Shown piece after piece: positions 1 to 60,958 of a stretch of DNA of 60,958 nucleotides (positions are counted from its first letter, which is position 1; the number at the start of each line of letters is the position of its first letter). The stretch covers positions 1-60,958 of the forward strand of contig JAYUQG010000028.1 of NCBI GenBank assembly GCA_043756865.1, given 5' to 3'. The stretch comes from a bacterium. GTDB lineage: Bacteria; Patescibacteriota; Minisyncoccia; Phycocordibacterales; UBA6899. Both the position numbers and the translations under genes were made by a program. Below the pieces are notes generated by a model, which ran no database searches, was not told where the DNA came from, and was given only the letters and a program-made list of their open reading frames with translations.

Positions 1-205
1 GCACGCCTCCAATTGCCCCAGCGGGCAATTGCTGCTTTTCTCGAGCGGGCGACTTTTGCAAAGCCAAAAGACCATGCTCGCCTCGCTCTGCGAAGAGCTT
101 TTCTTCACTGAGGCAGAGCGCTTTGTCGGAAAACAAATTTAGTAGTGATTTGCCCACGTAAGCTCCGCGCTGTGTTGGGCTTGAACCTAACGGAACTAGC
201 TCCAA
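1..205 (-). CDS. partial ORF running off the left window edge (hypothetical)
   Basis: The minus-strand frame is open from a TGA at 212-214 down to position 2. Candidate starts are TTG 205 or GTG 157. No motif recognised. Confidence 0.2.
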   Translation of the reverse strand, partial: MELVPLGSSPTQRGAYVGKSLLNLFSDKALCLSEEKLFAERGEHGLLALQKSPAREKQQLPAGAIGGV

Positions 206-235
206 AAGATATCAGCTTGTAGGTAAAATAGAATT

Positions 236-721
236 TTATTTGGCGATTTCTTTTAAATAATCGTCAAAGATTTTTATGTACTCATCCTTTGAGAAATGGA
301 ATTCAGGGATTTGCTCATATCCCTCCGAGACAGGGTCGGTATATTGATTTTCATACTTGAAATCACTCCAGATAATTTCCGCGTCCGTTTCTGTAAGCTT
401 TGCCGTAATAGCACCGCACATGGGATCTTCATCGACGGGGCAACCGTAGATAATGACTCGATCTTCGTTTAAGCCTGATTTTTTCTTATTGATCAAAACG
501 GCAACAGTCTCGGGGTCAAGCCTTTTTGAGGTTTCAGGCTGAATCCATTCATGGTTATCGGAATGGAGCCAGCCAATATGCGTTATGTATTTTTTTTGAT
601 CTTCAATAGGAAGGTACTCATTAAATGATTTTTCATCAATTAAAAAATCTCTGTACTCATGAAATACGTTTGTGCTTATGCTCTTGGTGTCCTTGGTTAC
701 TAGCGTGATCTTGTTGGGCAT
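236..721 (-). CDS. hypothetical protein, 161 aa, visibly AT-rich gene
   Basis: Single uninterrupted ORF, more AT-rich by eye than its neighbours. No motif recognised. Confidence 0.55.
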   Translation of the reverse strand: MPNKITLVTKDTKSISTNVFHEYRDFLIDEKSFNEYLPIEDQKKYITHIGWLHSDNHEWIQPETSKRLDPETVAVLINKKKSGLNEDRVIIYGCPVDEDPMCGAITAKLTETDAEIIWSDFKYENQYTDPVSEGYEQIPEFHFSKDEYIKIFDDYLKEIAK

Positions 722-773
722 AATAATTATCTTTAAGACTTCATTGATTTGTTCCTTTGTGATCCCAGTGTGA

Positions 774-798
774 CTCTTTCCAGAGGGATTTAGTCCTA
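774..798 (-). promoter_or_regulatory. copy A of upstream motif TAGGACTAAATCC-CTCTGGAAAGA (minus-strand reading)
   Basis: Near-identical to 11807-11835. The TAGG end lies 77 nt upstream of the ATG at 721. Confidence 0.35.
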
Positions 799-899
799 TG
801 GTACACCCAAAAGTTCGGGAGTGAAATTAGGGGGTGGCTCTTGGGAGACAAAATTCTGGCATATTAGCCTCATGCGTTTTTGTTCGAAGAAAAGCCCGT

Positions 900-1023
900 G
901 CCCCACCTTCGCACTTCCTCCGCAGGCGAGTTGCTTGGTCTGCGTGGCTTTGCATGCAGAACTCGTCGAGGACTGTTTTGCCCGCCGCTGGAAGCGGGCA
1001 AATGTGAAGTGCGGGGGTGGGGC
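900..1023 (+). ncRNA. candidate structured RNA core (three-way junction) within the ORF-poor gap 722-1096
   Basis: An 18-nt helix (900-917 / 1006-1023) encloses hairpins 925-932/960-967 and 977-985/994-1002. The U-G and G-U pairs form only if the plus strand is the RNA. Confidence 0.3.
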
Positions 1024-1096
1024 GAAAACCTCAATGGAATGTGAGAAAAATACTCTGTACTTAGAAGGGTGGGGCTCACTAAAGCCCAACTTGCTC

Positions 1097-4000
1097 CTAT
1101 GTCTTCACAATATCAACAGCCTCCCCCACTGCGTGGGAGGTTGCGCCGACAACTTGGTTGATTTCGTCCTTATGTGCTGCGTAGAGCTTGGCGAGGTCGG
1201 GGGTGAGCGAGAGCGTGATGCGGTCGGCGGGTTCGAGACCTGCTTTTTTGCGGAGGTCTTGAATTGCGCGGATGAAGTCGCGGACTTCTCCCTCTTCTTT
1301 GAGTTCGGGAGTTATCTCTGTATCAAGTGCGACGCGGGTAGCCTCAGTGTCGAGCTTCCTCACAATAACGACCTGTTTTACATTCACCTCGTCTTTGATG
1401 ATATCGAGTAGTTCGGTCTTCCCCTCAAGCTTCGGTGCAATAACTGAAAGTGTCGCGAGTGGCTGGCGGACCTTGATCCCTGCTTTGGCGCGCTCTTCAA
1501 GTGCAAGCGACACAAGCGTGCGCACCTCTTCCATTTCTTCAAGCACCGTGGTGAGTCCGACACTCATGGGTGGCCAGTCTTCTAGATGAATGCTTTCTTT
1601 TTTGTCTTCCACAGAGAGTTGCAAATAGAGGTCTTCAGCAGTGAAGGGCATAAAGGGTGCGATGAGTTTCGCAAACTGGAGGAGTACCCAGCCCGTGGTG
1701 GCTATCGCGGCGTCACGGTCAGCAGCGTCTTCTGACTTGAATCGGTCACGTGAGCGTCTGATGTACCATGTCGACCAATCATCGAGAAACGGAAGTATAG
1801 GCCGTGTCGCACGGTCGAGTTCGTGCGTGTCTAAGTGATGCGTGACTTCGGCATGTGTCTCGCTCAAGCGCGAAAGAATCCAGCGGTCGAGTGCGTATGG
1901 GCTTGCGAGAGCGGTTCGCGGAATTGCGAAGTTATTTGCATGCAGTGCGTAGAATGCGTGAATGTTCTCGAGTCTGAGTGTGAGTTTCTTGAACACCTCA
2001 TCTACGCCGAGTGTGGCGAAGCGCAACTCTTCGCCGCGCACCACGGGAGAATTCAACATATAAAAGCGGAGCGCGTCCGCACCAAACTTTGAGGTAATCT
2101 CCATCGGGTCAGGATAGTTCTTGAGCTTCTTCGACATCTTCTGACCGTCTTCTGCGAGGATAAGTCCCGTCGTGATAACGCTCTTAAATGCCGCACGGTC
2201 AAAGAGGCCCACGGAAAGTATGAGCATAGTATAGAACCAACCGCGTGTCTGGTCTTGCGCCTCTGCGATAAAGTCAGCGGGGAAATTTTTTACAAATAGC
2301 TTGCCGTCAGGTGTCGTCTCGTCGCCCATGTAATGAAACTGTGCATACGGCATGGAGCCAGACTCGAACCAACAATCAAATACTTCGGGGATACGTTCCA
2401 TGGTGCCGAGTTCGCATGAGCAGCGGTAACTCACGCGGTCAATGTATGGCCGATGAAAATCAAGCTCGTAGCGGTCGTTGTGTGGAAGTGGAGCAAACGC
2501 AAACGGGAGTGCTTCTGCGTAGTCGTAATAGTCATCTCCCCCCTCGACGCGCATCCACGCAGCATCGTCATCGGTGGCGCCTTTCGCCGCGGCATCGAGC
2601 ATCCATGTCCCATATTCGTGGGTGACAAAAAGAATCGTCTTGCCTTCGTATTTTTGATTTGCGTCATAGAGCGCTGATGCAACGCGCACAAACATTTGAC
2701 GCAAGTTCTCTCCGCCTGGGCTTGGTTTTGTAAATTTCTCAAGCGTCGAAGTAAAGTACGCACGATACGTGTCTATCGCGCATCCGTTGAAGTCACCCGT
2801 ATTTACTTCGGCAAGTCGTTCATCGAATATGACTGCGCTTTCAGGGATACCGAGCTCGCTCGCCACAATGCGTGCGGTTTCCTTGGTACGGAGCACAGGT
2901 GAAGCAATAATCATGTCGATACCTTTGTCCTTCAGCTTTGCAGCAGTCGCCGCAACTTGCGCACGACCATTTTCGGTCAAATGAAATTCGTCTTCGATTT
3001 TATAGCTCACAATACCCTTTATGTTTGCTTCAGATTCACCATGACGCATCACAAAGTAGTTGTTCGTGCTTTTTGTTTTCTCTGAGAGCGACGCGACAGA
3101 CCCATGTGCGTCTACTTTTCCGCACTTATTGCACTTCCACACGGGAAGTGGGGCACCCCAATACCGACTGCGAGAAATTGCCCAGTCGCGTGCGCCTTCG
3201 AGCCAGTGCCCAAACCGTCCATCACGAACTGACTCAGGAATCCACTTAATTTCTTTGTTTTCTTCGATGAGGCGGGGCTTGAGTGTGGTCACGTTTACAA
3301 ACCACGATGAAGCAGCGTAGTTCAAAAGCGGAGTGTCGCAACGCCAACAGTGGGGGTATGAGTGGGTGATATTTTCTTTTGCAAAAAAAGTACCGTGTTC
3401 CTGTAGATATTTGAGCACCGCGATGTCTGTTGCGAGACGCACTTTGTCGTCATCACTTTTTGGCTTCACCGACATGCCTGCAAAATCTTTTACTTCATGC
3501 TTCATTTGTCCATTCATGCCGACATGCTGAATCATCGGAAGTTTCAGCTTCTTTGCCAGTTCCATGTCTTCTTCACCAAACGCAGGAGCTTCGTGCACAA
3601 TTCCTGTTCCCGAATCAACCGTCACAAAATCAGCACCCACCACTTTCCATGCATTCTCACGATGCTCAAGTTTTTCGTCGGATGTGTAGTAGTCAAACAA
3701 AGGTTTATACGCTTTGCCGATCAAGTCTTTGCCTTTCTTTTCATCCACGACCTCGTGCACTTTATCCTTAAATATCTTTGCACACAGTTCTTTTGCAACA
3801 ATATACCGTGCTCCCTCGTGGGCCACGATTACATACACAAACTCAGGGTTCACCGCTATTGCGACATTACCTGGCAGTGTCCACGGAGTTGTCGTCCACG
3901 CAACAAGAAAAGTGCCCGGCTCATCCTTGAGTTCAAATTTTACATACACGGAAATATCTTTGATGTCCTTATACCCCTGCGCCACTTCGGAGGCGGCAAG

Positions 4001-4609
4001 TGTCGTCTCGCAGCGCGGACAAATGTGCATGGACTTAAAGCCTTCATAAATCAGCTTCTTGTCGTGGAGTGTCTTAAACGCCCACCACACACTCTCGGTA
4101 TATGATGCGTCCATGGTTTTGTATTCGTGGTCCATATCGACCCAACGACCCATTCGCGGAACAATGGAACGCCATTCTTTGTCGTACATGAGTACACTCT
4201 CGCGTGCTTTCTGGTTGAATCGCTCTACTCCGTACTCTTCTATTTCGCTCTTTTGTTTAAGTCCAAGTTCTTTTTCAATCAGATTTTCGATCGGCAGCCC
4301 GTGACAGTCCCAACCCCACTCACGGCGCACATGACGCCCGCGCATCGTCTGATAGCGCGGAATAACGTCTTTGATTGTCCCCTGTAAGAGATGCCCGTGG
4401 TGCGGAAGTCCTGTTGCAAAAGGAGGTCCATCATAAAAAACGTAGCGATCTTTCCCCTCATTTTTTTGTACTGATTTTTCAAAAATACGATGTTCCTTCC
4501 AGTACTCGAGCACTGCTGCTTCGCGTTCGCTGACTGACTGCTTTTTCTCACCTTTTGCTTTCTCGTCCATATGGAGGATTATACTATATGTTTTTCTGTT
4601 TTCAGGCAA
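1097..4609 (-). CDS. ileS: isoleucine--tRNA ligase (type-2-like) carrying an inserted histidine-phosphatase domain
   Basis: Motifs PHHGHLL (HIGH), KMSKK, WAISRSRYWG and EVFDCWFESGSMPYAQ are present. An alternative start at ATG 4570 (MDEKAKG) is preceded by TATAGTATAAT. Confidence 0.97.
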   Translation of the reverse strand: MPENRKTYSIILHMDEKAKGEKKQSVSEREAAVLEYWKEHRIFEKSVQKNEGKDRYVFYDGPPFATGLPHHGHLLQGTIKDVIPRYQTMRGRHVRREWGWDCHGLPIENLIEKELGLKQKSEIEEYGVERFNQKARESVLMYDKEWRSIVPRMGRWVDMDHEYKTMDASYTESVWWAFKTLHDKKLIYEGFKSMHICPRCETTLAASEVAQGYKDIKDISVYVKFELKDEPGTFLVAWTTTPWTLPGNVAIAVNPEFVYVIVAHEGARYIVAKELCAKIFKDKVHEVVDEKKGKDLIGKAYKPLFDYYTSDEKLEHRENAWKVVGADFVTVDSGTGIVHEAPAFGEEDMELAKKLKLPMIQHVGMNGQMKHEVKDFAGMSVKPKSDDDKVRLATDIAVLKYLQEHGTFFAKENITHSYPHCWRCDTPLLNYAASSWFVNVTTLKPRLIEENKEIKWIPESVRDGRFGHWLEGARDWAISRSRYWGAPLPVWKCNKCGKVDAHGSVASLSEKTKSTNNYFVMRHGESEANIKGIVSYKIEDEFHLTENGRAQVAATAAKLKDKGIDMIIASPVLRTKETARIVASELGIPESAVIFDERLAEVNTGDFNGCAIDTYRAYFTSTLEKFTKPSPGGENLRQMFVRVASALYDANQKYEGKTILFVTHEYGTWMLDAAAKGATDDDAAWMRVEGGDDYYDYAEALPFAFAPLPHNDRYELDFHRPYIDRVSYRCSCELGTMERIPEVFDCWFESGSMPYAQFHYMGDETTPDGKLFVKNFPADFIAEAQDQTRGWFYTMLILSVGLFDRAAFKSVITTGLILAEDGQKMSKKLKNYPDPMEITSKFGADALRFYMLNSPVVRGEELRFATLGVDEVFKKLTLRLENIHAFYALHANNFAIPRTALASPYALDRWILSRLSETHAEVTHHLDTHELDRATRPILPFLDDWSTWYIRRSRDRFKSEDAADRDAAIATTGWVLLQFAKLIAPFMPFTAEDLYLQLSVEDKKESIHLEDWPPMSVGLTTVLEEMEEVRTLVSLALEERAKAGIKVRQPLATLSVIAPKLEGKTELLDIIKDEVNVKQVVIVRKLDTEATRVALDTEITPELKEEGEVRDFIRAIQDLRKKAGLEPADRITLSLTPDLAKLYAAHKDEINQVVGATSHAVGEAVDIVKT

Positions 4610-4639
4610 AAAAAACGCGCAACAGTGTTGCGCGTTGAA

Positions 4640-4993
4640 TCAACTCTTTGGAGACATGCGGGCACTCTCGCCACAACCGCACACGTCGGCGCCGTCAGGG
4701 ATGACTACGACCGTACGGTTCGCAAACGGGCCCACGCCATTAGTGGTGAGCACAATCGCCGCATTCGCGAAACTCGGACATTCGAGCGGACTGTACACAA
4801 TCGAGAGGCCGTACGCGTGTAGGACCGAATCGCCCGCAAGTACGGTGCCACCCCGCTCGAGACGACTGCCGATATCCCCGCAACCGGACGCGCGTACTTC
4901 GCGAAGCCTTAACGGTTGTCCTCCCGCAGTCGGAACTGCCCGCATTTGTCCAAGCAGAAACTCCGCTACTTCTTTCGTAATTGTGATACCCAT
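4640..4993 (-). CDS. HesB/IscA-family iron-sulfur cluster insertion protein (divergent)
   Basis: ITITKEVAEFL N-terminus, GCG at about aa 37 and C-terminal CGCGES give the three conserved Cys. A GGAGG lies 5 nt upstream of ATG 4993. Confidence 0.7.
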   Translation of the reverse strand: MGITITKEVAEFLLGQMRAVPTAGGQPLRLREVRASGCGDIGSRLERGGTVLAGDSVLHAYGLSIVYSPLECPSFANAAIVLTTNGVGPFANRTVVVIPDGADVCGCGESARMSPKS

Positions 4994-5077
4994 GTATTCC
5001 TCCACTCAAATAGCAACCTCTCTCCATTCTATGCATGACGCAGAAAAAAGAAAGCCACCCGTGAAGGGCGGCGTGGG

Positions 5078-5851
5078 TTATTGAGAGGCAAGCTCGGCGA
5101 ACCAATCCTCTAGTGTTGCGGATACTGCCACTTCAAACGCTTCGGGCGGACCACCGTTGTCGATAACTGCGTGTGCGTGACCTTCAAGCAATCGGATTTC
5201 TCGCTCCGCTTCAGCGTTTCCGAGTTCGATGAACTGGGCAAGAGTGAGGCAATCGTCGCCTGGCTTTTCGTTCCGCAGCTTATGGCGCTGGTGGCGAATG
5301 TCCGTATGCGCAAACACATAGGTCAGACGAAACACCACACTGGGGTCATGCATCAAGGTGCCGATATCGACCAGTCGTCGAATCCCCTCGAACACAATAA
5401 AGGGGCTCGAGGAGTTCACACCCCTCGCACGCGACATGAGCGCGCGCTCAAGAATGTTTTCACCAAAGTGGTGGCGGGCGGCAGTTGAAATTGCTTGCAG
5501 GTCGGGAGTGCTGGCGCTCGCATTCCACACGCCCTTGCGTACAGGAATGAATTCAGTGACGACCCACGCGGCAAAGGCAGTATGCGCATTATTGTCTGCG
5601 CGTGCATTTGGTGTAAATTCAAAAGACACTTCCGCGACCTCACGAATATGCAACCTCAGCAGGCGTTCGTCTGAGGGCATGCCCGAGAGACGCCCGTCTG
5701 GAATTCTAGCGATTAATCCGGCATAAAACTCGCGGAGCGAATCCGAGAATCGAAATGACGGAGTCCGTGGATACCACTGCTTAATCAAGTCCGTCGCGGT
5801 ACCTTTGCCTGAAGCCATCTCGCCCGCGAAGCCAAGAATGATTTTTTTCAT
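5078..5851 (-). CDS. P-loop nucleotide/nucleoside kinase-like protein
   Basis: Walker A GEMASGKGT lies right after the start MKKIILGFAG. A GGAGG lies 4 nt upstream of ATG 5851. Confidence 0.6.
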   Translation of the reverse strand: MKKIILGFAGEMASGKGTATDLIKQWYPRTPSFRFSDSLREFYAGLIARIPDGRLSGMPSDERLLRLHIREVAEVSFEFTPNARADNNAHTAFAAWVVTEFIPVRKGVWNASASTPDLQAISTAARHHFGENILERALMSRARGVNSSSPFIVFEGIRRLVDIGTLMHDPSVVFRLTYVFAHTDIRHQRHKLRNEKPGDDCLTLAQFIELGNAEAEREIRLLEGHAHAVIDNGGPPEAFEVAVSATLEDWFAELASQ

Positions 5852-5951
5852 CGCACCTCCAAAAAGAGAACAGAAAATGCTACTTTCCGTATGGTAGGGG
5901 CACACTCATGAAAAAACAACTCGACGGGATGCCAACGCTGTCGTGTATGTG

Positions 5952-6218
5952 TTAATTCCCGCGCAGGTGGAAGTACTGCGTATCGTTCCACGCAGGAACG
6001 TTCTCGAGTATGACAATTTCGTTCTTCACGTCACGCTCAGCTGCCAAGAGCGCCGTGGACTCTATTTGTTGTGCTTTGTTAGATGTAAAAAGCTCCCAAT
6101 TGTGCCAACGATAAATAAAGCCGACTATCAAGCTGTCTGCGACAAGTGCAAGTATGACCAAAATAGTAAGGCCATTAATGTGTAGTATTTCTTTTCGTGG
6201 TGTTGTTTCTGGTTCCAT
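5952..6218 (-). CDS. small membrane-anchored hypothetical protein
   Basis: 88-aa ORF with one hydrophobic helix (LTILVILALVADSLIVGFIY). Confidence 0.4.
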   Translation of the reverse strand: MEPETTPRKEILHINGLTILVILALVADSLIVGFIYRWHNWELFTSNKAQQIESTALLAAERDVKNEIVILENVPAWNDTQYFHLRGN

Positions 6219-6232
6219 GTCCTTGATGACGG

Positions 6233-6484
6233 CTATCGTGCTAAATGTACGCGTGCGGCCTCAATACCCTCATCACGAAGCACATCGCGATATGCACTTA
6301 GTACAATGATATTTGCTTTAATCTCATTGTTAAACTGCCGAGCGGACTGCCCGAGCTCACGCATGATAGAAAAGTGCCACATCATGCCGAACACAAAACA
6401 CATAAGGACGCTTCCGAACACAATAATCCAGATACGTTTCATGCTTCCCTGTGGTGTTGCGTTTTCCATAATAGTGTCGCGCAT
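6233..6484 (-). CDS. small membrane-anchored hypothetical protein
   Basis: 83-aa ORF with one TM helix (IWIIVFGSVLMCFVFGMMW). It abuts the argS stop. Confidence 0.4.
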   Translation of the reverse strand: MRDTIMENATPQGSMKRIWIIVFGSVLMCFVFGMMWHFSIMRELGQSARQFNNEIKANIIVLSAYRDVLRDEGIEAARVHLAR

Positions 6485-6485
6485 A

Positions 6486-8201
6486 TTACATCTGCGCTGG
6501 TGCCATTATACCAAGAAGTGCGAGTCCGCGCTCCATGACTTGCGCACAGGCAGAGACGAGTGCCAGTTTGTATGGTTCGTCGGGTGAGTCGCCTAAAATC
6601 TGTGTGTTGGCATAGTACGCATTAAACTCACGTGCGAGCTGGGTCAAGTATGTCACGATATAGTGTGGCTCGCGCTCTATACTGGCGCGGAGCACCACTT
6701 CGGGGAAAAAGAGGAGTGTGCGGTGCAGCGTCGACACCTCGCCGACTAATGCCTCGGGGTTTGCCTTTTTTTCACCTGCTTTCTCCAGAAGTGAATGTGC
6801 ACGCGCATTCGTATATTGCAGGTATGGACCCGAGTCTCCTTCAAATGAAAGAGATTGTTCTACATCAAAAATAATATCTTTGCCCGTAGCCTGCCGCAGT
6901 ATCGCGTATTTAATGGCACCCACAGCAACCATTTCCGCGATACGATCCTGCTCTTCATTGCTAAACATGCCTGCTTTAAACTTCTGGAGTGCAGTAGTTT
7001 TGGTGTCATTAATGAGCGTGTTTGCAGAAATCACATCCCCCGTACGTGAAGACATTTTGCCCGTGGTGAGCCGCATCATGCCGTGACTGATGTGTTCGGT
7101 CTTTGCCGCGAGTTCGGGAAAAACTTGAGCCATGGCATCGAGCAGCACCTTGAAATAGTCATTGATTTCATTGCCCGTAACCACAGTTGAGTGGTCGTAC
7201 GGATACGCGTCGTATTTAATTTTGGCGAGACCAAGCTCTTTTGCTTCATACGTGGGGAGGCCTTCTTTGTTCAAAAACACTCTCGTGTGCAGACCCATCG
7301 CCTCGTCGCCTTTATAAACAATCGCGCCGTCACTTTCTACAAATACCTCGGGATGTGCGTGCACGACCTCTTTGCCAAATATGCCAGTATTGCTTTCAAA
7401 AAAATAAAAGTCGAATGCTTTGCCCTCGGTACTGTTATGCGCAGTGCCCAGTCGTTTGTAGATAATCTCAAAATATTCCAAGCTCCATGCCCGGCCTAGG
7501 TCATAGAGCTGATTCACATGAGCGTCGTTTCGGTCATAAATCTTTTTGTTGAGCACTACGATATCGTGCTTTACAATGTCATCAAACTTTGCGGTCTGCG
7601 CTCCACGTGCATATGCCCGCCCGAGAAACTCTACTTTTGTGCCAATATCTGCAGACTCATCAGGAAGTGCCTCCTGTGTCATACCCCAGACGGCACTTGC
7701 AACATGAAGACCCACGTCTCCCTGATAGCAGGCGCGCTTCGTCTCCCCCCCTGATGCCTCCAGTATACGCGCGATAGATTCACCAATGGTATTGGACATC
7801 AGATGTCCAATATGAAATTCCTTAAACGGATTAGGGTCTGTGTATTCGACTATTACTTTTTTGTGCTTCAGTGTTTCGTTATTTCCATATGAGACTCCTT
7901 GCTGTAGTAGCTCGCCAAGTTCGCGAATGAAATAGCTTTTTGAGCAACGCACGTTGATAAACCCTGGACCGGCAATTTCCACCGCCGCGATGTCATCATC
8001 TTCCACTCGTTCAAGTAGTGATTTGATTTCCTCTGCAAATGCACGGGGGTTTTTGCCCAGCTTTTTTGCGGTCGCGAGTGCTACATTTGTCGAATAATCG
8101 CCGTGCGACATTTCCGCAGGCCGCTCTACGACAAATGACGTGTCGGTCACGCCCAGTTCTTTCAGTGCACTATTGATATACTCGCGAAGCTTCGTTTCCA
8201 T
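6486..8201 (-). CDS. argS: arginine--tRNA ligase
   Basis: Typical ArgRS N-terminal domain, HIGH-like FHIGHLMS and a C-terminal anticodon-binding DALR region. ATG 8201 (METKLREY) is preferred over the upstream TTG 8225. Confidence 0.95.
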   Translation of the reverse strand: METKLREYINSALKELGVTDTSFVVERPAEMSHGDYSTNVALATAKKLGKNPRAFAEEIKSLLERVEDDDIAAVEIAGPGFINVRCSKSYFIRELGELLQQGVSYGNNETLKHKKVIVEYTDPNPFKEFHIGHLMSNTIGESIARILEASGGETKRACYQGDVGLHVASAVWGMTQEALPDESADIGTKVEFLGRAYARGAQTAKFDDIVKHDIVVLNKKIYDRNDAHVNQLYDLGRAWSLEYFEIIYKRLGTAHNSTEGKAFDFYFFESNTGIFGKEVVHAHPEVFVESDGAIVYKGDEAMGLHTRVFLNKEGLPTYEAKELGLAKIKYDAYPYDHSTVVTGNEINDYFKVLLDAMAQVFPELAAKTEHISHGMMRLTTGKMSSRTGDVISANTLINDTKTTALQKFKAGMFSNEEQDRIAEMVAVGAIKYAILRQATGKDIIFDVEQSLSFEGDSGPYLQYTNARAHSLLEKAGEKKANPEALVGEVSTLHRTLLFFPEVVLRASIEREPHYIVTYLTQLAREFNAYYANTQILGDSPDEPYKLALVSACAQVMERGLALLGIMAPAQM

Positions 8202-8273
8202 CGTTTCTGCATAGTAACATAGCAAACAAAAACAAAAAGTCTGACCGAGGTCGGACCTTATTTGATTGGGTTA

Positions 8274-8963
8274 TTAGAGAATGCCCTGTGCAACAAGATG
8301 GGTGTAAATTTCCTCGTGGATGTCTTCTTTGGTGCGGAGTGTCGTGCCGTGAGGAAGCATGCAGTCGATTATCTTCCAACCCTCGCGAGCTGCAACCTCG
8401 AGATACGAGGCTGAGGCTTGTCGCAAATGGGCGATGTCTGCTTCGTGGATATCGCGCTTTTTGCCTTGGGTATACTCGCGTACTGCCTTTTGGTCAACCA
8501 ACTGCTGTCCGATTTCGGGCGGCACATACAGGAGGATGTTTGCATCGGGTTTGGGGAGCTGGAGCATGTCGTACTCGAGTTCCTTTAGCCACACGATGCA
8601 TTTTTCACGCAGCGCGGGGTCGGAAATCTTTCCCGCTTGGTGACCCATATTCGAGGAGACGTACCGGTTTGAAATAATGATTTCACCGTCCGCAAGCCAT
8701 GTACGCATTTCAAATGATGCATCATAGCGATCAAGCGCATAAAAAAGTGACGCGCGATATGGGCCTACTTCGTCGGCAGTTCCATATTCGCCGCGCAAAT
8801 ATTTTTCCACGAAATACGCGGATACTTTTCCGTATTGTGGAAAGTCGGCAAGGCGCACACGGCGCTTTTCGCGCGTGAGGCGCTCTATCAACATGCCCGC
8901 ATGTGTCCCCTTCCCAGAGCCGTCGGTGCCGTCAATAACTACGAGTTTTCCTAATGTATGCAT
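8274..8963 (-). CDS. tmk: thymidylate (dTMP) kinase
   Basis: VIDGTDGSGKGT P-loop and DRY motif; 229 aa. Confidence 0.9.
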   Translation of the reverse strand: MHTLGKLVVIDGTDGSGKGTHAGMLIERLTREKRRVRLADFPQYGKVSAYFVEKYLRGEYGTADEVGPYRASLFYALDRYDASFEMRTWLADGEIIISNRYVSSNMGHQAGKISDPALREKCIVWLKELEYDMLQLPKPDANILLYVPPEIGQQLVDQKAVREYTQGKKRDIHEADIAHLRQASASYLEVAAREGWKIIDCMLPHGTTLRTKEDIHEEIYTHLVAQGIL

Positions 8964-8992
8964 ATTAGAGGAGTATAGGGGTAAAGAAGTAT

Positions 8993-9502
8993 TTACTCGT
9001 CGTCACTCGTTTGATTCGTGTATTGTTCTACCTCAGTACTCACCAACTCGAAGAGTACCTGCGCATCACGCAGTACTTCTTTTGAGCGCACACTTGCGTG
9101 GTAATCTTTTTTTGCTACAACACGCTTAATACCTGCATTCACTAAAATCTTCGCACACGCATAGCAGGGGGTCATGTGGACATAGAGGGTCGCCCCGTCC
9201 AACGATACGCCAACGCGTGCTGCCTGTGCTATCACGTTTTGCTCAGCATGGGTCGTACGCACACAATGCTGTGTCTTTGTCCCGTCTGCATGAGTCACCG
9301 TGTGAAGTTCGTGCCCAGTGTCATCACACGAAGGAAGTCCCGCGGGTGCACCCACATAGCCTGTTGCAAGAATGCGTTTGTCGCGCACCGCTACACAGCC
9401 GCTGCGGCCCCTGTCGCATGTCGCTCGCCCGCCCACAACGTCTGCAATACTCATAAAATATTCGTCCCACGAAGGACGCTTGTGAATAATGTTACTCTTC
9501 AT
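8993..9502 (-). CDS. dCMP deaminase (CMP/dCMP-type zinc deaminase)
   Basis: HAEQNVI and PCYACAKIL zinc motifs. A GGAGGAG lies directly upstream of ATG 9502. Confidence 0.85.
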   Translation of the reverse strand: MKSNIIHKRPSWDEYFMSIADVVGGRATCDRGRSGCVAVRDKRILATGYVGAPAGLPSCDDTGHELHTVTHADGTKTQHCVRTTHAEQNVIAQAARVGVSLDGATLYVHMTPCYACAKILVNAGIKRVVAKKDYHASVRSKEVLRDAQVLFELVSTEVEQYTNQTSDDE

Positions 9503-9603
9503 CTCCTCCAGTATAACCCGCTCGGGTGCGGTGGCAAAACAACTTGACCAAGTACAAAAGTGGCGTACGCTTAGCGTAGGTTCTCCCACGAAAGGTACGT
9601 ACC

Positions 9604-9744
9604 ATGAAAAGTGTTCTTTTGGTGCTCTTGGGGGCCACGCTTGCCACCCTAGTACTCACGAAAATTAAGAAACCCTTGCGCGTCAGCACGTCCGACAAAG
9701 CAGACAACGTCATCGACCTGCTGACTCGTCTTCCCAGAGGATAA
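9604..9744 (+). CDS. possible 46-aa membrane peptide
   Basis: ATG-initiated MKSVLLVLLGATLATLVLTKIKK... with one TM helix. No clear RBS. Confidence 0.25.
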   Translation: MKSVLLVLLGATLATLVLTKIKKPLRVSTSDKADNVIDLLTRLPRG

Positions 9745-9867
9745 CCCCCACAAAAGCTTCTCACTGAAGCTTTTTAATTTTCCCGCAATTACACACACGA
9801 CTGTGGGCAACCGATATTTTTGTCTTATTATTTTATTAGTTTTCACACTACACATAAAGGAGTGCTC

Positions 9868-9957
9868 GTGGGCGAGGCTGCGGTCTCTTCATCTGGTGCA
9901 GATTTGGGAGATATCGTCGAAGGACTTTTCAGCGGAATCGGCGACCTACTTTCGTAG
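9868..9957 (+). CDS. possible 29-aa acidic Gly/Ser-rich peptide
   Basis: AAGGAG (9857-9862) lies 5 nt before GTG 9868. The ORF VGEAAVSSSGADLGDIVEGLFSGIGDLLS ends 10 nt before an intrinsic terminator. Confidence 0.4.
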   Translation: MGEAAVSSSGADLGDIVEGLFSGIGDLLS

Positions 9958-9967
9958 TCACCCCACG

Positions 9968-9990
9968 ACAGACCATGAGGTCTGTTTTTT
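9968..9990 (+). terminator. intrinsic terminator
   Basis: acagacc-atga-ggtctgt (7-bp stem) followed by tttttt. Confidence 0.6.
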
Positions 9991-10103
9991 ATATATTTAT
10001 AACTCAAAGTACCAAAAATTATTTTTTGCAAAATATTCAACACGCAGCCAAATACTCGAATTACCACAAGCTTCAAATTTGGCGCGCAGTGCGAGGCGAC
10101 AAA

Positions 10104-10150
10104 TAAAAATACGCCAAGCTGTACATTGTAGTACTGCTTGGCGTATTTTT
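10104..10150 (-). terminator. intrinsic (bidirectional) terminator downstream of rplK
   Basis: 11-bp stem atacgccaagc/gcttggcgtat, flanked by an A-run and a T-run. Confidence 0.65.
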
Positions 10151-10194
10151 ATGTAGTCAACAAAGCAATGCGCCCAAATTTGATGCTTCGTGTA

Positions 10195-10620
10195 TTAACC
10201 TGCAATACTTACTCCCATGGAGCGTGCAGTCCCTTCGACGGTCTTCATCGCAGCCTCAATTGAAGCAGCATTTAAGTCAGGCATTTTTTTCTCTGCAATC
10301 TGGCGAACCTGATCCTTGGTAATCGAGCCTGCCTTTTGCGTGCCCGGTTTCATGGATGCCTTGTCCTTGCCCAGTGCTTTTAAAATAAGTCTTGAGACAG
10401 GAGAGACTTTGAGCACGAATGAGAAGGTGCGGTCTTCGTAGACCGTAATTTCAACCGGAATAACGTCACCCATCATTGTTGCTGTTGCAGCGTTGAACTT
10501 GGTGACGAAATCACCAATATTGATACCCGCCTGACCAAGCGCAGGACCTACAGGGGGAGCAGGTGTTGCCTTGCCTCCGGAAATCTGGAGCTTGAGTTTC
10601 TTTGTGATTTTTTTTGCCAT
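10195..10620 (-). CDS. rplK: 50S ribosomal protein L11
   Basis: [35 protein letters not shown] is the canonical L11 N-terminus. Confidence 0.97.
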
Positions 10621-10631
10621 GGTTTAGTTTT

Positions 10632-10655
10632 TAGTCACTAGATTCTAGTCACTAG
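10632..10655. repeat. tandem 10-nt direct repeat tagtcactag x2 (4-nt spacer) just upstream of the rplK start
   Basis: Copies at 10632-10641 and 10646-10655 are identical. Each unit is itself near-palindromic (CTAGTGACTAG on the minus strand). Confidence 0.5.
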
Positions 10656-10772
10656 TAAATACAATTTCGGATACAAACTGAGAAGCGAGAAGCCCCGCGA
10701 GCGGGCACTTTTCAGATAGGCAGATACTACTGAATTTTGGTGTTTTAGGCAAGTTTCACTTGCTGAAAAATC

Positions 10773-10796
10773 AAAAACACCCGAGTGGGTGTTTTT
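10773..10796. terminator. bidirectional terminator-like hairpin in the nusG-rplK spacer
   Basis: aaaaacaccc-gagt-gggtgttttt. Confidence 0.5.
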
Positions 10797-10804
10797 GAAA
10801 AAGT

Positions 10805-10917
10805 GTAATTTCGGATGAAATGCGAAGTCCTGGACTGTTTCGGTGTTCGCGAGGGCATACTCAGAGTATGTCCTCCGAACCCGAAATCAGGAAGGACGAG
10901 CAGTTCGCCGAAATTAC
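10805..10917. other. 113-nt long imperfect hairpin / inverted-repeat element
   Basis: The outer stem is gtaatttcgg (10805-14) / ccgaaattac (10908-17). The inner stem is tttcggtgttcg-gagggcatac / gtatgtcctc-cgaacccgaaa around loop tcaga. Confidence 0.45.
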
Positions 10918-10922
10918 ATTTT

Positions 10923-11504
10923 TTAGATTTTCTTGATTTGGAGGAAGTCGAGCTCGACAGGCGTTTCGCGTCCGAACATCGGAACCATCACCTTCACGCG
11001 TCCGCGCTCTTCGTCTACCTCGCCCACACGTCCTTCAAGTTCCTTGAAAGGACCGTCCGTGATGATAACCGACTCACCCACCGTGAGGTCGATAGTGTGC
11101 TTCACCATCTTTGAGCCCATGCGACCAAAAAGTGCGTCAATTTCTTTCTGATTGAGTGGCACAGGAACAACTCCTGCTCCAACGAAACCGGTAACCCGCG
11201 GAGTATTGCGTACGACGTACCATGAATCAGGGTCGTAAATCATGTGCACAAGTACATATCCAGGGTAGATTTCCTCTTCCACCTCCGCACGTTTCCCTGC
11301 CTTCATTTTAATTTTCTTTTCCTTGGGAACGACAACTTCGAAAATTTTGTCTTCCATACCGAGCGACTCTATGCGCTGCTTCAGGTTGCGCACCACTGCA
11401 TTCTCATAGCCCGAGTAGGTGTGAATGGCATACCATTGTTTTCCTGCCGCTTCCGGCGTGTTGTTTGTTTGTGTCTCTTCCATGATTATTTTTTTATTTA
11501 GCAT
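10923..11504 (-). CDS. nusG: transcription termination/antitermination factor NusG
   Basis: WYAIHTYSGYENAV NGN domain and a C-terminal KOW (GESVIITDGPFKELEGRVGEV). An alternative start is ATG 11483. Confidence 0.95.
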   Translation of the reverse strand: MLNKKIIMEETQTNNTPEAAGKQWYAIHTYSGYENAVVRNLKQRIESLGMEDKIFEVVVPKEKKIKMKAGKRAEVEEEIYPGYVLVHMIYDPDSWYVVRNTPRVTGFVGAGVVPVPLNQKEIDALFGRMGSKMVKHTIDLTVGESVIITDGPFKELEGRVGEVDEERGRVKVMVPMFGRETPVELDFLQIKKI

Positions 11505-11579
11505 GAGTGCTGAGTAGTGCGCGTGCGCGTGTGATGTCCCCCGCCGTGCGCACGGCGGCCACCATCTCTTCTTATTAAA

Positions 11580-11756
11580 TTAAATGAAGCGGTCGATGCC
11601 CTTGGCGAATCCAAAGTCCAAGAGTCCCAAGAATACCCCCGTCAGGATGGAGAGCACTAATACAATGATGGTGTATCCAATTGCCTGTGCAGGAGAAGGC
11701 CAAGTAACGTGGCGCATTTCCGCTTTTGTGTCCCGCAAGTAGTCGATGAATCCCAT
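11580..11756 (-). CDS. secE: preprotein translocase subunit SecE (58 aa, below the ORF-track cutoff)
   Basis: Hand translation gives MGFIDYLRDTKAEMRHVTWPSPAQAIGYTIIVLVLSILTGVFLGLLDFGFAKGIDRFI. It has the E(M/L)+.V.WPS motif plus one TM helix, and sits in the canonical position upstream of nusG. Confidence 0.85.
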   Translation of the reverse strand: MGFIDYLRDTKAEMRHVTWPSPAQAIGYTIIVLVLSILTGVFLGLLDFGFAKGIDRFI

Positions 11757-11806
11757 ATGAATAGTTTAATTATTTGCTCCTAAGCAATCTTCGTAAGCTG
11801 TTTGGT

Positions 11807-11835
11807 CTTTTCTCCAGAGGGAGATTTAGTCCTAA
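11807..11835 (-). promoter_or_regulatory. copy B of upstream motif TAGGACTAAATCTCCCTCTGGAGAAAAGA
   Basis: Near-identical to 774-798. The TAGG end lies 78 nt upstream of the secE ATG at 11756. Confidence 0.35.
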
Positions 11836-11854
11836 CAAAAAACCCCTTCGGGGT
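11836..11854 (-). terminator. short terminator-like hairpin in the secE leader
   Basis: Minus strand reads acccc-gaa-ggggt followed by tttttt. Confidence 0.4.
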
Positions 11855-11867
11855 CGTTCACTTATAG

Positions 11868-11895
11868 AGTATACGCCAAAGAAGCCCGTAGTCAA
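11868..11895 (-). promoter_or_regulatory. sigma70-like promoter TTGACT-N16-TATACT facing secE-nusG
   Basis: Minus strand reads cgcacTTGACTacgggcttctttggcgTATACTctataag. Confidence 0.45.
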
Positions 11896-11908
11896 GTGCG
11901 TGCAAGTA

Positions 11909-11937
11909 AGAAAAAAGGGCCCCCGTGGGGGCCCTTG
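11909..11937 (-). terminator. intrinsic terminator ending the high-GC two-gene unit
   Basis: Minus strand reads aagggcccc-cac-gggggccctt followed by tttttt. Confidence 0.7.
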
Positions 11938-11946
11938 CAGTCGGAT

Positions 11947-12471
11947 TCAGCGTGAACGCTGTCTCCATTCTTTGGCTTGTTGGTCGTAGCTCTTCGCGGC
12001 CTGCGTGAACAGGTGTGCGATGGGAGCGAGCACTTCACGGTATTCCTCGGGAATAGTGTTCAACCGGAAGCGTCCGGAAAGCACACGGAGCGGAAGGTAC
12101 GGTTGCGGTTCATCGCGCCGAAAGCGCCTGATCAATTCACCGTCATTCCAGTGACTCACGAGGTAAACCCTCGTGATGCGGTCTCCGGTATTGTGATGGC
12201 GGACTGCCCAGACGCGGAAGATGATCTTCTCGTCGGGAGTCGGATACGCTCGGTAGACACCGGGCTCGCCTTGCCGTGCGCGCCACAGCCGGCGGTCGGC
12301 CTTGTGGCGGTGCGGTTCAACATCAGAGAAAGTGCAGGCGGCCGTTCCATCTTCATCAGGTGGCACACGTTCCACTTCGGAACACACCAGCAGAGAAAGT
12401 CGTGGAAAAGGAGGCGGAGTTGAGCGCGATTGCTCGCATCCGGGAGGAAGAAAGAGTGCGGGGATGGACAT
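11947..12471 (-). CDS. hypothetical protein (174 aa) in the high-GC island
   Basis: AAGGAA lies 6 nt upstream of ATG 12471. No motif recognised. Confidence 0.5.
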   Translation of the reverse strand: MSIPALFLPPGCEQSRSTPPPFPRLSLLVCSEVERVPPDEDGTAACTFSDVEPHRHKADRRLWRARQGEPGVYRAYPTPDEKIIFRVWAVRHHNTGDRITRVYLVSHWNDGELIRRFRRDEPQPYLPLRVLSGRFRLNTIPEEYREVLAPIAHLFTQAAKSYDQQAKEWRQRSR

Positions 12472-12521
12472 TACAGTTCCTTGGTTGGGTGTGATGCCCG
12501 CGGCCCCTTGTGAGGACCGCG

Positions 12522-12541
12522 GGGACCAAGGACTTAGTCCT
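12522..12541 (-). promoter_or_regulatory. copy C of the motif (CAGGACTAAGTCCTTGGTCC), overlapping the upstream gene's stop codon
   Basis: The AGGACTAAGTCC..TGG core lies 69 nt upstream of ATG 12471. AGGACTtAGTCCT is itself a 6+1+6 palindrome. Confidence 0.3.
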
Positions 12542-13175
12542 GCTGCTCTCTCGCCGCGCGCACGGCGTTACGGTGCGACTCGATCATTTGGATGATCGCG
12601 GCCACACCTTCCGTTGCGTCCTTGCGTTTCGGTGGGGTTTCCACGTCGCGCATGATTTCGTCACGGAAGAGGATGTACCCGCTCTCGAAGTTGAACATCC
12701 AGCCGAAGAGCCCCTGTGAACCGCGGAGCACCCGCATGAGGATGCGGTCGCCGCCGACGATCTCGAGCGTGAACTCAAGCTTGGTCTTCTCGGGAGCAGA
12801 CTGCGCCAGAGACATGGACACGACGGCGTCGTGGTCCGCATCCCTGCACTCACGGATGGCCTGCAGCAGGATGTTCGCGTCCTCTGCAAGGAACATGTCG
12901 AGCAGGATGATCGAACGCTCGCGACGCGGGCGCGGACCGCCTTGTGAAGCGCGGGCGACTGCAGTGCGTTCGGGCTGACGCGCCGGACGCTGGTTGCGGA
13001 CGGGGCTTTTGGCACCCTTGTGGTGGTGCTTGAAGGGCACGACGTCGCCGGTAGACGGAGGCGTATCGGTGCCTCCAGTCGGTGGGGTGGTCGCTTCTTC
13101 GTGGTGACGCAGATCCATGCCCTGCGTGAGCGAGGCGAGCGAATCGAGGCCGGGTTTGGTTTCTTGAGCAGACAT
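12534..13175 (-). CDS. hypothetical protein (213 aa) with a basic, Pro-rich, probably disordered N-terminal half; in the high-GC island
   Basis: AGGAG lies 8 nt upstream of ATG 13175 (MSAQETKPG). The longer 249-aa ORF start at 13283 lacks an RBS. Confidence 0.55.
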   Translation of the reverse strand: MSAQETKPGLDSLASLTQGMDLRHHEEATTPPTGGTDTPPSTGDVVPFKHHHKGAKSPVRNQRPARQPERTAVARASQGGPRPRRERSIILLDMFLAEDANILLQAIRECRDADHDAVVSMSLAQSAPEKTKLEFTLEIVGGDRILMRVLRGSQGLFGWMFNFESGYILFRDEIMRDVETPPKRKDATEGVAAIIQMIESHRNAVRAAREQQD

Positions 13176-13317
13176 TGCATTTCTCCTAAAAGGTTTATGC
13201 AGTACGTTGAGGATGGAAAAGGACGCAACAACAATAGACTCCCGAAGGTTTCCCGTCGTCACTATCCATAAACACTGTACCAAATTATTATATAAATGTC
13301 AAGTACTTAAGGAGTAT

Positions 13318-13341
13318 AAAAAAACGCCTCGGTTGAGGTGT
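13318..13341 (-). terminator. intrinsic terminator after the 13409-14407 gene
   Basis: Minus strand reads acacctc-aacc-gaggcgt (one mismatch) followed by ttttttt. Confidence 0.5.
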
Positions 13342-13408
13342 TTCTGGCCGGTTCGCAGGGTTCGAACACGGGGATATTATTCAAAGCAGGCACACGCCTC
13401 CTTTCCCA

Positions 13409-14407
13409 TTATTTCATTTGAAGCACTTCTGCTCCACTTTCGTCGACTCCGTCAGGACTAAAAAATACTAGAACTACGCGTCTGTCCGCACTGACATCTG
13501 CCGTGAACACATCACCGACCTTGAGCGTTCTGTGTCCCACCGTCCTCGTGCTAAACCGATAGCGATCCCCGCGACTGTCGAGTGCGGTTCCGTGCTCACC
13601 TGATGTTTCACAGGTGAGTTCAATTGAACGCACTGCAGGCGAGTGGAGTGGAGCATCAGTGTCGGCGGGTTGTCCGGAATTTTCCACAGCTTCTAACGCC
13701 GCATTTTGCACACGCGTAGTGAGTTCCGCAGGTTTCAACAGTTGTCGCAGACGGTCGCGGTCGCGGGTCATTACTACCAAATCTTCTTGCAAATCGCTAA
13801 TGTGGTTTCTCATGCGGAGCTCGGTGTCGGCATTAATCTTGCGACGACGAGCGAGGAAAAAAAGAATACCAATTGCTACCAAAAACAAAACGCCAAACAA
13901 CGTGGCACGGCTATCTGCAGATTTCTGCTGACGATCGAGGGCATGCACATGTCCCGCAAGCGCTTGCACACGTGCACGCAATGCGGATTCAGCCTTATTG
14001 TGTGCGGCAATGACAACTGGTGTGGCGGGTGCGAGTGCAAGCACGCCTTCGGTGCTCGAGGGGACGAGCGCTATCGCTTCAGGAGCAGTTACACCGCGCG
14101 GTGCAAGTACGACAAGTTTTGGAGCGGGCAAATACACAACAGTGCCGGGCTGCACTTGTGTGCGCCACGCTTTTTCCGTGCACGGGATGCCCGTGCGGTC
14201 GCAATTTACTTTCCACACTGCATTGAACGGGTGGGCTTTTTTGCACACCGCATCGTGACGACTCCAGTGTCGTGCGAGCGATGGATTTCCCGAAGTGAGG
14301 GTCACTTGTTCCATCAGGAGTGAGGTTTCGGCCGCCGATAAGTTGGGGGCGAAACATACCATGGCAAGTAGCGCGAAAAATGCGCGAAGCAGGCGATGCA
14401 TGAGCAT
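13409..14407 (-). CDS. membrane protein with signal peptide, central TM and coiled-coil segment (hypothetical)
   Basis: GGAG lies 5 nt upstream of ATG 14407 (MLMHRLLRAFFALLAMV...SAAE). There is a TM helix at LFGVLFLVAIGILFFLA. Confidence 0.6.
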   Translation of the reverse strand: MLMHRLLRAFFALLAMVCFAPNLSAAETSLLMEQVTLTSGNPSLARHWSRHDAVCKKAHPFNAVWKVNCDRTGIPCTEKAWRTQVQPGTVVYLPAPKLVVLAPRGVTAPEAIALVPSSTEGVLALAPATPVVIAAHNKAESALRARVQALAGHVHALDRQQKSADSRATLFGVLFLVAIGILFFLARRRKINADTELRMRNHISDLQEDLVVMTRDRDRLRQLLKPAELTTRVQNAALEAVENSGQPADTDAPLHSPAVRSIELTCETSGEHGTALDSRGDRYRFSTRTVGHRTLKVGDVFTADVSADRRVVLVFFSPDGVDESGAEVLQMK

Positions 14408-14533
14408 AGAGACTCCGTGTGAGAAAAAGGAAATGGCAAACAACAAAACTTCCCGCACTATACAAAAAAAATCAGAAAAAACAACCCCGAATGTCGGAGT
14501 TGTTTTTTGATTTCACCAAACGTGCTATGCGTA

Positions 14534-15400
14534 TTATCGGATTTCGTAGACAATATGCACATTCGACGTGAAGCGGTTCTCGCCTGCGGAAATATTCGCT
14601 GCTTGGGGAGCAGTAGCGCCCATGCTGTCTTTTGCCATGAGCATATCCTCGCGAGCGAAATTGTATATAGGATAAATACCGTCTTCGCTAAACGAAGTGA
14701 TGCGCACGAGACTTACACCAAGTTCTGCAGCAAGCTTCTCTGCCTTTGCTTTTGCTTGGCGAATCGCTTTTTCGCGTGCCTCAGCCTTTACACCGTCTTC
14801 GTCCTCTACCTTAAACGTGGGTCCGTTCATGTATGAGGCACCTTTGTCGGCGAGTCCCCCAACAATAAGCCCCGCGTCATCAACTTTTCGTACACGGACA
14901 TCGACCGACTGATTCACCTCGTACCCTACGAGCACTTGCTTGCCATCAACAGGAGGGCAGTAGCCCGAATAGCAAGGTGTGCTCAAGGCTGTCTGCTTCC
15001 ATTCGTACTTTGGATTGAGATTGTATCCAGTGTTCTTGATGTCCTTATCTTCCACGCCTGACGCAGTCAAAAATTCGTGAATAACCTTCATCTTCTCATC
15101 CACAAGCTTACGCGCACTCGCTGCATCTTTTGCCTCTGCAACAATGGAGAAGGAAACTTCAGCAATATCGGGGACTTTGAAGGACTCTCCTTCGCCCGAC
15201 ACACTGATGGTTGTCATCTCACCCGGAACATCGCGTCCGATATACTTATAAGATTTCATTTCTCCTACAAACATTGCCATAAGCAGTAGCGAGCCCGACA
15301 CCGCAAGGGCGAAGAAGCCGACTGCAAGCTTTTTCTTCCAACATGCTCCGGTACAAGGACCGCCACATGCTGTGCACACACCTGTATTTTCTGTTGCCAT
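14534..15400 (-). CDS. SIMPL (DUF541) domain protein with an N-terminal Cys cluster and a TM anchor
   Basis: The layout is SIMPL-like (ISVSGEGESFKVPDIAEVSFSI ... IRQAKAKAEKLAAELGV). ATG 15400 is preferred over TTG 15433, and a TATAAT lies about 30 nt upstream. Confidence 0.75.
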   Translation of the reverse strand: MATENTGVCTACGGPCTGACWKKKLAVGFFALAVSGSLLLMAMFVGEMKSYKYIGRDVPGEMTTISVSGEGESFKVPDIAEVSFSIVAEAKDAASARKLVDEKMKVIHEFLTASGVEDKDIKNTGYNLNPKYEWKQTALSTPCYSGYCPPVDGKQVLVGYEVNQSVDVRVRKVDDAGLIVGGLADKGASYMNGPTFKVEDEDGVKAEAREKAIRQAKAKAEKLAAELGVSLVRITSFSEDGIYPIYNFAREDMLMAKDSMGATAPQAANISAGENRFTSNVHIVYEIR

Positions 15401-15487
15401 AACGTATTGTTGATGATTAATATTTCGTATCAATTATAACACGCAGAGTGTCTGGTTGTGACATCGTACAACCAACCTACTTCATGT

Positions 15488-17287
15488 CTATTTCACCGTC
15501 ACGGACTTGGCCAAATTTCTGGGTTTGTCAGGGTCATTTCCGCGAAGCACGGCAAGGTGGTACGCGAGGAGTTGGATGGGAATAATGCTTGCAATCGGTG
15601 AGGCGAGCCCCACGTCTGGTACCTGAATCCACTCATCAAAGAGTTTGCTATTCTCCGGTGCAATGCCAATCACATATGCGCCACGCGAGCGAAGTTCCAT
15701 CGTGTTTGACTCCATGTCGCGTTTGGTTTCGTCATTGGGGATGAGCGCGATGACAGGTGTCCCCTTTTCTATGAGCGCTATGGGACCATGCTTAAGTTCC
15801 CCGCCCGGAAAACCCTCAGCATGAATGTACGACACTTCCTGTATTTTTATCGCCGCTTCGTGCGCGATTGGTGCGTTCAATCCTCGACCAATAATATAGA
15901 GGTCATTTTTCTTTACTAACTGCTCGGCAATTCGCCTTATTTCGCGCGAACGATCCACGGTGAGCCATGCTTTGATATCTTTCACCGCTCCACGCATGAG
16001 GTGTTTCCCCTCCGGGAGTTTTTTGCCCAGTGCGTGTGCCACAAGTATGAGTACTGCAATTTGTGCGGTTGCCGCCTTCGTTGAAGCAACGGCGATTTCC
16101 GGACCCGCATTAATAAACAACGTTTTTTTCGACATGCGGTCAATCGATGAACCCACCACATTTAGTAGCGCGACAATACGTGCGCCTTCTTTTTCTGCAA
16201 CACGAAGTCCCTCCAGTACGTCTGCCGTTTCTCCACTTTGAGAGACTGCAAAAATAGTGCTTTTTTTATTTAAAAATTGACTGTAGGCAGCAAACTCCGA
16301 CCCCACATATGCGTTGGCAAGCTTACCCGCAACACGTGCAGCATACAGTTCACCGAGTTTTGCCATCTTGGCTGCAGTGCCACATCCGATGAAAAACAGA
16401 TGCTCGGATTCTTTCATAAGGCGTGCAAACTCTTCAAGCTTGCTGTCTTCCTGACGAATCGCCTTGTCAAGTGCGAGGGGCTGCTCCATGATTTCTTTCA
16501 GCATATAGTGCGGATAGCCCTCTTTTGTTGCACTTCCCTTGTCCCACGTTATGGTTACCCATTCATGGTCAACCTTTTTCCCTGTTGCTAATTCTCGAGA
16601 GAGAATTGCATCTGCGGACACCTTTACATATTCATTGTCGCCGGGGTATAAGACCGTGCGCGTGTAGTCGAGAAATGCGGGGACATCGGATGCGAGAAAA
16701 AATTCATGCGCACCCTTCCCAATCACGAGCGGCGAACCGTCGCGCATCGCAAGCAAATATGGTTCACCGAGTTTCATTACCACCACGGCGAAACGCCCTT
16801 CGAGCATGCGTCCCGCTTCAACAAATGCAACTTCAAATGTTTTTCCTTCTTTTGCAATAAAATAATCAATCAGGTGGGGTATCACCTCAGTGTCTGTTTC
16901 GGATACAAAAAGTTTGTCAGCGAGAGCTGTGCCAAGTTTCGCACGTAAAAAATTTCGGATGTCTTCGTGGTTCTCGACAATGCCATTGTGTATGACCGCA
17001 ATTGTGTGTGCACTATTAAAGTGCGGATGTGCGTTTGCTTCCGTCACTGCACCATGCGTTGCCCAGCGTGAATGACCTATAGCCATCTTTCCCATTACCC
17101 CCTTCAGTGCTCCGAGCGGAGCAAGTGAAATTTTCCCCACCGCTTTTGTCTCAAACATGCCGCTGCCAGTCTCTGCAGCAATTCCCCACGAATCGTATCC
17201 GCGGTATTCAAGCTCGCAAAGCGCTTTGTTGGTCATTAGCGCAACTTCTTTTTTTGTATCTCCTATGTATCCAAATATTCCACACAT
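15488..17287 (-). CDS. glmS: glutamine--fructose-6-phosphate aminotransferase
   Basis: MCGIFGYIG N-terminal nucleophile, two SIS domains and C-terminal ...LAKSVTVK. Confidence 0.97.
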   Translation of the reverse strand: MCGIFGYIGDTKKEVALMTNKALCELEYRGYDSWGIAAETGSGMFETKAVGKISLAPLGALKGVMGKMAIGHSRWATHGAVTEANAHPHFNSAHTIAVIHNGIVENHEDIRNFLRAKLGTALADKLFVSETDTEVIPHLIDYFIAKEGKTFEVAFVEAGRMLEGRFAVVVMKLGEPYLLAMRDGSPLVIGKGAHEFFLASDVPAFLDYTRTVLYPGDNEYVKVSADAILSRELATGKKVDHEWVTITWDKGSATKEGYPHYMLKEIMEQPLALDKAIRQEDSKLEEFARLMKESEHLFFIGCGTAAKMAKLGELYAARVAGKLANAYVGSEFAAYSQFLNKKSTIFAVSQSGETADVLEGLRVAEKEGARIVALLNVVGSSIDRMSKKTLFINAGPEIAVASTKAATAQIAVLILVAHALGKKLPEGKHLMRGAVKDIKAWLTVDRSREIRRIAEQLVKKNDLYIIGRGLNAPIAHEAAIKIQEVSYIHAEGFPGGELKHGPIALIEKGTPVIALIPNDETKRDMESNTMELRSRGAYVIGIAPENSKLFDEWIQVPDVGLASPIASIIPIQLLAYHLAVLRGNDPDKPRNLAKSVTVK

Positions 17288-17461
17288 AAGCTAAATAGTG
17301 AGGAGTAGTAAGTAGCAAGTAGAACGGAAAAGATTCATATATCACTTATAACACGCGAGCACGCACAATGTAGCAAACAGATAACGTGAGCAAATTTGAC
17401 ATTAGTATTTATATTGTGCGAGATTACATTTGGCGTAACTCTTGAATACAGAAAGGTCCCA

Positions 17462-17749
17462 ATGAGCAAATTTAGAGTTCTTATCACGAGCATTGCCACT
17501 ACCTCGGACGGTAGAGGTAGAAAAACTGGCTCCAGCATTGCGTGCCACGAGGTGTTAAATCTCACGGAAAACGCCGCACATTCTCTGGTACTACAAATAC
17601 AAGAACAAGAAGAAATCTACATGGACGGCGCCTACCTCAATCAGCGTGCGTTCATTATTGATACGGGTCGAGAGCTGTCGAGTAAGCAACCTACTCCAAG
17701 TTTCAACAAAGGTTACGACACGAGAGAAAACGTTCGACCTTTAGCATAG
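17462..17749 (+). CDS. hypothetical protein (95 aa) in an AT-rich spacer
   Basis: AAAGG lies 5 nt upstream of ATG 17462. No motif recognised. Confidence 0.4.
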   Translation: MSKFRVLITSIATTSDGRGRKTGSSIACHEVLNLTENAAHSLVLQIQEQEEIYMDGAYLNQRAFIIDTGRELSSKQPTPSFNKGYDTRENVRPLA

Positions 17750-17758
17750 AGCTATCTA

Positions 17759-17785
17759 TCACCCACCACAAAAACTGGCGGGTGA
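17759..17785. terminator. hairpin between the convergent 17462 ORF and murD
   Basis: tcaccc(a)cc ... gg(c)gggtga stem followed by T-rich sequence on the plus strand. Confidence 0.35.
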
Positions 17786-17786
17786 A

Positions 17787-19241
17787 TTATTTTGTATATT
17801 TTTTTACCAGCAAATTGAACTTTTCTCCTCTATCAAATTCGTGCAAAAATTTTTCAAAACTTGCGGCACCGGGAGAAAATAATATTGTTGTTTTGCCTTT
17901 CAAGGTTTTCGCAACGCGGAATGCCTCGTAAACGCAGGAATCTAAGTTTTTTAACACTTTTTTGTCAAGGTTTAACCTTGACATTCGTTTGTTGTTCGAA
18001 AGAACGGAGATAAGTTTGGGGGTCGCGGAGCCTTCCAAGAGAACAAGTCGTCCTGTCAGAACAAATTTTTTAATTGCGTGAGCAAGCACTGTAAATTCAA
18101 GTTCTTTATCTGTCCCACCGGCAATAAGCACAATGTTCCCCAGCTTGCGGAATCGCTCAATTGCAGCGACAACTCCGTCTGGCGACGTTGCGCAACTGTC
18201 GTTGACCACAGTGAGCTTTCCGCGTGTATACACTATTTCTTGTCGCATGGGCGGGTTGGGCAGTCGAAGAATATCGCGCGCAGTTATGCGTAGTGACGAA
18301 TCAAACAACAAGGTCGCCGCGAGTGCCGCGAGCAGATTGGCGAGGTTGTGAGTACCACGGAGACGGGCAAACTGTGTGACTGATACAATATTACGCTCTT
18401 CGTTGTTATGCCGGAATACCGCAATACCATTGTGCACAAAGACGCCGTTTTTGCACGCTCGAGGAAGTGGCTCTGTTGAAATAAAACATATTTGTGCTTG
18501 CGGCTTTTTCTGCGAAAAGTATTTCCACCACTTATTATCCCGATTGAGCACAAGAAAATCGCTGCTGAGTTGTGAGGCGAAAATTCCTGCCTTTGCATCG
18601 GCGTATTGTGTGATGTCTCCCCCATAACGATTAAGGTGGTCGCGATAAATATTGGTTATCACTGCAATATGCGGTCCGCGTTTCGCCTGGGGTAGGTATT
18701 CCAATTGCCATGATGAAAGCTCGGCTACGACGGGAATGCCTTTATTGTTTACTCTATCAAATTCCTTCAAGAGTGCATTGTCTGGAGTGTTGCCGCTCGG
18801 TCGCACCTGAGGATATTTATGTTTGAGTAACTCCGCAATCCAAAGCGTTGTTGTGGTTTTGCCGCGAGTTCCCGTCACTGCTATAACGGGGTTGGTGATG
18901 AAACGAAAAAAAAGGCTGGCATCATTTTCTATGCGCTTCTGCGCTCTCATTGCCGTTGCCAAAAATTCACTCTCGCGCGAAACTCCCGGATTTACGAGAA
19001 TGAGATCGTTTGACTTAAAATCAGCATGATTATGCGTACCCAAGACATAACGCATGCGCACATGTTGCAGCGCGCGAATTGATGGCATAAGTACCTCTTT
19101 TGTACGCTTATCGGTGGCAGTCACGCTCGCCCCGTGCCCCGCAAGCCACTTTGCAGTCGCAACACCCCCGCCATGAAGACCGAGTCCCATCACGAGGGCT
19201 TTTGTTCCGCGAAATAGCTGCTCATTTTTTTTCTTTTGCAC
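17787..19241 (-). CDS. murD: UDP-N-acetylmuramoylalanine--D-glutamate ligase
   Basis: N-terminal GLGLHGGGVATAKWL, the Mur ligase P-loop VTGTRGKTTT, and C-terminal SPGAASFEKF...RGEKF. Confidence 0.9.
   Translation of the reverse strand: MQKKKNEQLFRGTKALVMGLGLHGGGVATAKWLAGHGASVTATDKRTKEVLMPSIRALQHVRMRYVLGTHNHADFKSNDLILVNPGVSRESEFLATAMRAQKRIENDASLFFRFITNPVIAVTGTRGKTTTTLWIAELLKHKYPQVRPSGNTPDNALLKEFDRVNNKGIPVVAELSSWQLEYLPQAKRGPHIAVITNIYRDHLNRYGGDITQYADAKAGIFASQLSSDFLVLNRDNKWWKYFSQKKPQAQICFISTEPLPRACKNGVFVHNGIAVFRHNNEERNIVSVTQFARLRGTHNLANLLAALAATLLFDSSLRITARDILRLPNPPMRQEIVYTRGKLTVVNDSCATSPDGVVAAIERFRKLGNIVLIAGGTDKELEFTVLAHAIKKFVLTGRLVLLEGSATPKLISVLSNNKRMSRLNLDKKVLKNLDSCVYEAFRVAKTLKGKTTILFSPGAASFEKFLHEFDRGEKFNLLVKKYTK
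17963..17984. repeat. palindrome copy 1 (tgtcaaggtttaaccttgacat), inside murD coding sequence
   Basis: Its reverse complement equals ATGTCAAGGTTAAACCTTGACA, identical to 21379-21400 and 45959-45980. It encodes MSRLNLD in MurD. Confidence 0.9.
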
Positions 19242-19352
19242 GCGACAATTTTATCACACATGGGACAGGTACCCATGCTTATCGACAATCATTGACACTT
19301 ACTAAATTCGTGATTGAGTGAGGAATAGCACAGCTCTTTACATTCCATTGGA

Positions 19353-21335
19353 GTGATTATGAACCAACAAGGGTTTAGCAAGTACGCAGTCTGGCTCGTG
19401 ATTGCTCTCGTGCTTTTTGTCGTGTTTAAAAACATGGACCAAAGCGGCACAACGAAACATCCTTCCGGACTAGTCGAATATTCTGACTTCATTGCTGACG
19501 TCAACAACAACCGCGTCAAATCGGCAACCCTTCAAGAAGTCGCTGATGGTGTCATCATCATCTACCAGACTACTGACGACAAAGTGCTGAAGTCATTTGG
19601 CACACACCTCGATCGCGGCCTCATGGGCGACCTGATTAACAACAAGGTAAAGGTTGATGTAAAGCAACGCGAAGAACCGTCCATGCTCTGGACCCTCATC
19701 ACGTCGTTTGGCCCATTACTTCTACTTATTGGCGTCTGGATTTATTTCATGCGACAAATGCAGGGCGGTGGCAAAGGCGGCGCGATGGGTTTCGGCAAAT
19801 CGAAGGCACGCATGCTCGATGAAGCCAGCAACACAACGACGTTTGCTGATGTCGCAGGATGCGACGAGGCAAAAGAAGAAGTGAGGGAGCTTGTCGACTT
19901 CCTGCGTGACCCTGGACAATTCCACAAGCTTGGTGGACGCATTCCCCGAGGAGTACTGCTTGTCGGGCCACCTGGCACCGGCAAAACACTACTGGCGAAG
20001 GCAATCGCGGGTGAAGCGAAGGTTCCATTTTTTGCAATCTCCGGTTCTGACTTTGTCGAAATGTTCGTTGGTGTCGGCGCAGCACGTGTGCGCGACATGT
20101 TCGAGCAGGCAAAAAAAAGTTCCCCGTGCATCATCTTCATCGATGAACTCGATGCAGTTGGTCGGCAACGCGGTGCAGGACTGGGCGGCGGCAATGACGA
20201 GCGAGAACAGACCCTGAACCAGATGCTTGTCGAGATGGACGGCTTCACGACAAACGTCGGAGTGATTGTGATGGCGGCCACCAACCGGCCCGACATCCTT
20301 GATGCTGCACTACTTCGTCCTGGGCGATTTGATCGACAGGTTTACGTCACGCTGCCCGACGTACGCGGTCGCGAACAAATCCTCCATGTCCACATGCGCA
20401 AGGTGCCTGTTGGACAAGATATCCGCCCAGACATTCTTGCACGTGGTACCCCCGGATTCTCGGGCGCCGACCTCGCGAACTTGGTCAACGAAGCTGCGCT
20501 TTTCGCCGCACGACGCAAAGGTCGGACGGTTGAAATGAGTGACTTTGAAAAAGCCAAAGACAAGATCATGATGGGTCCAGAGAGGAAATCCATGATCATG
20601 CCCGAAAGCGAACGGAGAAACACCGCATACCACGAGTCAGGTCATGCACTTGTCGCAAGACTCGTGCCGAAAACCGACCCCGTACACAAGGTGACCATCA
20701 TTCCGCGCGGACGAGCCCTCGGTGTCACCATGCAGCTTCCCGAGGAAGATCGATACAGCCTCGACAAGATTCGCATGCTCTCGACCATCGCAATCCTTTT
20801 CGGCGGACGTATCGCTGAAGAAGTCTTTGTCGGAGAAATGACGACTGGTGCTTCAAACGACTTCGAGCGAGCCACAGCAATGGCTCGCGATATGGTGATG
20901 CGTTACGGCATGAGCGATAAAATTGGCCGCATGGTTTATGCGGAAAACGAGGGCGAAGTCTTCCTCGGACGCTCGGTGTCAAGAACTCAGAACGTGAGCG
21001 AGGAGACACTCCAACGAATCGAAGTTGAAATTAAACACATTCTTGACGAGCAGTACGACGTCGCAAGAAAATTGATTGAAACAAATCGTGACAAGATTGA
21101 GTCAATGACTGCAGCACTTCTTCAGTGGGAAACCATTGATAGTGACCAGATCGACGACATCATGGACGGAAAGACTCCACGTGCACCGAAAGACTGGGTT
21201 CCGAAGGTGGTCCCACCGACCCCCCCGGACATTCCTCCTAGTGGTGGTGCACCAACGACACCTGATGTCCCACCTCCTCCGACTATTCACCCGGACAGCT
21301 CAAAGTTGGCCAGTGATATCGGTCTCGAGAAGTAA
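19353..21335 (+). CDS. ftsH: ATP-dependent zinc metalloprotease FtsH
   Basis: GPPGTGKT Walker A, DELDAVG, the SRH region and HESGHAL zinc site. It has a Pro-rich C-terminal tail. Confidence 0.97.
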
Positions 21336-21340
21336 CACAC

Positions 21341-21362
21341 AACCCGCCTAGGCGGGTTTTTT
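21341..21362 (+). terminator. intrinsic terminator after ftsH
   Basis: acccgc-ctag-gcgggt followed by ttttt. Confidence 0.7.
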
Positions 21363-21374
21363 CATTCCAAGAAA

Positions 21375-21405
21375 ATCAATGTCAAGGTTAAACCTTGACA
21401 TTGAT
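21375..21405. repeat. palindrome copy 2, a 31-nt perfect palindrome (15+1+15)
   Basis: atcaatgtcaaggtt-a-aaccttgacattgat. Confidence 0.9.
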
Positions 21406-21533
21406 ACGGGAAGTCGGCCGCAGAAGAGGCGGGTGCGATTCAAGAGATTGGTGAGATGACTACCCTAGCAGTAGCAAGAAATCCGTGTTAGTGTGTGCGA
21501 GGAAATATCGCACATGCAACAGAAAGAGTGCAC

Positions 21534-21878
21534 ATGGAAAGTACCTCACGCCAATTTGGCATCAAGGAAATCACTTGGGCGGTCTATGCCCTCCAAGCAC
21601 TAGGACTGGTGACTTTTGTCACCCCCATCATCGGCTTCATCGTCAACCTCTACAAAGACGCCGATGCGAGCGCAGACCCACTCGCAAAGTCCCACTTTCG
21701 GTGGCAAAAAATGACCTTTCTCTGGTCACTTTGCTGGGCGGTTGTCGCCTTTGCCACTACGTGGATCTTCGGACTTGGCGTCCTCGTCTTTGGAGTTGCG
21801 TGGTGTTGGAGCGCATACCGCACCCTGCGTGGAATGCTCAAACTTTCAAGCGGACAGCCTCCGAAACCCGGCTACTAA
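21534..21878 (+). CDS. small multi-pass membrane protein (hypothetical)
   Basis: MESTSRQFGIKEITWAVYALQALGLVTFVTPIIGFIV... has 3-4 hydrophobic helices. ATG 21534 is preferred over GTG 21495. Confidence 0.55.
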   Translation: MESTSRQFGIKEITWAVYALQALGLVTFVTPIIGFIVNLYKDADASADPLAKSHFRWQKMTFLWSLCWAVVAFATTWIFGLGVLVFGVAWCWSAYRTLRGMLKLSSGQPPKPGY

Positions 21879-21887
21879 GCTGCCACC

Positions 21888-21916
21888 AAACACCCGCAAG
21901 GGTGTTTTATTTTTTG
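21888..21916 (+). terminator. intrinsic terminator
   Basis: aaacaccc-gcaa-gggtgttt followed by tatttttt. Confidence 0.65.
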
Positions 21917-22107
21917 AAAAACTTTGCCAGAGCATAAGTCGCACAGATGATAAGTCCGAGGCCGAGGCCTCCTCGCAATGCAATAAGCGGGGAGAACCGA
22001 AACATTAATGAAAGCGCGTACACAAAAATACCCAGCGCAATACAAAAAATGCCGAGTTTCAAAAAATTTGTATCACTAAATGAGGTAATCGAAAAAAGTT
22101 TTTTCAT
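21907..22107 (-). CDS. small two-TM membrane protein (66 aa, hypothetical)
   Basis: ORF with two clear hydrophobic helices, immediately upstream of guaB. Confidence 0.4.
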   Translation of the reverse strand: MKKLFSITSFSDTNFLKLGIFCIALGIFVYALSLMFRFSPLIALRGGLGLGLIICATYALAKFFKK

Positions 22108-22128
22108 AAAATTATATGTTTGGCTAGC

Positions 22129-23571
22129 CTATTTTACTCCATGAGGGCCGGACTCCGTACGTCCTGCGTCGGTCATGCGGATGAACTCCGCATTTTTTGC
22201 AAACTCAGAAAGTGTTTTTGCTCCAAGGTAACTCATCGACGAGCGGAGGCCTCCCATAAGATCGGAAATGACCATGCTTGCATCGCCACGAAATGCGACG
22301 CGACCTGATGCACCTTCGGGGGAGCGAAAAAATCCGTCAGTGCCCCCGTCTACTTCTATTTTCTCGCGCGTTGCGTCATAGGACGCCATGCCGCGATAGT
22401 GTTTGTATGCAACGCCGCGGTCAAGAATATAGTCGCCTGGAGATTCTTTGCAACCAGCAAGGAGGTTGCCGATCATTGCACTTGCTGCACCCGCTGCCAT
22501 CGCCTTAGAAAGATCACCCGAATTTTTTATTCCACCATCTGCAATGAACGGAATGCCGAGTTTCGTTGCCTCCTTGGCCACGTCCATGATTGCGGTAAGC
22601 TGAGGTACCCCAACGCCCGTCACCACACGCGTGGTACATGCAGCACCTGGGCCTATCCCCACCTTGAGTCCGTCTGCTCCTGCTTTCACCAAATCGCGGG
22701 CAGCTTCAGGTGTGGCAATATTGCCGGCAATAATTTCAATTTTTTGTCCAAATGTTTTTCGCAAAAGTCGCGTTGTCTCAATCGCACGCGAATTATGTCC
22801 GTGCGCAACGTCGATCACGATAACATCTGCGCCTTCTTTCAAAAGTGCGTCCGTGCGCATCACCGTGTCATCTTTCACCCCCACCGCAGCACCTACTAAC
22901 AGTCTACCCTTCTTATCCTTGGAGCTTGTCGGATTCTGCATCCGCTCAAGAATGTCCCGCAGCGTGATGAGCCCCACAAGAAAACCGTCGGTGGTGACGA
23001 GGGGGAGTTTTTCGATACGGTTGTCGTGCAAAATAGCTTTTGCTTTCTCCATGCTGACGTTCGGGAGCGCGGTAACGACCCGTGCGCTCATGACGTCAGA
23101 AACTTTTTTCCGGTCATCGGTCTCGAACAACAGATCACGGCGAGTGAGGATTCCTACCAAAAGTTTCTTTCCGGCTTTTTCTTTCACCACCAACACACCG
23201 GAAATTCCTTCACGGCGCATATAGCTTTTTGCCTCACCGATGGTGATGGTAGGAAATACCGTAAATGGGTCATCAATAATGACATTTTCGGCACGCTTCA
23301 CTTTTCGCACTTCTTCTACTTGTCGCTCTATTGAGAGAAAGCGGTGAATAATACCGATGCCCCCCATTCGCGCCATAGTGCGTGCCATAGTACTTTCGGT
23401 AACGGTGTCCATATTTGCGGAAACCAAAGGAATCTCGAGTGTAATATGTCTTGAGAGTTGTGCTTTTGTCGAAACATCTTTCCGAGAAAATACCGCGGAG
23501 CGACACGGTAAAAGGAGCACATCGTCAAAGGTAAGGCCCTCGCGAATGTTCATGCCCTGAGTATAAAGCAT
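22129..23571 (-). CDS. guaB: IMP dehydrogenase
   Basis: [11 protein letters not shown]-terminus, CBS pair, catalytic loop [11 protein letters not shown] and GGIKNSGD. Confidence 0.95.
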
Positions 23572-23582
23572 AAATCAAAAAT

Positions 23583-23609
23583 AAAAAAGGTGCCGCATTA
23601 TGCGGCACC
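23583..23609 (-). terminator. intrinsic terminator overlapping the stop codon of the HD hydrolase gene
   Basis: Minus strand reads ggtgccgca-taa-tgcggcacc followed by tttttt. Confidence 0.6.
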
Positions 23610-24257
23610 GGCGGAACGAACACGAGATTCTCTGGTGTAGGCACGGAGAGTCTTGCGACGCATCCGCACCACTTGACTCAATTTGGTGTATAGCACCCTG
23701 TAGTCCTTGGCGAGCGGAAGATAGACAGCTTCTGTTTCTTCAATCATGCGCAACTGCTTGTCGCGAGCAAGCGCTTCGCAGGTAAGCAGGTTGTGCATGC
23801 GATCGGCAATCTTGAGCAGTATGACGCGCGGATCAATTGCCGCGGCAGCCATAAACTTTTGGTGATACGCCTCTAGGCGTGACTCACGACTCGGAAATTC
23901 TCCCTCGGGCATTGAAACTCCGTCGACAAGCGAGGCGACTGACTCACCAAACTCAAGCGCAATACGCTCTCGAGTCCAATCACAGTCTTCAATCGTGTCG
24001 TGCATGAGTGCCGCAGCGATGAGTTCCGCGTCTTGTATCCCAAAAATATCAATCAGGATAAGCGCGACCGCTCGGCAGTGTTCAAAATACCGTTCTCCTC
24101 GGGCACGCTGTATGCCTTTATGTGCTTTCTTGGCCGCCTTATAGGCGTTGCCAATAAGTGTGTCCCCATCATGATGTGGGAGGATAAACCGGTGAATCCG
24201 ACGAAAAAACGCATCGCGGTTTTCACTCATACCAAGCAATGCCAATTGTTTCTGCAT
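23598..24257 (-). CDS. HD-domain (p)ppGpp hydrolase-like protein (small alarmone hydrolase / Mesh1-like)
   Basis: RYFEHCRAVA...LMHDTIEDCD matches the RelA/SpoT hydrolase HD signature. AGGAG lies 6 nt upstream of ATG 24257. Confidence 0.8.
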   Translation of the reverse strand: MQKQLALLGMSENRDAFFRRIHRFILPHHDGDTLIGNAYKAAKKAHKGIQRARGERYFEHCRAVALILIDIFGIQDAELIAAALMHDTIEDCDWTRERIALEFGESVASLVDGVSMPEGEFPSRESRLEAYHQKFMAAAAIDPRVILLKIADRMHNLLTCEALARDKQLRMIEETEAVYLPLAKDYRVLYTKLSQVVRMRRKTLRAYTRESRVRSAGAA

Positions 24258-24279
24258 ACTCATCTCCTTTGCCTGCAAA

Positions 24280-24618
24280 CTATGAATGAACCAAAAGTAT
24301 TTCGTCGGGAGAGGCTTTTCGCACCAACCCAGAACGCATTTCACCAGGAGAAACCCAGAGGCCTTTCCCTGCACCATGTTTCAACCTACCATAAAGAACG
24401 GTATCCACAACTGCAAGATACGGCTTCCCTGTTTCCACAGAATACTCATCGGGAACATACCCATTTGGCATCCGAGCCCAGTATTCTGCACAGAATACTT
24501 TGTGGTCGCTTTCAGTGAGGTGGAGGGAAGAGCCGTCAGAGCGAGAACCCCAGCCTCGTTCATATTCAGTCCACCCTTGGCACAGCGCGAGCAGCGGTAT
24601 TTGTTGGGACGTTTTCAT
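24280..24618 (-). CDS. hypothetical protein (112 aa)
   Basis: AAGGAG lies 6 nt upstream of ATG 24618. It ends 22 nt before the HD hydrolase start. Confidence 0.5.
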   Translation of the reverse strand: MKTSQQIPLLALCQGWTEYERGWGSRSDGSSLHLTESDHKVFCAEYWARMPNGYVPDEYSVETGKPYLAVVDTVLYGRLKHGAGKGLWVSPGEMRSGLVRKASPDEILLVHS

Positions 24619-24763
24619 GTCTGTCTCCTTTTCAATGAACAACTACTGTCTATGTAGAGTGTATAGTGTACGAAAGAATAATTCTTTAAATATTGAAACA
24701 ATGTGTAACACTTTATGTTGAGATACCGAATTATTGCTTTTGCTACGGGTATTTAATATAATA

Positions 24764-24788
24764 AAAGTGTAATATTTAGTGACACTTT
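24764..24788. promoter_or_regulatory. inverted repeat AAAGTGT-N11-ACACTTT abutting the TrmB-like regulator start codon
   Basis: Arms at 24764-24770 and 24782-24788. A third ACACTTTATG copy lies at 24708-24717, and a TATAAT at about 24756. Confidence 0.35.
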
Positions 24789-25514
24789 ATGAAAATTCCC
24801 ATCTTGCTCGAGCATTTAGGGCTTTCGAAAAACGCTGCGCGAGCGTACCTCGCACTTATTGATAGTGGACCTGAAACTATTGCACGCATCGCGATGCACT
24901 CAGGCGTCCCGAGGCCGCTTGTATACAAGATACTCCCCGAGCTTCTCGACAAAGGACTGATCATGAAAGCTCCACGAGGAAAACGCACTTACTACAGTGC
25001 GGCATCTCCATCCAAACTTTCCGAACTACACCACACACTAGCTGCCACGCTGGAATCCCAGCTTCCCGGACTAGAGCAACGCTACCTGTCATCTGGAGAG
25101 CGTCCACGTGTCACGTACCACGAAGGACGTGCAGGAATAATCGCAGTTTATGAAGATATCATTGAGTCACTTCCTAAGGGAGGGGTGTTCTATCGATACA
25201 GCTCAGGTAACCTTGAAAAAAAACACGAACATTACGTACCTAAAGACTACCGCGCAAAGCGAGACGCCAAGAAACTCGAACGCTACGTGATCACCAACAA
25301 GCAGACTGCGGCAAAAAAATCATCACGCCTTGAGCGCGCAGTAAAGATAATCCCCGAAGGATCGAATCTGTTTGCATACAACATCACCCAACTCATTTAT
25401 GGCCATAAAGTTGCGTTCGTTGACTACAATACCGAATCGGCGATTGTCATCGAGAATCCGATAATCGCAGAATTTCAGCAGCGCTTATTTAAATTGCTAT
25501 ATCAGCGACTTTAG
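24789..25514 (+). CDS. TrmB-family HTH transcriptional regulator
   Basis: The N-terminus LGLSKNAARAYLALIDSGPETIARIAMHSGVPRPLVYKILPELLDKGLI is a typical TrmB winged helix. Confidence 0.75.
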   Translation: MKIPILLEHLGLSKNAARAYLALIDSGPETIARIAMHSGVPRPLVYKILPELLDKGLIMKAPRGKRTYYSAASPSKLSELHHTLAATLESQLPGLEQRYLSSGERPRVTYHEGRAGIIAVYEDIIESLPKGGVFYRYSSGNLEKKHEHYVPKDYRAKRDAKKLERYVITNKQTAAKKSSRLERAVKIIPEGSNLFAYNITQLIYGHKVAFVDYNTESAIVIENPIIAEFQQRLFKLLYQRL

Positions 25515-25963
25515 AGCGCTTTTTCTGGAAGTGAGGTCAGGTAGTTTGGTTCAACCTTCTTCACTCGTGCGTCTTTCGCAAACGCAGCTTGTGCTTTGCG
25601 TAGTCCGGTGCCATCACCCGGATCTTTTACTTGCACCAAAAACAGTGGAACCGCAGTAAAGCGTTGCAACATTTTACCCGAAACAGCCGCGATAGCCTGA
25701 AGTGCGTCTGCCTCAGTAACGGTGCTTTCGAACTCGACGATAAGCTGATTGGAAATGTATTCGCGGCCTGAGCTTTCTTCTTTGATGATTACACCAACAG
25801 ATTCGGGGTCAGTAAGAGCAGCAACCTCTGGAGGAAGCGCGGCGGAAACGTTTGCATTCATATTTGGCCCGGCTACATCTTTGCGTAACAAATAAAACCC
25901 TGCAACAAGCACAAGTACAACAATAAGGATCGTGAAACGGTTTTTATTGCTCATGGTATTCAT
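25511..25963 (-). CDS. membrane-anchored protein with a subtilase-propeptide / inhibitor-I9-like domain
   Basis: N-terminal TM helix, then NQLIVEFESTVTEADA...FTAVPLFLVQV...VKKVEPNY. No protease domain follows. Confidence 0.55.
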   Translation of the reverse strand: MNTMSNKNRFTILIVVLVLVAGFYLLRKDVAGPNMNANVSAALPPEVAALTDPESVGVIIKEESSGREYISNQLIVEFESTVTEADALQAIAAVSGKMLQRFTAVPLFLVQVKDPGDGTGLRKAQAAFAKDARVKKVEPNYLTSLPEKAL

Positions 25964-26005
25964 GCTTGTATCATAACCCTACTTATTAGACGGGACAATA
26001 CGGAT

Positions 26006-27055
26006 ATGGTTACATCAACACAGATTTCTCAACAGGAAAAAGTGATGACCAAATCTGCTGTTCTTCGTATTAACCACGGGCGAATCAAGAAGTTTGCAGC
26101 ACATGCGCAAACTGCACCAATTGAGAAACCGCTCAATTTTCACAGTGTTTTGATCCCAGACGGCGCTGCGCTCACTCTTGGTGACACATATCCCCCTCTC
26201 AACGCTCATTGGGTTATTGACTTTTTCTTCGTCGCCGTAGCACATCAGTTTGGGTTTTGGCACGGAGAAACGAGCTACGCAGGGCCGCTCTACGGGACAC
26301 TCTACGGCAAAAAACTGAAGGGCTCAGATTTGCTGTGGAAACTCTTTCTTAGGGGCTTTATGCAGGACCCGACTGACCTTATCGGAGGAGCGCTCGCACG
26401 CATGACCAAAGAACGTTGGTCTACTCTTATGTCCGACGACAATGGTGTCATTCCATTACTAGTCACTGATGAGCGACTTGCCATCACCCAAGGACTGGGA
26501 ACAAGCCTGCTGCGACATGGCTCGCCACTCAATACCGCAACGGGGTGGATTCGCCACCACCGTGACCTGCAGGAGCCGGCCAAAAGGATACTTGAGAATC
26601 TCACCCATCCGCAGTTTGGAACAATCGGGTATCGCGAAGACCCACTACAGAAGAAGGCGTTACTGCTCTTGATGGCGCTCACTAATCGCCCCGAACAGCT
26701 GCTCACACCTGAGCGGAACTTCAACTGGAATCCGATTGTCGACTACCATGTGATGCGCATCATGCTGCGGAGTGGTCTTGTCACGCTACCTCGAGCATGG
26801 AGAGATGAGAACGCGGCACGAAAATTTACGACGGACGAACGAGAGACTATTATTCGTGATGCATGTTTTCAAGTAAACAAAGAAATCGTGCAGCACTCAG
26901 GACGAAGCATGGCAGAAATCGATGTGTTGCTCTGGTCTGCGAGGCGCTATTGTCCCGAGACTGAAGTTCCAAACTGTGCAACGTGTAGTCTCAACCCCGT
27001 TTGCGAAAAACGTACGGAGTTGTTTCAGCCCGTTATTCGCACAACAAGCTACTAA
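26006..27055 (+). CDS. HhH-GPD / endonuclease-III-like fold protein with a C-terminal 4Fe-4S cluster loop
   Basis: PIVDYHVMRIMLRSG (the VDTH..R equivalent) and C-x7-C-x2-C-x5-C (CPETEVPNCATCSLNPVC). The N-terminal ~200 aa are unrecognised. Confidence 0.55.
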   Translation: MVTSTQISQQEKVMTKSAVLRINHGRIKKFAAHAQTAPIEKPLNFHSVLIPDGAALTLGDTYPPLNAHWVIDFFFVAVAHQFGFWHGETSYAGPLYGTLYGKKLKGSDLLWKLFLRGFMQDPTDLIGGALARMTKERWSTLMSDDNGVIPLLVTDERLAITQGLGTSLLRHGSPLNTATGWIRHHRDLQEPAKRILENLTHPQFGTIGYREDPLQKKALLLLMALTNRPEQLLTPERNFNWNPIVDYHVMRIMLRSGLVTLPRAWRDENAARKFTTDERETIIRDACFQVNKEIVQHSGRSMAEIDVLLWSARRYCPETEVPNCATCSLNPVCEKRTELFQPVIRTTSY

Positions 27056-27060
27056 AATAA

Positions 27061-27094
27061 AATCGCGAACCTTTTGGTTCGCGATTGTTTTTTC
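27061..27094. terminator. bidirectional intrinsic terminator between convergent genes
   Basis: aatcgcgaacc-tttt-ggttcgcgatt followed by gtttttt. Confidence 0.7.
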
Positions 27095-27107
27095 TTAAAG
27101 CAACCAT

Positions 27108-27599
27108 TTAGACGGGTCGCACGTCCTGCAATACGCCAGACGTGAACCACAGCGTGATTCGGGTTGGTTTTCGCTTCACATCAGGAAAATAACATGCAAC
27201 CTCAACTTGGACGGCGTCAGGAAGCGGGGACGAATGCGATTCAATATGCGTCAAATAATTGTGCCATGTCATGACTTTTGACACGAGATCCGACACTGCA
27301 TCGGGTACACCACGCTCTAGTGTCGCCTTTTTCTCGCCCGCAAAGAATGACAACCAAACGTTTTTGCGTATTCCCTTGGGATACCAGTAGGTATCGCCGA
27401 ACCCGCCACGACCGGTGCCTATCAGGATTTTCCCATCAAAGAGCACGCGCTCATCCGCGTCATACACTTTAAGTGTGTCTCCGGGGCGCAAGAAATGGAG
27501 CCACTCACCCGAAATTTCACGGTAAAGCGCCCACGGACAGGCCTCGAAACCTGTTTCCGAGTGTGCGCAGAGTTTTCCCACCAACACTTCACTTGTCAT
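27108..27599 (-). CDS. hypothetical protein (163 aa)
   Basis: AAAGGAAG lies 5 nt upstream of ATG 27599 (MTSEVLVGKL). Confidence 0.5.
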   Translation of the reverse strand: MTSEVLVGKLCAHSETGFEACPWALYREISGEWLHFLRPGDTLKVYDADERVLFDGKILIGTGRGGFGDTYWYPKGIRKNVWLSFFAGEKKATLERGVPDAVSDLVSKVMTWHNYLTHIESHSSPLPDAVQVEVACYFPDVKRKPTRITLWFTSGVLQDVRPV

Positions 27600-27680
27600 G
27601 TAAACTTCCTTTAAATACTCTGCTTTGAGTGTATGCGCCAATGCAACATCGTCAAGGAGCTTCTATGTTAGGATAAAGCC

Positions 27681-28340
27681 ATGAAGCGTGTGCATCCCCT
27701 CATTGTAATTGTCGGACTTATTGTTGTGGGTGCGTTCTGGCAAATTGGCATGTTGCTACTTGAGCACCACCCTATCACAAACTATCCGCCAAAAGCGGGT
27801 AAGGTGCTCGCGTTCGGCGACAGTCTTGTTGTCGGAGTGGGAAACACCAACGAGGCGGGAGGGTTTGTGGGCATACTTTCACGAAGACTTGAAACTACTA
27901 TTACCTCGCGCGGCGTCAGCGGTGACACCACGACGCAGGGACTCTTGCGTATTGAGCAAGACGTACTTGCTGAACAGCCGGCGATTGTAATTATCCTCTT
28001 GGGTGGAAATGACTATTTGAAGCGGATTCCCATGGCCGACACATTTGTGAACTTACGGAAAATCATTGCACGCGTGCAGGATAGCGGTGCAACCGTGCTC
28101 CTCTTGGGAGTGCGCGGAGGCCTGATCAAAGATCGGTTTGATAGTGAATTTGCGAAACTCGCAGACGAGTCAGGCGTTATTTTTGTTCCCAATGTACTCG
28201 ATGGCGTCATTGGAAACGCTACACTCATGTCTGACCAAGTGCATCCCAATGACGCGGGGTACATGAAAATTGCGGACAAGATTGCACCAAGCCTGCTTGG
28301 GTTAATTGAAGCGCAAAGACAGCACGCCATTACTCGGTAA
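27681..28340 (+). CDS. SGNH/GDSL-family hydrolase (secreted or membrane-anchored)
   Basis: Block I GDSLVVG, block III GGNDY and block V DQVHPNDAGY. Confidence 0.85.
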   Translation: MKRVHPLIVIVGLIVVGAFWQIGMLLLEHHPITNYPPKAGKVLAFGDSLVVGVGNTNEAGGFVGILSRRLETTITSRGVSGDTTTQGLLRIEQDVLAEQPAIVIILLGGNDYLKRIPMADTFVNLRKIIARVQDSGATVLLLGVRGGLIKDRFDSEFAKLADESGVIFVPNVLDGVIGNATLMSDQVHPNDAGYMKIADKIAPSLLGLIEAQRQHAITR

Positions 28341-28851
28341 CGCTCTGTGACACAGGGATAACACGTACTTCTCCCTGCGTCGAAAAATACAACACTGTCT
28401 GGGAGTCTTCGCGCCGAAGGGTGAGAAAAAAGTTTCCGTCCGGCAGTATGAAAGAAATACGCACTACATCGCCACCCCTACCGAGGATGGTGTCCCAACC
28501 CCGTGCACGAGCATAATTCTGATAAAACGCACTTACGGCATTCATGTCGTCAGGCGAAACGTATACCCAGTTGGCACTGTCAAAAAACTTGCCACGCTCA
28601 ACGGCGTAGCGCCCATGGGGATACTCAGGAACATAAGCCATAAGTTGCAACCTGTCCTCTTGGATAATGTACCCCACAAAAAGCGCGACACATGCTGTAC
28701 AGAAAAAAAAGAATACATTAAACCAGTAGAAACCACGTTCTGGGTGTCCGGACTCTATTGTGCGCATCGACCTGTACTCATGGAAGACAAAGAATAAAAA
28801 TAAGAGGGTCAGCGCAATACTTGCAGACCAGAAAATTATTGTATCGTTCAT
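28330..28851 (-). CDS. membrane protein (hypothetical, 173 aa)
   Basis: Two N-terminal TM helices. It overlaps the upstream gene by 4 nt. Confidence 0.5.
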   Translation of the reverse strand: MNDTIIFWSASIALTLLFLFFVFHEYRSMRTIESGHPERGFYWFNVFFFFCTACVALFVGYIIQEDRLQLMAYVPEYPHGRYAVERGKFFDSANWVYVSPDDMNAVSAFYQNYARARGWDTILGRGGDVVRISFILPDGNFFLTLRREDSQTVLYFSTQGEVRVIPVSQSVTE

Positions 28852-30326
28852 ACGTCGCGTTCATATTCTATTTTCTCATCCAGTAGGTCGCGCAAATTTA
28901 AAAGGTCTTGAACTTTTTTAAGCAGCGACGGAGTTGGCTCCTCGGCCTCGCGAATGAAGGTCGCACTGCCACGCTCTATGCCATACACAAAATGATTGAC
29001 CACAAATGCACGCAACTTGTCTACGTCACCTTGGAGATCGTTTGAACTAAGTACCACAAATGCAATTTTGCGTGAGCCGAATTCGGATACGGGCAAATCA
29101 AAGAGGATCATCGCGCTACCGCCACCTTCGGCATTTTTGCGTGCTATTCCTCCGCGAAACGCTGCATCACGGGAAAGTACCCATGGATTCTTGTTTTCCC
29201 ACTGAAAACGCTCATCCCCTTGTTTGTCTGTAAGCGTACGCTCTTCGGCAAGTGTGACGCCAATCAAGAAGGGTTTGCTTTTTTCTCCATAACGGAGCAA
29301 GCGCAACAAGTCAGCGGCGGTCGTCGTAGCTTCATCGCTCGAAAGAGCGCCCCCCCATTTGCTTTCATCCATGCCAACAGCGGCACTTTTTTCGTTCATG
29401 TATTTCACAAATTGCTTTGTGCCGTGCTCGCGCGCATACGCTTTCGCGGCGGTATCATTGGTGTCGAACAATAGCGGGTAAATAAGTGTCCCCACGGGCA
29501 TTTCATCCAGGGCGCCAATGGAACTCCGACGCAGTACCGCTTCGCCCAGTAGCAGTTCGCTCATGCGTACAATCTTATACTGATTTACCGTTTCGAGGGC
29601 AGTGAGTCCCGCGAGAAAAGCGGTGAGCCCGCCCGGATGACGTGGTTCGTGCTCCGCGCGGCTCCACAGGGTGGTCTCATTATCAAGATCTGCAACAATA
29701 AATGCGCTGGCGGTAATAGCGGGCGGAGTGCCTGCTCCCCGCAAATAATAGTGTGACGATGTTGCAAATTCTCCTCGGGGTTTTGCGTTCAACACAATAA
29801 GCTTTGTCCCTCGGGGAGCAAACTCATACAGCTCACGCGCATCAGCAGTAGAAAGCCTGATGCAGCCTCCCGAATATCCAGGCGGAACATCACGTCCATC
29901 GGTATATGTCGGCCACCCATGAATGAAGAAATTTCCGTAAAACTGCATGCTATATGGCATCCACGTTCCGCCAATTGTGGAAAAATGTTTCTGCTCCTTC
30001 ACCTGAATGGCGTACTTTCCCGCCGGTGTCTCCCATGACGTACCCTCACGACCGCGCGAGAGAATTGGGACGCTCTTCACGACCGCGCCATTTTCATACA
30101 TGGTGATTTGCATCGACCCAAGATCAGCAATCAATGCCTTACCCGTTTGCGGGGTGACAGAAATAATTTGCGGCTTGTCGGTTGATGCAAATCGATACAA
30201 AAGCGCCAACTCTCGTTCACTCCCTTGTGCGGGAAGTGGAATAAAAGTGCTCGCCCCCATGGTTAGTGCGACAAGCGAAAGCCAGAGACCTGCGAACATA
30301 TATAATTTGCGTCGCATTTCGTTCAT
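28848..30326 (-). CDS. L,D-transpeptidase (YkuD) fused to a degenerate PBP5/S11-like domain
   Basis: The YkuD catalytic motif is FFIHGWP...YSGGCIRL. The C-terminal half aligns by eye to D-Ala-D-Ala carboxypeptidases, but SxxK reads GGLTAF. ATG 30326 overlaps the upstream stop (ATGA). Confidence 0.8.
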   Translation of the reverse strand: MNEMRRKLYMFAGLWLSLVALTMGASTFIPLPAQGSERELALLYRFASTDKPQIISVTPQTGKALIADLGSMQITMYENGAVVKSVPILSRGREGTSWETPAGKYAIQVKEQKHFSTIGGTWMPYSMQFYGNFFIHGWPTYTDGRDVPPGYSGGCIRLSTADARELYEFAPRGTKLIVLNAKPRGEFATSSHYYLRGAGTPPAITASAFIVADLDNETTLWSRAEHEPRHPGGLTAFLAGLTALETVNQYKIVRMSELLLGEAVLRRSSIGALDEMPVGTLIYPLLFDTNDTAAKAYAREHGTKQFVKYMNEKSAAVGMDESKWGGALSSDEATTTAADLLRLLRYGEKSKPFLIGVTLAEERTLTDKQGDERFQWENKNPWVLSRDAAFRGGIARKNAEGGGSAMILFDLPVSEFGSRKIAFVVLSSNDLQGDVDKLRAFVVNHFVYGIERGSATFIREAEEPTPSLLKKVQDLLNLRDLLDEKIEYERDV

Positions 30327-30961
30327 GCGCGAAGTGTAGCTAATGTGTGTCGAATACGCGCATAGCCGGTATTCCAAAAGAAATAACTTGTTGCAACAAC
30401 TGCACCCAGCGTGTCCGCAAGCATGTCTTTTTGTGCATCCCAGATGTCACCCTGACTTCCAAGGTAGGCCGCACCCGCGGCAGCGTCTGCATTTGCAGCG
30501 TATATCCACTCGATAAGTTCGTAACTCATCGCCACGGTCGCAATTGCGAGTATGGGGTATGTCACTAGCACAAGATGGTGTCGGATGATGCGCCTCTCCC
30601 ATAACAGCTCCACAATGGGGTACGCATAAAAGCCGACTGAAAAATGCGCAATGCGGTCAAAGTGATTGCGAGCGAATCCAAAAAAATCAGTGACGTAATC
30701 AAATGGAACACGTTCAAACGTATAATGTCCGCCGATGGTATGGAGATAAATAAGCACAGACATCAGCACATACGCGGTGTGAGAAAATTTAACCCCACGT
30801 TGATACAGCATAACCAGTACACCGACGATCAGTACAATCGTCAGATTTTCTACAAACCATGTTGCGCGGTCGTAGGGCTCAAATGCGAGTACGGCAAACA
30901 GCAGCAAGTACGCAATAAGAAGGAAGTGAGGAAAGCGCTCTGACATATGGCTCATGGGCAC
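30323..30961 (-). CDS. DUF2238 / YjdF-like inner membrane protein
   Basis: Multi-pass membrane protein with HTIGGHYTFERVPF and RNHFDRIAHFSVGF, which resemble YjdF. Confidence 0.6.
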   Translation of the reverse strand: MPMSHMSERFPHFLLIAYLLLFAVLAFEPYDRATWFVENLTIVLIVGVLVMLYQRGVKFSHTAYVLMSVLIYLHTIGGHYTFERVPFDYVTDFFGFARNHFDRIAHFSVGFYAYPIVELLWERRIIRHHLVLVTYPILAIATVAMSYELIEWIYAANADAAAGAAYLGSQGDIWDAQKDMLADTLGAVVATSYFFWNTGYARIRHTLATLRA

Positions 30962-31004
30962 ATTATAGCAAAGGTATGGCTCTTCTTGTATCGTGGCACC
31001 TCTT

Positions 31005-31583
31005 TTATTTCACCACACCACTTTTTCCCTGTCTCCTGCGATACCACCCAATTCCCTGTATCACGGCCACGAAACCAAGCACCAAAAGGACAATAATTCC
31101 TTCAAATTTTTTTACATTACCAAGAAAATGCTCTATTGCGCCACCAAAGACATAGCCACCAAAGGTAAAGAGGATTGCCCATACAATTGCACCCATTAAG
31201 TTGAGTACAAAAAACCGTACTCCGGAAACACGACCTGCACCAAGGATAATGGGTATCATCATTCGAAATCCGTACATAAAACGCGAACCGAATATCAGCC
31301 ATGATTGATACCGCTCAAACCGTACGTGTACTGCTTCCACTCGAGTATTCCACTCGGGATGTTTCGCCAAAATGTCTCTGCCTTTCATCCGTCCCAAATA
31401 GAAAAAAAACTGGTCGCCGATAACTGCGCCACACACCGCAACGGGAATAAGCAACTCGAGCTTGAGATGGCCTTGGTATGCGGCGAAACCCGCAAGTGCG
31501 ACAACAGTCTCTCCTTCAAGGAATGTGCCAACAAACACAATGACATAACCGTAGTTTATGATGAGGTCAATCAGAAAATCCAT
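31005..31583 (-). CDS. DedA-family membrane protein
   Basis: FLEGETVVALAGFAA...GDQFFFYLGRMKG is the DedA/SNARE-associated signature. Confidence 0.85.
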   Translation of the reverse strand: MDFLIDLIINYGYVIVFVGTFLEGETVVALAGFAAYQGHLKLELLIPVAVCGAVIGDQFFFYLGRMKGRDILAKHPEWNTRVEAVHVRFERYQSWLIFGSRFMYGFRMMIPIILGAGRVSGVRFFVLNLMGAIVWAILFTFGGYVFGGAIEHFLGNVKKFEGIIVLLVLGFVAVIQGIGWYRRRQGKSGVVK

Positions 31584-31637
31584 TGCGACAGTATAGCATG
31601 GGCAGAAATTTCAAGTTGAGTGCGACCCGAGGAAGCG

Positions 31638-32021
31638 TTACCGCTTTAGGAGATCGCGGATTTCTATGAGCAACTTGATATCCTCAGGTACGGGCTGGGG
31701 TTCCGCAGCTTTTTCTGCTTCTTCTTTTTTATTCAGTGTATTCTTTGCTTTCACGATCATGAAGAGCGCGAAGGCCACAATAAAAAACACAAAGCTTGCT
31801 TGAATAAATTTGCCGTACGGTACAATTGCATTTCCTACTTTATAGGTAAGCACGGAAAAATCGAGCCCGCCCGTAATGATGCCAACAATCGGCATAATAA
31901 TATCGCCCACGAGCGAGCTGACAATTGCACCAAATGCGGCACCGATTGCAACACCCACTGCGAGGTCAACAACATTTCCCCGCATCGCAAACAATTTGAA
32001 TTCATGCAGCATGGTGAGCAA
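31638..32021 (-). CDS. mscL: large-conductance mechanosensitive channel
   Basis: [25 protein letters not shown] is the canonical MscL TM1. The start may be ATG 32012. Confidence 0.92.
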
Positions 32022-32087
32022 TTAGCATTATCATGACGTGATTCTAGCATGCACCAATAAAAAGAAAACTGCCCCAAGTGGAGCAGG

Positions 32088-33194
32088 TTAACGGTGATTG
32101 CGGAAACGCAACATTTTGAGAAGCATGTGTTTCATGTCCCAAATCATGCCAAAGGCGCGCGAAATCGCATACCAGCCGAATTTGAGTAAGTCCTCAGGAG
32201 TCAGAAATCCATCATCTGTGAATACCGGTTCGGGCTTTGCGGTTTTGAGCCAGCCGTTGAGGGTTGTAACAACATCCAAAATACACTGGGGTGATTCTGC
32301 AAGGATGTTGTGACCCACACCGGCGTATTGATAGAAGGCGCGCTTTCTGTCGAGCGTAGTCACTTGACGGAAACCACCCTGACGCTTCACCTTGATGCAC
32401 GCATCGAGATCTTCGCCGACGATACGCTTCCATGCATCATATGCCGCATGCACGGGAGCAATTTCGTCTTGGATTCCATGCATAAACGCAATATGCTCCA
32501 CGTCGCGCAGTCGCTCAATGAAACCTGTTGCGGTTGCTGCAATTGTCGCGTTGTAGATTTCTACACTGGTGAGAAGCGTGTAGGGACCGGTAAAGTAATG
32601 CGGGTCGTCCAGCGATTCTTCCTTAGCACACGAAACGGGATAGTTGGGGGCAATACGTTTGAGGAACCCACGTACCGGCCGAATGTACGGCATCCACCGG
32701 CGCAATTCGACACTCGCATTGTGGTCCACCTTGAGTGGTATAGAGAGGAACACAGCGCCGGCAATACCCTTACGAAGCAGTGGCTTTAGTTGCAGCAAGC
32801 GTGCGGTTGAGAGTGCCCCTGCTGAGTAAGAAATAACAAAGGTCGGATGTTTGCCGCGTGTTCGCGACAAGAGCACACGATAACAGAGCACCCGCGCCAC
32901 GTCGATCCATTCCCAGAAGGACTGCACACTTCCACGTTTTGCGTCCCCTTCAGTGTGTGCACCGTGGTGGGGAAAATTGCATGCGAGGACATTGTACCCC
33001 GCACTGTGGAGCGCGACGACAAGCGCCGCAAATGATGGCGAATCCATATGCTCACGCATACCGTGGAGCACAATGGCATTCCCTTTCACACGATCTGTTT
33101 GTACGCGACGGTCAATCCAATCGATTTTTCCGAGGAGGTCGCGCAATCGGGAAAAGATTACGCGACGCATTGCCTGCAAGGTCGGTTTTTCCAT
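32088..33194 (-). CDS. alpha/beta-fold hydrolase (lysophospholipase-like)
   Basis: VLHGMREH and the nucleophile-elbow-like ISYSAGA. AGGAG lies 6 nt upstream of ATG 33194. Confidence 0.65.
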   Translation of the reverse strand: MEKPTLQAMRRVIFSRLRDLLGKIDWIDRRVQTDRVKGNAIVLHGMREHMDSPSFAALVVALHSAGYNVLACNFPHHGAHTEGDAKRGSVQSFWEWIDVARVLCYRVLLSRTRGKHPTFVISYSAGALSTARLLQLKPLLRKGIAGAVFLSIPLKVDHNASVELRRWMPYIRPVRGFLKRIAPNYPVSCAKEESLDDPHYFTGPYTLLTSVEIYNATIAATATGFIERLRDVEHIAFMHGIQDEIAPVHAAYDAWKRIVGEDLDACIKVKRQGGFRQVTTLDRKRAFYQYAGVGHNILAESPQCILDVVTTLNGWLKTAKPEPVFTDDGFLTPEDLLKFGWYAISRAFGMIWDMKHMLLKMLRFRNHR

Positions 33195-33410
33195 GACGAA
33201 CTCCTGTAAAACAACTTCTCTCTTTAGCCTAGTACCCTTCGCACTTATTTTCAAGGGAAATTCACCTCATTAACATTTCATCTTAGTTTTCGAGCGAATG
33301 CAGTATAGTAGCGTGAAAAACAGCAACCCAACACTTTGTTTTCACCCACTTGCTAAAGTTTTTCCGGATGCTAGGGTGCAAGGAGAAGTAGTCACATAGA
33401 GGCACATAAG

Positions 33411-33959
33411 ATGGAGATTGCGTTGTTCGTCGCATTTGCAGCATTATTTGGGGCTATGCTTTTCCGTGTTGTCCTTTCACTTTTCGACAAACATGTTGAG
33501 TATGACTTGGTCGAGCGTATCGCCCACGCCATCAAGCGCGCGTCTACAAACGGCACACTCACTCCTTCGACTGCCGTGAGCGGTGCACCACTGCGACAAG
33601 TAGCGATTGTCGCATACGACCTGTCCGCCGTATGTGGATGGCCAGTAGAGTGGCCGCCGGAAATGGGCGGCAACCTCCCGCTGTTGCGCATGTTTACGGG
33701 TACCTTTGGCCCGTCACAGTGTGCGGGATACTGCAAAGGCACATTCACAATTTCTCACGGCATAGGCTCCAACCCGGGACGACCCGTCGAACACATGATT
33801 TGCTACGACATCGACGGCACCACTGTGACAGGAGTCGCCTTCGCATTCCAGGGCACCATGACCATACATAGTGTTGACCTCGAGCCTCATGTGGGTGCAC
33901 TCTCATCGGTTATCGATGTGTGCGCCGCGCACCTCAACAACACAACAAACCCCGCTTAG
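33411..33959 (+). CDS. membrane-anchored hypothetical protein (182 aa)
   Basis: N-terminal TM helix. No motif recognised. Confidence 0.45.
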   Translation: MEIALFVAFAALFGAMLFRVVLSLFDKHVEYDLVERIAHAIKRASTNGTLTPSTAVSGAPLRQVAIVAYDLSAVCGWPVEWPPEMGGNLPLLRMFTGTFGPSQCAGYCKGTFTISHGIGSNPGRPVEHMICYDIDGTTVTGVAFAFQGTMTIHSVDLEPHVGALSSVIDVCAAHLNNTTNPA

Positions 33960-34037
33960 GACTCGTCCACCAATAACTGCATAGTTATTGGTGATGACGA
34001 CCCTTTGTGCCACGTCCATTTTTATAGCAACTTATAA

Positions 34038-34601
34038 ATGGACGAGGCCTTAATTGCGGGGTTCTTTTCTTTTAGCATCGACGTGATAGCGTACAGAGAG
34101 AGCACACAGGGAGTCGCCGTGAACGACCTAGGGAATATCGTCTTTGTACTTGCGGTCATATGGGTCATCTACTACGGCGGCAACAACATGCTTCGAGTAA
34201 GTGATCTGATAGCGCAACTTGAAAGCACACTCGTTGAACTGGCGCGCGACGAATACACCGTCACCTACGACACACAGAATGGTATGGAGACCATCGAACT
34301 GACAAACCCTACCTCCCGAATTCAGTACTCCTGCTCAGGCAATAAAGAAGGGCTTGTAATCAGCCTATTCTTCAATGACAAGGAAAAAAGTGGCGCGAAC
34401 AAAACACAAGTCACAAGGCACAAAGCAGAGCGAAGAAGTACAACACAAATCACATATGGGCGCGAGAACCGGCTCATGGGACGCCTCCTCTATTTCCAGC
34501 AAGGGGTTTCGCGACTTCCCCGCGTACACCAAAGCATGGACCGCATGATTGCGACCATCTTTGCATACCAAGCCAAGACTCAGACCAAAACGCCCCAATA
34601 G
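34038..34601 (+). CDS. hypothetical protein (187 aa)
   Basis: ORF with one TM-like segment. No RBS seen. Confidence 0.35.
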   Translation: MDEALIAGFFSFSIDVIAYRESTQGVAVNDLGNIVFVLAVIWVIYYGGNNMLRVSDLIAQLESTLVELARDEYTVTYDTQNGMETIELTNPTSRIQYSCSGNKEGLVISLFFNDKEKSGANKTQVTRHKAERRSTTQITYGRENRLMGRLLYFQQGVSRLPRVHQSMDRMIATIFAYQAKTQTKTPQ

Positions 34602-34689
34602 TACGGGCGTTTTTCTTTTTCTACAGAAACTTGACCCGTGCCCGTATTATCGTAAGCTAAGCTCAGTTGCACATTTCCATGAGGTCACC

Positions 34690-35676
34690 ATGAACAACAA
34701 GCTTTCGCTTAGTGAGCTACGTGCAATGGTCCAACCCTTTGCCAAAGCATCAAATCTACGTGGGTTAATTGAGGTTGGGCTGACACTCTTCCTTTTCTTC
34801 TCGCTTTTGGTACTCGCCGGGCTTGCAAGCACGTACTCTGTCACGCTTGCAATACTTATGGGAATCCCTGCGGGCATCCTCTATGTCCGCGTGTTTGTCC
34901 TTCAGCATGACTGTGGACATCGTTCCCTATTTGCGAATCCGAGACTCAACGTATGGGTCGGACGACTACTCTCACTTCTTGCACTCACTCCGTCCAAATA
35001 CTGGAACACCGCACACCACGTGCATCATCAGAACAATGGACGGTTGGATACAGCGCACTGTGAAGGAGCGATGCTCTTTTACACGGTGGAGCAATACGGC
35101 AAATTAACTCGTTGGGAGAAATTCCGCTATCGGCTGTTTTACTTTCCCCCGATTCTTTTCTTAATTAGCCCGACGCTATTGTTCGCAGGCTATTATCGAT
35201 GCTGGTGGCTTGCGAAGAACTCGACCGATCGCAAAAGCATGATCGCGACCAACATCGCGCTTGCGGTGATCTTCACGTCGCTCTTCGTTGTCATCGAACC
35301 CTCCACGCTCGTACTCGCGTATGTGCCTGCGATGGTCGTCGGCTCGTCGATAGGTGTCTGGCTTTTCTACATCCAGCACATCTTTGAGAATGCATACTTC
35401 GCGCATGAGGAAGACTACAGCAAGCGCGACGCAATCGTGCAAGGGAGTTCCTTCTATCAACTTCCGCGATTCTTGAACTGGCTGACGGGAAGTATCGGCT
35501 ATCACTCGATTCACCACCTCAACCCAAGTATTCCCAGCTATCGATTACACGCATGCTGGGAGAAAGTGAAGCACTGCTTCGACGAAACGCCGAGGTTCAC
35601 TCTGCTGCAAAGCTTCCGACTCACCGGACTCAGTCTCTGGGATGACGTCCAGAAAAAAATGGTGCGATTCACCTAA
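34690..35676 (+). CDS. membrane fatty-acid desaturase
   Basis: Three histidine boxes: HDCGH, HHVHHQ and HSIHH. GAGGT lies 4 nt upstream of ATG 34690. Confidence 0.88.
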   Translation: MNNKLSLSELRAMVQPFAKASNLRGLIEVGLTLFLFFSLLVLAGLASTYSVTLAILMGIPAGILYVRVFVLQHDCGHRSLFANPRLNVWVGRLLSLLALTPSKYWNTAHHVHHQNNGRLDTAHCEGAMLFYTVEQYGKLTRWEKFRYRLFYFPPILFLISPTLLFAGYYRCWWLAKNSTDRKSMIATNIALAVIFTSLFVVIEPSTLVLAYVPAMVVGSSIGVWLFYIQHIFENAYFAHEEDYSKRDAIVQGSSFYQLPRFLNWLTGSIGYHSIHHLNPSIPSYRLHACWEKVKHCFDETPRFTLLQSFRLTGLSLWDDVQKKMVRFT

Positions 35677-35678
35677 AC

Positions 35679-35708
35679 ACACACGGTACATCCCGTGTGT
35701 TTTATTTT
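35679..35708 (+). terminator. intrinsic terminator after the desaturase
   Basis: acacacgg-tacatc-ccgtgtgt followed by tttatttt. Confidence 0.7.
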
Positions 35709-35742
35709 GCACAAAACGGCGAAATCGGGTTAGGATAATGCA

Positions 35743-36813
35743 ATGTCCAAACGAATTCCGCACCTCCTTGTACGAGTGTTTTCTCTTGCGTTCATTCTTG
35801 TCCCGATTTTCCTTTTATATTTTGTTGCACAGTTTTTAATAGCACGCATACCCCAAGTTGCGGCAACCTACCCATCAATTCACTGCACCGGAGACAAAGC
35901 CGCGGATTTTGCCTGTCACAAGAAGCATTTCGATACGCTTGCGAGTGTATTTGGGGAGCGTGTCGCACTCACGAACTTGAAACAGCGCTATGCGCAGGAT
36001 CCGTTTGTAGTTTCTCAATGCCATCAATTGGCACACGGCGTTGGGAACGTTGCAGCGCGTGCGTATCCTGATATTGCAGATGCATTTGTACACGGCGATG
36101 CTATCTGCTGGTCCGGCTACTACCACGGCGTTGTCGAAGAATATGTGCACACGCGCGGCAAAGAGACGTTTATAGCCGGTGCAGACAGCATGTGTGCACG
36201 TATTAAAGACAAAGAACGCTATGGATTCGACTACTACAACTGTGTGCACGGCCTCGGGCATGGAGTGATGGCCGTAACAAGAAATGAGCTTTTTGAGTCA
36301 CTGACCCTCTGTGACAGCCTTACTGGGGATTGGGGACGCAGGTCTTGCTACGGAGGTGTCTTCATGGAAAATATCATGGTCGATAATCGTAACCATTACG
36401 CGGCGTATCTCAAACCGGACGACCTGCTTTATCCCTGCAATGCAGTAGACACCCCCTACAAAGAAGAGTGTTACAAAATGCAGACATCCTACGCCCTCAC
36501 AAAGAATGGGAGGGATTTCAAAAAACTTTTCCAGCTTTGCGCTGGTGCAGACCCAGATTTCAGAAATACTTGTGCGCAGTCGATCGGACGTGACGCATCG
36601 GGCTCAAGTGTCAGCGACATTCTTGCCACAAAAACAACCTGCGCTCTTGCAGGGAGTGACGACCAATATGCAAATTGTGTAATAGGGGCGGTGAAGGATT
36701 TCGTCTCATATTTCCACGGTGATGAAAAAGCACGTGCCTTTTGTTTTGAAATACCACAACGTTTTCAACAAACTTGTGAAACCGCGCTGATGGAGCAGTG
36801 GCGAACGCTTTAG
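35743..36813 (+). CDS. secreted or anchored Cys-rich repeat protein (hypothetical)
   Basis: N-terminal TM helix, then about 7 units each opening with Cys (SQCHQLAHGVG, YNCVHGLGHGV, RSCYGGVF, EECYKMQ, NTCAQSIG, ANCVIGAV, QTCETAL). Confidence 0.6.
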   Translation: MSKRIPHLLVRVFSLAFILVPIFLLYFVAQFLIARIPQVAATYPSIHCTGDKAADFACHKKHFDTLASVFGERVALTNLKQRYAQDPFVVSQCHQLAHGVGNVAARAYPDIADAFVHGDAICWSGYYHGVVEEYVHTRGKETFIAGADSMCARIKDKERYGFDYYNCVHGLGHGVMAVTRNELFESLTLCDSLTGDWGRRSCYGGVFMENIMVDNRNHYAAYLKPDDLLYPCNAVDTPYKEECYKMQTSYALTKNGRDFKKLFQLCAGADPDFRNTCAQSIGRDASGSSVSDILATKTTCALAGSDDQYANCVIGAVKDFVSYFHGDEKARAFCFEIPQRFQQTCETALMEQWRTL

Positions 36814-36833
36814 TCTGCGCTCAGCAAAGCAGG

Positions 36834-37372
36834 TCATAGTACGTCCCGAGGAAGGAGCCAGATATATACTGCGAGGACTGCTGAGACAATCGCCATTCCG
36901 ATAAAAATTGGGGTAAAACCGAATAGACTGATAATGTATCCGTCAATGAGCACAGCGACTCCTGTCGCAATCGACGCAACACCCTCGAGCCCCCCCATTC
37001 GGCAATAGATTTATCCTTGGTAGCATGCTCGCTGTAGACTGCGTAAAACGCAGGGACACCGATTGCCGCGGCTACTCCCTCAAAGCATCTGCGTCAATAC
37101 AAGCTGCGACATGCTCGATATCATTGCATGCGAAAGAACGACAACTGTGCGAATCAAATATCCAAGCGCAAGTAATAATTCGTGTTCCTTCACGCGAAGC
37201 TCCCACCGCGCAAACAACAGCGTGAGTACTCCCGAAATAATTCCAAAGACTGCCCAAGGAAGTCCCACGAAAGCGATGTCTCAGCCAACTTTCACTACAT
37301 AAATTGAGGAGAAAGGGGCGAACAATCTCACCACAAAAGTGAGCAGCATATTGATGGTAATCAATATTCTTA
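36834..37372 (-). pseudogene. disrupted membrane-protein gene (MFS-like C-terminal remnant)
   Basis: Hand translation shows TM-rich sequence in one frame that is interrupted by an in-frame TGA (37281-37283) and stops at 37080. It then continues in another frame (FEGVAAAIGVPAFYAV...IWLLPRDVL*). Confidence 0.5.
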
Positions 37373-37513
37373 AGCTTTTCTTTATTCCGTTGCGGGACGT
37401 AACAAATGGAAATATTCACGAAATATCATCATGAGCATCACATCAGAACACACCCTGACACACAGACTTCTTTTCTTAACAGAAAACACGTTACAAGTTA
37501 CACTGAAGTTTAT

Positions 37514-37924
37514 ATGAACAACCAAGTGAGAAGAATCCTCTGCATCGAAGATGACACCTTTTTGCTTAACCTTATTTCCGGGAAATTCACGGAAGTAGGC
37601 ATACAGGCAATCGGCGCACATGGAGGAATCGAGGGTGTGGTGCTTGCAAGCTCCGTCAATCCGGACCTTATTCTCCTTGACCTTATGCTTCCCGATATAT
37701 TGGGCTTAGACGTGCTGGACAAGCTAAAAGCAGACGATAAAACAAAACACATACCCGTTATCATTTTCTCAAATCTCGGTGCGCGAGCTGAAATCGAGGC
37801 AGGAATTGCGCACGGTGCTACGAGTTATCTCGTAAAGTCGAACACCCTCCCCGGCGAGCTCGTTGAGACTATTTCAAAAGAATTAGACATTGTTTCCCCT
37901 GAAGTGAGTCCGATAATAGAATAG
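37514..37924 (+). CDS. single-domain response regulator (CheY-like receiver)
   Basis: RILCIEDD, LILLDLMLPD and IPVIIFSNLG...YLVKS. No output domain. Confidence 0.85.
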   Translation: MNNQVRRILCIEDDTFLLNLISGKFTEVGIQAIGAHGGIEGVVLASSVNPDLILLDLMLPDILGLDVLDKLKADDKTKHIPVIIFSNLGARAEIEAGIAHGATSYLVKSNTLPGELVETISKELDIVSPEVSPIIE

Positions 37925-38070
37925 GTTGGATTTTTTTGCGCTAGCCAAAAGTATGCATACGGGCATGCTTGTCCGTGACGTCGTTCGGGTTATATGGATG
38001 TATCAAAACACATCCATATGACCCTCGTTAGCCGAAGTAAGCGCGAGGACGCTCTTCCGAAGCGTCATTC

Positions 38071-38106
38071 GGGGAAATTTCATATGCAGACATATGAATT
38101 TGCCCC
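38071..38106. promoter_or_regulatory. 36-nt imperfect palindrome upstream of the ECF sigma gene
   Basis: ggggaaatttcatatgc-ag-acatatgaatttgcccc, with 14 of 17 arm positions complementary. Confidence 0.3.
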
Positions 38107-38168
38107 TCACTAGCTTCGGTAACCTTTTTGCTCTAGCATCACATTGTATGGATGTAGAAGGAAATACC

Positions 38169-38732
38169 ATGAATAAAGTTTCAGCACTCAAGGGAGCCGT
38201 TTATGAGGCGGCACAAGGAGATAAGGGCGCATTTCGCGTCGTCTTTGACCTCGTGGGCGACAAACTTTTTCGATACCTTCTTGGGCAACTCGGCGACCGC
38301 GAAGATGCGCTGGACTGTCTCCAAGACACGCTTGTCGATCTTTGGAAGGGTCTCCCGCAATTTCGTTATCGTTCCGATGCGGAGTTCTGGGGATATGTGT
38401 TTCTCATCGCGCGCAGGAAAGTCTTTGCGCGACGCAAGCAAGCGAAGACTGACCATGTCGCAGTCGACAATGACACACTTGAAATCCTCCACGATTCCTC
38501 CCCAGACACTCCCCTGATTGGGGACTCCGAGACGTTGCGTATTGCAATGAAACGCATGAATGACGCGTCGCGTGAAGTACTCAATCTGCGGTACTGGTCA
38601 GACCTCTCCTTTAAAGAAATTGCGATTGCAACTGACGTCACGGAAAATGCCGCAAAAGTACGTCACCATCGCGCATTACAAGAATTACAAGCTTACCTTC
38701 CCAATGGATATGTCGAACAACAATTTACATAA
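38169..38732 (+). CDS. ECF-type RNA polymerase sigma-70 family factor
   Basis: Region 2 (DALDCLQDTLVDLWKGL) and region 4 HTH (LSFKEIAIATDVTENAAKVRHHRALQEL). GAAGGAA lies upstream of ATG 38169. Confidence 0.85.
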   Translation: MNKVSALKGAVYEAAQGDKGAFRVVFDLVGDKLFRYLLGQLGDREDALDCLQDTLVDLWKGLPQFRYRSDAEFWGYVFLIARRKVFARRKQAKTDHVAVDNDTLEILHDSSPDTPLIGDSETLRIAMKRMNDASREVLNLRYWSDLSFKEIAIATDVTENAAKVRHHRALQELQAYLPNGYVEQQFT

Positions 38733-40755
38733 TATAGACAAACAAATGAAACATCTTCTTCCTGAAGACCTAACGGATTCGGAGAAAAATTATGTTTGGA
38801 GTAACGTGACTCCTCATTTGCGTGCACAGGCAAAGACCACTCCGTTTTTTGCATCATTTTGGCGTAAAGCAATCGCGTTTACATTAGTAGCGAGTATTGT
38901 CATGGGGGGTGGACTTGCAACAGCATCTGCACATTACGACGTAGTGCCCGGAGATTTTCTGTTCCCCGTCGAAGTAGCGACGGAAAAGGTACAGATTTTT
39001 CTTGCCGGGAGCTCAACTTCCAAAGAATCACTTCGTATTAAATTTGCTGAAAAACGTCTCGTAGAAGTTAAAACGCTTATTAAGTTGTCCAAAGCAGCTG
39101 CGGACACAAAGGCAGCTGTTACAAGTAGTGTGGCTGGGGCTACTGCAACTTCGACTACGCAAGCAATCACTACGACGACTTCCGCAAGTCCTGCAACCAC
39201 AACAATTTATCTTTCGAAGGGAGCAATGAAACAGATTGCGCGTACTGAACGCGCCATCGCCATCGCACTGGGAGAGTTGGAGGAAACACGAAGCATGCTT
39301 GCCTCCGCAGGGTCGCAGAGTGGGGTGTTTATCATTGATGACATAATCGAAGAGTTGCGTGGTGCTGGAGACGGAACCGTGACTATTACAAAAATCGCCG
39401 CAAAAGGAAACAGCGGAAAAGTGAGCATCAAGGCCACATTTACACCGACAGGATGGGCAACAACTTCAAATAGCTTCTCGGGTACGGTAAAAATCGAAGA
39501 AACAAAGCGCGGCACAAGGATTACCATGAATGACACTGAGGTGAAAACAAGCATCACAGTGCGTGCTACAAATACCCCAGATAAAGCAAGACACGGGAAT
39601 AAAGATGACGACGAAGATGTCGGGGGTGACGATCATGACCGTTACGACAAACGCGGAAAAGACGATGACGGCGAGGATGATGATCATGACGATGAGCGTG
39701 ATAACAAAGGAAAAAACCACAACAAAAAGAAAACAAAGGTTTGCCATCGTTCTGACAACGAACGTCACACAATTGAAATCTCTCTCTCTGCGGCACGCGC
39801 GCATTTAGCTCACGGTGACACACTTGGGGCGTGTCAAACCGGGGGTGGCACTGGTACCACAACACCAGACACAACCAATCCTGCTTTCAGTGACGTGACG
39901 GTAAGTGCAGGCACAAGCACAGTGACCCTAGACTGGAAAACGAACGAGCCAACACGCGCACGTATATATGTCAGCACCGTTTCTCCAGTAAGCGCCGTTA
40001 CCCCAAATACTGAATTTGCAGATCTCACACTCACACGAGCAACCACACTCAGGGGACTAAGTACTTCGACAACGTATTACTTTCTTATCTCAGTAAGTGA
40101 TGCAGCGGGAAATCGCGCCACCACATCACAGGGTTCGTTTGTGACAGGCTCAGGTATACCCCCCGTCACTGTCGACACAACTACCCCCACGATAGCTGGA
40201 ATTGCCTTCACCCCCAGCACCACAGGGGTCGGAGTAACATGGATAACCGATGAGGCAGCAAAGACGCGTGTGTGGTTGCGCGCAACATCCTCGCCCGATG
40301 TTTCGCTTGCGCCGACACAAGAAGAGTCGGGTATGGCGACCTCGCACAGCATGAATTTAAGTGCGCTCATGCCAGCCACGGTGTACCGTGTCATTCTCTC
40401 GGCAGTTGATGCTGCAGGAAATCGTGGAACATCTACTGAGCGCTCATTTACCACCAGTGCACTCCCCGCTCCCGCGGACGTGACAGCGCCCACCGTCTCA
40501 GGGATAGAGAAATCCGTCGCCACAACCACGGCGCTGATTACTTGGAACACCAATGAGGCTGCAGGTACAGTATTCTACTTTGGAACAGGTATTCCTGCTC
40601 TGGGAACAGCACTATCCAACAACACAATGCTCTTGGCGCACGATGCTTCACTCTCGGGACTTACGGGCTCAACAACCTACCGATTCCTCATTGTGTCGAA
40701 GGACTCCGCTGGAAATACAGCGACAACAAGTGAGTCGACACTCACGACACTCTAA
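38704..40755 (+). CDS. anti-sigma-like membrane protein: TM, DUF5667-like helical region, acidic/His-rich spacer, three FN3-like repeats
   Basis: The start overlaps the sigma gene's end by 29 nt (or 23 nt from ATG 38710). There is a single TM helix (AIAFTLVASIVMGGGLATA). Three ~95-aa repeats each end in ...AGN.(A/G)T(T/S). Confidence 0.7.
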   Translation: MDMSNNNLHNIDKQMKHLLPEDLTDSEKNYVWSNVTPHLRAQAKTTPFFASFWRKAIAFTLVASIVMGGGLATASAHYDVVPGDFLFPVEVATEKVQIFLAGSSTSKESLRIKFAEKRLVEVKTLIKLSKAAADTKAAVTSSVAGATATSTTQAITTTTSASPATTTIYLSKGAMKQIARTERAIAIALGELEETRSMLASAGSQSGVFIIDDIIEELRGAGDGTVTITKIAAKGNSGKVSIKATFTPTGWATTSNSFSGTVKIEETKRGTRITMNDTEVKTSITVRATNTPDKARHGNKDDDEDVGGDDHDRYDKRGKDDDGEDDDHDDERDNKGKNHNKKKTKVCHRSDNERHTIEISLSAARAHLAHGDTLGACQTGGGTGTTTPDTTNPAFSDVTVSAGTSTVTLDWKTNEPTRARIYVSTVSPVSAVTPNTEFADLTLTRATTLRGLSTSTTYYFLISVSDAAGNRATTSQGSFVTGSGIPPVTVDTTTPTIAGIAFTPSTTGVGVTWITDEAAKTRVWLRATSSPDVSLAPTQEESGMATSHSMNLSALMPATVYRVILSAVDAAGNRGTSTERSFTTSALPAPADVTAPTVSGIEKSVATTTALITWNTNEAAGTVFYFGTGIPALGTALSNNTMLLAHDASLSGLTGSTTYRFLIVSKDSAGNTATTSESTLTTL

Positions 40756-40770
40756 AAAATAGTAATATAG

Positions 40771-40810
40771 AGATGTAAAAAACCGCACATAAGTGCGGTT
40801 TTTTACATCT
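40771..40810. terminator. bidirectional terminator, 18-bp perfect stem
   Basis: agatgtaaaaaaccgcac-ataa-gtgcggttttttacatct. Confidence 0.75.
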
Positions 40811-41891
40811 GAGTACTGATGGTGGATGGTGCGGCAGCGACGATTGCTACGTTGAATCGTTCACGTCCCAGCATCGCACCACTCACCGTGCGGACAGAAA
40901 CACGCCAACGACCTTCCTCGATATCAGTCTTCATGGAATACCCGCGATACCCTCCCTCTCGTCCCCCCGCAACAGGAAAATCAACAACAGTGCGTATTTC
41001 CCAGTCACCATACTGCTCGTTGTAGTACTCCCACTCGTGAGTAATTACTGTATCAAGTTTTGTGGGTGCAAACACTGCACTAAAAAAATACAGTGGTGCC
41101 CCTTGTTGAATATGCATGGTGGGTGGGGTAAGAAACGTACCCATCCTCTGCGACTCGCGCTCGAGTGCATACCCCCCGCTATCACGGGTAATATGATGGG
41201 CAACTTCTCCTGCACGAAGCGATAACGGAATTGGCGGTATTACATGCGCGAAATAAAAAATATTCATAACAAGATAAATACCTCCGATGAATCCGGCAAT
41301 TGTGTACTGTGCTTTTCTCTCCATGTTGGGAACGACGAGGTGGAGGGCTCCCACAAAGAGTGACATGATCGCGAGCGCGGCAATTCCGCTTAATAGGAAG
41401 ACTGCGGTGCCCATTGCCCCCAGAAGCACGGGAATTCCGAAACTCATACCCATAAATAACACAAAAAAGAAAATCGAAAGCTGAAACCACAGTCGCTCGT
41501 ATCGCCGACGTGCCAGCTCGTTTCCGACTAAAAGACACAGGAGCAGTAGCATAAAAGGCCAGCTCTCGACAATCGATGCACTCCGCGAATAATATATAAA
41601 AATTGCGGAGAGTAGGCCTCCAAAAAAGAACTGCGTCATCGTGGTAAGCAAGAGTGTTTGACGTACGATACTCAACCGTGTGATGCGCTTCGCCTCTACC
41701 ATCTGCAGTGTTACGATAAGAGCGCCAGCGATACAGAGATACGTGCCCAACACGACATATGAAGCTGTGGAGTCTATGCGTGGCAGAAGGAAACTGTCCA
41801 AAATAAATCCGACAAGGAGCGCGAGTGCGGAGAGGTGGCGCTCTTTTGTTTTCACGTAGGAAATAATCGCACGATGATTCATCATTTGCAT
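40803..41891 (-). CDS. multi-pass membrane protein with a C-terminal DUF2914-like domain
   Basis: About 8 TM helices, then HEWEYYNEQYGDWEIRT...GGREGGYRGYSMKT...GRWRVSVRT. Confidence 0.7.
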   Translation of the reverse strand: MQMMNHRAIISYVKTKERHLSALALLVGFILDSFLLPRIDSTASYVVLGTYLCIAGALIVTLQMVEAKRITRLSIVRQTLLLTTMTQFFFGGLLSAIFIYYSRSASIVESWPFMLLLLCLLVGNELARRRYERLWFQLSIFFFVLFMGMSFGIPVLLGAMGTAVFLLSGIAALAIMSLFVGALHLVVPNMERKAQYTIAGFIGGIYLVMNIFYFAHVIPPIPLSLRAGEVAHHITRDSGGYALERESQRMGTFLTPPTMHIQQGAPLYFFSAVFAPTKLDTVITHEWEYYNEQYGDWEIRTVVDFPVAGGREGGYRGYSMKTDIEEGRWRVSVRTVSGAMLGRERFNVAIVAAAPSTISTQM

Positions 41892-41926
41892 ATCCTATAA
41901 CGAAGCACAAATCCGTGCGAGTGTAT

Positions 41927-41954
41927 AAAAAAAACGCGCCCCGTAGAGCGCGTT
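41927..41954 (-). terminator. intrinsic terminator
   Basis: Minus strand reads aacgcgc-tctacggg-gcgcgtt followed by tttttttt. Confidence 0.65.
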
Positions 41955-42092
41955 GAACTTGTCTTGCGGTCACTTATACAGCGACGGCAACAACCGACCA
42001 AAGGAAGAGCGTTGCATTGGTCGAAACGACCATGGCAACCGCCTCATAATCCGCAGCAAAATGCTTCATATGCGTGAAGGCTAATTCAGCCC

Positions 42093-42121
42093 ATAAAACA
42101 GGCCGACCCAGAGGGCCGGCC
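42093..42121 (-). terminator. terminator-like hairpin (G-U pair only on the minus strand)
   Basis: Minus strand reads ggccggccc-tct-gggtcggcc followed by tgtttta. Confidence 0.5.
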
Positions 42122-42428
42122 AATAAAAAATGGGCACTAAGCCCTCCAGTAGATTCATTGTAACTCGAGGTACGTGTTTGTAAAGTAAGTTGTCCACACC
42201 AACCACAAAGCACCTCCGCTATTGAGGATCATTTACAAGCTCCGATACAAGTACTCTTCGAGAATCCGGTATTCACATACAGCTGTCCACTCCTGCGCCA
42301 CCCGTCTGTTACTGCGTGTTTAGCTGCCTCCCGCAGGTGTTTTTTGTTGTAACTAAATGAGTCTTTCCTCGAGGAAAACTATTTTATTGTTTGTCGTACC
42401 TCAGATAGAGAATATAATCAAACTCGTA

Positions 42429-42785
42429 TTATTCAAGTGTGGGCACCACCTCAAACTCACCATCAATTGTGGTTGACTCGATGACGCGCATCACAGGAAT
42501 TCCTGAGGAGTGTGCCGGCAGTGACGGATCCAATTGATAATCAGTATTTCCACCGTATTGCATCATGTACTCGTGATACCTCCCGTGACGATCACTCTCC
42601 ACCTCTCGGCCCTCGCCGAAGCCCATGCAATATCCAATACCAAAAATAGTAATAATCAACAGTACTGCGAGAATTGTACGCAGTACGCAGCAACCTGAAT
42701 AGCAATAGCGATGCATGTTCAAACATGTACTCTGGCAATCACCTCCATCTGAAGATTTTGTTTTGTGAATTTTTGCTTCTTCCAT
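42429..42785 (-). CDS. membrane-anchored protein with an N-terminal Cys cluster (hypothetical)
   Basis: GGDCQSTCLNMHRYCYSGCCV directly precedes the TM helix LRTILAVLLIITIFGIGYCMGF. Confidence 0.5.
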   Translation of the reverse strand: MEEAKIHKTKSSDGGDCQSTCLNMHRYCYSGCCVLRTILAVLLIITIFGIGYCMGFGEGREVESDRHGRYHEYMMQYGGNTDYQLDPSLPAHSSGIPVMRVIESTTIDGEFEVVPTLE

Positions 42786-42817
42786 AAATATATAAATTAC
42801 TATCTACTCAATTATGT

Positions 42818-43187
42818 TTAATACGTGCACAGTGGGAACCCAAAAAGGATTGACCCTAATCCCACCAAGATTCCTGTGATTTCGATTCCAATTTCGGACA
42901 CCTTAAGTTTTGCTATAAAACTGCTCACCTGCGGGTAAGCTGCAAAAAGATGAGCGGAGAGGACAAGACCTATCGCGATTGCAACAAGAGCCTGCGGATA
43001 ACTGGGACCGAACAAGGGAATGGGAAAGTACGCCAGCCCCAAGCACGAGTTCCATAACGCCGATTGCACCTGCAAATGTGCTCAGTTTTTCATGTACTGA
43101 TGCAATTTCCTTACTTGCCCCGAATTCCTTCAGTTTTGGTGCGGCGAGCATAAATCCTGCAACGATATTTGCTGTCTGTATAACCAT
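42818..43187 (-). pseudogene. small multi-TM membrane protein split by a 1-nt frameshift
   Basis: ORFs 42903-43193 and 42818-43075 overlap in adjacent frames. Both carry plausible TM sequence only on their non-overlapping parts. Confidence 0.45.
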
Positions 43188-43252
43188 GCACAAATTATCC
43201 CATTGAAATAAAAATCTGCAAAGTTTTCTTGGATTAATTCGCGTATGACACT

Positions 43253-45277
43253 TTATGAGACAACTTGAGCGAGTTCGCCCCTCAGCATGCTTGCCACTTT
43301 TGATGAGACAATTTCCTTGTCTGACAAATCTTCCAAAATCCTATCTTCAGCTTTACGAATACCCGCTTCGGCAAAAATACGCTGGAGTACGCTCGCGATA
43401 TCCGTGTTCTCGGTTGCGGTCTGCTCCATGAGGCCTCTTGATTCATTTTCAATCTGCCCATAGAGAGCCACTATTTTACCTATGACTCCTTCGTCAAACA
43501 GTAGTGAGCTGTCAGAAAGTTTTTGCAATTCCTCAAGTGCTTTGCGTGCGGTTATCATGCGCGCACGATAATACATGTATACATCATCGGGACGCCCCCG
43601 TAGTCGAGTTGGGGATGCTATCTCCAAAGTAAGTGAAACTATTTTTCCTTCCTCAAGGTGGTGTTGCCGCTCACCAAGATCAGCAAGGATGGCCTTATGC
43701 ACGCGCTCGCTTACTTCTTCATACTGGTGAAGTGTTTTTAGCGAATGTTTTTCGTAACCTGTTGCATACAACATCAGAAATGACTCGGAAACTCCGCCAA
43801 GTTCGGCGCATCGGGCACAAGCGTTCCGAAAGCTTGTTTCATACCTACTCCGAAGCTCCCTGTGCATGTTGTCGGTGATATAGCGCTTGTCGTGAAAGCG
43901 CTCAATTTCACGCAGCACCTTTGCATACAAGAGCGCCTGAGCCTCATCGTGTTCTGCAACCTCAAGACGCGAGAGGGCATCAATATGTAATTTGCGAATT
44001 AACGGGCCGATAGTTGTTGCCTTTATAAAGAGCGTGAAGTACATGCACGCAACTGTCAGTCCGATTAGGAAATCACGCACACCAAATGCGTAGTTCCAGC
44101 CCTGCACAGTAAAATCGGCGGGAATAAGCAAAACCATGGTAATTGCCAGTGCGCCACGCAATGAACCCCACGAAAGCAGGTGCTGCCAAGTAAGCGGAAT
44201 GGGCTCTTCTTTTCCCCACCAATTCAAGACTCCGACAACGGGGTAAATAGACACGGCACGCGCAATTATAACAACCAGCACCGCAACAATAGTGGGGGCG
44301 ACAATAAGCGCCGGGTCTATGGCAATATCAGCAAAGAGCAGTCCGATTAATATGAATACGAGTGAATTTGCCACAAATGCAAAATACCCCCAAAATCGTT
44401 CCATATATTCGGCCACGCGGGGGGTTAATTGATATCGTCCGGAATTCCCAACAATCATAGCCGCAACCGTAGTGGCAATAATGGCAGAAAGATGAAATTC
44501 GAGTCCCATTGCATGAAATCCTTTTCCCATTAGTTCGGCGGAAATAAACGTAAAATGCGCAATCACCATTGTCAGGGTGATCTCAAGATACTCATCTTTT
44601 TTTACTATTTTAAGCAGTCTTGAAAACCCAAAACCCACCATAGTACCCCAAACTGCACCTCCCACCACCATTCCGACAAACGCAGCAGCGCCGGAGATGA
44701 CTGACGTCGTACCATGCCAGCCCTCAAGGGCAACACCCAACACAACGAGAAACAGGGCGACGGCAGTTCCATCGTTAAAAATACTTTCACCCTCAAAAAG
44801 AAGTGTCAGCCGCTTAGGCGCACCATACTCCTTAAAAAGAGCCAATACGGCCACAGGGTCAGTAGCGGAAATCAGTGCGCCAAAAAGCATTGTCACAATA
44901 AATGGAACAGGGAATCCAATCCAATCAAAAAGGAGGTAGAGGAGAGCGGCGATGAGAAGTGCTGAGACCATAAGTGAGACCACGGAAAGCAGCGTAATGC
45001 TGCGGACATTTTCCATCACCCGTCGGACGTGCATATTATATGCTGACTCAAAAATTAGCGGGGGTAAAAATACGTAAAAAAGCACATCCGGAGTCAGACG
45101 AAATGCTCCCAAGAATGCGAGCGGCTCAAAGCGGGAAAGTGGAATAAGCAAAAGCCCAACTACAACCAAAAGTACCGTGTACGGAAACTTCAGTTTACGC
45201 GCCAGCAAGAAAACCCCAACGGCAATAAACATCAGAAACGTGAGCGAGCACATTATCGCAAGTGTTGGAGACATCAC
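43253..45277 (-). CDS. CPA1-family Na+/H+ (cation:proton) antiporter, NhaP-type, with a long cytoplasmic tail
   Basis: LLFEGESIFNDGTAVALF and ATDPVAVLALF signatures, with about 12 TM helices. Confidence 0.9.
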   Translation of the reverse strand: MMSPTLAIMCSLTFLMFIAVGVFLLARKLKFPYTVLLVVVGLLLIPLSRFEPLAFLGAFRLTPDVLFYVFLPPLIFESAYNMHVRRVMENVRSITLLSVVSLMVSALLIAALLYLLFDWIGFPVPFIVTMLFGALISATDPVAVLALFKEYGAPKRLTLLFEGESIFNDGTAVALFLVVLGVALEGWHGTTSVISGAAAFVGMVVGGAVWGTMVGFGFSRLLKIVKKDEYLEITLTMVIAHFTFISAELMGKGFHAMGLEFHLSAIIATTVAAMIVGNSGRYQLTPRVAEYMERFWGYFAFVANSLVFILIGLLFADIAIDPALIVAPTIVAVLVVIIARAVSIYPVVGVLNWWGKEEPIPLTWQHLLSWGSLRGALAITMVLLIPADFTVQGWNYAFGVRDFLIGLTVACMYFTLFIKATTIGPLIRKLHIDALSRLEVAEHDEAQALLYAKVLREIERFHDKRYITDNMHRELRSRYETSFRNACARCAELGGVSESFLMLYATGYEKHSLKTLHQYEEVSERVHKAILADLGERQHHLEEGKIVSLTLEIASPTRLRGRPDDVYMYYRARMITARKALEELQKLSDSSLLFDEGVIGKIVALYGQIENESRGLMEQTATENTDIASVLQRIFAEAGIRKAEDRILEDLSDKEIVSSKVASMLRGELAQVVS

Positions 45278-45539
45278 ACTGAGGAATTAAGAGTAATCCA
45301 CTACCAAAGTAGGTAATTAACGAGTGTACACCAAAATCTCACACAATAACAAGGACACTTGTCCAAACCTTTCATGTATCGATGAAAAATTGCCCAGAGA
45401 TAGGAGCGCTTCGCTCGCCCGATGTCACACGCTTGCAAAGTACTACCTTGACATAATGAGCAGTGGCGGGGCACGTTATCGCATTGTGTTTGACACGCAC
45501 ACATGCTAATTTCACAGAAGCAGTACTGGGAATTTTTCT

Positions 45540-45794
45540 ATGGTCACAACATGGCTTACCGTCACTTTGGCACTGTTGTCGGGAATTATCTGGGGATACA
45601 CATCATTTCATATGCGTAACTTTGCCTATGGTGGCGCTGCTGGAATACTCTCCTACTGTGCATTTGGCCCAGTAGCCGACCCGATGCAGTCTGCGCAACA
45701 CTTCGCCGTAGTACATGTAAGCATTTTCGTTATTGCACTTTTGTGTACGGTGCTACTGCGCCGACTTGTGCGATTGCTCACCTTGGAAGAATAA
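45540..45794 (+). CDS. small membrane protein (84 aa, hypothetical)
   Basis: Three hydrophobic helices. No RBS seen. Confidence 0.35.
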   Translation: MVTTWLTVTLALLSGIIWGYTSFHMRNFAYGGAAGILSYCAFGPVADPMQSAQHFAVVHVSIFVIALLCTVLLRRLVRLLTLEE

Positions 45795-45958
45795 GTAGGC
45801 GGAGAATTATAGCACTCCACAGTAGCAATAGGCACGACATCCGTGTCTGTTTTTTATTCTGCTGCTAGGTATGTTTTGTCACTACTGACCTTTCCAATTT
45901 TTACGTGCGCACGACGAATATCCGTTGCCGAGACCCAGAACACTCATCTCAACCCAAA

Positions 45959-45981
45959 ATGTCAAGGTTAAACCTTGACAT
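45959..45981. repeat. palindrome copy 3, a 23-nt perfect palindrome
   Basis: atgtcaaggtt-a-aaccttgacat. Confidence 0.9.
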
Positions 45982-46089
45982 AAAAGGTCAAAAATGTGGC
46001 TTTAAATATAGTGCTTCGGCTCTCGGTTATGGCGCCCTTCAGTGCGAACACAGCGTGGGGGGTAAATTTCTTGTACAATTATAGGCATC

Positions 46090-47517
46090 ATGTACTTCAT
46101 TCGCTTTTGTAGTTTTGCACTCTTGTTAGCAATTATTGGTATCTGGACTACCCCAATTACTACTTTCGCCTATCTCGAAGGTCATATCAATATGTGGTCC
46201 TTTGATGAGGGCTCGGGAAGGACGCTCATTGACCGCGCAGGTACAGCAAATGGCACCGTACTGGGCAACGAAGTTGAATGGGTGAAAGGAAAAACCGGAA
46301 CAGCGCTCCATCTCTCCGGCAATTCAGATCAAGGAATAAGTGTTCCAAATGATTTTCTCAAAAAGGGTGAAGGGACAATCGGCCTCTGGGTGAACATGGA
46401 CAAGCTCTCTGATGGCAATGTTATTTTTTCTGCAAAAAAGAAGGGTGACGCACATGTATACATGATTTTCTCCATTGACGCGCAAGGCCGCATCGTCATA
46501 TCGCAAAAAAACGGTGCATCGAGCACCGAGAGAACACTGCGCACGACAGAGCGCCTCGAAGCAGGTAAATGGCAAATGCTTATTCTTACGGCATACAACG
46601 GTACCTATACTGTGTACGTCGGTGGTGTGGCACAATCTTGGGATGGAGCCGCCAGCGGCACTTGGTTTGCTGATGCAGTTCCGGGAACAATTGAATATAT
46701 GATAGGTGCTTCTCAGGTGCCGGAACGTCTTGGGGTCTTCACGGGGGTGCTCGATGACCTGTGTTTTTTTGACCACGGTTTTCCAAAAGAGGAGGCCGAG
46801 CTCTTAGTGCAGTTGAATGCAGAATACAACGCACAGTCTTCTGAAAGTATCGTCGTTATTCTGAATGCAGACAGCGACCGTGTCGTATCTGGTGGCACCA
46901 CAACATTGCGCTGGTCGAGCACTGGAGCTACTACGTGCTATGCGAGTGGCTCGTGGAGCGGAGAACGTCCCACGTCAGGAACCGAGCTACTGACGAACCT
47001 CACAACAACAAGCACCTATTTTCTCTTGTGCACTAAACCTCCGGCGCTTGTCTCTGGTACACAGGTAACCGTCATCGTAGTTAATGTAGTGGGAACAGTA
47101 TTGTACCCGAAAGCATCGGGAGATAACCGAAGTACATCAACTTCTGCCACGACAAGAAAAGAGCCGACACTTCCCGCAGGTTGCGCAGAGTATCTCAAAA
47201 CTTATCTCAGACGAGGTGCCACCAATAACAAAAGTGAGGTTATTAAGTTGCAGCAATTTTTGAATGAAGTGATGAATGCAAAACTTCCCACCAGTGGATA
47301 TTTTGGACCCCTTACCTACAGCTGGGTAAAACGCTTTCAGGTCCGCTACCACGACGCAATAATTAAACCATGGACGGAGGCCGGATACGACACAACTGGC
47401 ATGTCTGAAGGCACGGGATACGTGTACAAAACAACTCGTCATCATATTAATTTTATGAAGTGCGCCTCTCTTAATGCACCCAAGCCCGATCTCTTGCCAG
47501 ATATTGTTCCTCGATAG
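46090..47517 (+). CDS. secreted LamG/concanavalin-A-like lectin domain protein with a C-terminal peptidoglycan-binding domain
   Basis: WSFDEGSGRTLIDRAGTANGTVLG...WVKGKTGTALHLSG is LamG-like. SEVIKLQQFLN...SGYFGPLTYSWVKRFQ is PG_binding_1-like. Confidence 0.75.
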   Translation: MYFIRFCSFALLLAIIGIWTTPITTFAYLEGHINMWSFDEGSGRTLIDRAGTANGTVLGNEVEWVKGKTGTALHLSGNSDQGISVPNDFLKKGEGTIGLWVNMDKLSDGNVIFSAKKKGDAHVYMIFSIDAQGRIVISQKNGASSTERTLRTTERLEAGKWQMLILTAYNGTYTVYVGGVAQSWDGAASGTWFADAVPGTIEYMIGASQVPERLGVFTGVLDDLCFFDHGFPKEEAELLVQLNAEYNAQSSESIVVILNADSDRVVSGGTTTLRWSSTGATTCYASGSWSGERPTSGTELLTNLTTTSTYFLLCTKPPALVSGTQVTVIVVNVVGTVLYPKASGDNRSTSTSATTRKEPTLPAGCAEYLKTYLRRGATNNKSEVIKLQQFLNEVMNAKLPTSGYFGPLTYSWVKRFQVRYHDAIIKPWTEAGYDTTGMSEGTGYVYKTTRHHINFMKCASLNAPKPDLLPDIVPR

Positions 47518-47545
47518 GTAGCCGTAGTCTTTCTTTTGATTGGAA

Positions 47546-48058
47546 TCACGCGAAACGCAACAATGTGTATGCGACACCGCGCATGAGGAGCTCACCCTCA
47601 CTCACTCCGTGTACACTCTTTGTGTATCGCTCAAGAATAACTTGCTTCAGTGCACCAACATCGCTTACATGCTTGAGGGGATACTGGAAGTACTTAGGGG
47701 TGAGGGCGTCATAAGAAAGTCGCTCGTCACACCGCATACATACCGCAGTCAACGTATTATCAAAAGAAAGGAGAGGCTGCTGCTCCTCGCCCGTACGAGT
47801 GTCAAAAAAACCTGAGCGGATAATGCGAGGAAGTGCATACTGCGCACGAACAATATGTCCCGCGGTTTCAAGATTAAAATGTCCCAGGTAGCCCAACTCC
47901 TTGTTGATACCACTGTACTCCGATTCACGAATGCGAATGATTCCATCGACACCAAGTCGTGCGAGTAACTCTGCGCTCTCCACAACTACCTCTTTGCCCT
48001 GATCGAGTACGAGTATGCTCCCCTGAGGGTGTTCGCGAGTGAGTGGTGCTGTGTGCAT
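47546..48058 (-). CDS. hypothetical protein (170 aa)
   Basis: Clean ORF. No motif recognised. Confidence 0.5.
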   Translation of the reverse strand: MHTAPLTREHPQGSILVLDQGKEVVVESAELLARLGVDGIIRIRESEYSGINKELGYLGHFNLETAGHIVRAQYALPRIIRSGFFDTRTGEEQQPLLSFDNTLTAVCMRCDERLSYDALTPKYFQYPLKHVSDVGALKQVILERYTKSVHGVSEGELLMRGVAYTLLRFA

Positions 48059-48126
48059 AAGGAAGAGTCAGAAGGTGTTTACACCAGTATAGCAGTTCAG
48101 CTTTTAGTAGAAAAAAATACACAAAC

Positions 48127-48154
48127 AAAAGGGCCCCTGTGAGGGGGCCTTTTG
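48127..48154 (-). terminator. intrinsic terminator after the kinase-like gene
   Basis: aaaag-ggcccc-tgtgag-ggggcc-tttt hairpin. The minus strand is followed by a U-rich run. Confidence 0.65.
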
Positions 48155-48266
48155 AAATGTACCGAACGAATCGGTACATAATGAATATACACCCTCCACA
48201 GTATTACGCAAGGGCGTGATGTGGATAACAAGTATCTCGTGAATAACGGCCTTGTGAAGCCATAAA

Positions 48267-49073
48267 TCATATACCAGAGAGAAGTTTAAGTGCTTTATTG
48301 TAGTACTTATTACTTTCCAATTGAAGCGAATCCCCAAAGTGCGCTCCGCTCACTATAGGGTCCCACACTGACCATGTCATATCTGACACCGTTCTCTCTA
48401 GTATGCGCGCGCGAAAAAGTTCCTCAAAGTCAGGAATTTCTAATTTTCCAGTGCACGCATGAAGTACTTTTTTGGAAAAGTCAGCATCAGACATCCCCCA
48501 GAGTTTCCCCATGCGATGCGCACACACTGCCGCCATAAATGCGGGGTCTCCCAAACTTACCTTCTGCCAATCAACAAATTTTGCTTGTCCGTCAGACAAG
48601 TACAGCACATTGTCCCCATGGATATCGTTGTAGATAAATGTATTTACAGATTGTGATAATGCGTCCTCGTGACAGTGGAGTGCAATCTTCGCCTGCTCAG
48701 CAACACTACGAAATGCGAGCACGGTGTCGTGAGTGTCTCCAACATGTTCCGCCATTTCTCGGATGCGCATATCCCACGCATCAAAATTTTTCTTATACGA
48801 TGTGTAGCTATTCGTAAAGATCAACCCCTCAATTGGTACAGATATCTGCGAAGTACGATTCAGGAGCGCAATAAGCGCATCAAAGTGTACTTGAGCCAAG
48901 GAGGTAATTTCTGCATACGGCGTACCTGTAATAAATTCTTCGAACAATATTGGTGACTGAAATCCGTGCATATCAAGTGCAATAGGTTTTGGTCCCACTT
49001 CTACATCTGCAACAGACTGCAATATTGCATACTCTTCCGCTACGTCTGTGTGGTTTGAATTTTTCTGTCCCAC
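48267..49073 (-). CDS. aminoglycoside/choline-kinase-type phosphotransferase (APH family); the N-lobe is out of frame upstream
   Basis: YNDIHGDNVLY (HGD.H..N-like) and FVDWQKVSLGDPAF. The same frame stays open upstream to about 49262 without a start codon. Confidence 0.75.
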   Translation of the reverse strand: MGQKNSNHTDVAEEYAILQSVADVEVGPKPIALDMHGFQSPILFEEFITGTPYAEITSLAQVHFDALIALLNRTSQISVPIEGLIFTNSYTSYKKNFDAWDMRIREMAEHVGDTHDTVLAFRSVAEQAKIALHCHEDALSQSVNTFIYNDIHGDNVLYLSDGQAKFVDWQKVSLGDPAFMAAVCAHRMGKLWGMSDADFSKKVLHACTGKLEIPDFEELFRARILERTVSDMTWSVWDPIVSGAHFGDSLQLESNKYYNKALKLLSGI

Positions 49074-49323
49074 CTTTGCAACACGTGCAACGACACTGCC
49101 ACTTCGTGTATCGATGCGAAAGTTATCATGGCTACCTCCTTTTTCCGGAGCAAGTACTGAAACGCGAAGAATCTCAACATCACCAAGTGGCTGTTTCGCT
49201 TTTAGATATATCTCAAGGACATCAGCACTGGTGTTCTTTATGACGAGTATTTTACCATGTATATAAAAACCCAGTGTTGTTCAAATTGTATTTCGCGAAG
49301 CCTCCAGTCATGCTAAAAAGTGA

Positions 49324-51099
49324 CTATATCTCTGAAAAAAATTGACACATGTCAGTGGGTGAAAGGTCTTTAAGGATTTTGTCGCAGAATTCCTTCATTT
49401 CGGCATATGGCATAAGCGTGGGCTGGAAATTCTTTATGGTATAGGGGAAAAGAAAAAAGCTAAGTGCGCCATTTTCGTAGGCCGTCCCGACCCCATACCC
49501 CAGCTTTGTCTCCTTTGTCGTCTGGTCAAAGATAAAATTTCCTAGTGAATAGAAAATAGTTCCGCTCTTGTAGCGCTCTATTGTCTGCACAACGTGCGGG
49601 TGGTGACCAATAACTACATCCGCTCCGCTGTCGACAAGCCTGTGTCCGATTTCCACCTGACGAGCAGAGGGCTCCCCTGTGTACTCGAACCCCCAGTGTA
49701 TATGCACGATGAGGTGTTCGTTCGTGTGCTTGAGTTCGGTAATTTTTTTGTAAAACAGTTCGAGGGCGTCATCGCTCGATCCGGTTTCGTCTATTCCCAC
49801 AAATGCAACGTTTGTATTGCCGATTGTTCTCGTGATGTAGCTCTCGTCGACACGGTGACCTCCGAATGCAGCAACCCCCGCCTCACCGAGATGGCGCCGC
49901 GTATCGAGAAAGCCTTGCCGAAAACAATCATTACTGTGATTATTTCCCAAATTCACCGCATTAAAACCCTCGCGCCGAAGCAAGTTGGCGGTTTCGGGAT
50001 TAAACCGAAATGAGTAAGCTTTTTGCTGACATTCCGTCACTCTAGTAATCGGCCCTTCAAGATTCGCCACAATGAAATCGGCCCCTTTCAAAAAATTTCC
50101 TTCGACACCGCGAATGTTTGCAAATGGGTCACCCCCTTTGTCCATGAAATTACGGACCCCACGATCAAGCATTAGATCGCCAAAATTAAGTGTTGTAACT
50201 GAATGTGACTGCCGCGCTGCACCCTTGGTGAAATGTGCAAAAAGGTAACTCGTGACATCGTCGTATGCCGGATTGCCGACTATGTCTGCAGCGTTCACTT
50301 GTTTTGAGTGCATGACCTCCGCTCCTCGTGCGTCTAAATACGCGAGGAGCACTGCGAGTGAGGCGGGGCTATCGACCTCGGCCCCGAGTACCCTCGGAAT
50401 ATCTGCATTTGCGATTGCCGATACTGATAGCGCATCGTGAAATTGTGCTGCAGTGCGACTCAGGTGGTGCGAAAAGTCCACACTCGCTATAACCACAGCA
50501 TCGGCAGGAAGGGTGGCATTAAGACTAGTTGCCAAACGGTGGAGCACCCGCAGGTCAGTTCCTCCTCGAATAACAATAGGCACTACTTGAGCATCAGGCA
50601 GGTGGTGTGCCACATACGAAACCAGCGCCGAAATGGAATGCTCTTTGGTAAATGGAATTTCGTCTACAGCGAGTACTCCTTGTTCTTTCAAGGCACCAAT
50701 AATAGGCAAATCAGGATAAACCATGCCCCATGCTGTCTCATAAGGATATTCCGAAGCAAGAATTTTACCTGACCCTACTCCGTAGTGATTCGGCCCAACA
50801 ATAACGACCGTTTTAATTTTTTGGTCACGCAGTTCAGCAAAGAATGCGCCAATATCGTCTCCGGCGAGTAAGTGGTGCGACACGATGCCGCCATACACTT
50901 TTTCTTTTATTCCCTGCACAAACTCCGCTTGCGCCAAATTTCCATATGCTTCTTGCTCCGCATAAAATGCAAAGTGTTTCGGACCAGCATAGAACTGCTC
51001 GGGTGTTGCGAGGAAATGTTTGAGTCCAACTGCTACTACAGTGGCGAGTAACAGTATAAAAACAACCCCAACCACAATCAAGGGTGTGCGCCATCTCAT
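49324..51099 (-). CDS. fusion of a Memo/AmmeMemoRadiSam-B-like domain and a CapA (PGA_cap) metallophosphatase-like domain
   Basis: N-terminal TM helix. The Memo-like part has GGIVSHHLLAG...VVIVGPNHYG...EHSISAL...SVDFSHHL. The CapA-like part has NLEGP, GNNHSND, HWGFEYT, GHHPHVVQ and GNFIFDQ. Confidence 0.75.
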   Translation of the reverse strand: MRWRTPLIVVGVVFILLLATVVAVGLKHFLATPEQFYAGPKHFAFYAEQEAYGNLAQAEFVQGIKEKVYGGIVSHHLLAGDDIGAFFAELRDQKIKTVVIVGPNHYGVGSGKILASEYPYETAWGMVYPDLPIIGALKEQGVLAVDEIPFTKEHSISALVSYVAHHLPDAQVVPIVIRGGTDLRVLHRLATSLNATLPADAVVIASVDFSHHLSRTAAQFHDALSVSAIANADIPRVLGAEVDSPASLAVLLAYLDARGAEVMHSKQVNAADIVGNPAYDDVTSYLFAHFTKGAARQSHSVTTLNFGDLMLDRGVRNFMDKGGDPFANIRGVEGNFLKGADFIVANLEGPITRVTECQQKAYSFRFNPETANLLRREGFNAVNLGNNHSNDCFRQGFLDTRRHLGEAGVAAFGGHRVDESYITRTIGNTNVAFVGIDETGSSDDALELFYKKITELKHTNEHLIVHIHWGFEYTGEPSARQVEIGHRLVDSGADVVIGHHPHVVQTIERYKSGTIFYSLGNFIFDQTTKETKLGYGVGTAYENGALSFFLFPYTIKNFQPTLMPYAEMKEFCDKILKDLSPTDMCQFFSEI

Positions 51100-51101
51100 G
51101 A

Positions 51102-53099
51102 TTACTTAAGTAATGAACCTCCCCACTCCACAACAGTAAATCCATCGCGGCTTGGTGTTTCAGGAAGCACCTGCACTGGGAGTGTCTCTTTTCTTGCAGT
51201 TGCCTGCGCATACATCACCACGCGGATAATTTGGTCGGGACGTTTCTCTCCCACAACACGAAGTGGCGCCATGAGATTAAATTCTTCTTGGTCAAGGAAC
51301 ATAATCTTGTGATAGGGAGCATTGTCTTCCGCAAGCTTCGCTACCCAGTACTCATTAAAATCGGCAATTTCCTTTGCATTTAGGCCGAGCAGTGTCAGCT
51401 TGTCAACCAAGAATCGCGGTATGTCGCCCCGCGCAACTACCCACCCCTTGGTAATTGCGGGTGTATCAATACTCCAACCAGCCCAATACAGATAGGGGTA
51501 CGTCTGCTTGCTTAACTTATCGATAATTGTTCCGTCGGGGTGCGCAGTCACATGCCATCCGTTGTTGTACTCAGGAATAGTATGAGTAAAGCCGCCGTTC
51601 GGTGCGACATAGACACTCACATCCATTTCTTTCTCGGGATAAAGATAAATTACCGGTTTGCACTTTTCTGCGGCCTGCACATATTTTTTATTCTTCATTT
51701 CGATCCACCGACCAAAAGGATCTTGCCAATACAGGAACGGATTGAGTGCGAGAAACTCATCATATGAAGGCGTCAACTTCTGATAGGCAGCCATCGTGTT
51801 CTTGTCTTCGTATAACACTTTCAGCTTTGGTTCGACTGGTGCAAGAGCGAAGAATGGCTCGCCGAGACTGTTGCGTGCTACCTCATACAACCCATTTGGT
51901 TTTTGGACAACAGGAAGGCAGCTCCAGTCGGAATCTACGTCATAGGATTCGTTAAAATTTTTACCGTTTGAAAGTGTGAGATCGACAACGCCATTCTCCT
52001 TGTTCATGAAGGGTAATTGTAGTGAATAGTACACAAGGGCATGGTCTTGTCGTTTTGCGACTATGCAGCTGCGGTAATAACTTGTTTCGTATATGTTCCC
52101 CACAACAGGGTCGGTAAACAGCGTTTTGGTTGTCCCTTCCTTGTCGAACACTCCTGATGCAAAATCTTTTTTCAGTACATAGGAAGAATTGGGTATCGCA
52201 ATCACATCAGGTGTTTGGACTACCGTGACAGTAAATCCGCTCGCATTGCCCACAGGAATCACACGATCTCCATGATAAATATGATAGACGAGTTCATCTT
52301 CTGATCTTCCACCACAGTCCATCCCGCATTCAGATGCAATTTTTGCAATGATACGGTCGCCCTTGAACACACCATTATTCACTGTTCCCACGATGTGACC
52401 ATTCGGTTCTGCGCAATACCGTCCTGCCCGTTCTTCTCGAGTCTCAATAACAAGAGGAGGTCCCTTGCTCCAAATGACATTAAGCGCATATGGTCGCAAA
52501 TCAATACTTGGCGGAAAAAATGTGACACTTGCTAATAGTTCTTGCGGGATTCTTTCTCCCCACATGTCGAGCACGTAATGTTCACCCATCACGAGCAAAG
52601 CCGTTTCAGGATACCCGTACTCACTTGGTCTGTCCTTTCGTAATAAATATGCGTCGTGACCTGCTACCGTAACTTTTTCTTTTATCATTCCGCCGTAGTT
52701 TTCGTTCACCCAATTAGACTCCTTGGCATTAAATAAATCATCGAGGGTGACCCCCTTACCCACGGTGCGCGCTTCAACACAGAAGTTTTCCTGTCCGCGA
52801 GTAAAACAATTTCCATAGCGAGTATGTGCTGGTGCAACCGAACTTGGGTAGACGTACGAATAACCCATCAGTTCGTCACGATAGGTATTCCAAGTGGTCG
52901 CTGAGGAACTCGCCACTAAAGTGACGAATGGTTCGTGTTCAGGGGTGAGGGGTTGCACATTAAGTGCGTTTTGGGCAGGTGCGGGAGGGGGAGGATTCTT
53001 GATAGTGCCGCTCATCCGCACCGCTGAAACTATCACCGTGGCGACAAACACCACCAGTACTAGGGAAAGCAGAACACGGGCAATTTGAGAATGGTTCAT
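51102..53099 (-). CDS. large membrane-anchored hypothetical protein (665 aa)
   Basis: N-terminal TM helix. Only 2 nt separate it from the downstream CapA-fusion gene. No motif recognised. Confidence 0.6.
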   Translation of the reverse strand: MNHSQIARVLLSLVLVVFVATVIVSAVRMSGTIKNPPPPAPAQNALNVQPLTPEHEPFVTLVASSSATTWNTYRDELMGYSYVYPSSVAPAHTRYGNCFTRGQENFCVEARTVGKGVTLDDLFNAKESNWVNENYGGMIKEKVTVAGHDAYLLRKDRPSEYGYPETALLVMGEHYVLDMWGERIPQELLASVTFFPPSIDLRPYALNVIWSKGPPLVIETREERAGRYCAEPNGHIVGTVNNGVFKGDRIIAKIASECGMDCGGRSEDELVYHIYHGDRVIPVGNASGFTVTVVQTPDVIAIPNSSYVLKKDFASGVFDKEGTTKTLFTDPVVGNIYETSYYRSCIVAKRQDHALVYYSLQLPFMNKENGVVDLTLSNGKNFNESYDVDSDWSCLPVVQKPNGLYEVARNSLGEPFFALAPVEPKLKVLYEDKNTMAAYQKLTPSYDEFLALNPFLYWQDPFGRWIEMKNKKYVQAAEKCKPVIYLYPEKEMDVSVYVAPNGGFTHTIPEYNNGWHVTAHPDGTIIDKLSKQTYPYLYWAGWSIDTPAITKGWVVARGDIPRFLVDKLTLLGLNAKEIADFNEYWVAKLAEDNAPYHKIMFLDQEEFNLMAPLRVVGEKRPDQIIRVVMYAQATARKETLPVQVLPETPSRDGFTVVEWGGSLLK

Positions 53100-53123
53100 G
53101 CCTTCATTATATATTGCTGCGTA

Positions 53124-53762
53124 CTATATTCCAGCAGCTGCTGTCCTGCACTCAGGGCCGGGGGCGCTTAAATTTACACCTCGTATTGGGTCAAAGTAGA
53201 AAGAGTGGGATGCGGTTTCTCCCCCCACAGACTCCGCGCGCACAGTGACCTGATATTTGCCCGGCGTAAATGCGGGTGCGCCAGTTGATTTCCAGCGTCG
53301 TGCCTTGAGCACGGGATCATCGATATTACTCTGCATCGCAAGTGGTATTTGTGCGATGAAACTTCCCTCGCTATTGCACACCACCCACTCAACCGATTTG
53401 GCGGGAGCATTCGTTCCCGCGGAGTACACGATTTTTTGTCCGGGGGTATATGCGGCGTACATACCTGCTTTTCCGTAATCAACCTGAAAGGCGGCAGATG
53501 ATTGGCCATTTATAAGTATAGGTGCACTCATTGGCTCTGGCATGGTTGTGACCTGCTTTTTTTGGCTCGCAAATACTACGCCTCCTAATGCGATAATAAA
53601 GATTAACCCACCCAGAACGACGGGCAAATGAGGAATCGTTTTGGAAGGTTCTTCCTCTTCTTCCTCCTCGACATGGGTCGCGGGCGAAAGTTCAGATGTT
53701 GGCTTGTGTGGCACACTTCCATCAGCGTTTATGTCGGCCATATGCTCATTTTTGCTCATCAT
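53124..53762 (-). CDS. membrane-anchored hypothetical protein with a poly-Glu tract
   Basis: EEEEEEEP tract, then a TM helix (VVLGGLIFIIALGGVVFA), then a beta-rich ectodomain. Confidence 0.55.
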   Translation of the reverse strand: MMSKNEHMADINADGSVPHKPTSELSPATHVEEEEEEEPSKTIPHLPVVLGGLIFIIALGGVVFASQKKQVTTMPEPMSAPILINGQSSAAFQVDYGKAGMYAAYTPGQKIVYSAGTNAPAKSVEWVVCNSEGSFIAQIPLAMQSNIDDPVLKARRWKSTGAPAFTPGKYQVTVRAESVGGETASHSFYFDPIRGVNLSAPGPECRTAAAGI

Positions 53763-53863
53763 GTTATTTTACTCGCAAAGGGCACACCTGACAAAGTTGC
53801 TATTCTTTTAAGTAAAAGAAAATGCCCATTTGGGCATTTTCAGCTTTTTCGTAAAAAGTTTTT

Positions 53864-54646
53864 CTACTCGTTCGGCAGAGCCCAGAATACGTGAGTAAAC
53901 ACGCTTTTACCACCTCCCAGCTCGCGCTTATATAGCGAGGCGCGGCCGTCTTGTGAATGCTTAATCGCTTTTCCCCACTCTTTTGAGTTGCTGGTGTCGA
54001 TATCGCTCCCTGTGCTTACTGCTGCAACTGTCGACGAACTCGTCCCATCGAGATGCGCATAGATGGTTTGGAGCATGTCGTAGTCATGCTGATTTGGATG
54101 CTGATTAGAGGTCGGGTCGTTCGTGTAGTCCATGCAGGTACCCAAGTTCGCATTCCCATGCGCCTCGTCCTGATGGTCGAGTCCAATCGTATGTCCCACT
54201 TCTTGGCAAAGTACGAGGTTACGCCACGCAGGGGTATTGTATGTGCGCGTATTGAAGTAGGTGTCATTCATCTTCACTGTTCCCTGAGTGATGTGGTCAC
54301 CATTTGACCAGACAGAAGCAATACCGAGCCAGCCATTGCTGCCATATTTTGAGTTGCAAATCTCGATGCGTCCGGCGACAGGCTTACAATTCTTGAGTGG
54401 CGAATTCCCCGGCTGCACGATCGTGTCGACAACTGGCGAAGCCGTCCAGTCACTCGCAGTAGTCGCAAGATAGCTATCCCAATTTGCCGTCACGTTATCC
54501 CCCAATACGACGGAGAAAGAACTTGTGGCGCGTGCCCAATGAAAGGTCCCCCATGCGTGATTTGCAAAAGTAACATGCACTGCTCCCATGGCCATAACCA
54601 TGGCGATTGCAGCAACCGCAATAATTCGTTTGTTCATAATGCTCAA
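53864..54646 (-). CDS. secreted metzincin-like metalloprotease with a variant zinc motif QEVGHTIGLDH
   Basis: Signal peptide, an (H/Q)ExxHxxGxxH-type motif, and a Met-turn-like GTCMDY downstream. Confidence 0.7.
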   Translation of the reverse strand: MSIMNKRIIAVAAIAMVMAMGAVHVTFANHAWGTFHWARATSSFSVVLGDNVTANWDSYLATTASDWTASPVVDTIVQPGNSPLKNCKPVAGRIEICNSKYGSNGWLGIASVWSNGDHITQGTVKMNDTYFNTRTYNTPAWRNLVLCQEVGHTIGLDHQDEAHGNANLGTCMDYTNDPTSNQHPNQHDYDMLQTIYAHLDGTSSSTVAAVSTGSDIDTSNSKEWGKAIKHSQDGRASLYKRELGGGKSVFTHVFWALPNE

Positions 54647-54725
54647 CTAGATAATGAATATACCCCAATATCATCATGGATAGTGCTGGCACGCAAGCTC
54701 CCTTCGCCCAGTGAGAAACAAGCAA

Positions 54726-55910
54726 CTATACAATATTTTTCTGAGGAATGCGCATCGCGAAAAAGAAGAACAGCGACAACACGGCGCATCCTGCACCGAA
54801 GAGAAACGTCGCCTCAGGTGCTACGAATGTCCAGAGTGCTCCACCGACAATTGATGCAAATAACGTGCAAAGACTGGTCACACTACTCAACACGCCATAG
54901 CCTGTCGCAATTTTGTCTTTTTCTACCATGGCACCAACGAGTGCCTTTCCCACTCCATCAGTGAGTGCGATATAGCATGCGTATATTGCGAAGAGCGGCC
55001 AGATGTATATAGCATCGTGTGTGAGTGCGAAGCCCAGATAGACGAAAATAAATATAATAATTCCTGTAATAAATACTTTCTTCTGCCCTATCTTATCGGA
55101 AATAATGCCGGCTGGTGTGGCGAGCAATGCATAGACCAAGTTGTAGAGCACATACGCGCCAATCGTCATGGCAATAGTCATGCCCAAATCCTGTGCACGT
55201 AAAATCAAAAATGCATCAGCACTATTACCGAGCGCGAAGATCGCGCTCCCAATTAAGAACAATTTATACTCGCGGGGAAACGATTTGATTGAAGCGAAAA
55301 GATGCAGCTGCACTTTGTGCTTCGTCGCGACGGGCTCTTTGATGAAAAAGAAGAAGATGAGACTGGTGAACGCAGGAATGGCTGCAACATAGAGAATAGT
55401 GCGGATGTCGTTGTTGAACTGATACAGGAGTGCAAGCGCAATGATGGGACCAACAACGGCGCCCAAAGTGTCCATGGTGCGATGCAGACCAAAGATGAAT
55501 CCCCGATTTTCTGGAGTGGATGCCGCATTCAATAGTGCGTCGCGTGCGCTGGAGCGCATTCCCTTACCAAGGCGGTCGACAAAGCGCCCAAGGAGGACGA
55601 GTGGCCACGCATAGGCAATTGCGATTATGAGCTTTGCCACCGCACTCGCGCCATACCCCGCCACCACAAATGGCTTGCGCCTTTGGAGGCGATCGGACCA
55701 GTAGCCAAAATATGTTTTAAATAACGCTGCTGCTCCTTCGGCTATACCCTCTATAATACCTACGACAAACACGGGGGCGCCAAGCACCTGCGTGAGGAAG
55801 ATGGGCATCACGGGGTACAACATTTGCGAAGCAACGTCATTGAAGAAACTGACAATTCCCAGATACCAGACCATGGGTGGCACTTGCGCTGTTTTGTCTT
55901 TGAATTTCAT
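54726..55910 (-). CDS. MFS transporter
   Basis: 12-TM pattern with motif-A-like GYWSDRLQRRKP. ATG 55910 (MKFKDKT) is preferred. Confidence 0.85.
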   Translation of the reverse strand: MKFKDKTAQVPPMVWYLGIVSFFNDVASQMLYPVMPIFLTQVLGAPVFVVGIIEGIAEGAAALFKTYFGYWSDRLQRRKPFVVAGYGASAVAKLIIAIAYAWPLVLLGRFVDRLGKGMRSSARDALLNAASTPENRGFIFGLHRTMDTLGAVVGPIIALALLYQFNNDIRTILYVAAIPAFTSLIFFFFIKEPVATKHKVQLHLFASIKSFPREYKLFLIGSAIFALGNSADAFLILRAQDLGMTIAMTIGAYVLYNLVYALLATPAGIISDKIGQKKVFITGIIIFIFVYLGFALTHDAIYIWPLFAIYACYIALTDGVGKALVGAMVEKDKIATGYGVLSSVTSLCTLFASIVGGALWTFVAPEATFLFGAGCAVLSLFFFFAMRIPQKNIV

Positions 55911-55966
55911 ACAGTATTTCAATTTACCGCAAGAACCCCACCCTTCCAAGGAGGTTCCATCACGGA

Positions 55967-58900
55967 CTAGAGTGGCGCAGTTGTGAGGAATGGGTCGAAG
56001 AGTACCCCCGCTGTCACAGCGTCACCGACCGAGCCTGAAGGCATGCTCGGTGACGTCGGACCGAGTATGTTGCCCCAATAATTCCCCGTTGCATCAATCT
56101 GAGTGCCGATAGTCGGCGTTGCATTTGCAACCCCTGCTGTGGTGTTCTCGGTAATCACCGAGCTCTCCACGTCCACAACAGAGTTAAAGGACCGTACGCC
56201 GTAGTTATTCCCCACAAGCATGACGTCTTTCGCGTTGACCGTACTGCCGAATGACAAAATGGCAGTATCTCTAAAATTTTCAATTGTTGATGAGGCAATT
56301 ACAAGCGCAGACCCAGCGGTAAGTGTGATCGCATCATCTTTCCCGTTTTTTGCCACCAAGTCAGTCACCGTCGCGCGCGAACCTATCATATTGAAAATGT
56401 CGCCTTCACCCATATTCTGCACGGTTACACCGTTAAAATTCCCATTGGATGCTTTTCCCGCTCTGTTGGTAAACAAGTCAATTGCATTCTTGGTCACGTG
56501 CACATCAGCAAACACCGTATTGGTCGCATTCACAGACGACCCAAATGCATCAATGCCGATGCCGCTGACGCCCGTAAATGTAGTGTCCGTAAGCGCAAGT
56601 GCTGTACCGTCAAAAAGCACAAATGCATCAGACCCTGTGCGCGCGACCGTCGTACTGGCAAGCGTTATGCTTGAACTCGCAAACGCAACAATAGAGTTAC
56701 CCGTAATATCATAAAAAGAGGTATCTGTTCCAGAAAGTGTAGACGCATGGAGATACATGGCGTGTTGCGAATCGGAAATCGTTGTGGACACAAGCGTTGC
56801 CGATGCACCACTCGTGAGATGCAGGGCAGTTCCCGCATATCGTATCTCGGTTTCATTAAATTCTGCCGTAGCTACCGCACCGGAAATTGCGATCGCTTGC
56901 ACAGAGTTATTGCGTCGCACTGGTTGTACCCCGTCACCAAGGGTATCTCCTCCCGCACTGTCGTCGTCGATTGACGTGAACACCACAGCTGCTTCGCGGT
57001 CGCCATAAGCGCGGAGGGCACCACGCACAACGAGTTTTCCGCTTGAGGGCATCCATTTAACCACAGTCCCTGCTCCTAATGTGAGCGAGGAGTCTGCAGG
57101 TATGGTGAGTGTGGAGAAGAGCACATATGCGCCCTGTCCTTTTGCAAATGTCTGCATTCCCTCTATGGTACTGGTGAGTGCAAGTGAGTAGTTCAGGGAA
57201 TTTCGCGCACCTGGGGTTCCAAGAATTCCGTTTCCATTGCGGTCTAACCCGTTAGAAAAATTCCCGTTATTTGAGTCCCAGTTTTCCCAAACTGCGGTGT
57301 CGAGTTCGCTCCGCCACCGTTCCATTGAAACCCCGACAGCCCCATTTCCGCACCAATCTACACAAAGAGGTATATGGTCGATGACCATGTCCGTACCCAT
57401 ACTTGAGTCAATAAGTTCGAGCTCCATTCCCGTTTCAGGAAGTGCGGCCATACCATATATCCAAGGCTGAAGCATTGGGTACGCAATAGATGCAGGAACT
57501 TGTGGCTCAACTACTCCTGAACTATTTGCTACAACAAAATAGTCACCCGGACCGAGTATTCCCGTGAGTGGCGTGGTGGACCATGTGTCAACACTATGAA
57601 ACCGAATACTGTACTGCGAGAGATCAGCAGGAGCATCGCCTGCATTGTAGAGCTCAATCCACTCGTCATCGGGTGAAGCTTCTGTGCCTCCCCATGCTAT
57701 CTCGTTGAAAAGCACACGTGAGTTTTGCGTTACTGGTTGTGACGGTGGAACAACCATGAGCGGTGAAACTACCACCACGTCGCGAAACACGGGGGATGAA
57801 CTATTCCCCGCATCGTCTATTGCCACCACGCCAATGGTCGTTGTACCAAACGGTAGTAGCACCTGTGCCGACCATTCACCTGTTGATGTTGCGCGGGTTT
57901 CAAAAACTACAGTTACCGTATCCATCAACCACGAAAGTGCGACCACAGCTCCCCCCTCTGCCGTCCCCGAAATCAGTACCGATGTCGTTGCGATAACTTC
58001 ATGTACAATTGGCGAGTGTATGAGTGGCGCATCGGGCGCAGTCAGATCTTTGGGAACGATTACCTCTTCACTGGTCGTGGCCACGGGAAGTACTGGTGGT
58101 GTAGCCACAGAAGCGTCGGCAAGAAAGATGACGGTTCCACTGCCTCCGCCTCCCCCACCAAGCGAGTTTGCGGTAACCTCGTATGGACTTACAACAGTTG
58201 CAGCCCCGGCGACTTCACCAGTACTCGGCGGAGTCACTCGCGCCGCCCTAATGCTCGCAATGAGTTGCGTGAGGCGGGTAATTTCTTTTTCGAGCGCAGC
58301 AAGCAAAGTACTATGTTGAGGTTGCTGAGTATCTGAGACAACTACGGTGGTTCTCCCATTATCGACAGCGTTTTCAGTGATGGGCTTTGTCTGCGGTACA
58401 AAATCTGCGTCTGTAGGAATAACTTCTTTCCAAATAGCGTATCTTACATTTTCGTTTGCCGAATTAAGCGTATTTCCCACGTACGCAATTCCTTTTGTTA
58501 CTCCTCCTGCAGCAAATTTACCTACCGTCCCCGTGCGACGAATGAGTGAGGCGATAAGCCGTGAACCAGTATTCCCCGCAACGGCAACCGCTCGAACTCC
58601 TGCAACTCCAGCTTGCTTCAAGAGCGGTTCTTTCATGCGAAGCAGAGTGCCCGTCTGTTTTTCCTTTTCAACTTCGAGAAAGAAAAGCCGAATAACCCCA
58701 GCACCATTTTTTACCGCTTCACGGGAGGTTAGTTGCCAATAGTTGGAGAGAATTATTTTATCAGCGTCTTGAATATCATATGTTTCAACTTTTGTTCCAT
58801 CAAGTTTTCGAGTCGTTTCTATCTGTACAAAAAAGTGGTCTTTATGCTTACCAAAACTTTTTGTATCCCCCGTGCTCAGCATTATGCTCGCTAAATTTTC

Positions 58901-59674
58901 AATAACTGGGAGGGAGTAGTTCTTGTCAAAAATTGTACTTTTGCTGAAAAAGTTTGAATTTGAATAGCTTGCAGTATTGTCAAAATATATATCAAGAGTG
59001 TCCACAATATGGGGATTTGCACCTTCAGATAAGAGTTTCTTTGCGGTATCCACATTTTTGTTTAGTAGCGAAAACTGGTCTGCAAATTCCTCAAATGGAC
59101 TTGACTCACCAAAATTTTCATCATATTGCTGTATCGCCTTGTCGAAAATGGGAATATGAGCATCATCTCTTGTATGGTCTGGCACAGTTGCATCCTCAAT
59201 AAGGTGCAGTGTGTGGCCTAGCGCTTCCATTGCATTCTTTCTGTCTCCGTAAGTATATTCATAAATTGCACGTTGCCACGAGCGGTCGCATGGGCTTTCA
59301 AAAAGCGGAAATAACACGTGGGGCTGAATGAGACATCCTCCCGGTCCGCTACTCCACGACGCTTGGTATGCGGGACTTTGCGCCCAAGTCTTCGAAGACA
59401 TGTATTGCTTGAGCCCAATATTACGCACAGGGTCATAAAAATGGTGCGCCATGCGATAGTTATCATCTTCCGCCATCGCTCCTTTTTGCAAAAGTGTTCG
59501 ATATTCATCCGAGAGTGTGGGTGTCCCATATTCTGAAGCAAAGACATTATAAAAATTAGCCACTTCGTACGTAAGTGCGTCATGCGTAGAATTCGGCTCA
59601 TATGCAAAAAGCCCTGCAGGCGAAAGCGCGACAAGAAGTGTGGTTACAACAATTAGGGTGAGGCGATTTTCCAT
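55967..59674 (-). CDS. 1235-aa secreted protein: zinc phospholipase-C-like N-domain + lamin-tail domain + parallel beta-helix repeats
   Basis: Signal peptide. HDALTYE...HTLHLIEDATVPDHTRDD is PLC/P1-like. VLFNEIAWGGTEASPDDEWIELYNAG is LTD-like. The C-terminal third has Gly/Thr/Ser-rich ~22-aa beta-helix-type repeats. Confidence 0.75.
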   Translation of the reverse strand: MENRLTLIVVTTLLVALSPAGLFAYEPNSTHDALTYEVANFYNVFASEYGTPTLSDEYRTLLQKGAMAEDDNYRMAHHFYDPVRNIGLKQYMSSKTWAQSPAYQASWSSGPGGCLIQPHVLFPLFESPCDRSWQRAIYEYTYGDRKNAMEALGHTLHLIEDATVPDHTRDDAHIPIFDKAIQQYDENFGESSPFEEFADQFSLLNKNVDTAKKLLSEGANPHIVDTLDIYFDNTASYSNSNFFSKSTIFDKNYSLPVIENLASIMLSTGDTKSFGKHKDHFFVQIETTRKLDGTKVETYDIQDADKIILSNYWQLTSREAVKNGAGVIRLFFLEVEKEKQTGTLLRMKEPLLKQAGVAGVRAVAVAGNTGSRLIASLIRRTGTVGKFAAGGVTKGIAYVGNTLNSANENVRYAIWKEVIPTDADFVPQTKPITENAVDNGRTTVVVSDTQQPQHSTLLAALEKEITRLTQLIASIRAARVTPPSTGEVAGAATVVSPYEVTANSLGGGGGGSGTVIFLADASVATPPVLPVATTSEEVIVPKDLTAPDAPLIHSPIVHEVIATTSVLISGTAEGGAVVALSWLMDTVTVVFETRATSTGEWSAQVLLPFGTTTIGVVAIDDAGNSSSPVFRDVVVVSPLMVVPPSQPVTQNSRVLFNEIAWGGTEASPDDEWIELYNAGDAPADLSQYSIRFHSVDTWSTTPLTGILGPGDYFVVANSSGVVEPQVPASIAYPMLQPWIYGMAALPETGMELELIDSSMGTDMVIDHIPLCVDWCGNGAVGVSMERWRSELDTAVWENWDSNNGNFSNGLDRNGNGILGTPGARNSLNYSLALTSTIEGMQTFAKGQGAYVLFSTLTIPADSSLTLGAGTVVKWMPSSGKLVVRGALRAYGDREAAVVFTSIDDDSAGGDTLGDGVQPVRRNNSVQAIAISGAVATAEFNETEIRYAGTALHLTSGASATLVSTTISDSQHAMYLHASTLSGTDTSFYDITGNSIVAFASSSITLASTTVARTGSDAFVLFDGTALALTDTTFTGVSGIGIDAFGSSVNATNTVFADVHVTKNAIDLFTNRAGKASNGNFNGVTVQNMGEGDIFNMIGSRATVTDLVAKNGKDDAITLTAGSALVIASSTIENFRDTAILSFGSTVNAKDVMLVGNNYGVRSFNSVVDVESSVITENTTAGVANATPTIGTQIDATGNYWGNILGPTSPSMPSGSVGDAVTAGVLFDPFLTTAPL

Positions 59675-60162
59675 TTTTGTGAAAAAACATTCCTATTTAA
59701 AATAATATCAAAAGAATATCCATCTCCTGACACAGACATGAAATATTCATTTTTTGCCGTTTGTTTTGGGAATGCTGCCGACGAATAGACGTCGGCTGTT
59801 TTAAGTAACGTTCCATTTTTCTCCCCGTCCAGTAATTCAGCATAAGCCTCACCTTGTTTTTCGGGGATATAATACTTTGCTGCGAGTTCGATATTGCCCG
59901 CTTCCAATGCATCAACAAACAATGCAAGAGTCTCTTCGGGAGTGACTCCTCCATAAGTATCTTGCTCATAGGCCAACTTCATACCTTTGCCGTACAGCTC
60001 CCATTGCCACATGTAGGTCATATCCTTTCCGGTACGCTCAGGTGCTTGTTGGAAAAAATAGTTCCACGCCCAAGCATAGTAGCCGACCCCAAAGACCACT
60101 AAGGCTCCCGCGATCATAAGCCCAATTTTCTTCCACCCAGTAGTTTTCGCCTCAGTTTCCAT
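59653..60162 (-). CDS. membrane-anchored hypothetical protein (169 aa)
   Basis: N-terminal TM helix. It overlaps the downstream giant gene by 22 nt. Confidence 0.5.
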   Translation of the reverse strand: METEAKTTGWKKIGLMIAGALVVFGVGYYAWAWNYFFQQAPERTGKDMTYMWQWELYGKGMKLAYEQDTYGGVTPEETLALFVDALEAGNIELAAKYYIPEKQGEAYAELLDGEKNGTLLKTADVYSSAAFPKQTAKNEYFMSVSGDGYSFDIILNRNVFSQKWKIASP

Positions 60163-60360
60163 AGAAAATAGTTACTCACTAAATTACTCGAAATTGTACC
60201 ATGATGCAAGCACCCACCTGTGGTGGGTAACTGTGTGCATTCAATGAAAACGGGGGCACCCTGCTTGCGGCGGTACAGCACTCATTTCTGCCTTGCTTAG
60301 GCCTCTCTGATTTTCTTTAACAATTGGACCTTTTACTATGTACGTATATATACTTAATTA

Positions 60361-60741
60361 ATGGCCAATACAATCTATCCCTACGTTGACGATGAGGTAT
60401 TCATTAAGGAAGTTTCTGAAGTCCTCAGGAAAAACAAGAGCGCACTCAAAAAAATTGATAAAGACTTTCATGAGAACGTCATTGACCCTTTCTCTGCGTT
60501 ATTTGACTCTGAGAATAGTAATCTATCGATTAAGACGTGGGAAAAGCAAGAGAAAAGTCGCCAACTTCAAAAAACTTTGCAAAATGCAATCGGCCATTTT
60601 CATCAACGAATTTTGGGCTCTGTAAATGGCTGGTATGACCCCGGGGTTGGAGGTGGGTACGATTCAGAACACAAGAAACGCAAAATTGTTGCAGAAATTC
60701 AATCACCGCGGGCGGGAGCCCGCGGTTTAATCGTCGGGTAG
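60361..60741 (+). pseudogene. truncated Eco47II-family restriction endonuclease remnant
   Basis: DPFSALFD, QKTLQNAIGHFHQRILGSVNGW and KIVAEI match my recollection of the RE_Eco47II family up to the expected AE(I/L)KNKxNT. The ORF then runs into GC-rich hairpin sequence and stops. Confidence 0.5.
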
Positions 60742-60958
60742 AGTCTAAAGGTTAAATAGGGCATCAGCGAAGCGCTGATGAGTTTTCCGCTCCACAAAGC
60801 TGGGTGCTCAAACTGCGCGTCCATTCCCGTGCAGAGCACGGGGTTTTAATGCCGCATAATAAAAGTATACCTTACAGAGATAGTCCTCCCAAGCAGAAGG
60901 CACTCTATCTCTCTACCGGAAGAATACCGTACCCTTGCTGCGACCGAGCGTGAGTTCA

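Follow-up and report, generated by a model that had tools for sequence, protein, structure and literature searches.

A gene for type-2 isoleucyl-tRNA synthetase (IleRS) lies on the reverse strand of the window, the whole stretch of 60,958 nucleotides of contig JAYUQG010000028.1 that was analysed (1097..4609, (-); all features described below are on this strand). Nested in-frame within it is a branch-1 histidine phosphatase (aa 516-712; 2474..3064). The ORF comprises 1170 codons with a TTG start. As the database protein P0001 has 1157 aa, the true start is probably Met14 (ATG, 4568-4570); residue numbers throughout are those of the 1170-codon ORF.

Against the ileS equivalog model TIGR00392 the protein scored 863.1 bits (cut-off 621.4). 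In a Pfam search of the ORF, the tRNA-synt_1 match (E=3.3e-129) was broken into two stretches. The first (aa 33-516) covers the N-terminal Rossmann half, the CP1 editing domain and CP2 (3134..4570), including PHHGH as the HIGH signature (4391-4405) and the editing-domain motifs WTTTPWTLP (3872-3898) and GTGIVH (3593-3610). The second covers the other Rossmann half, followed by the stem-contact region (1889..2413), with WFESG (2357-2371), DQTRGWF (2234-2254) and KMSKK as the KMSKS signature (2126-2140). Further downstream are the anticodon-binding domain and the type-2 C-terminal domain (1130..1888), matched by Anticodon_1 (PF08264; aa 908-1051, E=1.8e-28) and DUF5915 (PF19302; aa 1090-1160, E=1.6e-17). 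All motifs were confirmed in the translation, so that the continuous 1170-aa IleRS of the initial annotation is present as described.

The type-2 class is defined by a long C-terminal domain that replaces the bacterial zinc-binding domain, and the C-terminus of the window protein carries DUF5915. Its best solved matches are the IleRS2 structures 8c8v/8c8u and 1ile, with E=1e-222 for 8c8v compared to about 1e-93 for the type-1 enzymes 8c9e or 1ffy, and the full-length model superimposes on 8c8u with a TMt of 0.77. With type-2 IleRS from P. megaterium (8c8u/8c8v), T. thermophilus (1ile) and the yeast and human cytoplasm it shares the domain order, the HIGH and KMSKS signatures, the CP1 motifs, the DUF5915 C-terminal domain and, as in 1ile, the CP3 zinc knuckle. 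In contrast to all solved IleRS, which have no insert in the CP3 hairpin, it contains about 197 extra residues there that form a second catalytic domain. The models for the mupirocin-resistance enzymes MupA/MupB (NF000257, NF000258) gave 680 and 740 bits against a cut-off of 1900, reflecting only general type-2 similarity.

Insertion site and junctions

According to the alignments, the insert is located at the tip of the CP3 zinc-knuckle hairpin and thereby splits the catalytic domain. The first half of the knuckle, C493-N-K-C496 (3122..3133), aligns with CQAC of T. thermophilus IleRS (Cys461/464), the CP3 of which bears a zinc motif (PMC7191050). Both cysteines are at least 90% conserved in an alignment of 48 sequences, and C496 is 98% conserved in 120 homologues. 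It is followed by the N-side neck, a β-hairpin and a short helix preceding the insert (aa 497-515; 3065..3121; pLDDT 87-90 in the full-length model), in which G503 is invariant and L508 is 92% conserved among the 120 homologues. At the C-terminal exit, the junction motif P709-H710-N711 (2477..2485; pLDDT 82-84 in the full-length model) is conserved to 91%, 98% and 90%, respectively, in the same 120 sequences. The chain then returns into the synthetase and the second half of the knuckle (2414..2455), which aligns with HRPYVD...CAC of 1ile: HRPYID (2438-2455), with H719, R720, P721 and D724 99-100% conserved, and C730-S-C732 (2414-2422), with both cysteines 98-99% conserved (120 homologues). The four zinc cysteines thus clamp the base of the insert, so that its ends adjoin and both folds stay intact.

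In the alignment to P. megaterium IleRS2 (8c8v), query residue 509 corresponds to residue 475 and query residue 715 to residue 485 of the chain. When aa 516-712 were deleted in silico, the flanks aligned essentially gap-free to 1ile, 9w01, 6ldk and 8c8v. Ordinary type-2 IleRS therefore runs straight across the insertion point, as had been claimed, while the borders of the insert, initially set at 2462-3067 (aa 515-716), are narrowed to aa 516-712 (2474-3064). A single polypeptide comprises both enzymes, the fully equipped type-2 IleRS and the entire branch-1 histidine phosphatase (about 197 aa).

We considered an intein or another self-splicing or mobile insertion and rejected it. The Pfam search returned no Hint, intein or endonuclease family, the entire insert folds as His_Phos, and the residue after P-H-N varies (Asp, Ala or Glu), while the junctions are fixed across 80 species. 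The GC content of the insert (0.496) equals that of the remaining gene (0.500), without any compositional anomaly.

The arrangement recalls the CP1 editing domain of IleRS, ValRS and LeuRS, which is also a hydrolytic domain inserted in a Rossmann-fold loop of a class Ia synthetase. However, all these enzymes possess CP1, which acts on an aminoacyl ester, whereas the phosphatase insert is lineage-specific, lies in CP3 and is predicted to target phosphate esters. A curated precedent for an IleRS with an accessory enzyme domain is NF040702 (isoleucine--tRNA ligase, N-acetyltransferase domain-containing; ileS_w_GNAT). The window protein does not belong to it (308.7 bits, cut-off 1999; no GNAT match), and as the GNAT-bearing Patescibacteria IleRS P0288 scores only 245, NF040702 represents a different lineage. 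In the literature searched we found no description of an IleRS with a nested phosphatase.

The nested phosphatase domain

The insert matched His_Phos_1 (PF00300) with 108.1 bits (gathering cut-off 21.7; E=5.9e-31) over aa 519-682, corresponding to profile positions 2-165 of 194. Modelled alone with AF2, it gave a confident independent fold (pLDDT 94.8, pTM 0.91). All 50 listed Foldseek matches were histidine phosphatases or dPGMs (probability 1.00), the top ones being PspA, GpgP, PhoE and CobC (E ~1e-13, TM 0.67-0.78); TIGAR is also among the nearest solved proteins. These E-values exclude a chance match, and the full branch-1 histidine phosphatase proposed earlier is borne out.

The predicted phosphate pocket with the nucleophilic histidine, R522-H523-G524...N529 (3023..3046; RHG at aa 522-524, 3038-3046), aligns with the RHG of PhoE and PspA. 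The second phosphate-binding arginine, R574 (2888..2890), lies in SPVLRTKETA, which fits the SPxxRTxET motif. The putative general acid/base E601 (2807..2809) is found within ERLAEVNTGDFNG, an ExxxGxFxG motif of the PhoE type (E-I-H-L-G-D-W-E-G in PhoE), and the second catalytic histidine, H664 (2618..2620), in the VTHEY motif of LFVTHEYG. R522, H523, G524, N529, R574, E601 and H664 are 100% invariant in the 120 homologues, in line with the intact signatures noted before. In the same set, the insert is on average 54% identical to the sequence of the window, compared to 71% and 66% in the two halves of IleRS and 42% in its C-terminal domain. The length over aa 505-722 is tightly kept (215-224 aa). 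A cap motif, TYRAYFTSTLEKFTK (aa 614-628; 2726..2770), presumably forms a substrate-specifying lid; within the clade of the window, Y615, F619, E624 and K628 are conserved to 99%, 95%, 97% and 93%, respectively. The insert is acidic, with a pI of 4.8 and a net charge of -11 in the window copy and a median pI of 5.4 among copies.

With PhoE/YhfR of G. stearothermophilus (1h2e/1ebb), the phosphoserine phosphatase PspA (4ij5), the alpha-ribazole phosphatase CobC (6nru/6e4b) and GpgP (Rv2419c, 4pz9), all short branch-1 histidine phosphatases, the insert shares the fold, a length of about 200 aa, the catalytic set RHG, Asn, Arg, Glu and His, and the phosphatase-type motif ExxxGxW/FxG. In contrast to these free-standing proteins, it is nested, only 20-27% identical to them, below every curated equivalog cut-off, and set apart by its own lid motif, EYRxYFSSTLEKFTK. 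The scores were 58.1 bits for PspA (NF045917, cut-off 350) and 66.5 for CobC (TIGR03162, cut-off 162.9), whose structures are the nearest, at 21-27% identity. The dPGM models remained far below theirs: 88.2 vs 225 bits for NF038349, 43.7 vs 316 for NF002339 and 47.5 vs 261 for GpmB (NF002901). The initial label 'PGAM-like' can be refined: based on these comparisons, we infer that the insert belongs to the PhoE/PspA/CobC-like phosphatase subgroup and is not a phosphoglycerate mutase. The anti-phage defence profiles of PADLOC-DB gave no match to the insert.

Distribution of the insert and of related modules

The 120 nearest homologues all have PF00300. The fusion is encoded in at least 253 GTDB species of the Parcubacteria group, including a complete Campbellbacteria genome. 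Each of the 80 loci examined has a single copy. The insert begins 24 aa past RYWGxPxP in 68 of the 74 loci where this motif was found and leads into HRPYID in 69 of 69. The domain is absent from solved IleRS structures and from insert-free relatives of 1030-1106 aa, which makes the insertion lineage-specific. An assembly artefact or chimera is ruled out by the many independent assemblies that carry the same fusion. As judged from these sequences, the arrangement arose once, early in Parcubacteria-group Patescibacteria, and appears to have been inherited vertically with every catalytic residue kept. The earlier notion of a grafted module is correct as to the insertion; it is one ancient event in at least 253 species and not a recent graft.

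The fusion is one case of a wider pattern in Patescibacteria translation enzymes. IleRS of the sister lineages Gracilibacteria and Peregrinibacteria contain one to three His_Phos domains, distributed over three sites (A, B and C) that belong to separate regions of the enzyme. The homologous site of ValRS has between one and at least four of them. Nested His_Phos domains are widespread in ValRS, and in several genomes both synthetases carry them. The catalytic residues are retained in copies from other sites and hosts. The cap motif lacks conservation in the copies from sites B and C and from ValRS, being shortened or variable there. Among the 150 closest representatives of 1.84 billion, 102 were in IleRS and one in ValRS, with one further IleRS fragment, one ArgRS fusion and one YrdC fusion; the remaining 44 were domain-only sequences, fragments or free-standing proteins. 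No metabolic-enzyme host was found among these 150. In the ArgRS and TsaC/YrdC proteins His_Phos is fused end-to-end, and in two independent assemblies the gene for the ArgRS fusion lies away from the contig ends. A genome with a contig of 1,023,206 bp has the domain in neither IleRS nor ValRS, suggesting that it is dispensable in some lineages. P0179, a free-standing relative that is 35% identical, is encoded by a gene that overlaps a ROK sugar-kinase gene, near genes for a HAD hydrolase and GlmS.

The same IleRS loops also harbour other modules. P0337 has a HAD phosphatase at site B, without His_Phos. In some IleRS, P-loop kinases of the nucleotide-kinase, PNK or PSTK type are nested alongside; the best curated match of one of them is L-seryl-tRNA(Sec) kinase (E=9.3e-10), with only 38 bits against a cut-off of 290. 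GNAT, serine hydrolase, DUF559 and Y1-transposase-like modules were found as well. A histidine phosphatase joined to a second enzyme is also known from PFKFB (6-phosphofructo-2-kinase/fructose-2,6-bisphosphatase; 1bif and others) and from the mycobacterial RNase H/acid phosphatase (NF005567; 79 bits on the insert, under the cut-off of 326). PFKFB pairs it with a P-loop kinase, as do some Gracilibacteria IleRS. However, these are end-to-end fusions with known substrates, whereas in the window the domain is nested and its partner is a synthetase.

Possible roles of the nested phosphatase

Our best reading, to which we give an even chance, is a bifunctional IleRS-phosphomonoesterase that is functionally coupled to ATP-consuming tRNA enzymes. 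From the chemistry of the family, the domain would hydrolyse a phosphomonoester via a phospho-His523 intermediate, with the phosphate held by R522, N529, R574 and H664 and with E601 as acid/base. The invariance of the catalytic residues in an insert that is only 54% identical indicates selection for catalysis. The same observation argues against a catalytically silent lobe, in which the fold would be kept merely as a spacer or binding surface on CP3: the seven catalytic and phosphate-binding positions are kept at other sites and in other hosts too, nothing specific speaks for such a lobe apart from the varying sites and copy numbers, and we regard it as extremely improbable.

The fusion partners suggest that the phosphatase is tied functionally to ATP-consuming tRNA enzymes, and some coupling, as opposed to a random passenger, seems rather probable to us. 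This is because its relatives occur nested within IleRS (three sites) and ValRS (the homologous site) and fused to ArgRS and TsaC/YrdC, because one IleRS has a non-homologous HAD phosphatase in place of His_Phos, and because P-loop kinases are co-nested in some IleRS. The single most likely mechanism, which we propose tentatively, would be clearance or recycling of a small nucleotide-type phosphate by-product common to all hosts. AMP, PPi or a related adenylation side-product are weakly favoured candidates, and the phosphatase may work in trans near the enzyme, without strict channelling. A small-molecule substrate is favoured by the acidity of the domain. The three insertion sites and the one to at least four copies argue against a fixed geometry relative to the synthetic site, and since the lid is conserved only in the clade of the window, nested copies need not share a substrate. 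On the other hand, to our knowledge histidine phosphatases are not established as pyrophosphatases, which counts against PPi clearance, and dephosphorylation of AMP looks wasteful for a salvage-dependent cell, which counts against the by-product reading.

Alternatively, the domain could be a passenger enzyme with an ordinary metabolic job unrelated to aminoacylation, its substrate being, for example, phosphoserine, a sugar phosphate or a phosphate of a cofactor pathway. It would ride in large, constitutive and essential translation genes whose surface loops tolerate insertions, and embedding would ensure that it is expressed and not lost in a very small genome that has few regulators. This would fit the nearest characterised relatives, which are small-molecule phosphatases of metabolism, the varying sites and copy numbers, the diverse caps and the natural differences in CP3 topology among IleRS lineages (PMC7191050). 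The unrelated GNAT, hydrolase and selfish-looking DUF559 and Y1-transposase-like (Y1_Tnp) modules in the same loops fit IleRS as a permissive landing pad and count against coupling, as does the sugar-phosphate context of P0179; the genome that lacks the domain in both IleRS and ValRS points in the same direction. However, every identified host among the 150 closest representatives is tRNA-linked and ATP-consuming, with no metabolic enzyme among them, and an analogous HAD phosphatase replaces His_Phos in one IleRS. Moreover, several genomes have copies that look active in IleRS as well as in ValRS, and some proteins have two to at least four; a single housekeeping passenger would need neither. 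We therefore consider a passenger somewhat unlikely.

A further reading is an embedded toolkit of His or HAD phosphatases, PNK/PSTK-like kinases, GNATs and hydrolases in Patescibacteria IleRS, ValRS, ArgRS and TsaC that would directly process side-products of adenylation or the ends of tRNA or aminoacyl-tRNA. We think this unlikely; if true, it would constitute a new layer of on-enzyme tRNA healing or quality control, of which the IleRS-phosphatase of the window would be the minimal and most widespread form.

The domain might maintain tRNA ends by removing a 2'-/3'-phosphate or pyrophosphate from the CCA end and so enabling charging, for instance after damage by ribotoxins or pyrophosphorylating toxins; in the sister lineages it would form a joint on-enzyme healing or surveillance kit with the nested PNK/PSTK-like kinases and GNATs. 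The synthetase hosts bind the CCA end, and a co-nested kinase best matches L-seryl-tRNA(Sec) kinase. Phosphatase activity is attached to tRNA-end enzymes in T4 polynucleotide kinase-phosphatase, whose logic a kinase and a phosphatase would follow, and in the phosphatase-active HD domain of the E. coli CCA-adding enzyme. However, the phosphatase folds of these two (HAD and HD) differ from that of the insert, which is acidic, and its nearest folds are all small-molecule enzymes. Furthermore, TsaC/YrdC, the product of which is threonylcarbamoyl-AMP, does not work on the CCA end, the three IleRS sites are in separate regions of the enzyme, and the PSTK match is far under its cut-off. Such a role is quite improbable.

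We find it very improbable that the domain is a protein phosphatase or switch, which would dephosphorylate the synthetase or a translation factor (for example, reversing a HipA- or Doc-type toxin kinase), or sense a phosphometabolite through its phospho-His and tune IleRS. The superfamily does include the protein phosphatases SixA, PGAM5 and Sts-1, the rigid, ordered junctions (pLDDT 82-90) could pass on conformational changes, the neck residues N516, Y518 and P709-H710-N711 are conserved, and kinase modules are co-nested in sister lineages. However, in sequence the insert does not resemble SixA, PGAM5 or Sts and is best matched by PhoE, PspA and CobC, and there was neither a partner kinase within the window nor a PADLOC or toxin-system match. 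Barely plausible, finally, is detoxification of a phosphate-bearing IleRS/ValRS inhibitor, with the GNAT, kinase and esterase modules of sister lineages as further antibiotic-modifying activities: acetyltransferases, kinases and serine hydrolases are classic antibiotic-inactivating classes and IleRS is the target of mupirocin (PMC7191050), but ArgRS and TsaC do not fit as hosts and the window has the phosphatase alone. Also against detoxification, no natural inhibitor of IleRS that bears a phosphomonoester is known to us.

Current pipelines label these proteins 'isoleucyl-tRNA synthetase', 'class I tRNA ligase family protein' or 'hypothetical'. The architecture of aminoacyl-tRNA synthetases in bacteria is commonly held to be conservative, and the gain of additional domains is regarded as typical of eukaryotes, with most of the added domains lacking catalytic activity. 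The present case differs: throughout a very large radiation of bacteria, an essential synthetase contains within its catalytic domain a second enzyme that appears to be active. Among relatives, the nesting recurs at further sites, in further synthetases and with enzymes of other classes. Should the phosphatase be only a passenger, this would be an unusual gene packaging in streamlined genomes, and CP3 together with two further IleRS loops would be natural domain-insertion sites useful for protein engineering. If it is coupled to aminoacylation, be it by clearing a product, maintaining tRNA ends or regulating the enzyme, this would add a hitherto unrecognised accessory function to translation in organisms with minimal genomes.

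A histidine phosphatase domain in the CP3 subdomain of IleRS

The ileS gene, described in the initial annotation as continuous and of 1170 aa, is an unbroken ORF of 1170 codons from TTG on the minus strand (1097..4609), and translation of the exact coordinates recovered all the motifs quoted there. The database version of the protein (P0001) has 1157 aa, which puts the start at Met14 (ATG 4568-4570). This ATG lies 13 codons downstream of the TTG of the mechanical ORF (window 4570-4609), and residues 1-20 have a pLDDT below 50 in the AF2 model. The protein scores 863 against a cut-off of 621 for the ileS equivalog (NCBIfam). In Pfam searches, tRNA-synt_1 matched in two separated stretches (E=3.3e-129), and Anticodon_1 and DUF5915 were also found. 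The domain that splits tRNA-synt_1, matched over aa 519-682, is a complete His_Phos_1 (PF00300; E=5.9e-31; 108 bits, cut-off 21.7), confirming the proposal of a phosphatase nested within the synthetase. Its position, first given as 2462-3067 (aa 515-716), held in substance, but the boundaries were shifted to aa 516-712 (nt 2474-3064, minus strand).

When aligned with 8c8v, the IleRS2 of P. megaterium, residue 509 of the query corresponds to residue 475 of the chain and residue 715 to residue 485. Furthermore, after in silico deletion of aa 516-712 the flanks aligned nearly gap-free with the IleRS of T. thermophilus, human, yeast, Candida and P. megaterium, in agreement with the earlier view that type-2 IleRS lack this segment. 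The sequence C493-N-K-C496 aligns with CQAC (Cys461/464) of 1ile, and C730-S-C732 with CAC of the same structure. The insert region is the CP3 subdomain, a small peripheral element that joins CP2 to the second half of the Rossmann fold, differs in topology among IleRS lineages and bears a zinc-binding motif in T. thermophilus (PMC7191050). The phosphatase projects from the tip of a zinc-clamped hairpin in this naturally variable subdomain, which explains how both folds can remain intact. The full-length AF2 model (pLDDT 84.6, pTM 0.75) reached 82-96 over the insert and both junctions, low confidence being limited to residues 1-20 and the KMSKS loop, and its body superposes on type-2 IleRS structures (8c8u, TMt 0.77).

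Elsewhere the window is typical of such a genome: it encodes a normal-sized ArgRS, a Na/H exchanger, FtsH and GlmS, together with proteins of the wall and surface. Searches of the whole 61-kb window, the IleRS flanks included, found neither a tRNA or tmRNA nor any Rfam family. Just upstream of ileS, a GC-rich (0.62) stretch holds a 121-aa ORF (window 4640-5005, minus strand) without Pfam match at E<=0.01. It ends in ...DVCGCGESA, which we take to resemble the IscA/HesB signature. In the 375-bp gap downstream of ileS (window 722-1096, GC about 0.52-0.56), the ORFs on both strands are all unsupported and no Rfam match was found even at E<=1. A 1235-aa protein with a lamin-tail domain and beta-helix (window 55967-59674) is probably a surface protein; three ORFs of 665 aa (51102-53099), 275 aa (5078-5905) and 161 aa (236-721) have no Pfam family. 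All four are on the minus strand.

Identity, conservation and age of the insert

Modelled alone, the insert folds well (AF2, pLDDT 94.8, pTM 0.91). Its best structural matches, at 20-27% identity, are the phosphoserine phosphatase PspA, GpgP/Rv2419c, PhoE, a riboflavin-pathway histidine-family phosphatase and CobC, and a profile search of PDB sequences agrees with these. After its catalytic Glu the insert has a phosphatase-type motif, and it falls far below every curated equivalog cut-off (dPGM_arch, GpmB, PspA, CobC, RNase H/acid phosphatase). As judged from sequence, these two features identify a putative PhoE-like phosphomonoesterase rather than a mutase, with no curated specificity class matched. 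A glycolytic dPGM and a specific PspA or CobC orthologue were rejected on the same scores. A role in defence was also considered, and PADLOC gave no match for the insert.

The catalytic signatures, which had been called intact, comprise R522, H523, G524, N529, R574, E601 and H664, all invariant among 120 homologues. Mean identity of these homologues to the window sequence is 54% for the insert, 71% and 66% for the two IleRS halves and 42% for the C-terminal domain. The key positions of a lid motif, EYRxYFSSTLEKFTK (aa 614-628), are 93-99% conserved within the window clade. In addition, the domain is acidic: the window copy has a pI of 4.8 and a net charge of -11, and the median pI of the copies is 5.4.

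PF00300 was found in all of the 120 nearest homologues, which are 55-75% identical and come from NCBI, JGI, ENA and Logan assemblies; the closest are from Lloydbacteria in the Parcubacteria group of Patescibacteria. With one peptide pattern alone, we confirmed the nested domain in at least 253 GTDB species representatives, among them Lloyd-, Yonath-, Nomura-, Campbell-, Wolfe- and Niyogibacteria, Paceibacterota, Parcubacteria and the complete genome CP011215. A single copy of the insert was present in 80/80 GTDB loci. Of the 74 loci with a recognised RYWGxPxP motif, 68 have the insert start 24 residues after it; HRPYID was recognised in 69 loci, and in all of these the insert runs into it. The GC of the insert equals that of the host gene. 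An assembly chimera is rejected by the same architecture in 120/120 homologues and 80/80 loci, with fixed junctions and uniform GC. Domain search, conservation, junctions and GC likewise gave no support for an intein or mobile insertion. The nested insert is neither an artefact nor recent.

Hosts of related phosphatases and other nested modules

Searched against 1.84 billion representatives, the insert had 11,384 matches, 41 of them at E<=1e-30, and the best 150 were used for a census of hosts. IleRS was the host in 102 and ValRS in one; 44 were domain-only (fragments or free-standing) and one was a further IleRS fragment. The remaining two are a complete ArgRS with a C-terminal His_Phos (P0265; L087/L088 5001-7070, plus strand), internal to 70-kb contigs of two independent assemblies, and a fusion of His_Phos to YrdC/Sua5, the TsaC-type enzyme of the t6A pathway (P0219; L086 977-2140, plus strand), which is a complete gene on its contig. 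Among the matches of about 200 aa, P0123, P0137 and P0183 are fragments of nested IleRS and not free-standing donors. P0142, P0179 and P0191 look free-standing and are only 35-38% identical to the insert.

In the IleRS of Gracilibacteria, Peregrinibacteria and Peribacteria, we found His_Phos at three sites: the CP3 knuckle (site A), between WFESG and DQTRGW (site B), and after KMSKS, before the anticodon-binding domain (site C). A single IleRS can hold up to three copies, and the truncated ValRS relative P0124 has at least four in tandem. The catalytic residues are retained in all extra copies examined, and the copies are mutually only 22-38% identical. The same IleRS sites also hold GNAT acetyltransferases, AAA_33/AAA_18 P-loop kinases and a serine hydrolase. 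Proteins of 1370-1860 aa combine His_Phos (1-3 copies), GNAT, AAA_33/AAA_18/Zeta-toxin-like kinase and Ser_hydrolase modules, and the IleRS P0337 bears a HAD phosphatase but lacks His_Phos. The module-bearing IleRS examined, of Gracilibacteria/Peregrinibacteria type, were P0276, P0278, P0288, P0327, P0329, P0331, P0337, P0338, P0345, P0353 and P0359.

DUF559 and Y1-transposase-like domains are present in these IleRS as well. In-frame segments of IS200-like Y1 transposase, DUF559 (Vsr-like endonuclease) or MuF_C-like type lie in P0255 (aa 340-461), P0359 (aa 346-470), P0353 (aa 294-399), P0289 (aa 572-675) and P0329 (aa 291-348), some within the CP1 editing-domain region; in an essential gene, these are possibly selfish or domesticated insertions.

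In Gracilibacteria and Peregrinibacteria, ValRS that carry His_Phos at the homologous CP3 position are widespread (for instance L084 15319-19204 and L085 9725-13610, both plus strand). The domain lies after WGHQIPVWY and before DTLDTWFSS (P0393-P0412 and others), and in P0393 it is followed by an additional stretch of about 250 aa to which no family was assigned. When genomes were paired by the length of their longest contig, five (962,416; 768,182; 743,733; 246,330 and 82,623 bp) had His_Phos in IleRS as well as ValRS; in others just one of the two synthetases, either IleRS or ValRS, carried it, and in one genome (1,023,206 bp) neither did. No free-standing His_Phos gene was found beside insert-free IleRS genes, where a ValRS with a nested copy was seen instead. 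Directly after the insert-free IleRS P0339 lies a convergent, free-standing Ser_hydrolase/PGAP1-like gene of 169 aa (L083 11332-11841, minus strand), which in a split-gene (Rosetta-stone) test had no detectable similarity to the Ser_hydrolase nested in P0327 (E=0.49).

Proposed function and precedents

The window gene encodes a bifunctional polypeptide, in which an intact IleRS is joined to an intact phosphatase active site under selection. From the chemistry of the family, the domain would hydrolyse phosphomonoesters via phospho-His523, with E601 as acid/base. From the fusion partners, we infer some functional tie to ATP-consuming tRNA enzymes, since every identified host (IleRS, ValRS, ArgRS, TsaC) turns ATP into AMP and PPi in tRNA-linked chemistry and the best 150 relatives include no metabolic host. 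Such a tie is also favoured by genomes that keep several active-looking copies and by the HAD phosphatase, which is not homologous to the domain and can take up a place in the same enzyme. As substrate we tentatively and weakly prefer a small by-product of nucleotide type, such as AMP, PPi or a related side-product, to the tRNA itself, because one host, TsaC, does not act on the CCA end and because the domain is acidic.

Tight mechanistic coupling between phosphatase and synthetase is opposed by the three insertion sites and variable copy number, by the lineage without a copy in IleRS or ValRS, and by modules in the same loops that are unrelated or look selfish. The lid motif is moreover clade-specific, which also leaves a single substrate pocket common to all nested copies unsupported. 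The main rival, which makes the phosphatase a metabolic passenger that exploits permissive loops in essential genes, seems rather unlikely to us. It draws on the free-standing relative P0179 (L082 583-2164, plus strand; 35% identical to the insert), which overlaps the end of a ROK-family kinase gene and has a HAD hydrolase and GlmS nearby, a sugar-phosphate context. Healing of tRNA ends is improbable, its one faint hint being the nested P-loop kinase of P0353 (aa 1170-1345), for which L-seryl-tRNA(Sec) kinase (TIGR03574) is the best curated match at E=9.3e-10, with 38 bits against a cut-off of 290; two other nested kinases gave generic P-loop matches only.

Both component families, type-2 IleRS and branch-1 histidine phosphatase, were already known, and CP1 is a precedent for a catalytic domain nested in a class Ia synthetase. 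An NCBI-curated family of IleRS with GNAT exists (NF040702); membership was rejected for the window protein and for the GNAT-bearing IleRS of CPR/Patescibacteria. Automated annotation has registered the composite, with the JGI name 'isoleucyl-tRNA synthetase/phosphohistidine phosphatase SixA/N-acetylglutamate synthase-like GNAT'. A full-text literature search, of incomplete coverage so that an earlier description is possible, yielded no account of a synthetase with either a histidine phosphatase or a GNAT nested in it. The interest of the nested phosphatase lies in its conservation and in its recurrence across sites and hosts at the core of translation.

What the first reader, a model, noticed from the sequence alone, without database searches (positions are those of the whole stretch)
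21375..21405. Exact 22-nt palindrome ATGTCAAGGTTAAACCTTGACA present three times, plus a 12-nt half-site
Seen: identical 22-mers occur at 21379-21400 and 45959-45980, and in reverse orientation at 17963-17984. The local palindromes extend to 31 nt at 21375-21405 and 23 nt at 45959-45981. A half-site, ACCTTGACATAA, at 45445-45456 matches the right arm plus flank of copy 3. The two intergenic full copies sit about 120-145 nt upstream of plus-strand genes (21534 membrane protein, 46090 LamG/PG-binding protein). The half-site sits about 85-95 nt upstream of the 45540 ORF. Each arm contains TTGACA. Three exact 22-mers in 61 kb cannot be chance. Inference: this is either the operator of a dimeric DNA-binding protein or a small dispersed palindromic element (REP-, RPE- or uptake-signal-like).
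Basis: seen in the sequence. Interest (0 to 1): 0.68.

Follow-up and report, generated by a model that had tools for sequence, protein, structure and literature searches.

The report
REP-like hairpin repeat of ultra-small bacteria
The three identical palindromes are copies of a hairpin-forming repeat that, across the ultra-small Patescibacteria (CPR) bacteria, brackets the gene of a REP-type tyrosine transposase, and that also sits unchanged inside essential genes; this is a known kind of system in an unexpected group of organisms, with unusual conservation.

Summary
The exact 22-mer occurs three times (0 expected).

The 21-nt core TGTCAAGGTTWAACCTTGACA occurs in 61 public genome loci. 58 carry Patescibacteria names and come from three phylum-level groups. 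There are 12 exact copies in each of two Lloydbacteria MAGs.

The core, or a variant with matching changes in both arms, flanks all 11 genes examined of one Y1/HUH transposase family. Four of those genes were chosen by protein similarity alone. A predicted structure of this protein best matches the E. coli REP-associated tyrosine transposase bound to its REP hairpin. The gene is single-copy and keeps the same neighbours.

So the palindromes are REP-like hairpins of a RAYT-like system. The transposase gene itself is not in this window. The operator, promoter, uptake-signal and parS readings found no support.

Four features are unusual:
- there is no GT[AG]G guide;
- the outer stem is kept even where the transposases are only about 30% identical;
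- copies at the murD and ftsH-downstream positions changed variant together between species;
- copies inside genes replace existing codons instead of adding length.

Verdict: a new variant of a known kind. The biochemistry is inferred, not shown.

The parts
17963..17984 (-). Copy 1. Exact 22-mer on the minus strand (21-nt palindrome core 17963-17983), in frame inside murD, where it encodes MSRLNLD.
   Evidence: The same position in murD carries the palindrome in two other Lloydbacteria (L050, L022): 20 of 21 columns are invariant while the upstream ~40 nt are full of indels. Variants sit at the same position in L066, L067, L068 and L069.
17931..17962 (-). A-tract flank following copy 1 on the minus strand (AAAAAGTGTTAAAAAACTTAGATTCC). 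It resembles the start of the Lloydbacteria 'tail'. Together with the palindrome arm it gives TTGACA-18-TAGATT.
   Evidence: This is the only promoter-like match at any of the three copies. It is coding sequence (KKVLKNLDS), and no function has been shown.
17787..19241 (-). murD (UDP-N-acetylmuramoylalanine-D-glutamate ligase), the host gene of copy 1.
   Evidence: Pfam Mur_ligase_M and MurD-like_N. PDB MurD hits. 120 homologues.
21375..21405 (.). Copy 2. A 31-nt perfect palindrome (core 21380-21400 plus a copy-specific 5-bp extension, ATCAA/TTGAT), intergenic.
   Evidence: As single-stranded DNA it forms a 14-bp hairpin, dG -14 kcal/mol, z = -8.3. A counterpart sits at the same position after the ftsH terminator in L066, carrying that genome's variant.
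21341..21364 (+). Intrinsic-terminator-like hairpin of ftsH (AACCCGCCTAGGCGGGTT + T-run), between the ftsH stop codon and copy 2.
   Evidence: The same order (stop codon, terminator, palindrome) is seen in L066.
45959..45981 (+). Copy 3. A 23-nt perfect palindrome (core 45960-45980), intergenic.
45981..46011 (+). One-sided 'tail' attached to copy 3 (TAAAAGGTCAAAAATGTGGCTTTAAATATAG). It belongs to the Lloydbacteria repeat unit AAAAA-N5-AAAATATGGCTTAAAATATAG.
   Evidence: The tail is found next to about 12 other copies, and almost only next to the palindrome. It points outward on both sides of the transposase gene in L034 and on the side held in L065.
45433..45453 (+). It could be a decayed copy or a chance match with a plain TTGACA.
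   Evidence: About 0.3 such matches are expected by chance, so it is not established as part of the system.

Best explanation
The 21-22-nt palindromes are REP-like hairpin sequences. They are the DNA partners of a Patescibacteria-wide family of RAYT-like (REP-associated) Y1/HUH tyrosine transposases.

Shown:
- The same palindrome, or a variant changed symmetrically in both arms, brackets the transposase gene in every case examined (a 'REPtron' arrangement).
- Solitary copies are dispersed and strongly enriched between genes.
- Copies inside genes always lie in a reading frame that has no stop codon.
- The transposase gene is single-copy and keeps the same neighbours.
- The copies at the murD and ftsH-downstream positions carry the same variant within each genome, but different variants in different genomes.

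Inferred:
- When the DNA is single-stranded (at replication forks), each palindrome folds into a 9-10-bp hairpin (up to 14 bp in copy 2).
- The transposase dimer recognises this hairpin mainly through the conserved outer stem TGTCAAG/CTTGACA.
- Cleavage and rejoining by the HUH/Tyr active site spreads copies, or rewrites them to match each other.

The three window copies are solitary members of this family. The transposase gene lies elsewhere in the genome. Any benefit to the host (a -35-like TTGACA, an RNA hairpin, a protein-binding site) is unproven.
For: 1. Distribution. The exact 21-mer is in 61 genome loci. 58 carry Patescibacteria names (Lloyd-, Taylor-, Nomura-, Vogel-, Gottesmanbacteria, Saccharibacteria), and there are 12 copies in each of two Lloydbacteria MAGs. 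Taxonomy. About 0.3 matches are expected by chance in 596 Gb (own calculation). There are none in 2.9 million viral contigs.

2. Link to the transposase. The palindromes flank a 220-230-aa protein on both sides in L034 and L023, and on at least one side in L036, L053 and L029. The protein matches Pfam Y1_Tnp at 36-43 bits, above the cut-off of 23. It matches NCBIfam 'REP-associated tyrosine transposase' at E 1e-9 to 8e-12. The HUH motif and the catalytic Tyr are invariant.

3. Independent test. Four homologues were picked by protein similarity only. All four are flanked on both sides by the palindrome or a symmetric variant. In a metagenome sample of TGTCAAG-N7-CTTGACA matches, 11 of 120 loci carry the transposase gene. 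In most of them it lies right next to the hairpin, including transposases only about 30% identical, and flanking pairs are reverse complements of each other.

4. Structure. The AlphaFold model has pLDDT 89. Its best PDB match is 4er8, the E. coli REP-associated tyrosine transposase bound to a REP hairpin (E 3e-6). IS608 and ISDra2 TnpA follow at about 1e-3.

5. Matching changes in both arms. 26 of 127 matches have all three inner pairs complementary, against 2 expected, with at least 9 different inner sequences. Transposase paralogues carry their own variants (L010, L005).

6. REP-like genomics. 39 of 68 copies are intergenic although only 10.9% of the DNA is non-coding, p = 1e-20. The transposase gene sits in the same rplS - transposase - pseudouridine synthase neighbourhood in L034, L062 and L065. 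Most of its protein clusters occur on a single contig.

7. Hairpin stability. dG is -8.5 to -14 kcal/mol, z -4 to -8.
Against: - No transposase homologue is in the window itself (tblastn; HMM). Its presence in this genome is therefore inferred from relatives.
- The canonical REP hallmark, a 5' GT[AG]G guide at the foot of the hairpin (PMC6006769), is absent.
- NCBIfam's curated cut-off is not reached: 38-45 bits against 80.
- Copy number is low (about 12 exact copies per genome) compared with classic REPs.
- Copies inside genes are not clean insertions. In LigA of L030 the palindrome aligns without any gap to the Bacillus sequence. In MurD the linker is only +1 aa relative to the closest homologues that lack the palindrome. 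In GatB it is +2 aa. Simple copy-and-paste transposition does not explain this.
- No binding or cleavage has been demonstrated.
Confidence: 0.75

Rival explanations
1. The palindromes are fixed chromosomal sites with a host function, such as nucleoid organisation, a replication-fork or segregation signal, or a parS-like site. They are bound by a domesticated, no longer mobilising Y1 protein or by another protein. New copies then arise by mutation and selection at their location, not by transposition.
For: - The murD copy is kept in several species whose murD DNA is only 65-70% identical.
- The murD and ftsH-downstream copies are positional counterparts in the window and in L066, and both switched to the same variant.
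- Copies inside genes replace codons without changing length.
- Copy number is low.
- The outer stem is unchanged across transposases that are only about 30% identical.
Against: - No host phenotype or partner protein is known.
- The closest relative (L068) has let the murD copy decay by 3 substitutions, L069 has an imperfect copy, and L022 lacks the ftsH-downstream copy.
- There is no link to ParB or parS, and whether copies cluster near the origin could not be tested.
- This reading partly overlaps with the best explanation and does not exclude it.
Confidence: 0.15
2. The palindrome is the operator of a dimeric transcription factor, and/or a bidirectional -35 promoter module (TTGACA in each arm) that controls a regulon.
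For: - It is a perfect two-fold symmetric sequence with a consensus -35 hexamer in both arms.
- Copies 2 and 3 lie 109-133 nt upstream of plus-strand genes.
- Upstream of the transposase gene in L034, TTGACA-17-GAGAAT-7-ATG can be read directly from the sequence.
- Copy 1 gives TTGACA-18-TAGATT.
Against: - No acceptable -10 element lies near copies 2 and 3.
- Many copies sit mid-gene in MurD, GatB, RecJ, LigA and ArgRS, or directly after stop codons.
- The orientation of the flank relative to the next gene is 5 with and 4 against.
- Neighbouring genes share no function.
- Variants with non-symmetric 3-5-nt loops but conserved stems (L153, L160) fit a hairpin better than a duplex operator.
Confidence: 0.05
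3. The palindrome acts mainly at the RNA level, as a transcript-end hairpin that terminates transcription or protects the 3' end.
For: - The terminator scan flags copies 2 and 3 on the minus strand: a 10-14-bp stem followed by a T-rich run.
- Many copies lie 0-20 nt after a stop codon.
Against: - In the window, the T-runs are on the strand where no gene ends.
- ftsH already has its own terminator in front of copy 2.
- The copies inside genes and the specific link to a DNA transposase remain unexplained.
- No Rfam family matches.
Confidence: 0.04
4. The three copies are a chance repeat, an assembly duplication, or part of a larger repeated segment.
For: None was found.
Against: - None of 100 shuffles gave a match.
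- The flanks of the three copies are unrelated.
- The same 21-mer occurs in dozens of independent assemblies from different studies.
Confidence: 0.01

Closest known systems
REP / RAYT (TnpA_REP) systems, 'REPtrons', of E. coli, Pseudomonas and other bacteria (REPIN-RAYT)
   Same: - A single-copy Y1/HUH tyrosine transposase gene is bracketed by inverted copies of a short hairpin-forming palindrome.
- That palindrome is also dispersed through the chromosome, mostly between genes.
- Each transposase paralogue has its own palindrome variant.
- The gene keeps the same neighbours and is inherited vertically.
- The best structural match is the E. coli enzyme bound to its REP hairpin (4er8).
   Different: - There is no 5' GT[AG]G guide tetranucleotide.
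- The palindrome is perfect, 21 nt, with a 1-3-nt centre.
- There are only about a dozen exact copies per genome.
- Copies occur mostly singly, not as REPIN doublets.
- REPs are described as species-specific (PMC6006769), yet here the outer stem, and often all 21 nt, is identical across phylum-level lineages.
- The hosts have genomes of about 1 Mb (from general knowledge), whereas non-IS TnpA_Y1 genes are reported to favour large genomes (PMC6006769).
- The protein is about 225 aa, has an extra C-terminal part, and scores below NCBIfam's cut-off for this family.
IS200/IS605 insertion sequences (TnpA_IS200 with subterminal hairpins; IS608, ISDra2)
   Same: - The catalytic fold and motifs are the same (Pfam Y1_Tnp; Foldseek hits at about 1e-3).
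- Hairpins lie at both ends of the gene.
- The chemistry presumably acts on single-stranded DNA.
   Different: - The gene is not multi-copy.
- It sits at a fixed position with the same neighbours.
- The hairpins at the two ends are the same sequence in inverted orientation.
- Most hairpin copies are solitary, without a transposase.
- There is no tnpB.
Rickettsia palindromic elements (RPE)
   Same: Palindromic repeats are tolerated in frame inside protein-coding genes of a bacterium with a reduced genome, where they add or change a short peptide segment (from general knowledge).
   Different: RPEs are about 100-150 bp, add a whole peptide module, and have no known associated transposase. Here the unit is 21 nt (7 codons), it replaces existing codons, and it has a cognate Y1 transposase family.
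DNA uptake sequences (USS of Haemophilus, DUS of Neisseria) and parS sites
   Same: Short exact motifs are conserved over wide phylogenetic distances. They are tolerated inside genes in particular reading frames and arise where they sit, without length change (from general knowledge).
   Different: Uptake sequences occur about once per kb and work as single 9-12-mers. Here single arms are not enriched. The canonical parS sequence is absent from the window, and no ParB link was found.

Membership tests
REP/RAYT system (REPtron) | The associated protein is a Y1 HUH transposase with an HUH motif and a catalytic tyrosine. | tested here: met
   Pfam PF01797 at 36-43 bits, above the cut-off of 23. 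N-H-F-H and Y-I-H-L-N-P are invariant in 20-30 sequences.
REP/RAYT system (REPtron) | The protein belongs to the curated RAYT equivalog (NCBIfam NF047646). | tested here: not met
   It is the only NCBIfam hit (E 1e-9 to 8e-12), but at 38-45 bits against a cut-off of 80. The protein is a distant relative.
REP/RAYT system (REPtron) | The fold is closest to TnpA_REP and not to IS200-type TnpA. | tested here: met
   Foldseek best hit is 4er8_A (E 3e-6, TM 0.64 on the target). IS608 and ISDra2 follow at about 1e-3. The model has pLDDT 89.
REP/RAYT system (REPtron) | The transposase gene is flanked by copies of the palindrome in inverted orientation. | tested here: met
   All 11 genes examined have it, including 4 chosen by protein similarity only. 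Further cases are in the metagenome sample, where the inner sequences of flanking pairs are reverse complements of each other.
REP/RAYT system (REPtron) | The same palindrome is dispersed in multiple copies, mainly outside genes. | tested here: met
   12 exact copies in each of two MAGs and 3 in the window. 57% of copies are intergenic although 10.9% of the DNA is non-coding, p = 1e-20. However, about 40% overlap ORFs, 21 of them in ORFs of 150 aa or more.
REP/RAYT system (REPtron) | A 5' GT[AG]G guide tetranucleotide lies at the foot of the hairpin (canonical REP; PMC6006769). | tested here: not met
   Flank profiles of 68 oriented copies show only an A/T preference at positions -1/-2 and +1/+2. 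There is no GTAG or GTGG. Quentin et al. (PMC6006769) also describe atypical motifs without it for subclass 2.6 and class 3.
REP/RAYT system (REPtron) | The transposase gene is single-copy, vertically inherited, and keeps the same neighbours. | tested here: met
   The order rplS - transposase - pseudouridine synthase - uppS is seen in L034, L062 and L065 (uppS only in L062 and L065) at 65-74% protein identity. Most protein clusters are seen on one contig. No formal phylogeny was made.
REP/RAYT system (REPtron) | REPIN doublets: two REPs in inverted orientation less than about 130 bp apart form the mobile unit. | tested here: not met
   Copies are nearly all single. Only L006 shows a cluster, with 4 copies in 270 nt.
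REP/RAYT system (REPtron) | The enzyme binds and cleaves the hairpin as single-stranded DNA. | not testable with these tools
   This needs biochemistry. Only the stability of the hairpin was computed.
IS200/IS605 insertion sequence | It is a multi-copy mobile unit (tnpA with or without tnpB) with distinct left and right subterminal hairpins. | tested here: not met
   The gene is single-copy with the same neighbours. The hairpins at both ends are identical. Solitary hairpins far outnumber the genes.
Rickettsia palindromic element (RPE)-like | A palindromic module of about 100-150 bp is inserted in frame, adding a peptide segment. | tested here: not met
   The unit is 21 nt. MurD is +1 aa, LigA 0 aa and GatB +2 aa relative to homologues without it.
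Transcription-factor operator / promoter module | It has a consistent position and orientation upstream of regulated genes, with a usable -10 element. | tested here: not met
DNA uptake sequence | The single 9-12-nt motif is strongly over-represented on its own. | tested here: not met
   AACCTTGACA with up to 1 mismatch: 9 matches, 6 of them the palindrome arms, against 4.7 expected.
parS / ParB centromere | There is a parS-like sequence bound by ParB, clustered near the origin. | tested here: inconclusive
   Canonical parS is absent from the window. Distance from the origin and the presence of ParB could not be assessed from the fragments held.

The most novel reading that the evidence does not exclude
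Patescibacteria carry an ancient, vertically inherited hairpin-plus-Y1-transposase system with these properties:
- The outer stem of the hairpin (TGTCAAG/CTTGACA) has stayed the same across the whole radiation.
- Copies occupy fixed positions shared between species, including in frame inside essential genes.
- New or renewed copies are written over the existing 21 nt without changing length.
- Copies at shared positions switched variant together, as seen for one genome pair.

This would imply either a templated 'overwrite' or conversion activity of an HUH enzyme on single-stranded DNA, or a host function for the sites. Either goes beyond selfish REP spread, and in the smallest known bacterial genomes.
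Probability: 0.3. Interest if true: 0.8.

Novelty: new variant of a known kind. Interest (0 to 1): 0.62.

Why it matters
REP/RAYT systems have been described mainly in Proteobacteria and a few other phyla. Non-IS Y1 transposases are reported to favour large genomes (PMC6006769). I found no paper in the searchable library that links RAYT, REPIN, REP or IS200 to Patescibacteria.

This matters for three reasons:
- Genomes of about 1 Mb have little room for selfish DNA. A conserved hairpin-transposase pair across three phylum-level lineages therefore argues that the system is kept for a reason.
- It gives a simple marker, TGTCAAG-N7-CTTGACA next to a 225-aa Y1 gene, for studying the system.
- The copies that replace codons in frame, and the paired change of variant at shared positions, are a concrete and testable hint that Y1/HUH enzymes can rewrite DNA at a fixed place rather than only insert it.

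For annotation, the repeat explains odd peptide segments ((M/L)SR(L/F)NLD, CQGLTLT, and C-termini ending ...VKVxP) and mis-called gene starts in CPR proteins.

Tried and rejected
- Literature search for the two 10-mers: only unrelated primers and shRNAs.
- Rfam and tRNA scans of the window: nothing.
- Sigma-70 promoter scans at the three copies: a match only at the copy inside murD.
- The Lloydbacteria 'tail' as a promoter: the -10-like elements are at the wrong spacing, and the orientation relative to the next gene is 5 with and 4 against. The tail is almost never found without the palindrome.
- Uptake-signal idea: single arms are not enriched.
- Canonical parS: absent.
- Viral contigs: no copy.
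- Sequence and HMM search of the transposase against PDB sequences: nothing from the single sequence, and only a marginal ISDra2 hit from the profile. The fold search was needed.
- Aligning the ftsH-downstream spacer of the window with L022 to find insertion boundaries: too diverged to align.
- Clean-insertion model for copies inside genes: rejected for LigA and MurD.
- Flanking gene orientation of intergenic copies (16 tandem, 8 convergent, 5 divergent; counted by hand): not different from expectation.
- 'Positions 10 and 12 are always complementary, so the target is a duplex operator': rejected after the metagenome sample showed transposase-flanking hairpins with non-symmetric 3-5-nt loops.
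- The single non-CPR hit (a Tissierellia MAG, L046) is compatible with chance, given about 0.3 expected matches in 596 Gb.
Full report
**1. Observation**

The 22-mer ATGTCAAGGTTAAACCTTGACA is exact at 21379-21400 (+), 45959-45980 (+) and 17963-17984 (-). No match with up to 3 mismatches appeared in 100 dinucleotide-preserving shuffles. The symmetric core is 21 nt: TGTCAAGGTT-W-AACCTTGACA. The perfect palindrome is 31 nt in copy 2 (21375-21405), 23 nt in copy 3 (45959-45981) and 21 nt in copy 1. The window holds no copies with 1-4 mismatches.

Read as a 21-mer (45433-45453), it matches 15 of 20 positions, and about 0.3 such matches are expected by chance. The single 10-nt arm is not enriched.

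**2. Context in the window**

- Copy 1 lies inside murD (17787-19241, minus strand; Pfam Mur ligase domains) and encodes MSRLNLD.
- Copy 2 follows the ftsH stop codon (21335) and a terminator-like hairpin (21341-21364). It ends 133 nt before a small DUF4870 membrane-protein gene.
- Copy 3 lies 109 nt upstream of a LamG/PG-binding protein gene.
- No sigma-70-like promoter uses the TTGACA arms of copies 2 or 3. Copy 1 gives TTGACA-18-TAGATT on the minus strand.
- There are no Rfam families and no tRNAs in the window.
- The best named MurD relative is a Lloydbacteria MAG at 65% identity. The window therefore probably comes from a Lloydbacteria-like member of the Parcubacteria.

**3. Distribution**

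An exact-match scan of one genome for each of 185,579 species found the 21-mer in 61 loci. 58 carry Patescibacteria names: Lloyd-, Taylor-, Nomura-, Vogel- and Gottesmanbacteria, Paceibacterota and Saccharibacteria. Two come from an unnamed 'uncultured bacterium' bin, and one from a Tissierellia MAG. These names span the Parcubacteria group, the Microgenomates group and Saccharimonadota. About 0.3 matches are expected by chance in 596 Gb (own calculation), so the single outlier may be chance. Two Lloydbacteria MAGs hold 12 exact copies each. No copy was found in 2.9 million viral contigs.

Of 68 exact copies (65 in the fetched loci plus the 3 in the window), 39 are fully intergenic, although only 10.9% of that DNA is non-coding (p = 1e-20).

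**4. Copies inside genes**

21 copies lie in ORFs of 150 aa or more. The hosts are unrelated and mostly housekeeping genes, identified from conserved sequence motifs and, for three of them, PDB matches:
- MurD, three times, at the same residue;
- GatB, twice;
- RecJ, twice;
- LigA, at two different positions;
- ArgRS;
- a UvrC-like protein;
- glycosyltransferases.

19 copies are in the one frame that is open on both strands, giving (M/L)SR(L/F)NLD. Two are in the frame that is open only when the centre is T, giving CQGLTLT. None is in the frame with stop codons.

**5. The key link: a transposase gene**

Where two or three copies lie close together, they bracket a gene of 222-228 aa (L034, L023). 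Homologues lie next to single copies in L036, L053 and L029. Further homologues lie in L005 and L010, though not next to an exact copy; each has its own variant hairpin at its gene ends.

- The protein matches Pfam Y1_Tnp (the IS200-like transposase family) above the gathering score.
- Its only NCBIfam hit is 'REP-associated tyrosine transposase', below that model's strict cut-off.
- The HUH motif (NHFH) and the catalytic tyrosine (YIHLNP) are invariant.
- An AlphaFold model (pLDDT 89.3) best matches 4er8, the E. coli REP-associated tyrosine transposase bound to a REP hairpin (E 3e-6). IS608 and ISDra2 TnpA come next at about 1e-3.
- The family has more than 6,000 members at E <= 1e-10. The few that carry names are all from Patescibacteria or an unnamed bacterium. 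Most clusters are seen on a single contig.

**6. Independent tests of the link**

Four homologues were chosen by protein similarity only (P0043, P0073, P0068, P0002). All four are flanked on both sides by the palindrome or a symmetric variant:
- L065 has exact copies on both sides, with centres T and A;
- L064 has centre G;
- L063 has TGTCAAGGTCSGACCTTGACA;
- L062 has TGTCAAGACTAAGTCTTGACA.

Paralogues carry their own variants: L010 has TGTCGAGGTCSGACCTCGACA, once as a 39-nt perfect palindrome, and L005 has ACGAGGTCGAACCTCGT.

A capped metagenome scan for TGTCAAG-N7-CTTGACA returned 120 loci.
- 11 of them contain the Y1 gene, in most cases right next to the match. Some of these proteins are only about 30% identical to the queries (L091, L156).
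- Flanking pairs are reverse complements of each other.
- 26 of 127 matches have all three inner pairs complementary, against 2 expected, with at least 9 different inner sequences. This shows matching changes in the two arms.
- Some hairpins beside the transposase gene have non-symmetric loops of 3-5 nt (L153, L160). This fits a hairpin better than a symmetric duplex site.

In L034, L062 and L065 the gene sits in the same rplS - Y1 - pseudouridine synthase neighbourhood. That is what is expected of a vertically inherited single-copy RAYT, not of an insertion sequence. Many of these genes end inside the downstream palindrome, with C-termini ...VKV(K/E/Q/G)P.

**7. The window has no Y1 gene**

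None was found by tblastn or by an HMM built from the family. The three copies are therefore solitary members of the family.

**8. Evolution at shared positions**

The murD copy is present in L050 and L022 as well. 20 of 21 columns are invariant, and only the centre base flips. Yet murD DNA is only 65-70% identical, and the 40 nt upstream are full of indels.

Among the 120 closest MurD proteins, 9 carry SR[LF]NLD and 15 carry SRxxLD variants. All are among the nearest ~45 hits.

At the DNA level:
- L066 has TGTCAAGGTCGGACCTTGACA in murD. It also has TGTCAAGGTCTGACCTTGACA after the ftsH terminator. These are the positional counterparts of window copies 1 and 2, and both have switched to the same variant.
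- L067 has a GGCG/CGCC variant with a 5-bp extension.
- L069 has an imperfect copy.
- The closest relative, L068, has TATCAAGATTAAACCTTGATA. Its outer change is matched in both arms, and one further change is not.
- L022 has no copy after ftsH.

So the copies are old, fixed in position and kept symmetric. For the one genome pair where two shared positions could be compared, both copies had changed to the same variant. Copies can also decay or be lost.

**9. Replacement, not insertion**

- The MurD linker between two conserved anchors has a median of 27 aa with the palindrome, 26 aa in the closest clade without it, and 20-25 aa in more distant homologues.
- In LigA of L030, LSRLNLDN aligns to FLRLNEER of the Bacillus enzyme with no gap. 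Both have 21 residues between RGEA and FAN.
- GatB is +2 aa.

A simple insertion of 21-24 nt does not fit. The sequence was either written over existing codons or acquired through mutation.

The palindrome also extends into copy-specific flanks far more often than chance allows. 44 of 68 copies extend by at least 1 bp (17.6 expected), 19 by at least 3 bp (1.2 expected) and 9 by at least 5 bp (0.1 expected). This pattern is what template switching between the arms of a palindrome would produce (inference).

**10. The Lloydbacteria 'tail'**

In Lloydbacteria the repeat unit is the palindrome plus a one-sided 32-nt A-tract tail, AAAAA-N5-AAAATATGGCTTAAAATATAG. Window copy 3 has it (45981-46011). 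It points outward on both sides of the Y1 gene in L034 and on the side held in L065. It is almost never found without the palindrome. It points toward the next gene in 5 cases and against it in 4, so it is not an obligatory promoter. Its role is unknown.

**11. Interpretation**

The palindromes are REP-like hairpins that belong to a RAYT-like Y1 transposase family specific to, and widespread in, Patescibacteria. The arrangement and the genomics are shown. Hairpin recognition and cleavage or rejoining by the enzyme are inferred from the family (4er8; PMC6006769).

The system departs from canonical REP systems in several ways:
- there is no GT[AG]G guide;
- the palindrome is perfect and short;
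- copy number is low;
- there are no REPIN doublets;
- the outer stem, and often the whole 21-mer, is conserved across phylum-level lineages, whereas REPs are described as species-specific (PMC6006769);
- the hosts have very small genomes, whereas non-IS Y1 genes are reported to favour large ones (PMC6006769).

In-frame REP insertions have been reported before (PMC6006769), so that feature alone is not new. The replacement without length change, and the paired change of variant at shared positions, are the unexplained parts. No paper in the searchable library links RAYT, REPIN, REP or IS200 with Patescibacteria.

**12. Verdict**

The feature is real and not an artefact. It is best filed as a new variant of the REP/RAYT kind. 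The operator/promoter, uptake-signal, parS and RNA-terminator readings have little or no support. A host-function reading of the sites is not excluded.

Noticed in passing
window 17288-17786: There is a gap of about 500 nt between the murD stop codon and the glmS start. It has no Rfam match. A small opposite-strand ORF (17396-17749 +, 117 aa) has counterparts at the same position (76-130 aa) in L066, L068 and L069.
   Followed up: partly
window 4614-4636, 7790-7812, 23589-23609: Three other perfect odd-length palindromes, each unique: AACGCGCAACAGTGTTGCGCGTT, TATTGGACATCAGATGTCCAATA and GGTGCCGCATTATGCGGCACC. They are probably terminators and are unrelated to the repeat family.
   Followed up: no
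L043 about 1816-1860 (LigA gene, minus strand): A 15-nt tandem duplication (CCTATGTCAAGGTTA twice) abuts the palindrome, giving PMSRL-PMSRL-NLDS. Judging from the known ligase consensus (from memory), the palindrome seems to overlap the conserved PMLSLD-type motif of NAD-dependent ligases. This hints that copies may start at sequences that already resemble one arm.
   Followed up: partly
L023 2547-4160: Three palindromes lie within 1.6 kb, around a 176-aa ORF and the Y1 gene. Next to the first palindrome is a copy of about 19 nt of the 5' end of the downstream ruvC gene. This suggests the whole segment was inserted between a yebC-like gene and ruvC.
   Followed up: no
L006 555-830: A Saccharibacteria MAG holds a cluster of four palindrome-like copies (one exact, three with 4 mismatches) within 270 nt. 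It is the only BIME-like array seen.
   Followed up: no
L010 65-777 and 5479: The same Lloydbacteria genome has a second, diverged Y1 paralogue (39% identity, with an internal stop codon) that has its own hairpin variant, TGTCGAGGTCSGACCTCGACA. One copy is a 39-nt perfect palindrome.
   Followed up: partly
Proteins P0014, P0055, P0113 and many Y1 C-termini (alignment A3): Gene callers extend Y1 and other ORFs through the palindrome. This produces spurious N-terminal CQGLTLT or MSRxxLD segments, and C-termini ending ...VKVxP, because the stop codon lies inside the palindrome (GTCAAGGTTNAACCTTGA).
   Followed up: partly
L046 957-977 (Tissierellia MAG): This is the only exact copy outside CPR-type genomes. 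It has a 5-bp extension and a T-run just upstream of a gene. It may be a chance terminator hairpin (about 0.3 chance matches are expected in the collection) or a contaminating contig.
   Followed up: no
Metagenome loci L070-L189: 13 matches of the form TGTCAAG-AAAAAAA-CTTGACA turned up in the sample. They are unrelated to the Y1-associated family and are probably a different repeated hairpin.
   Followed up: no
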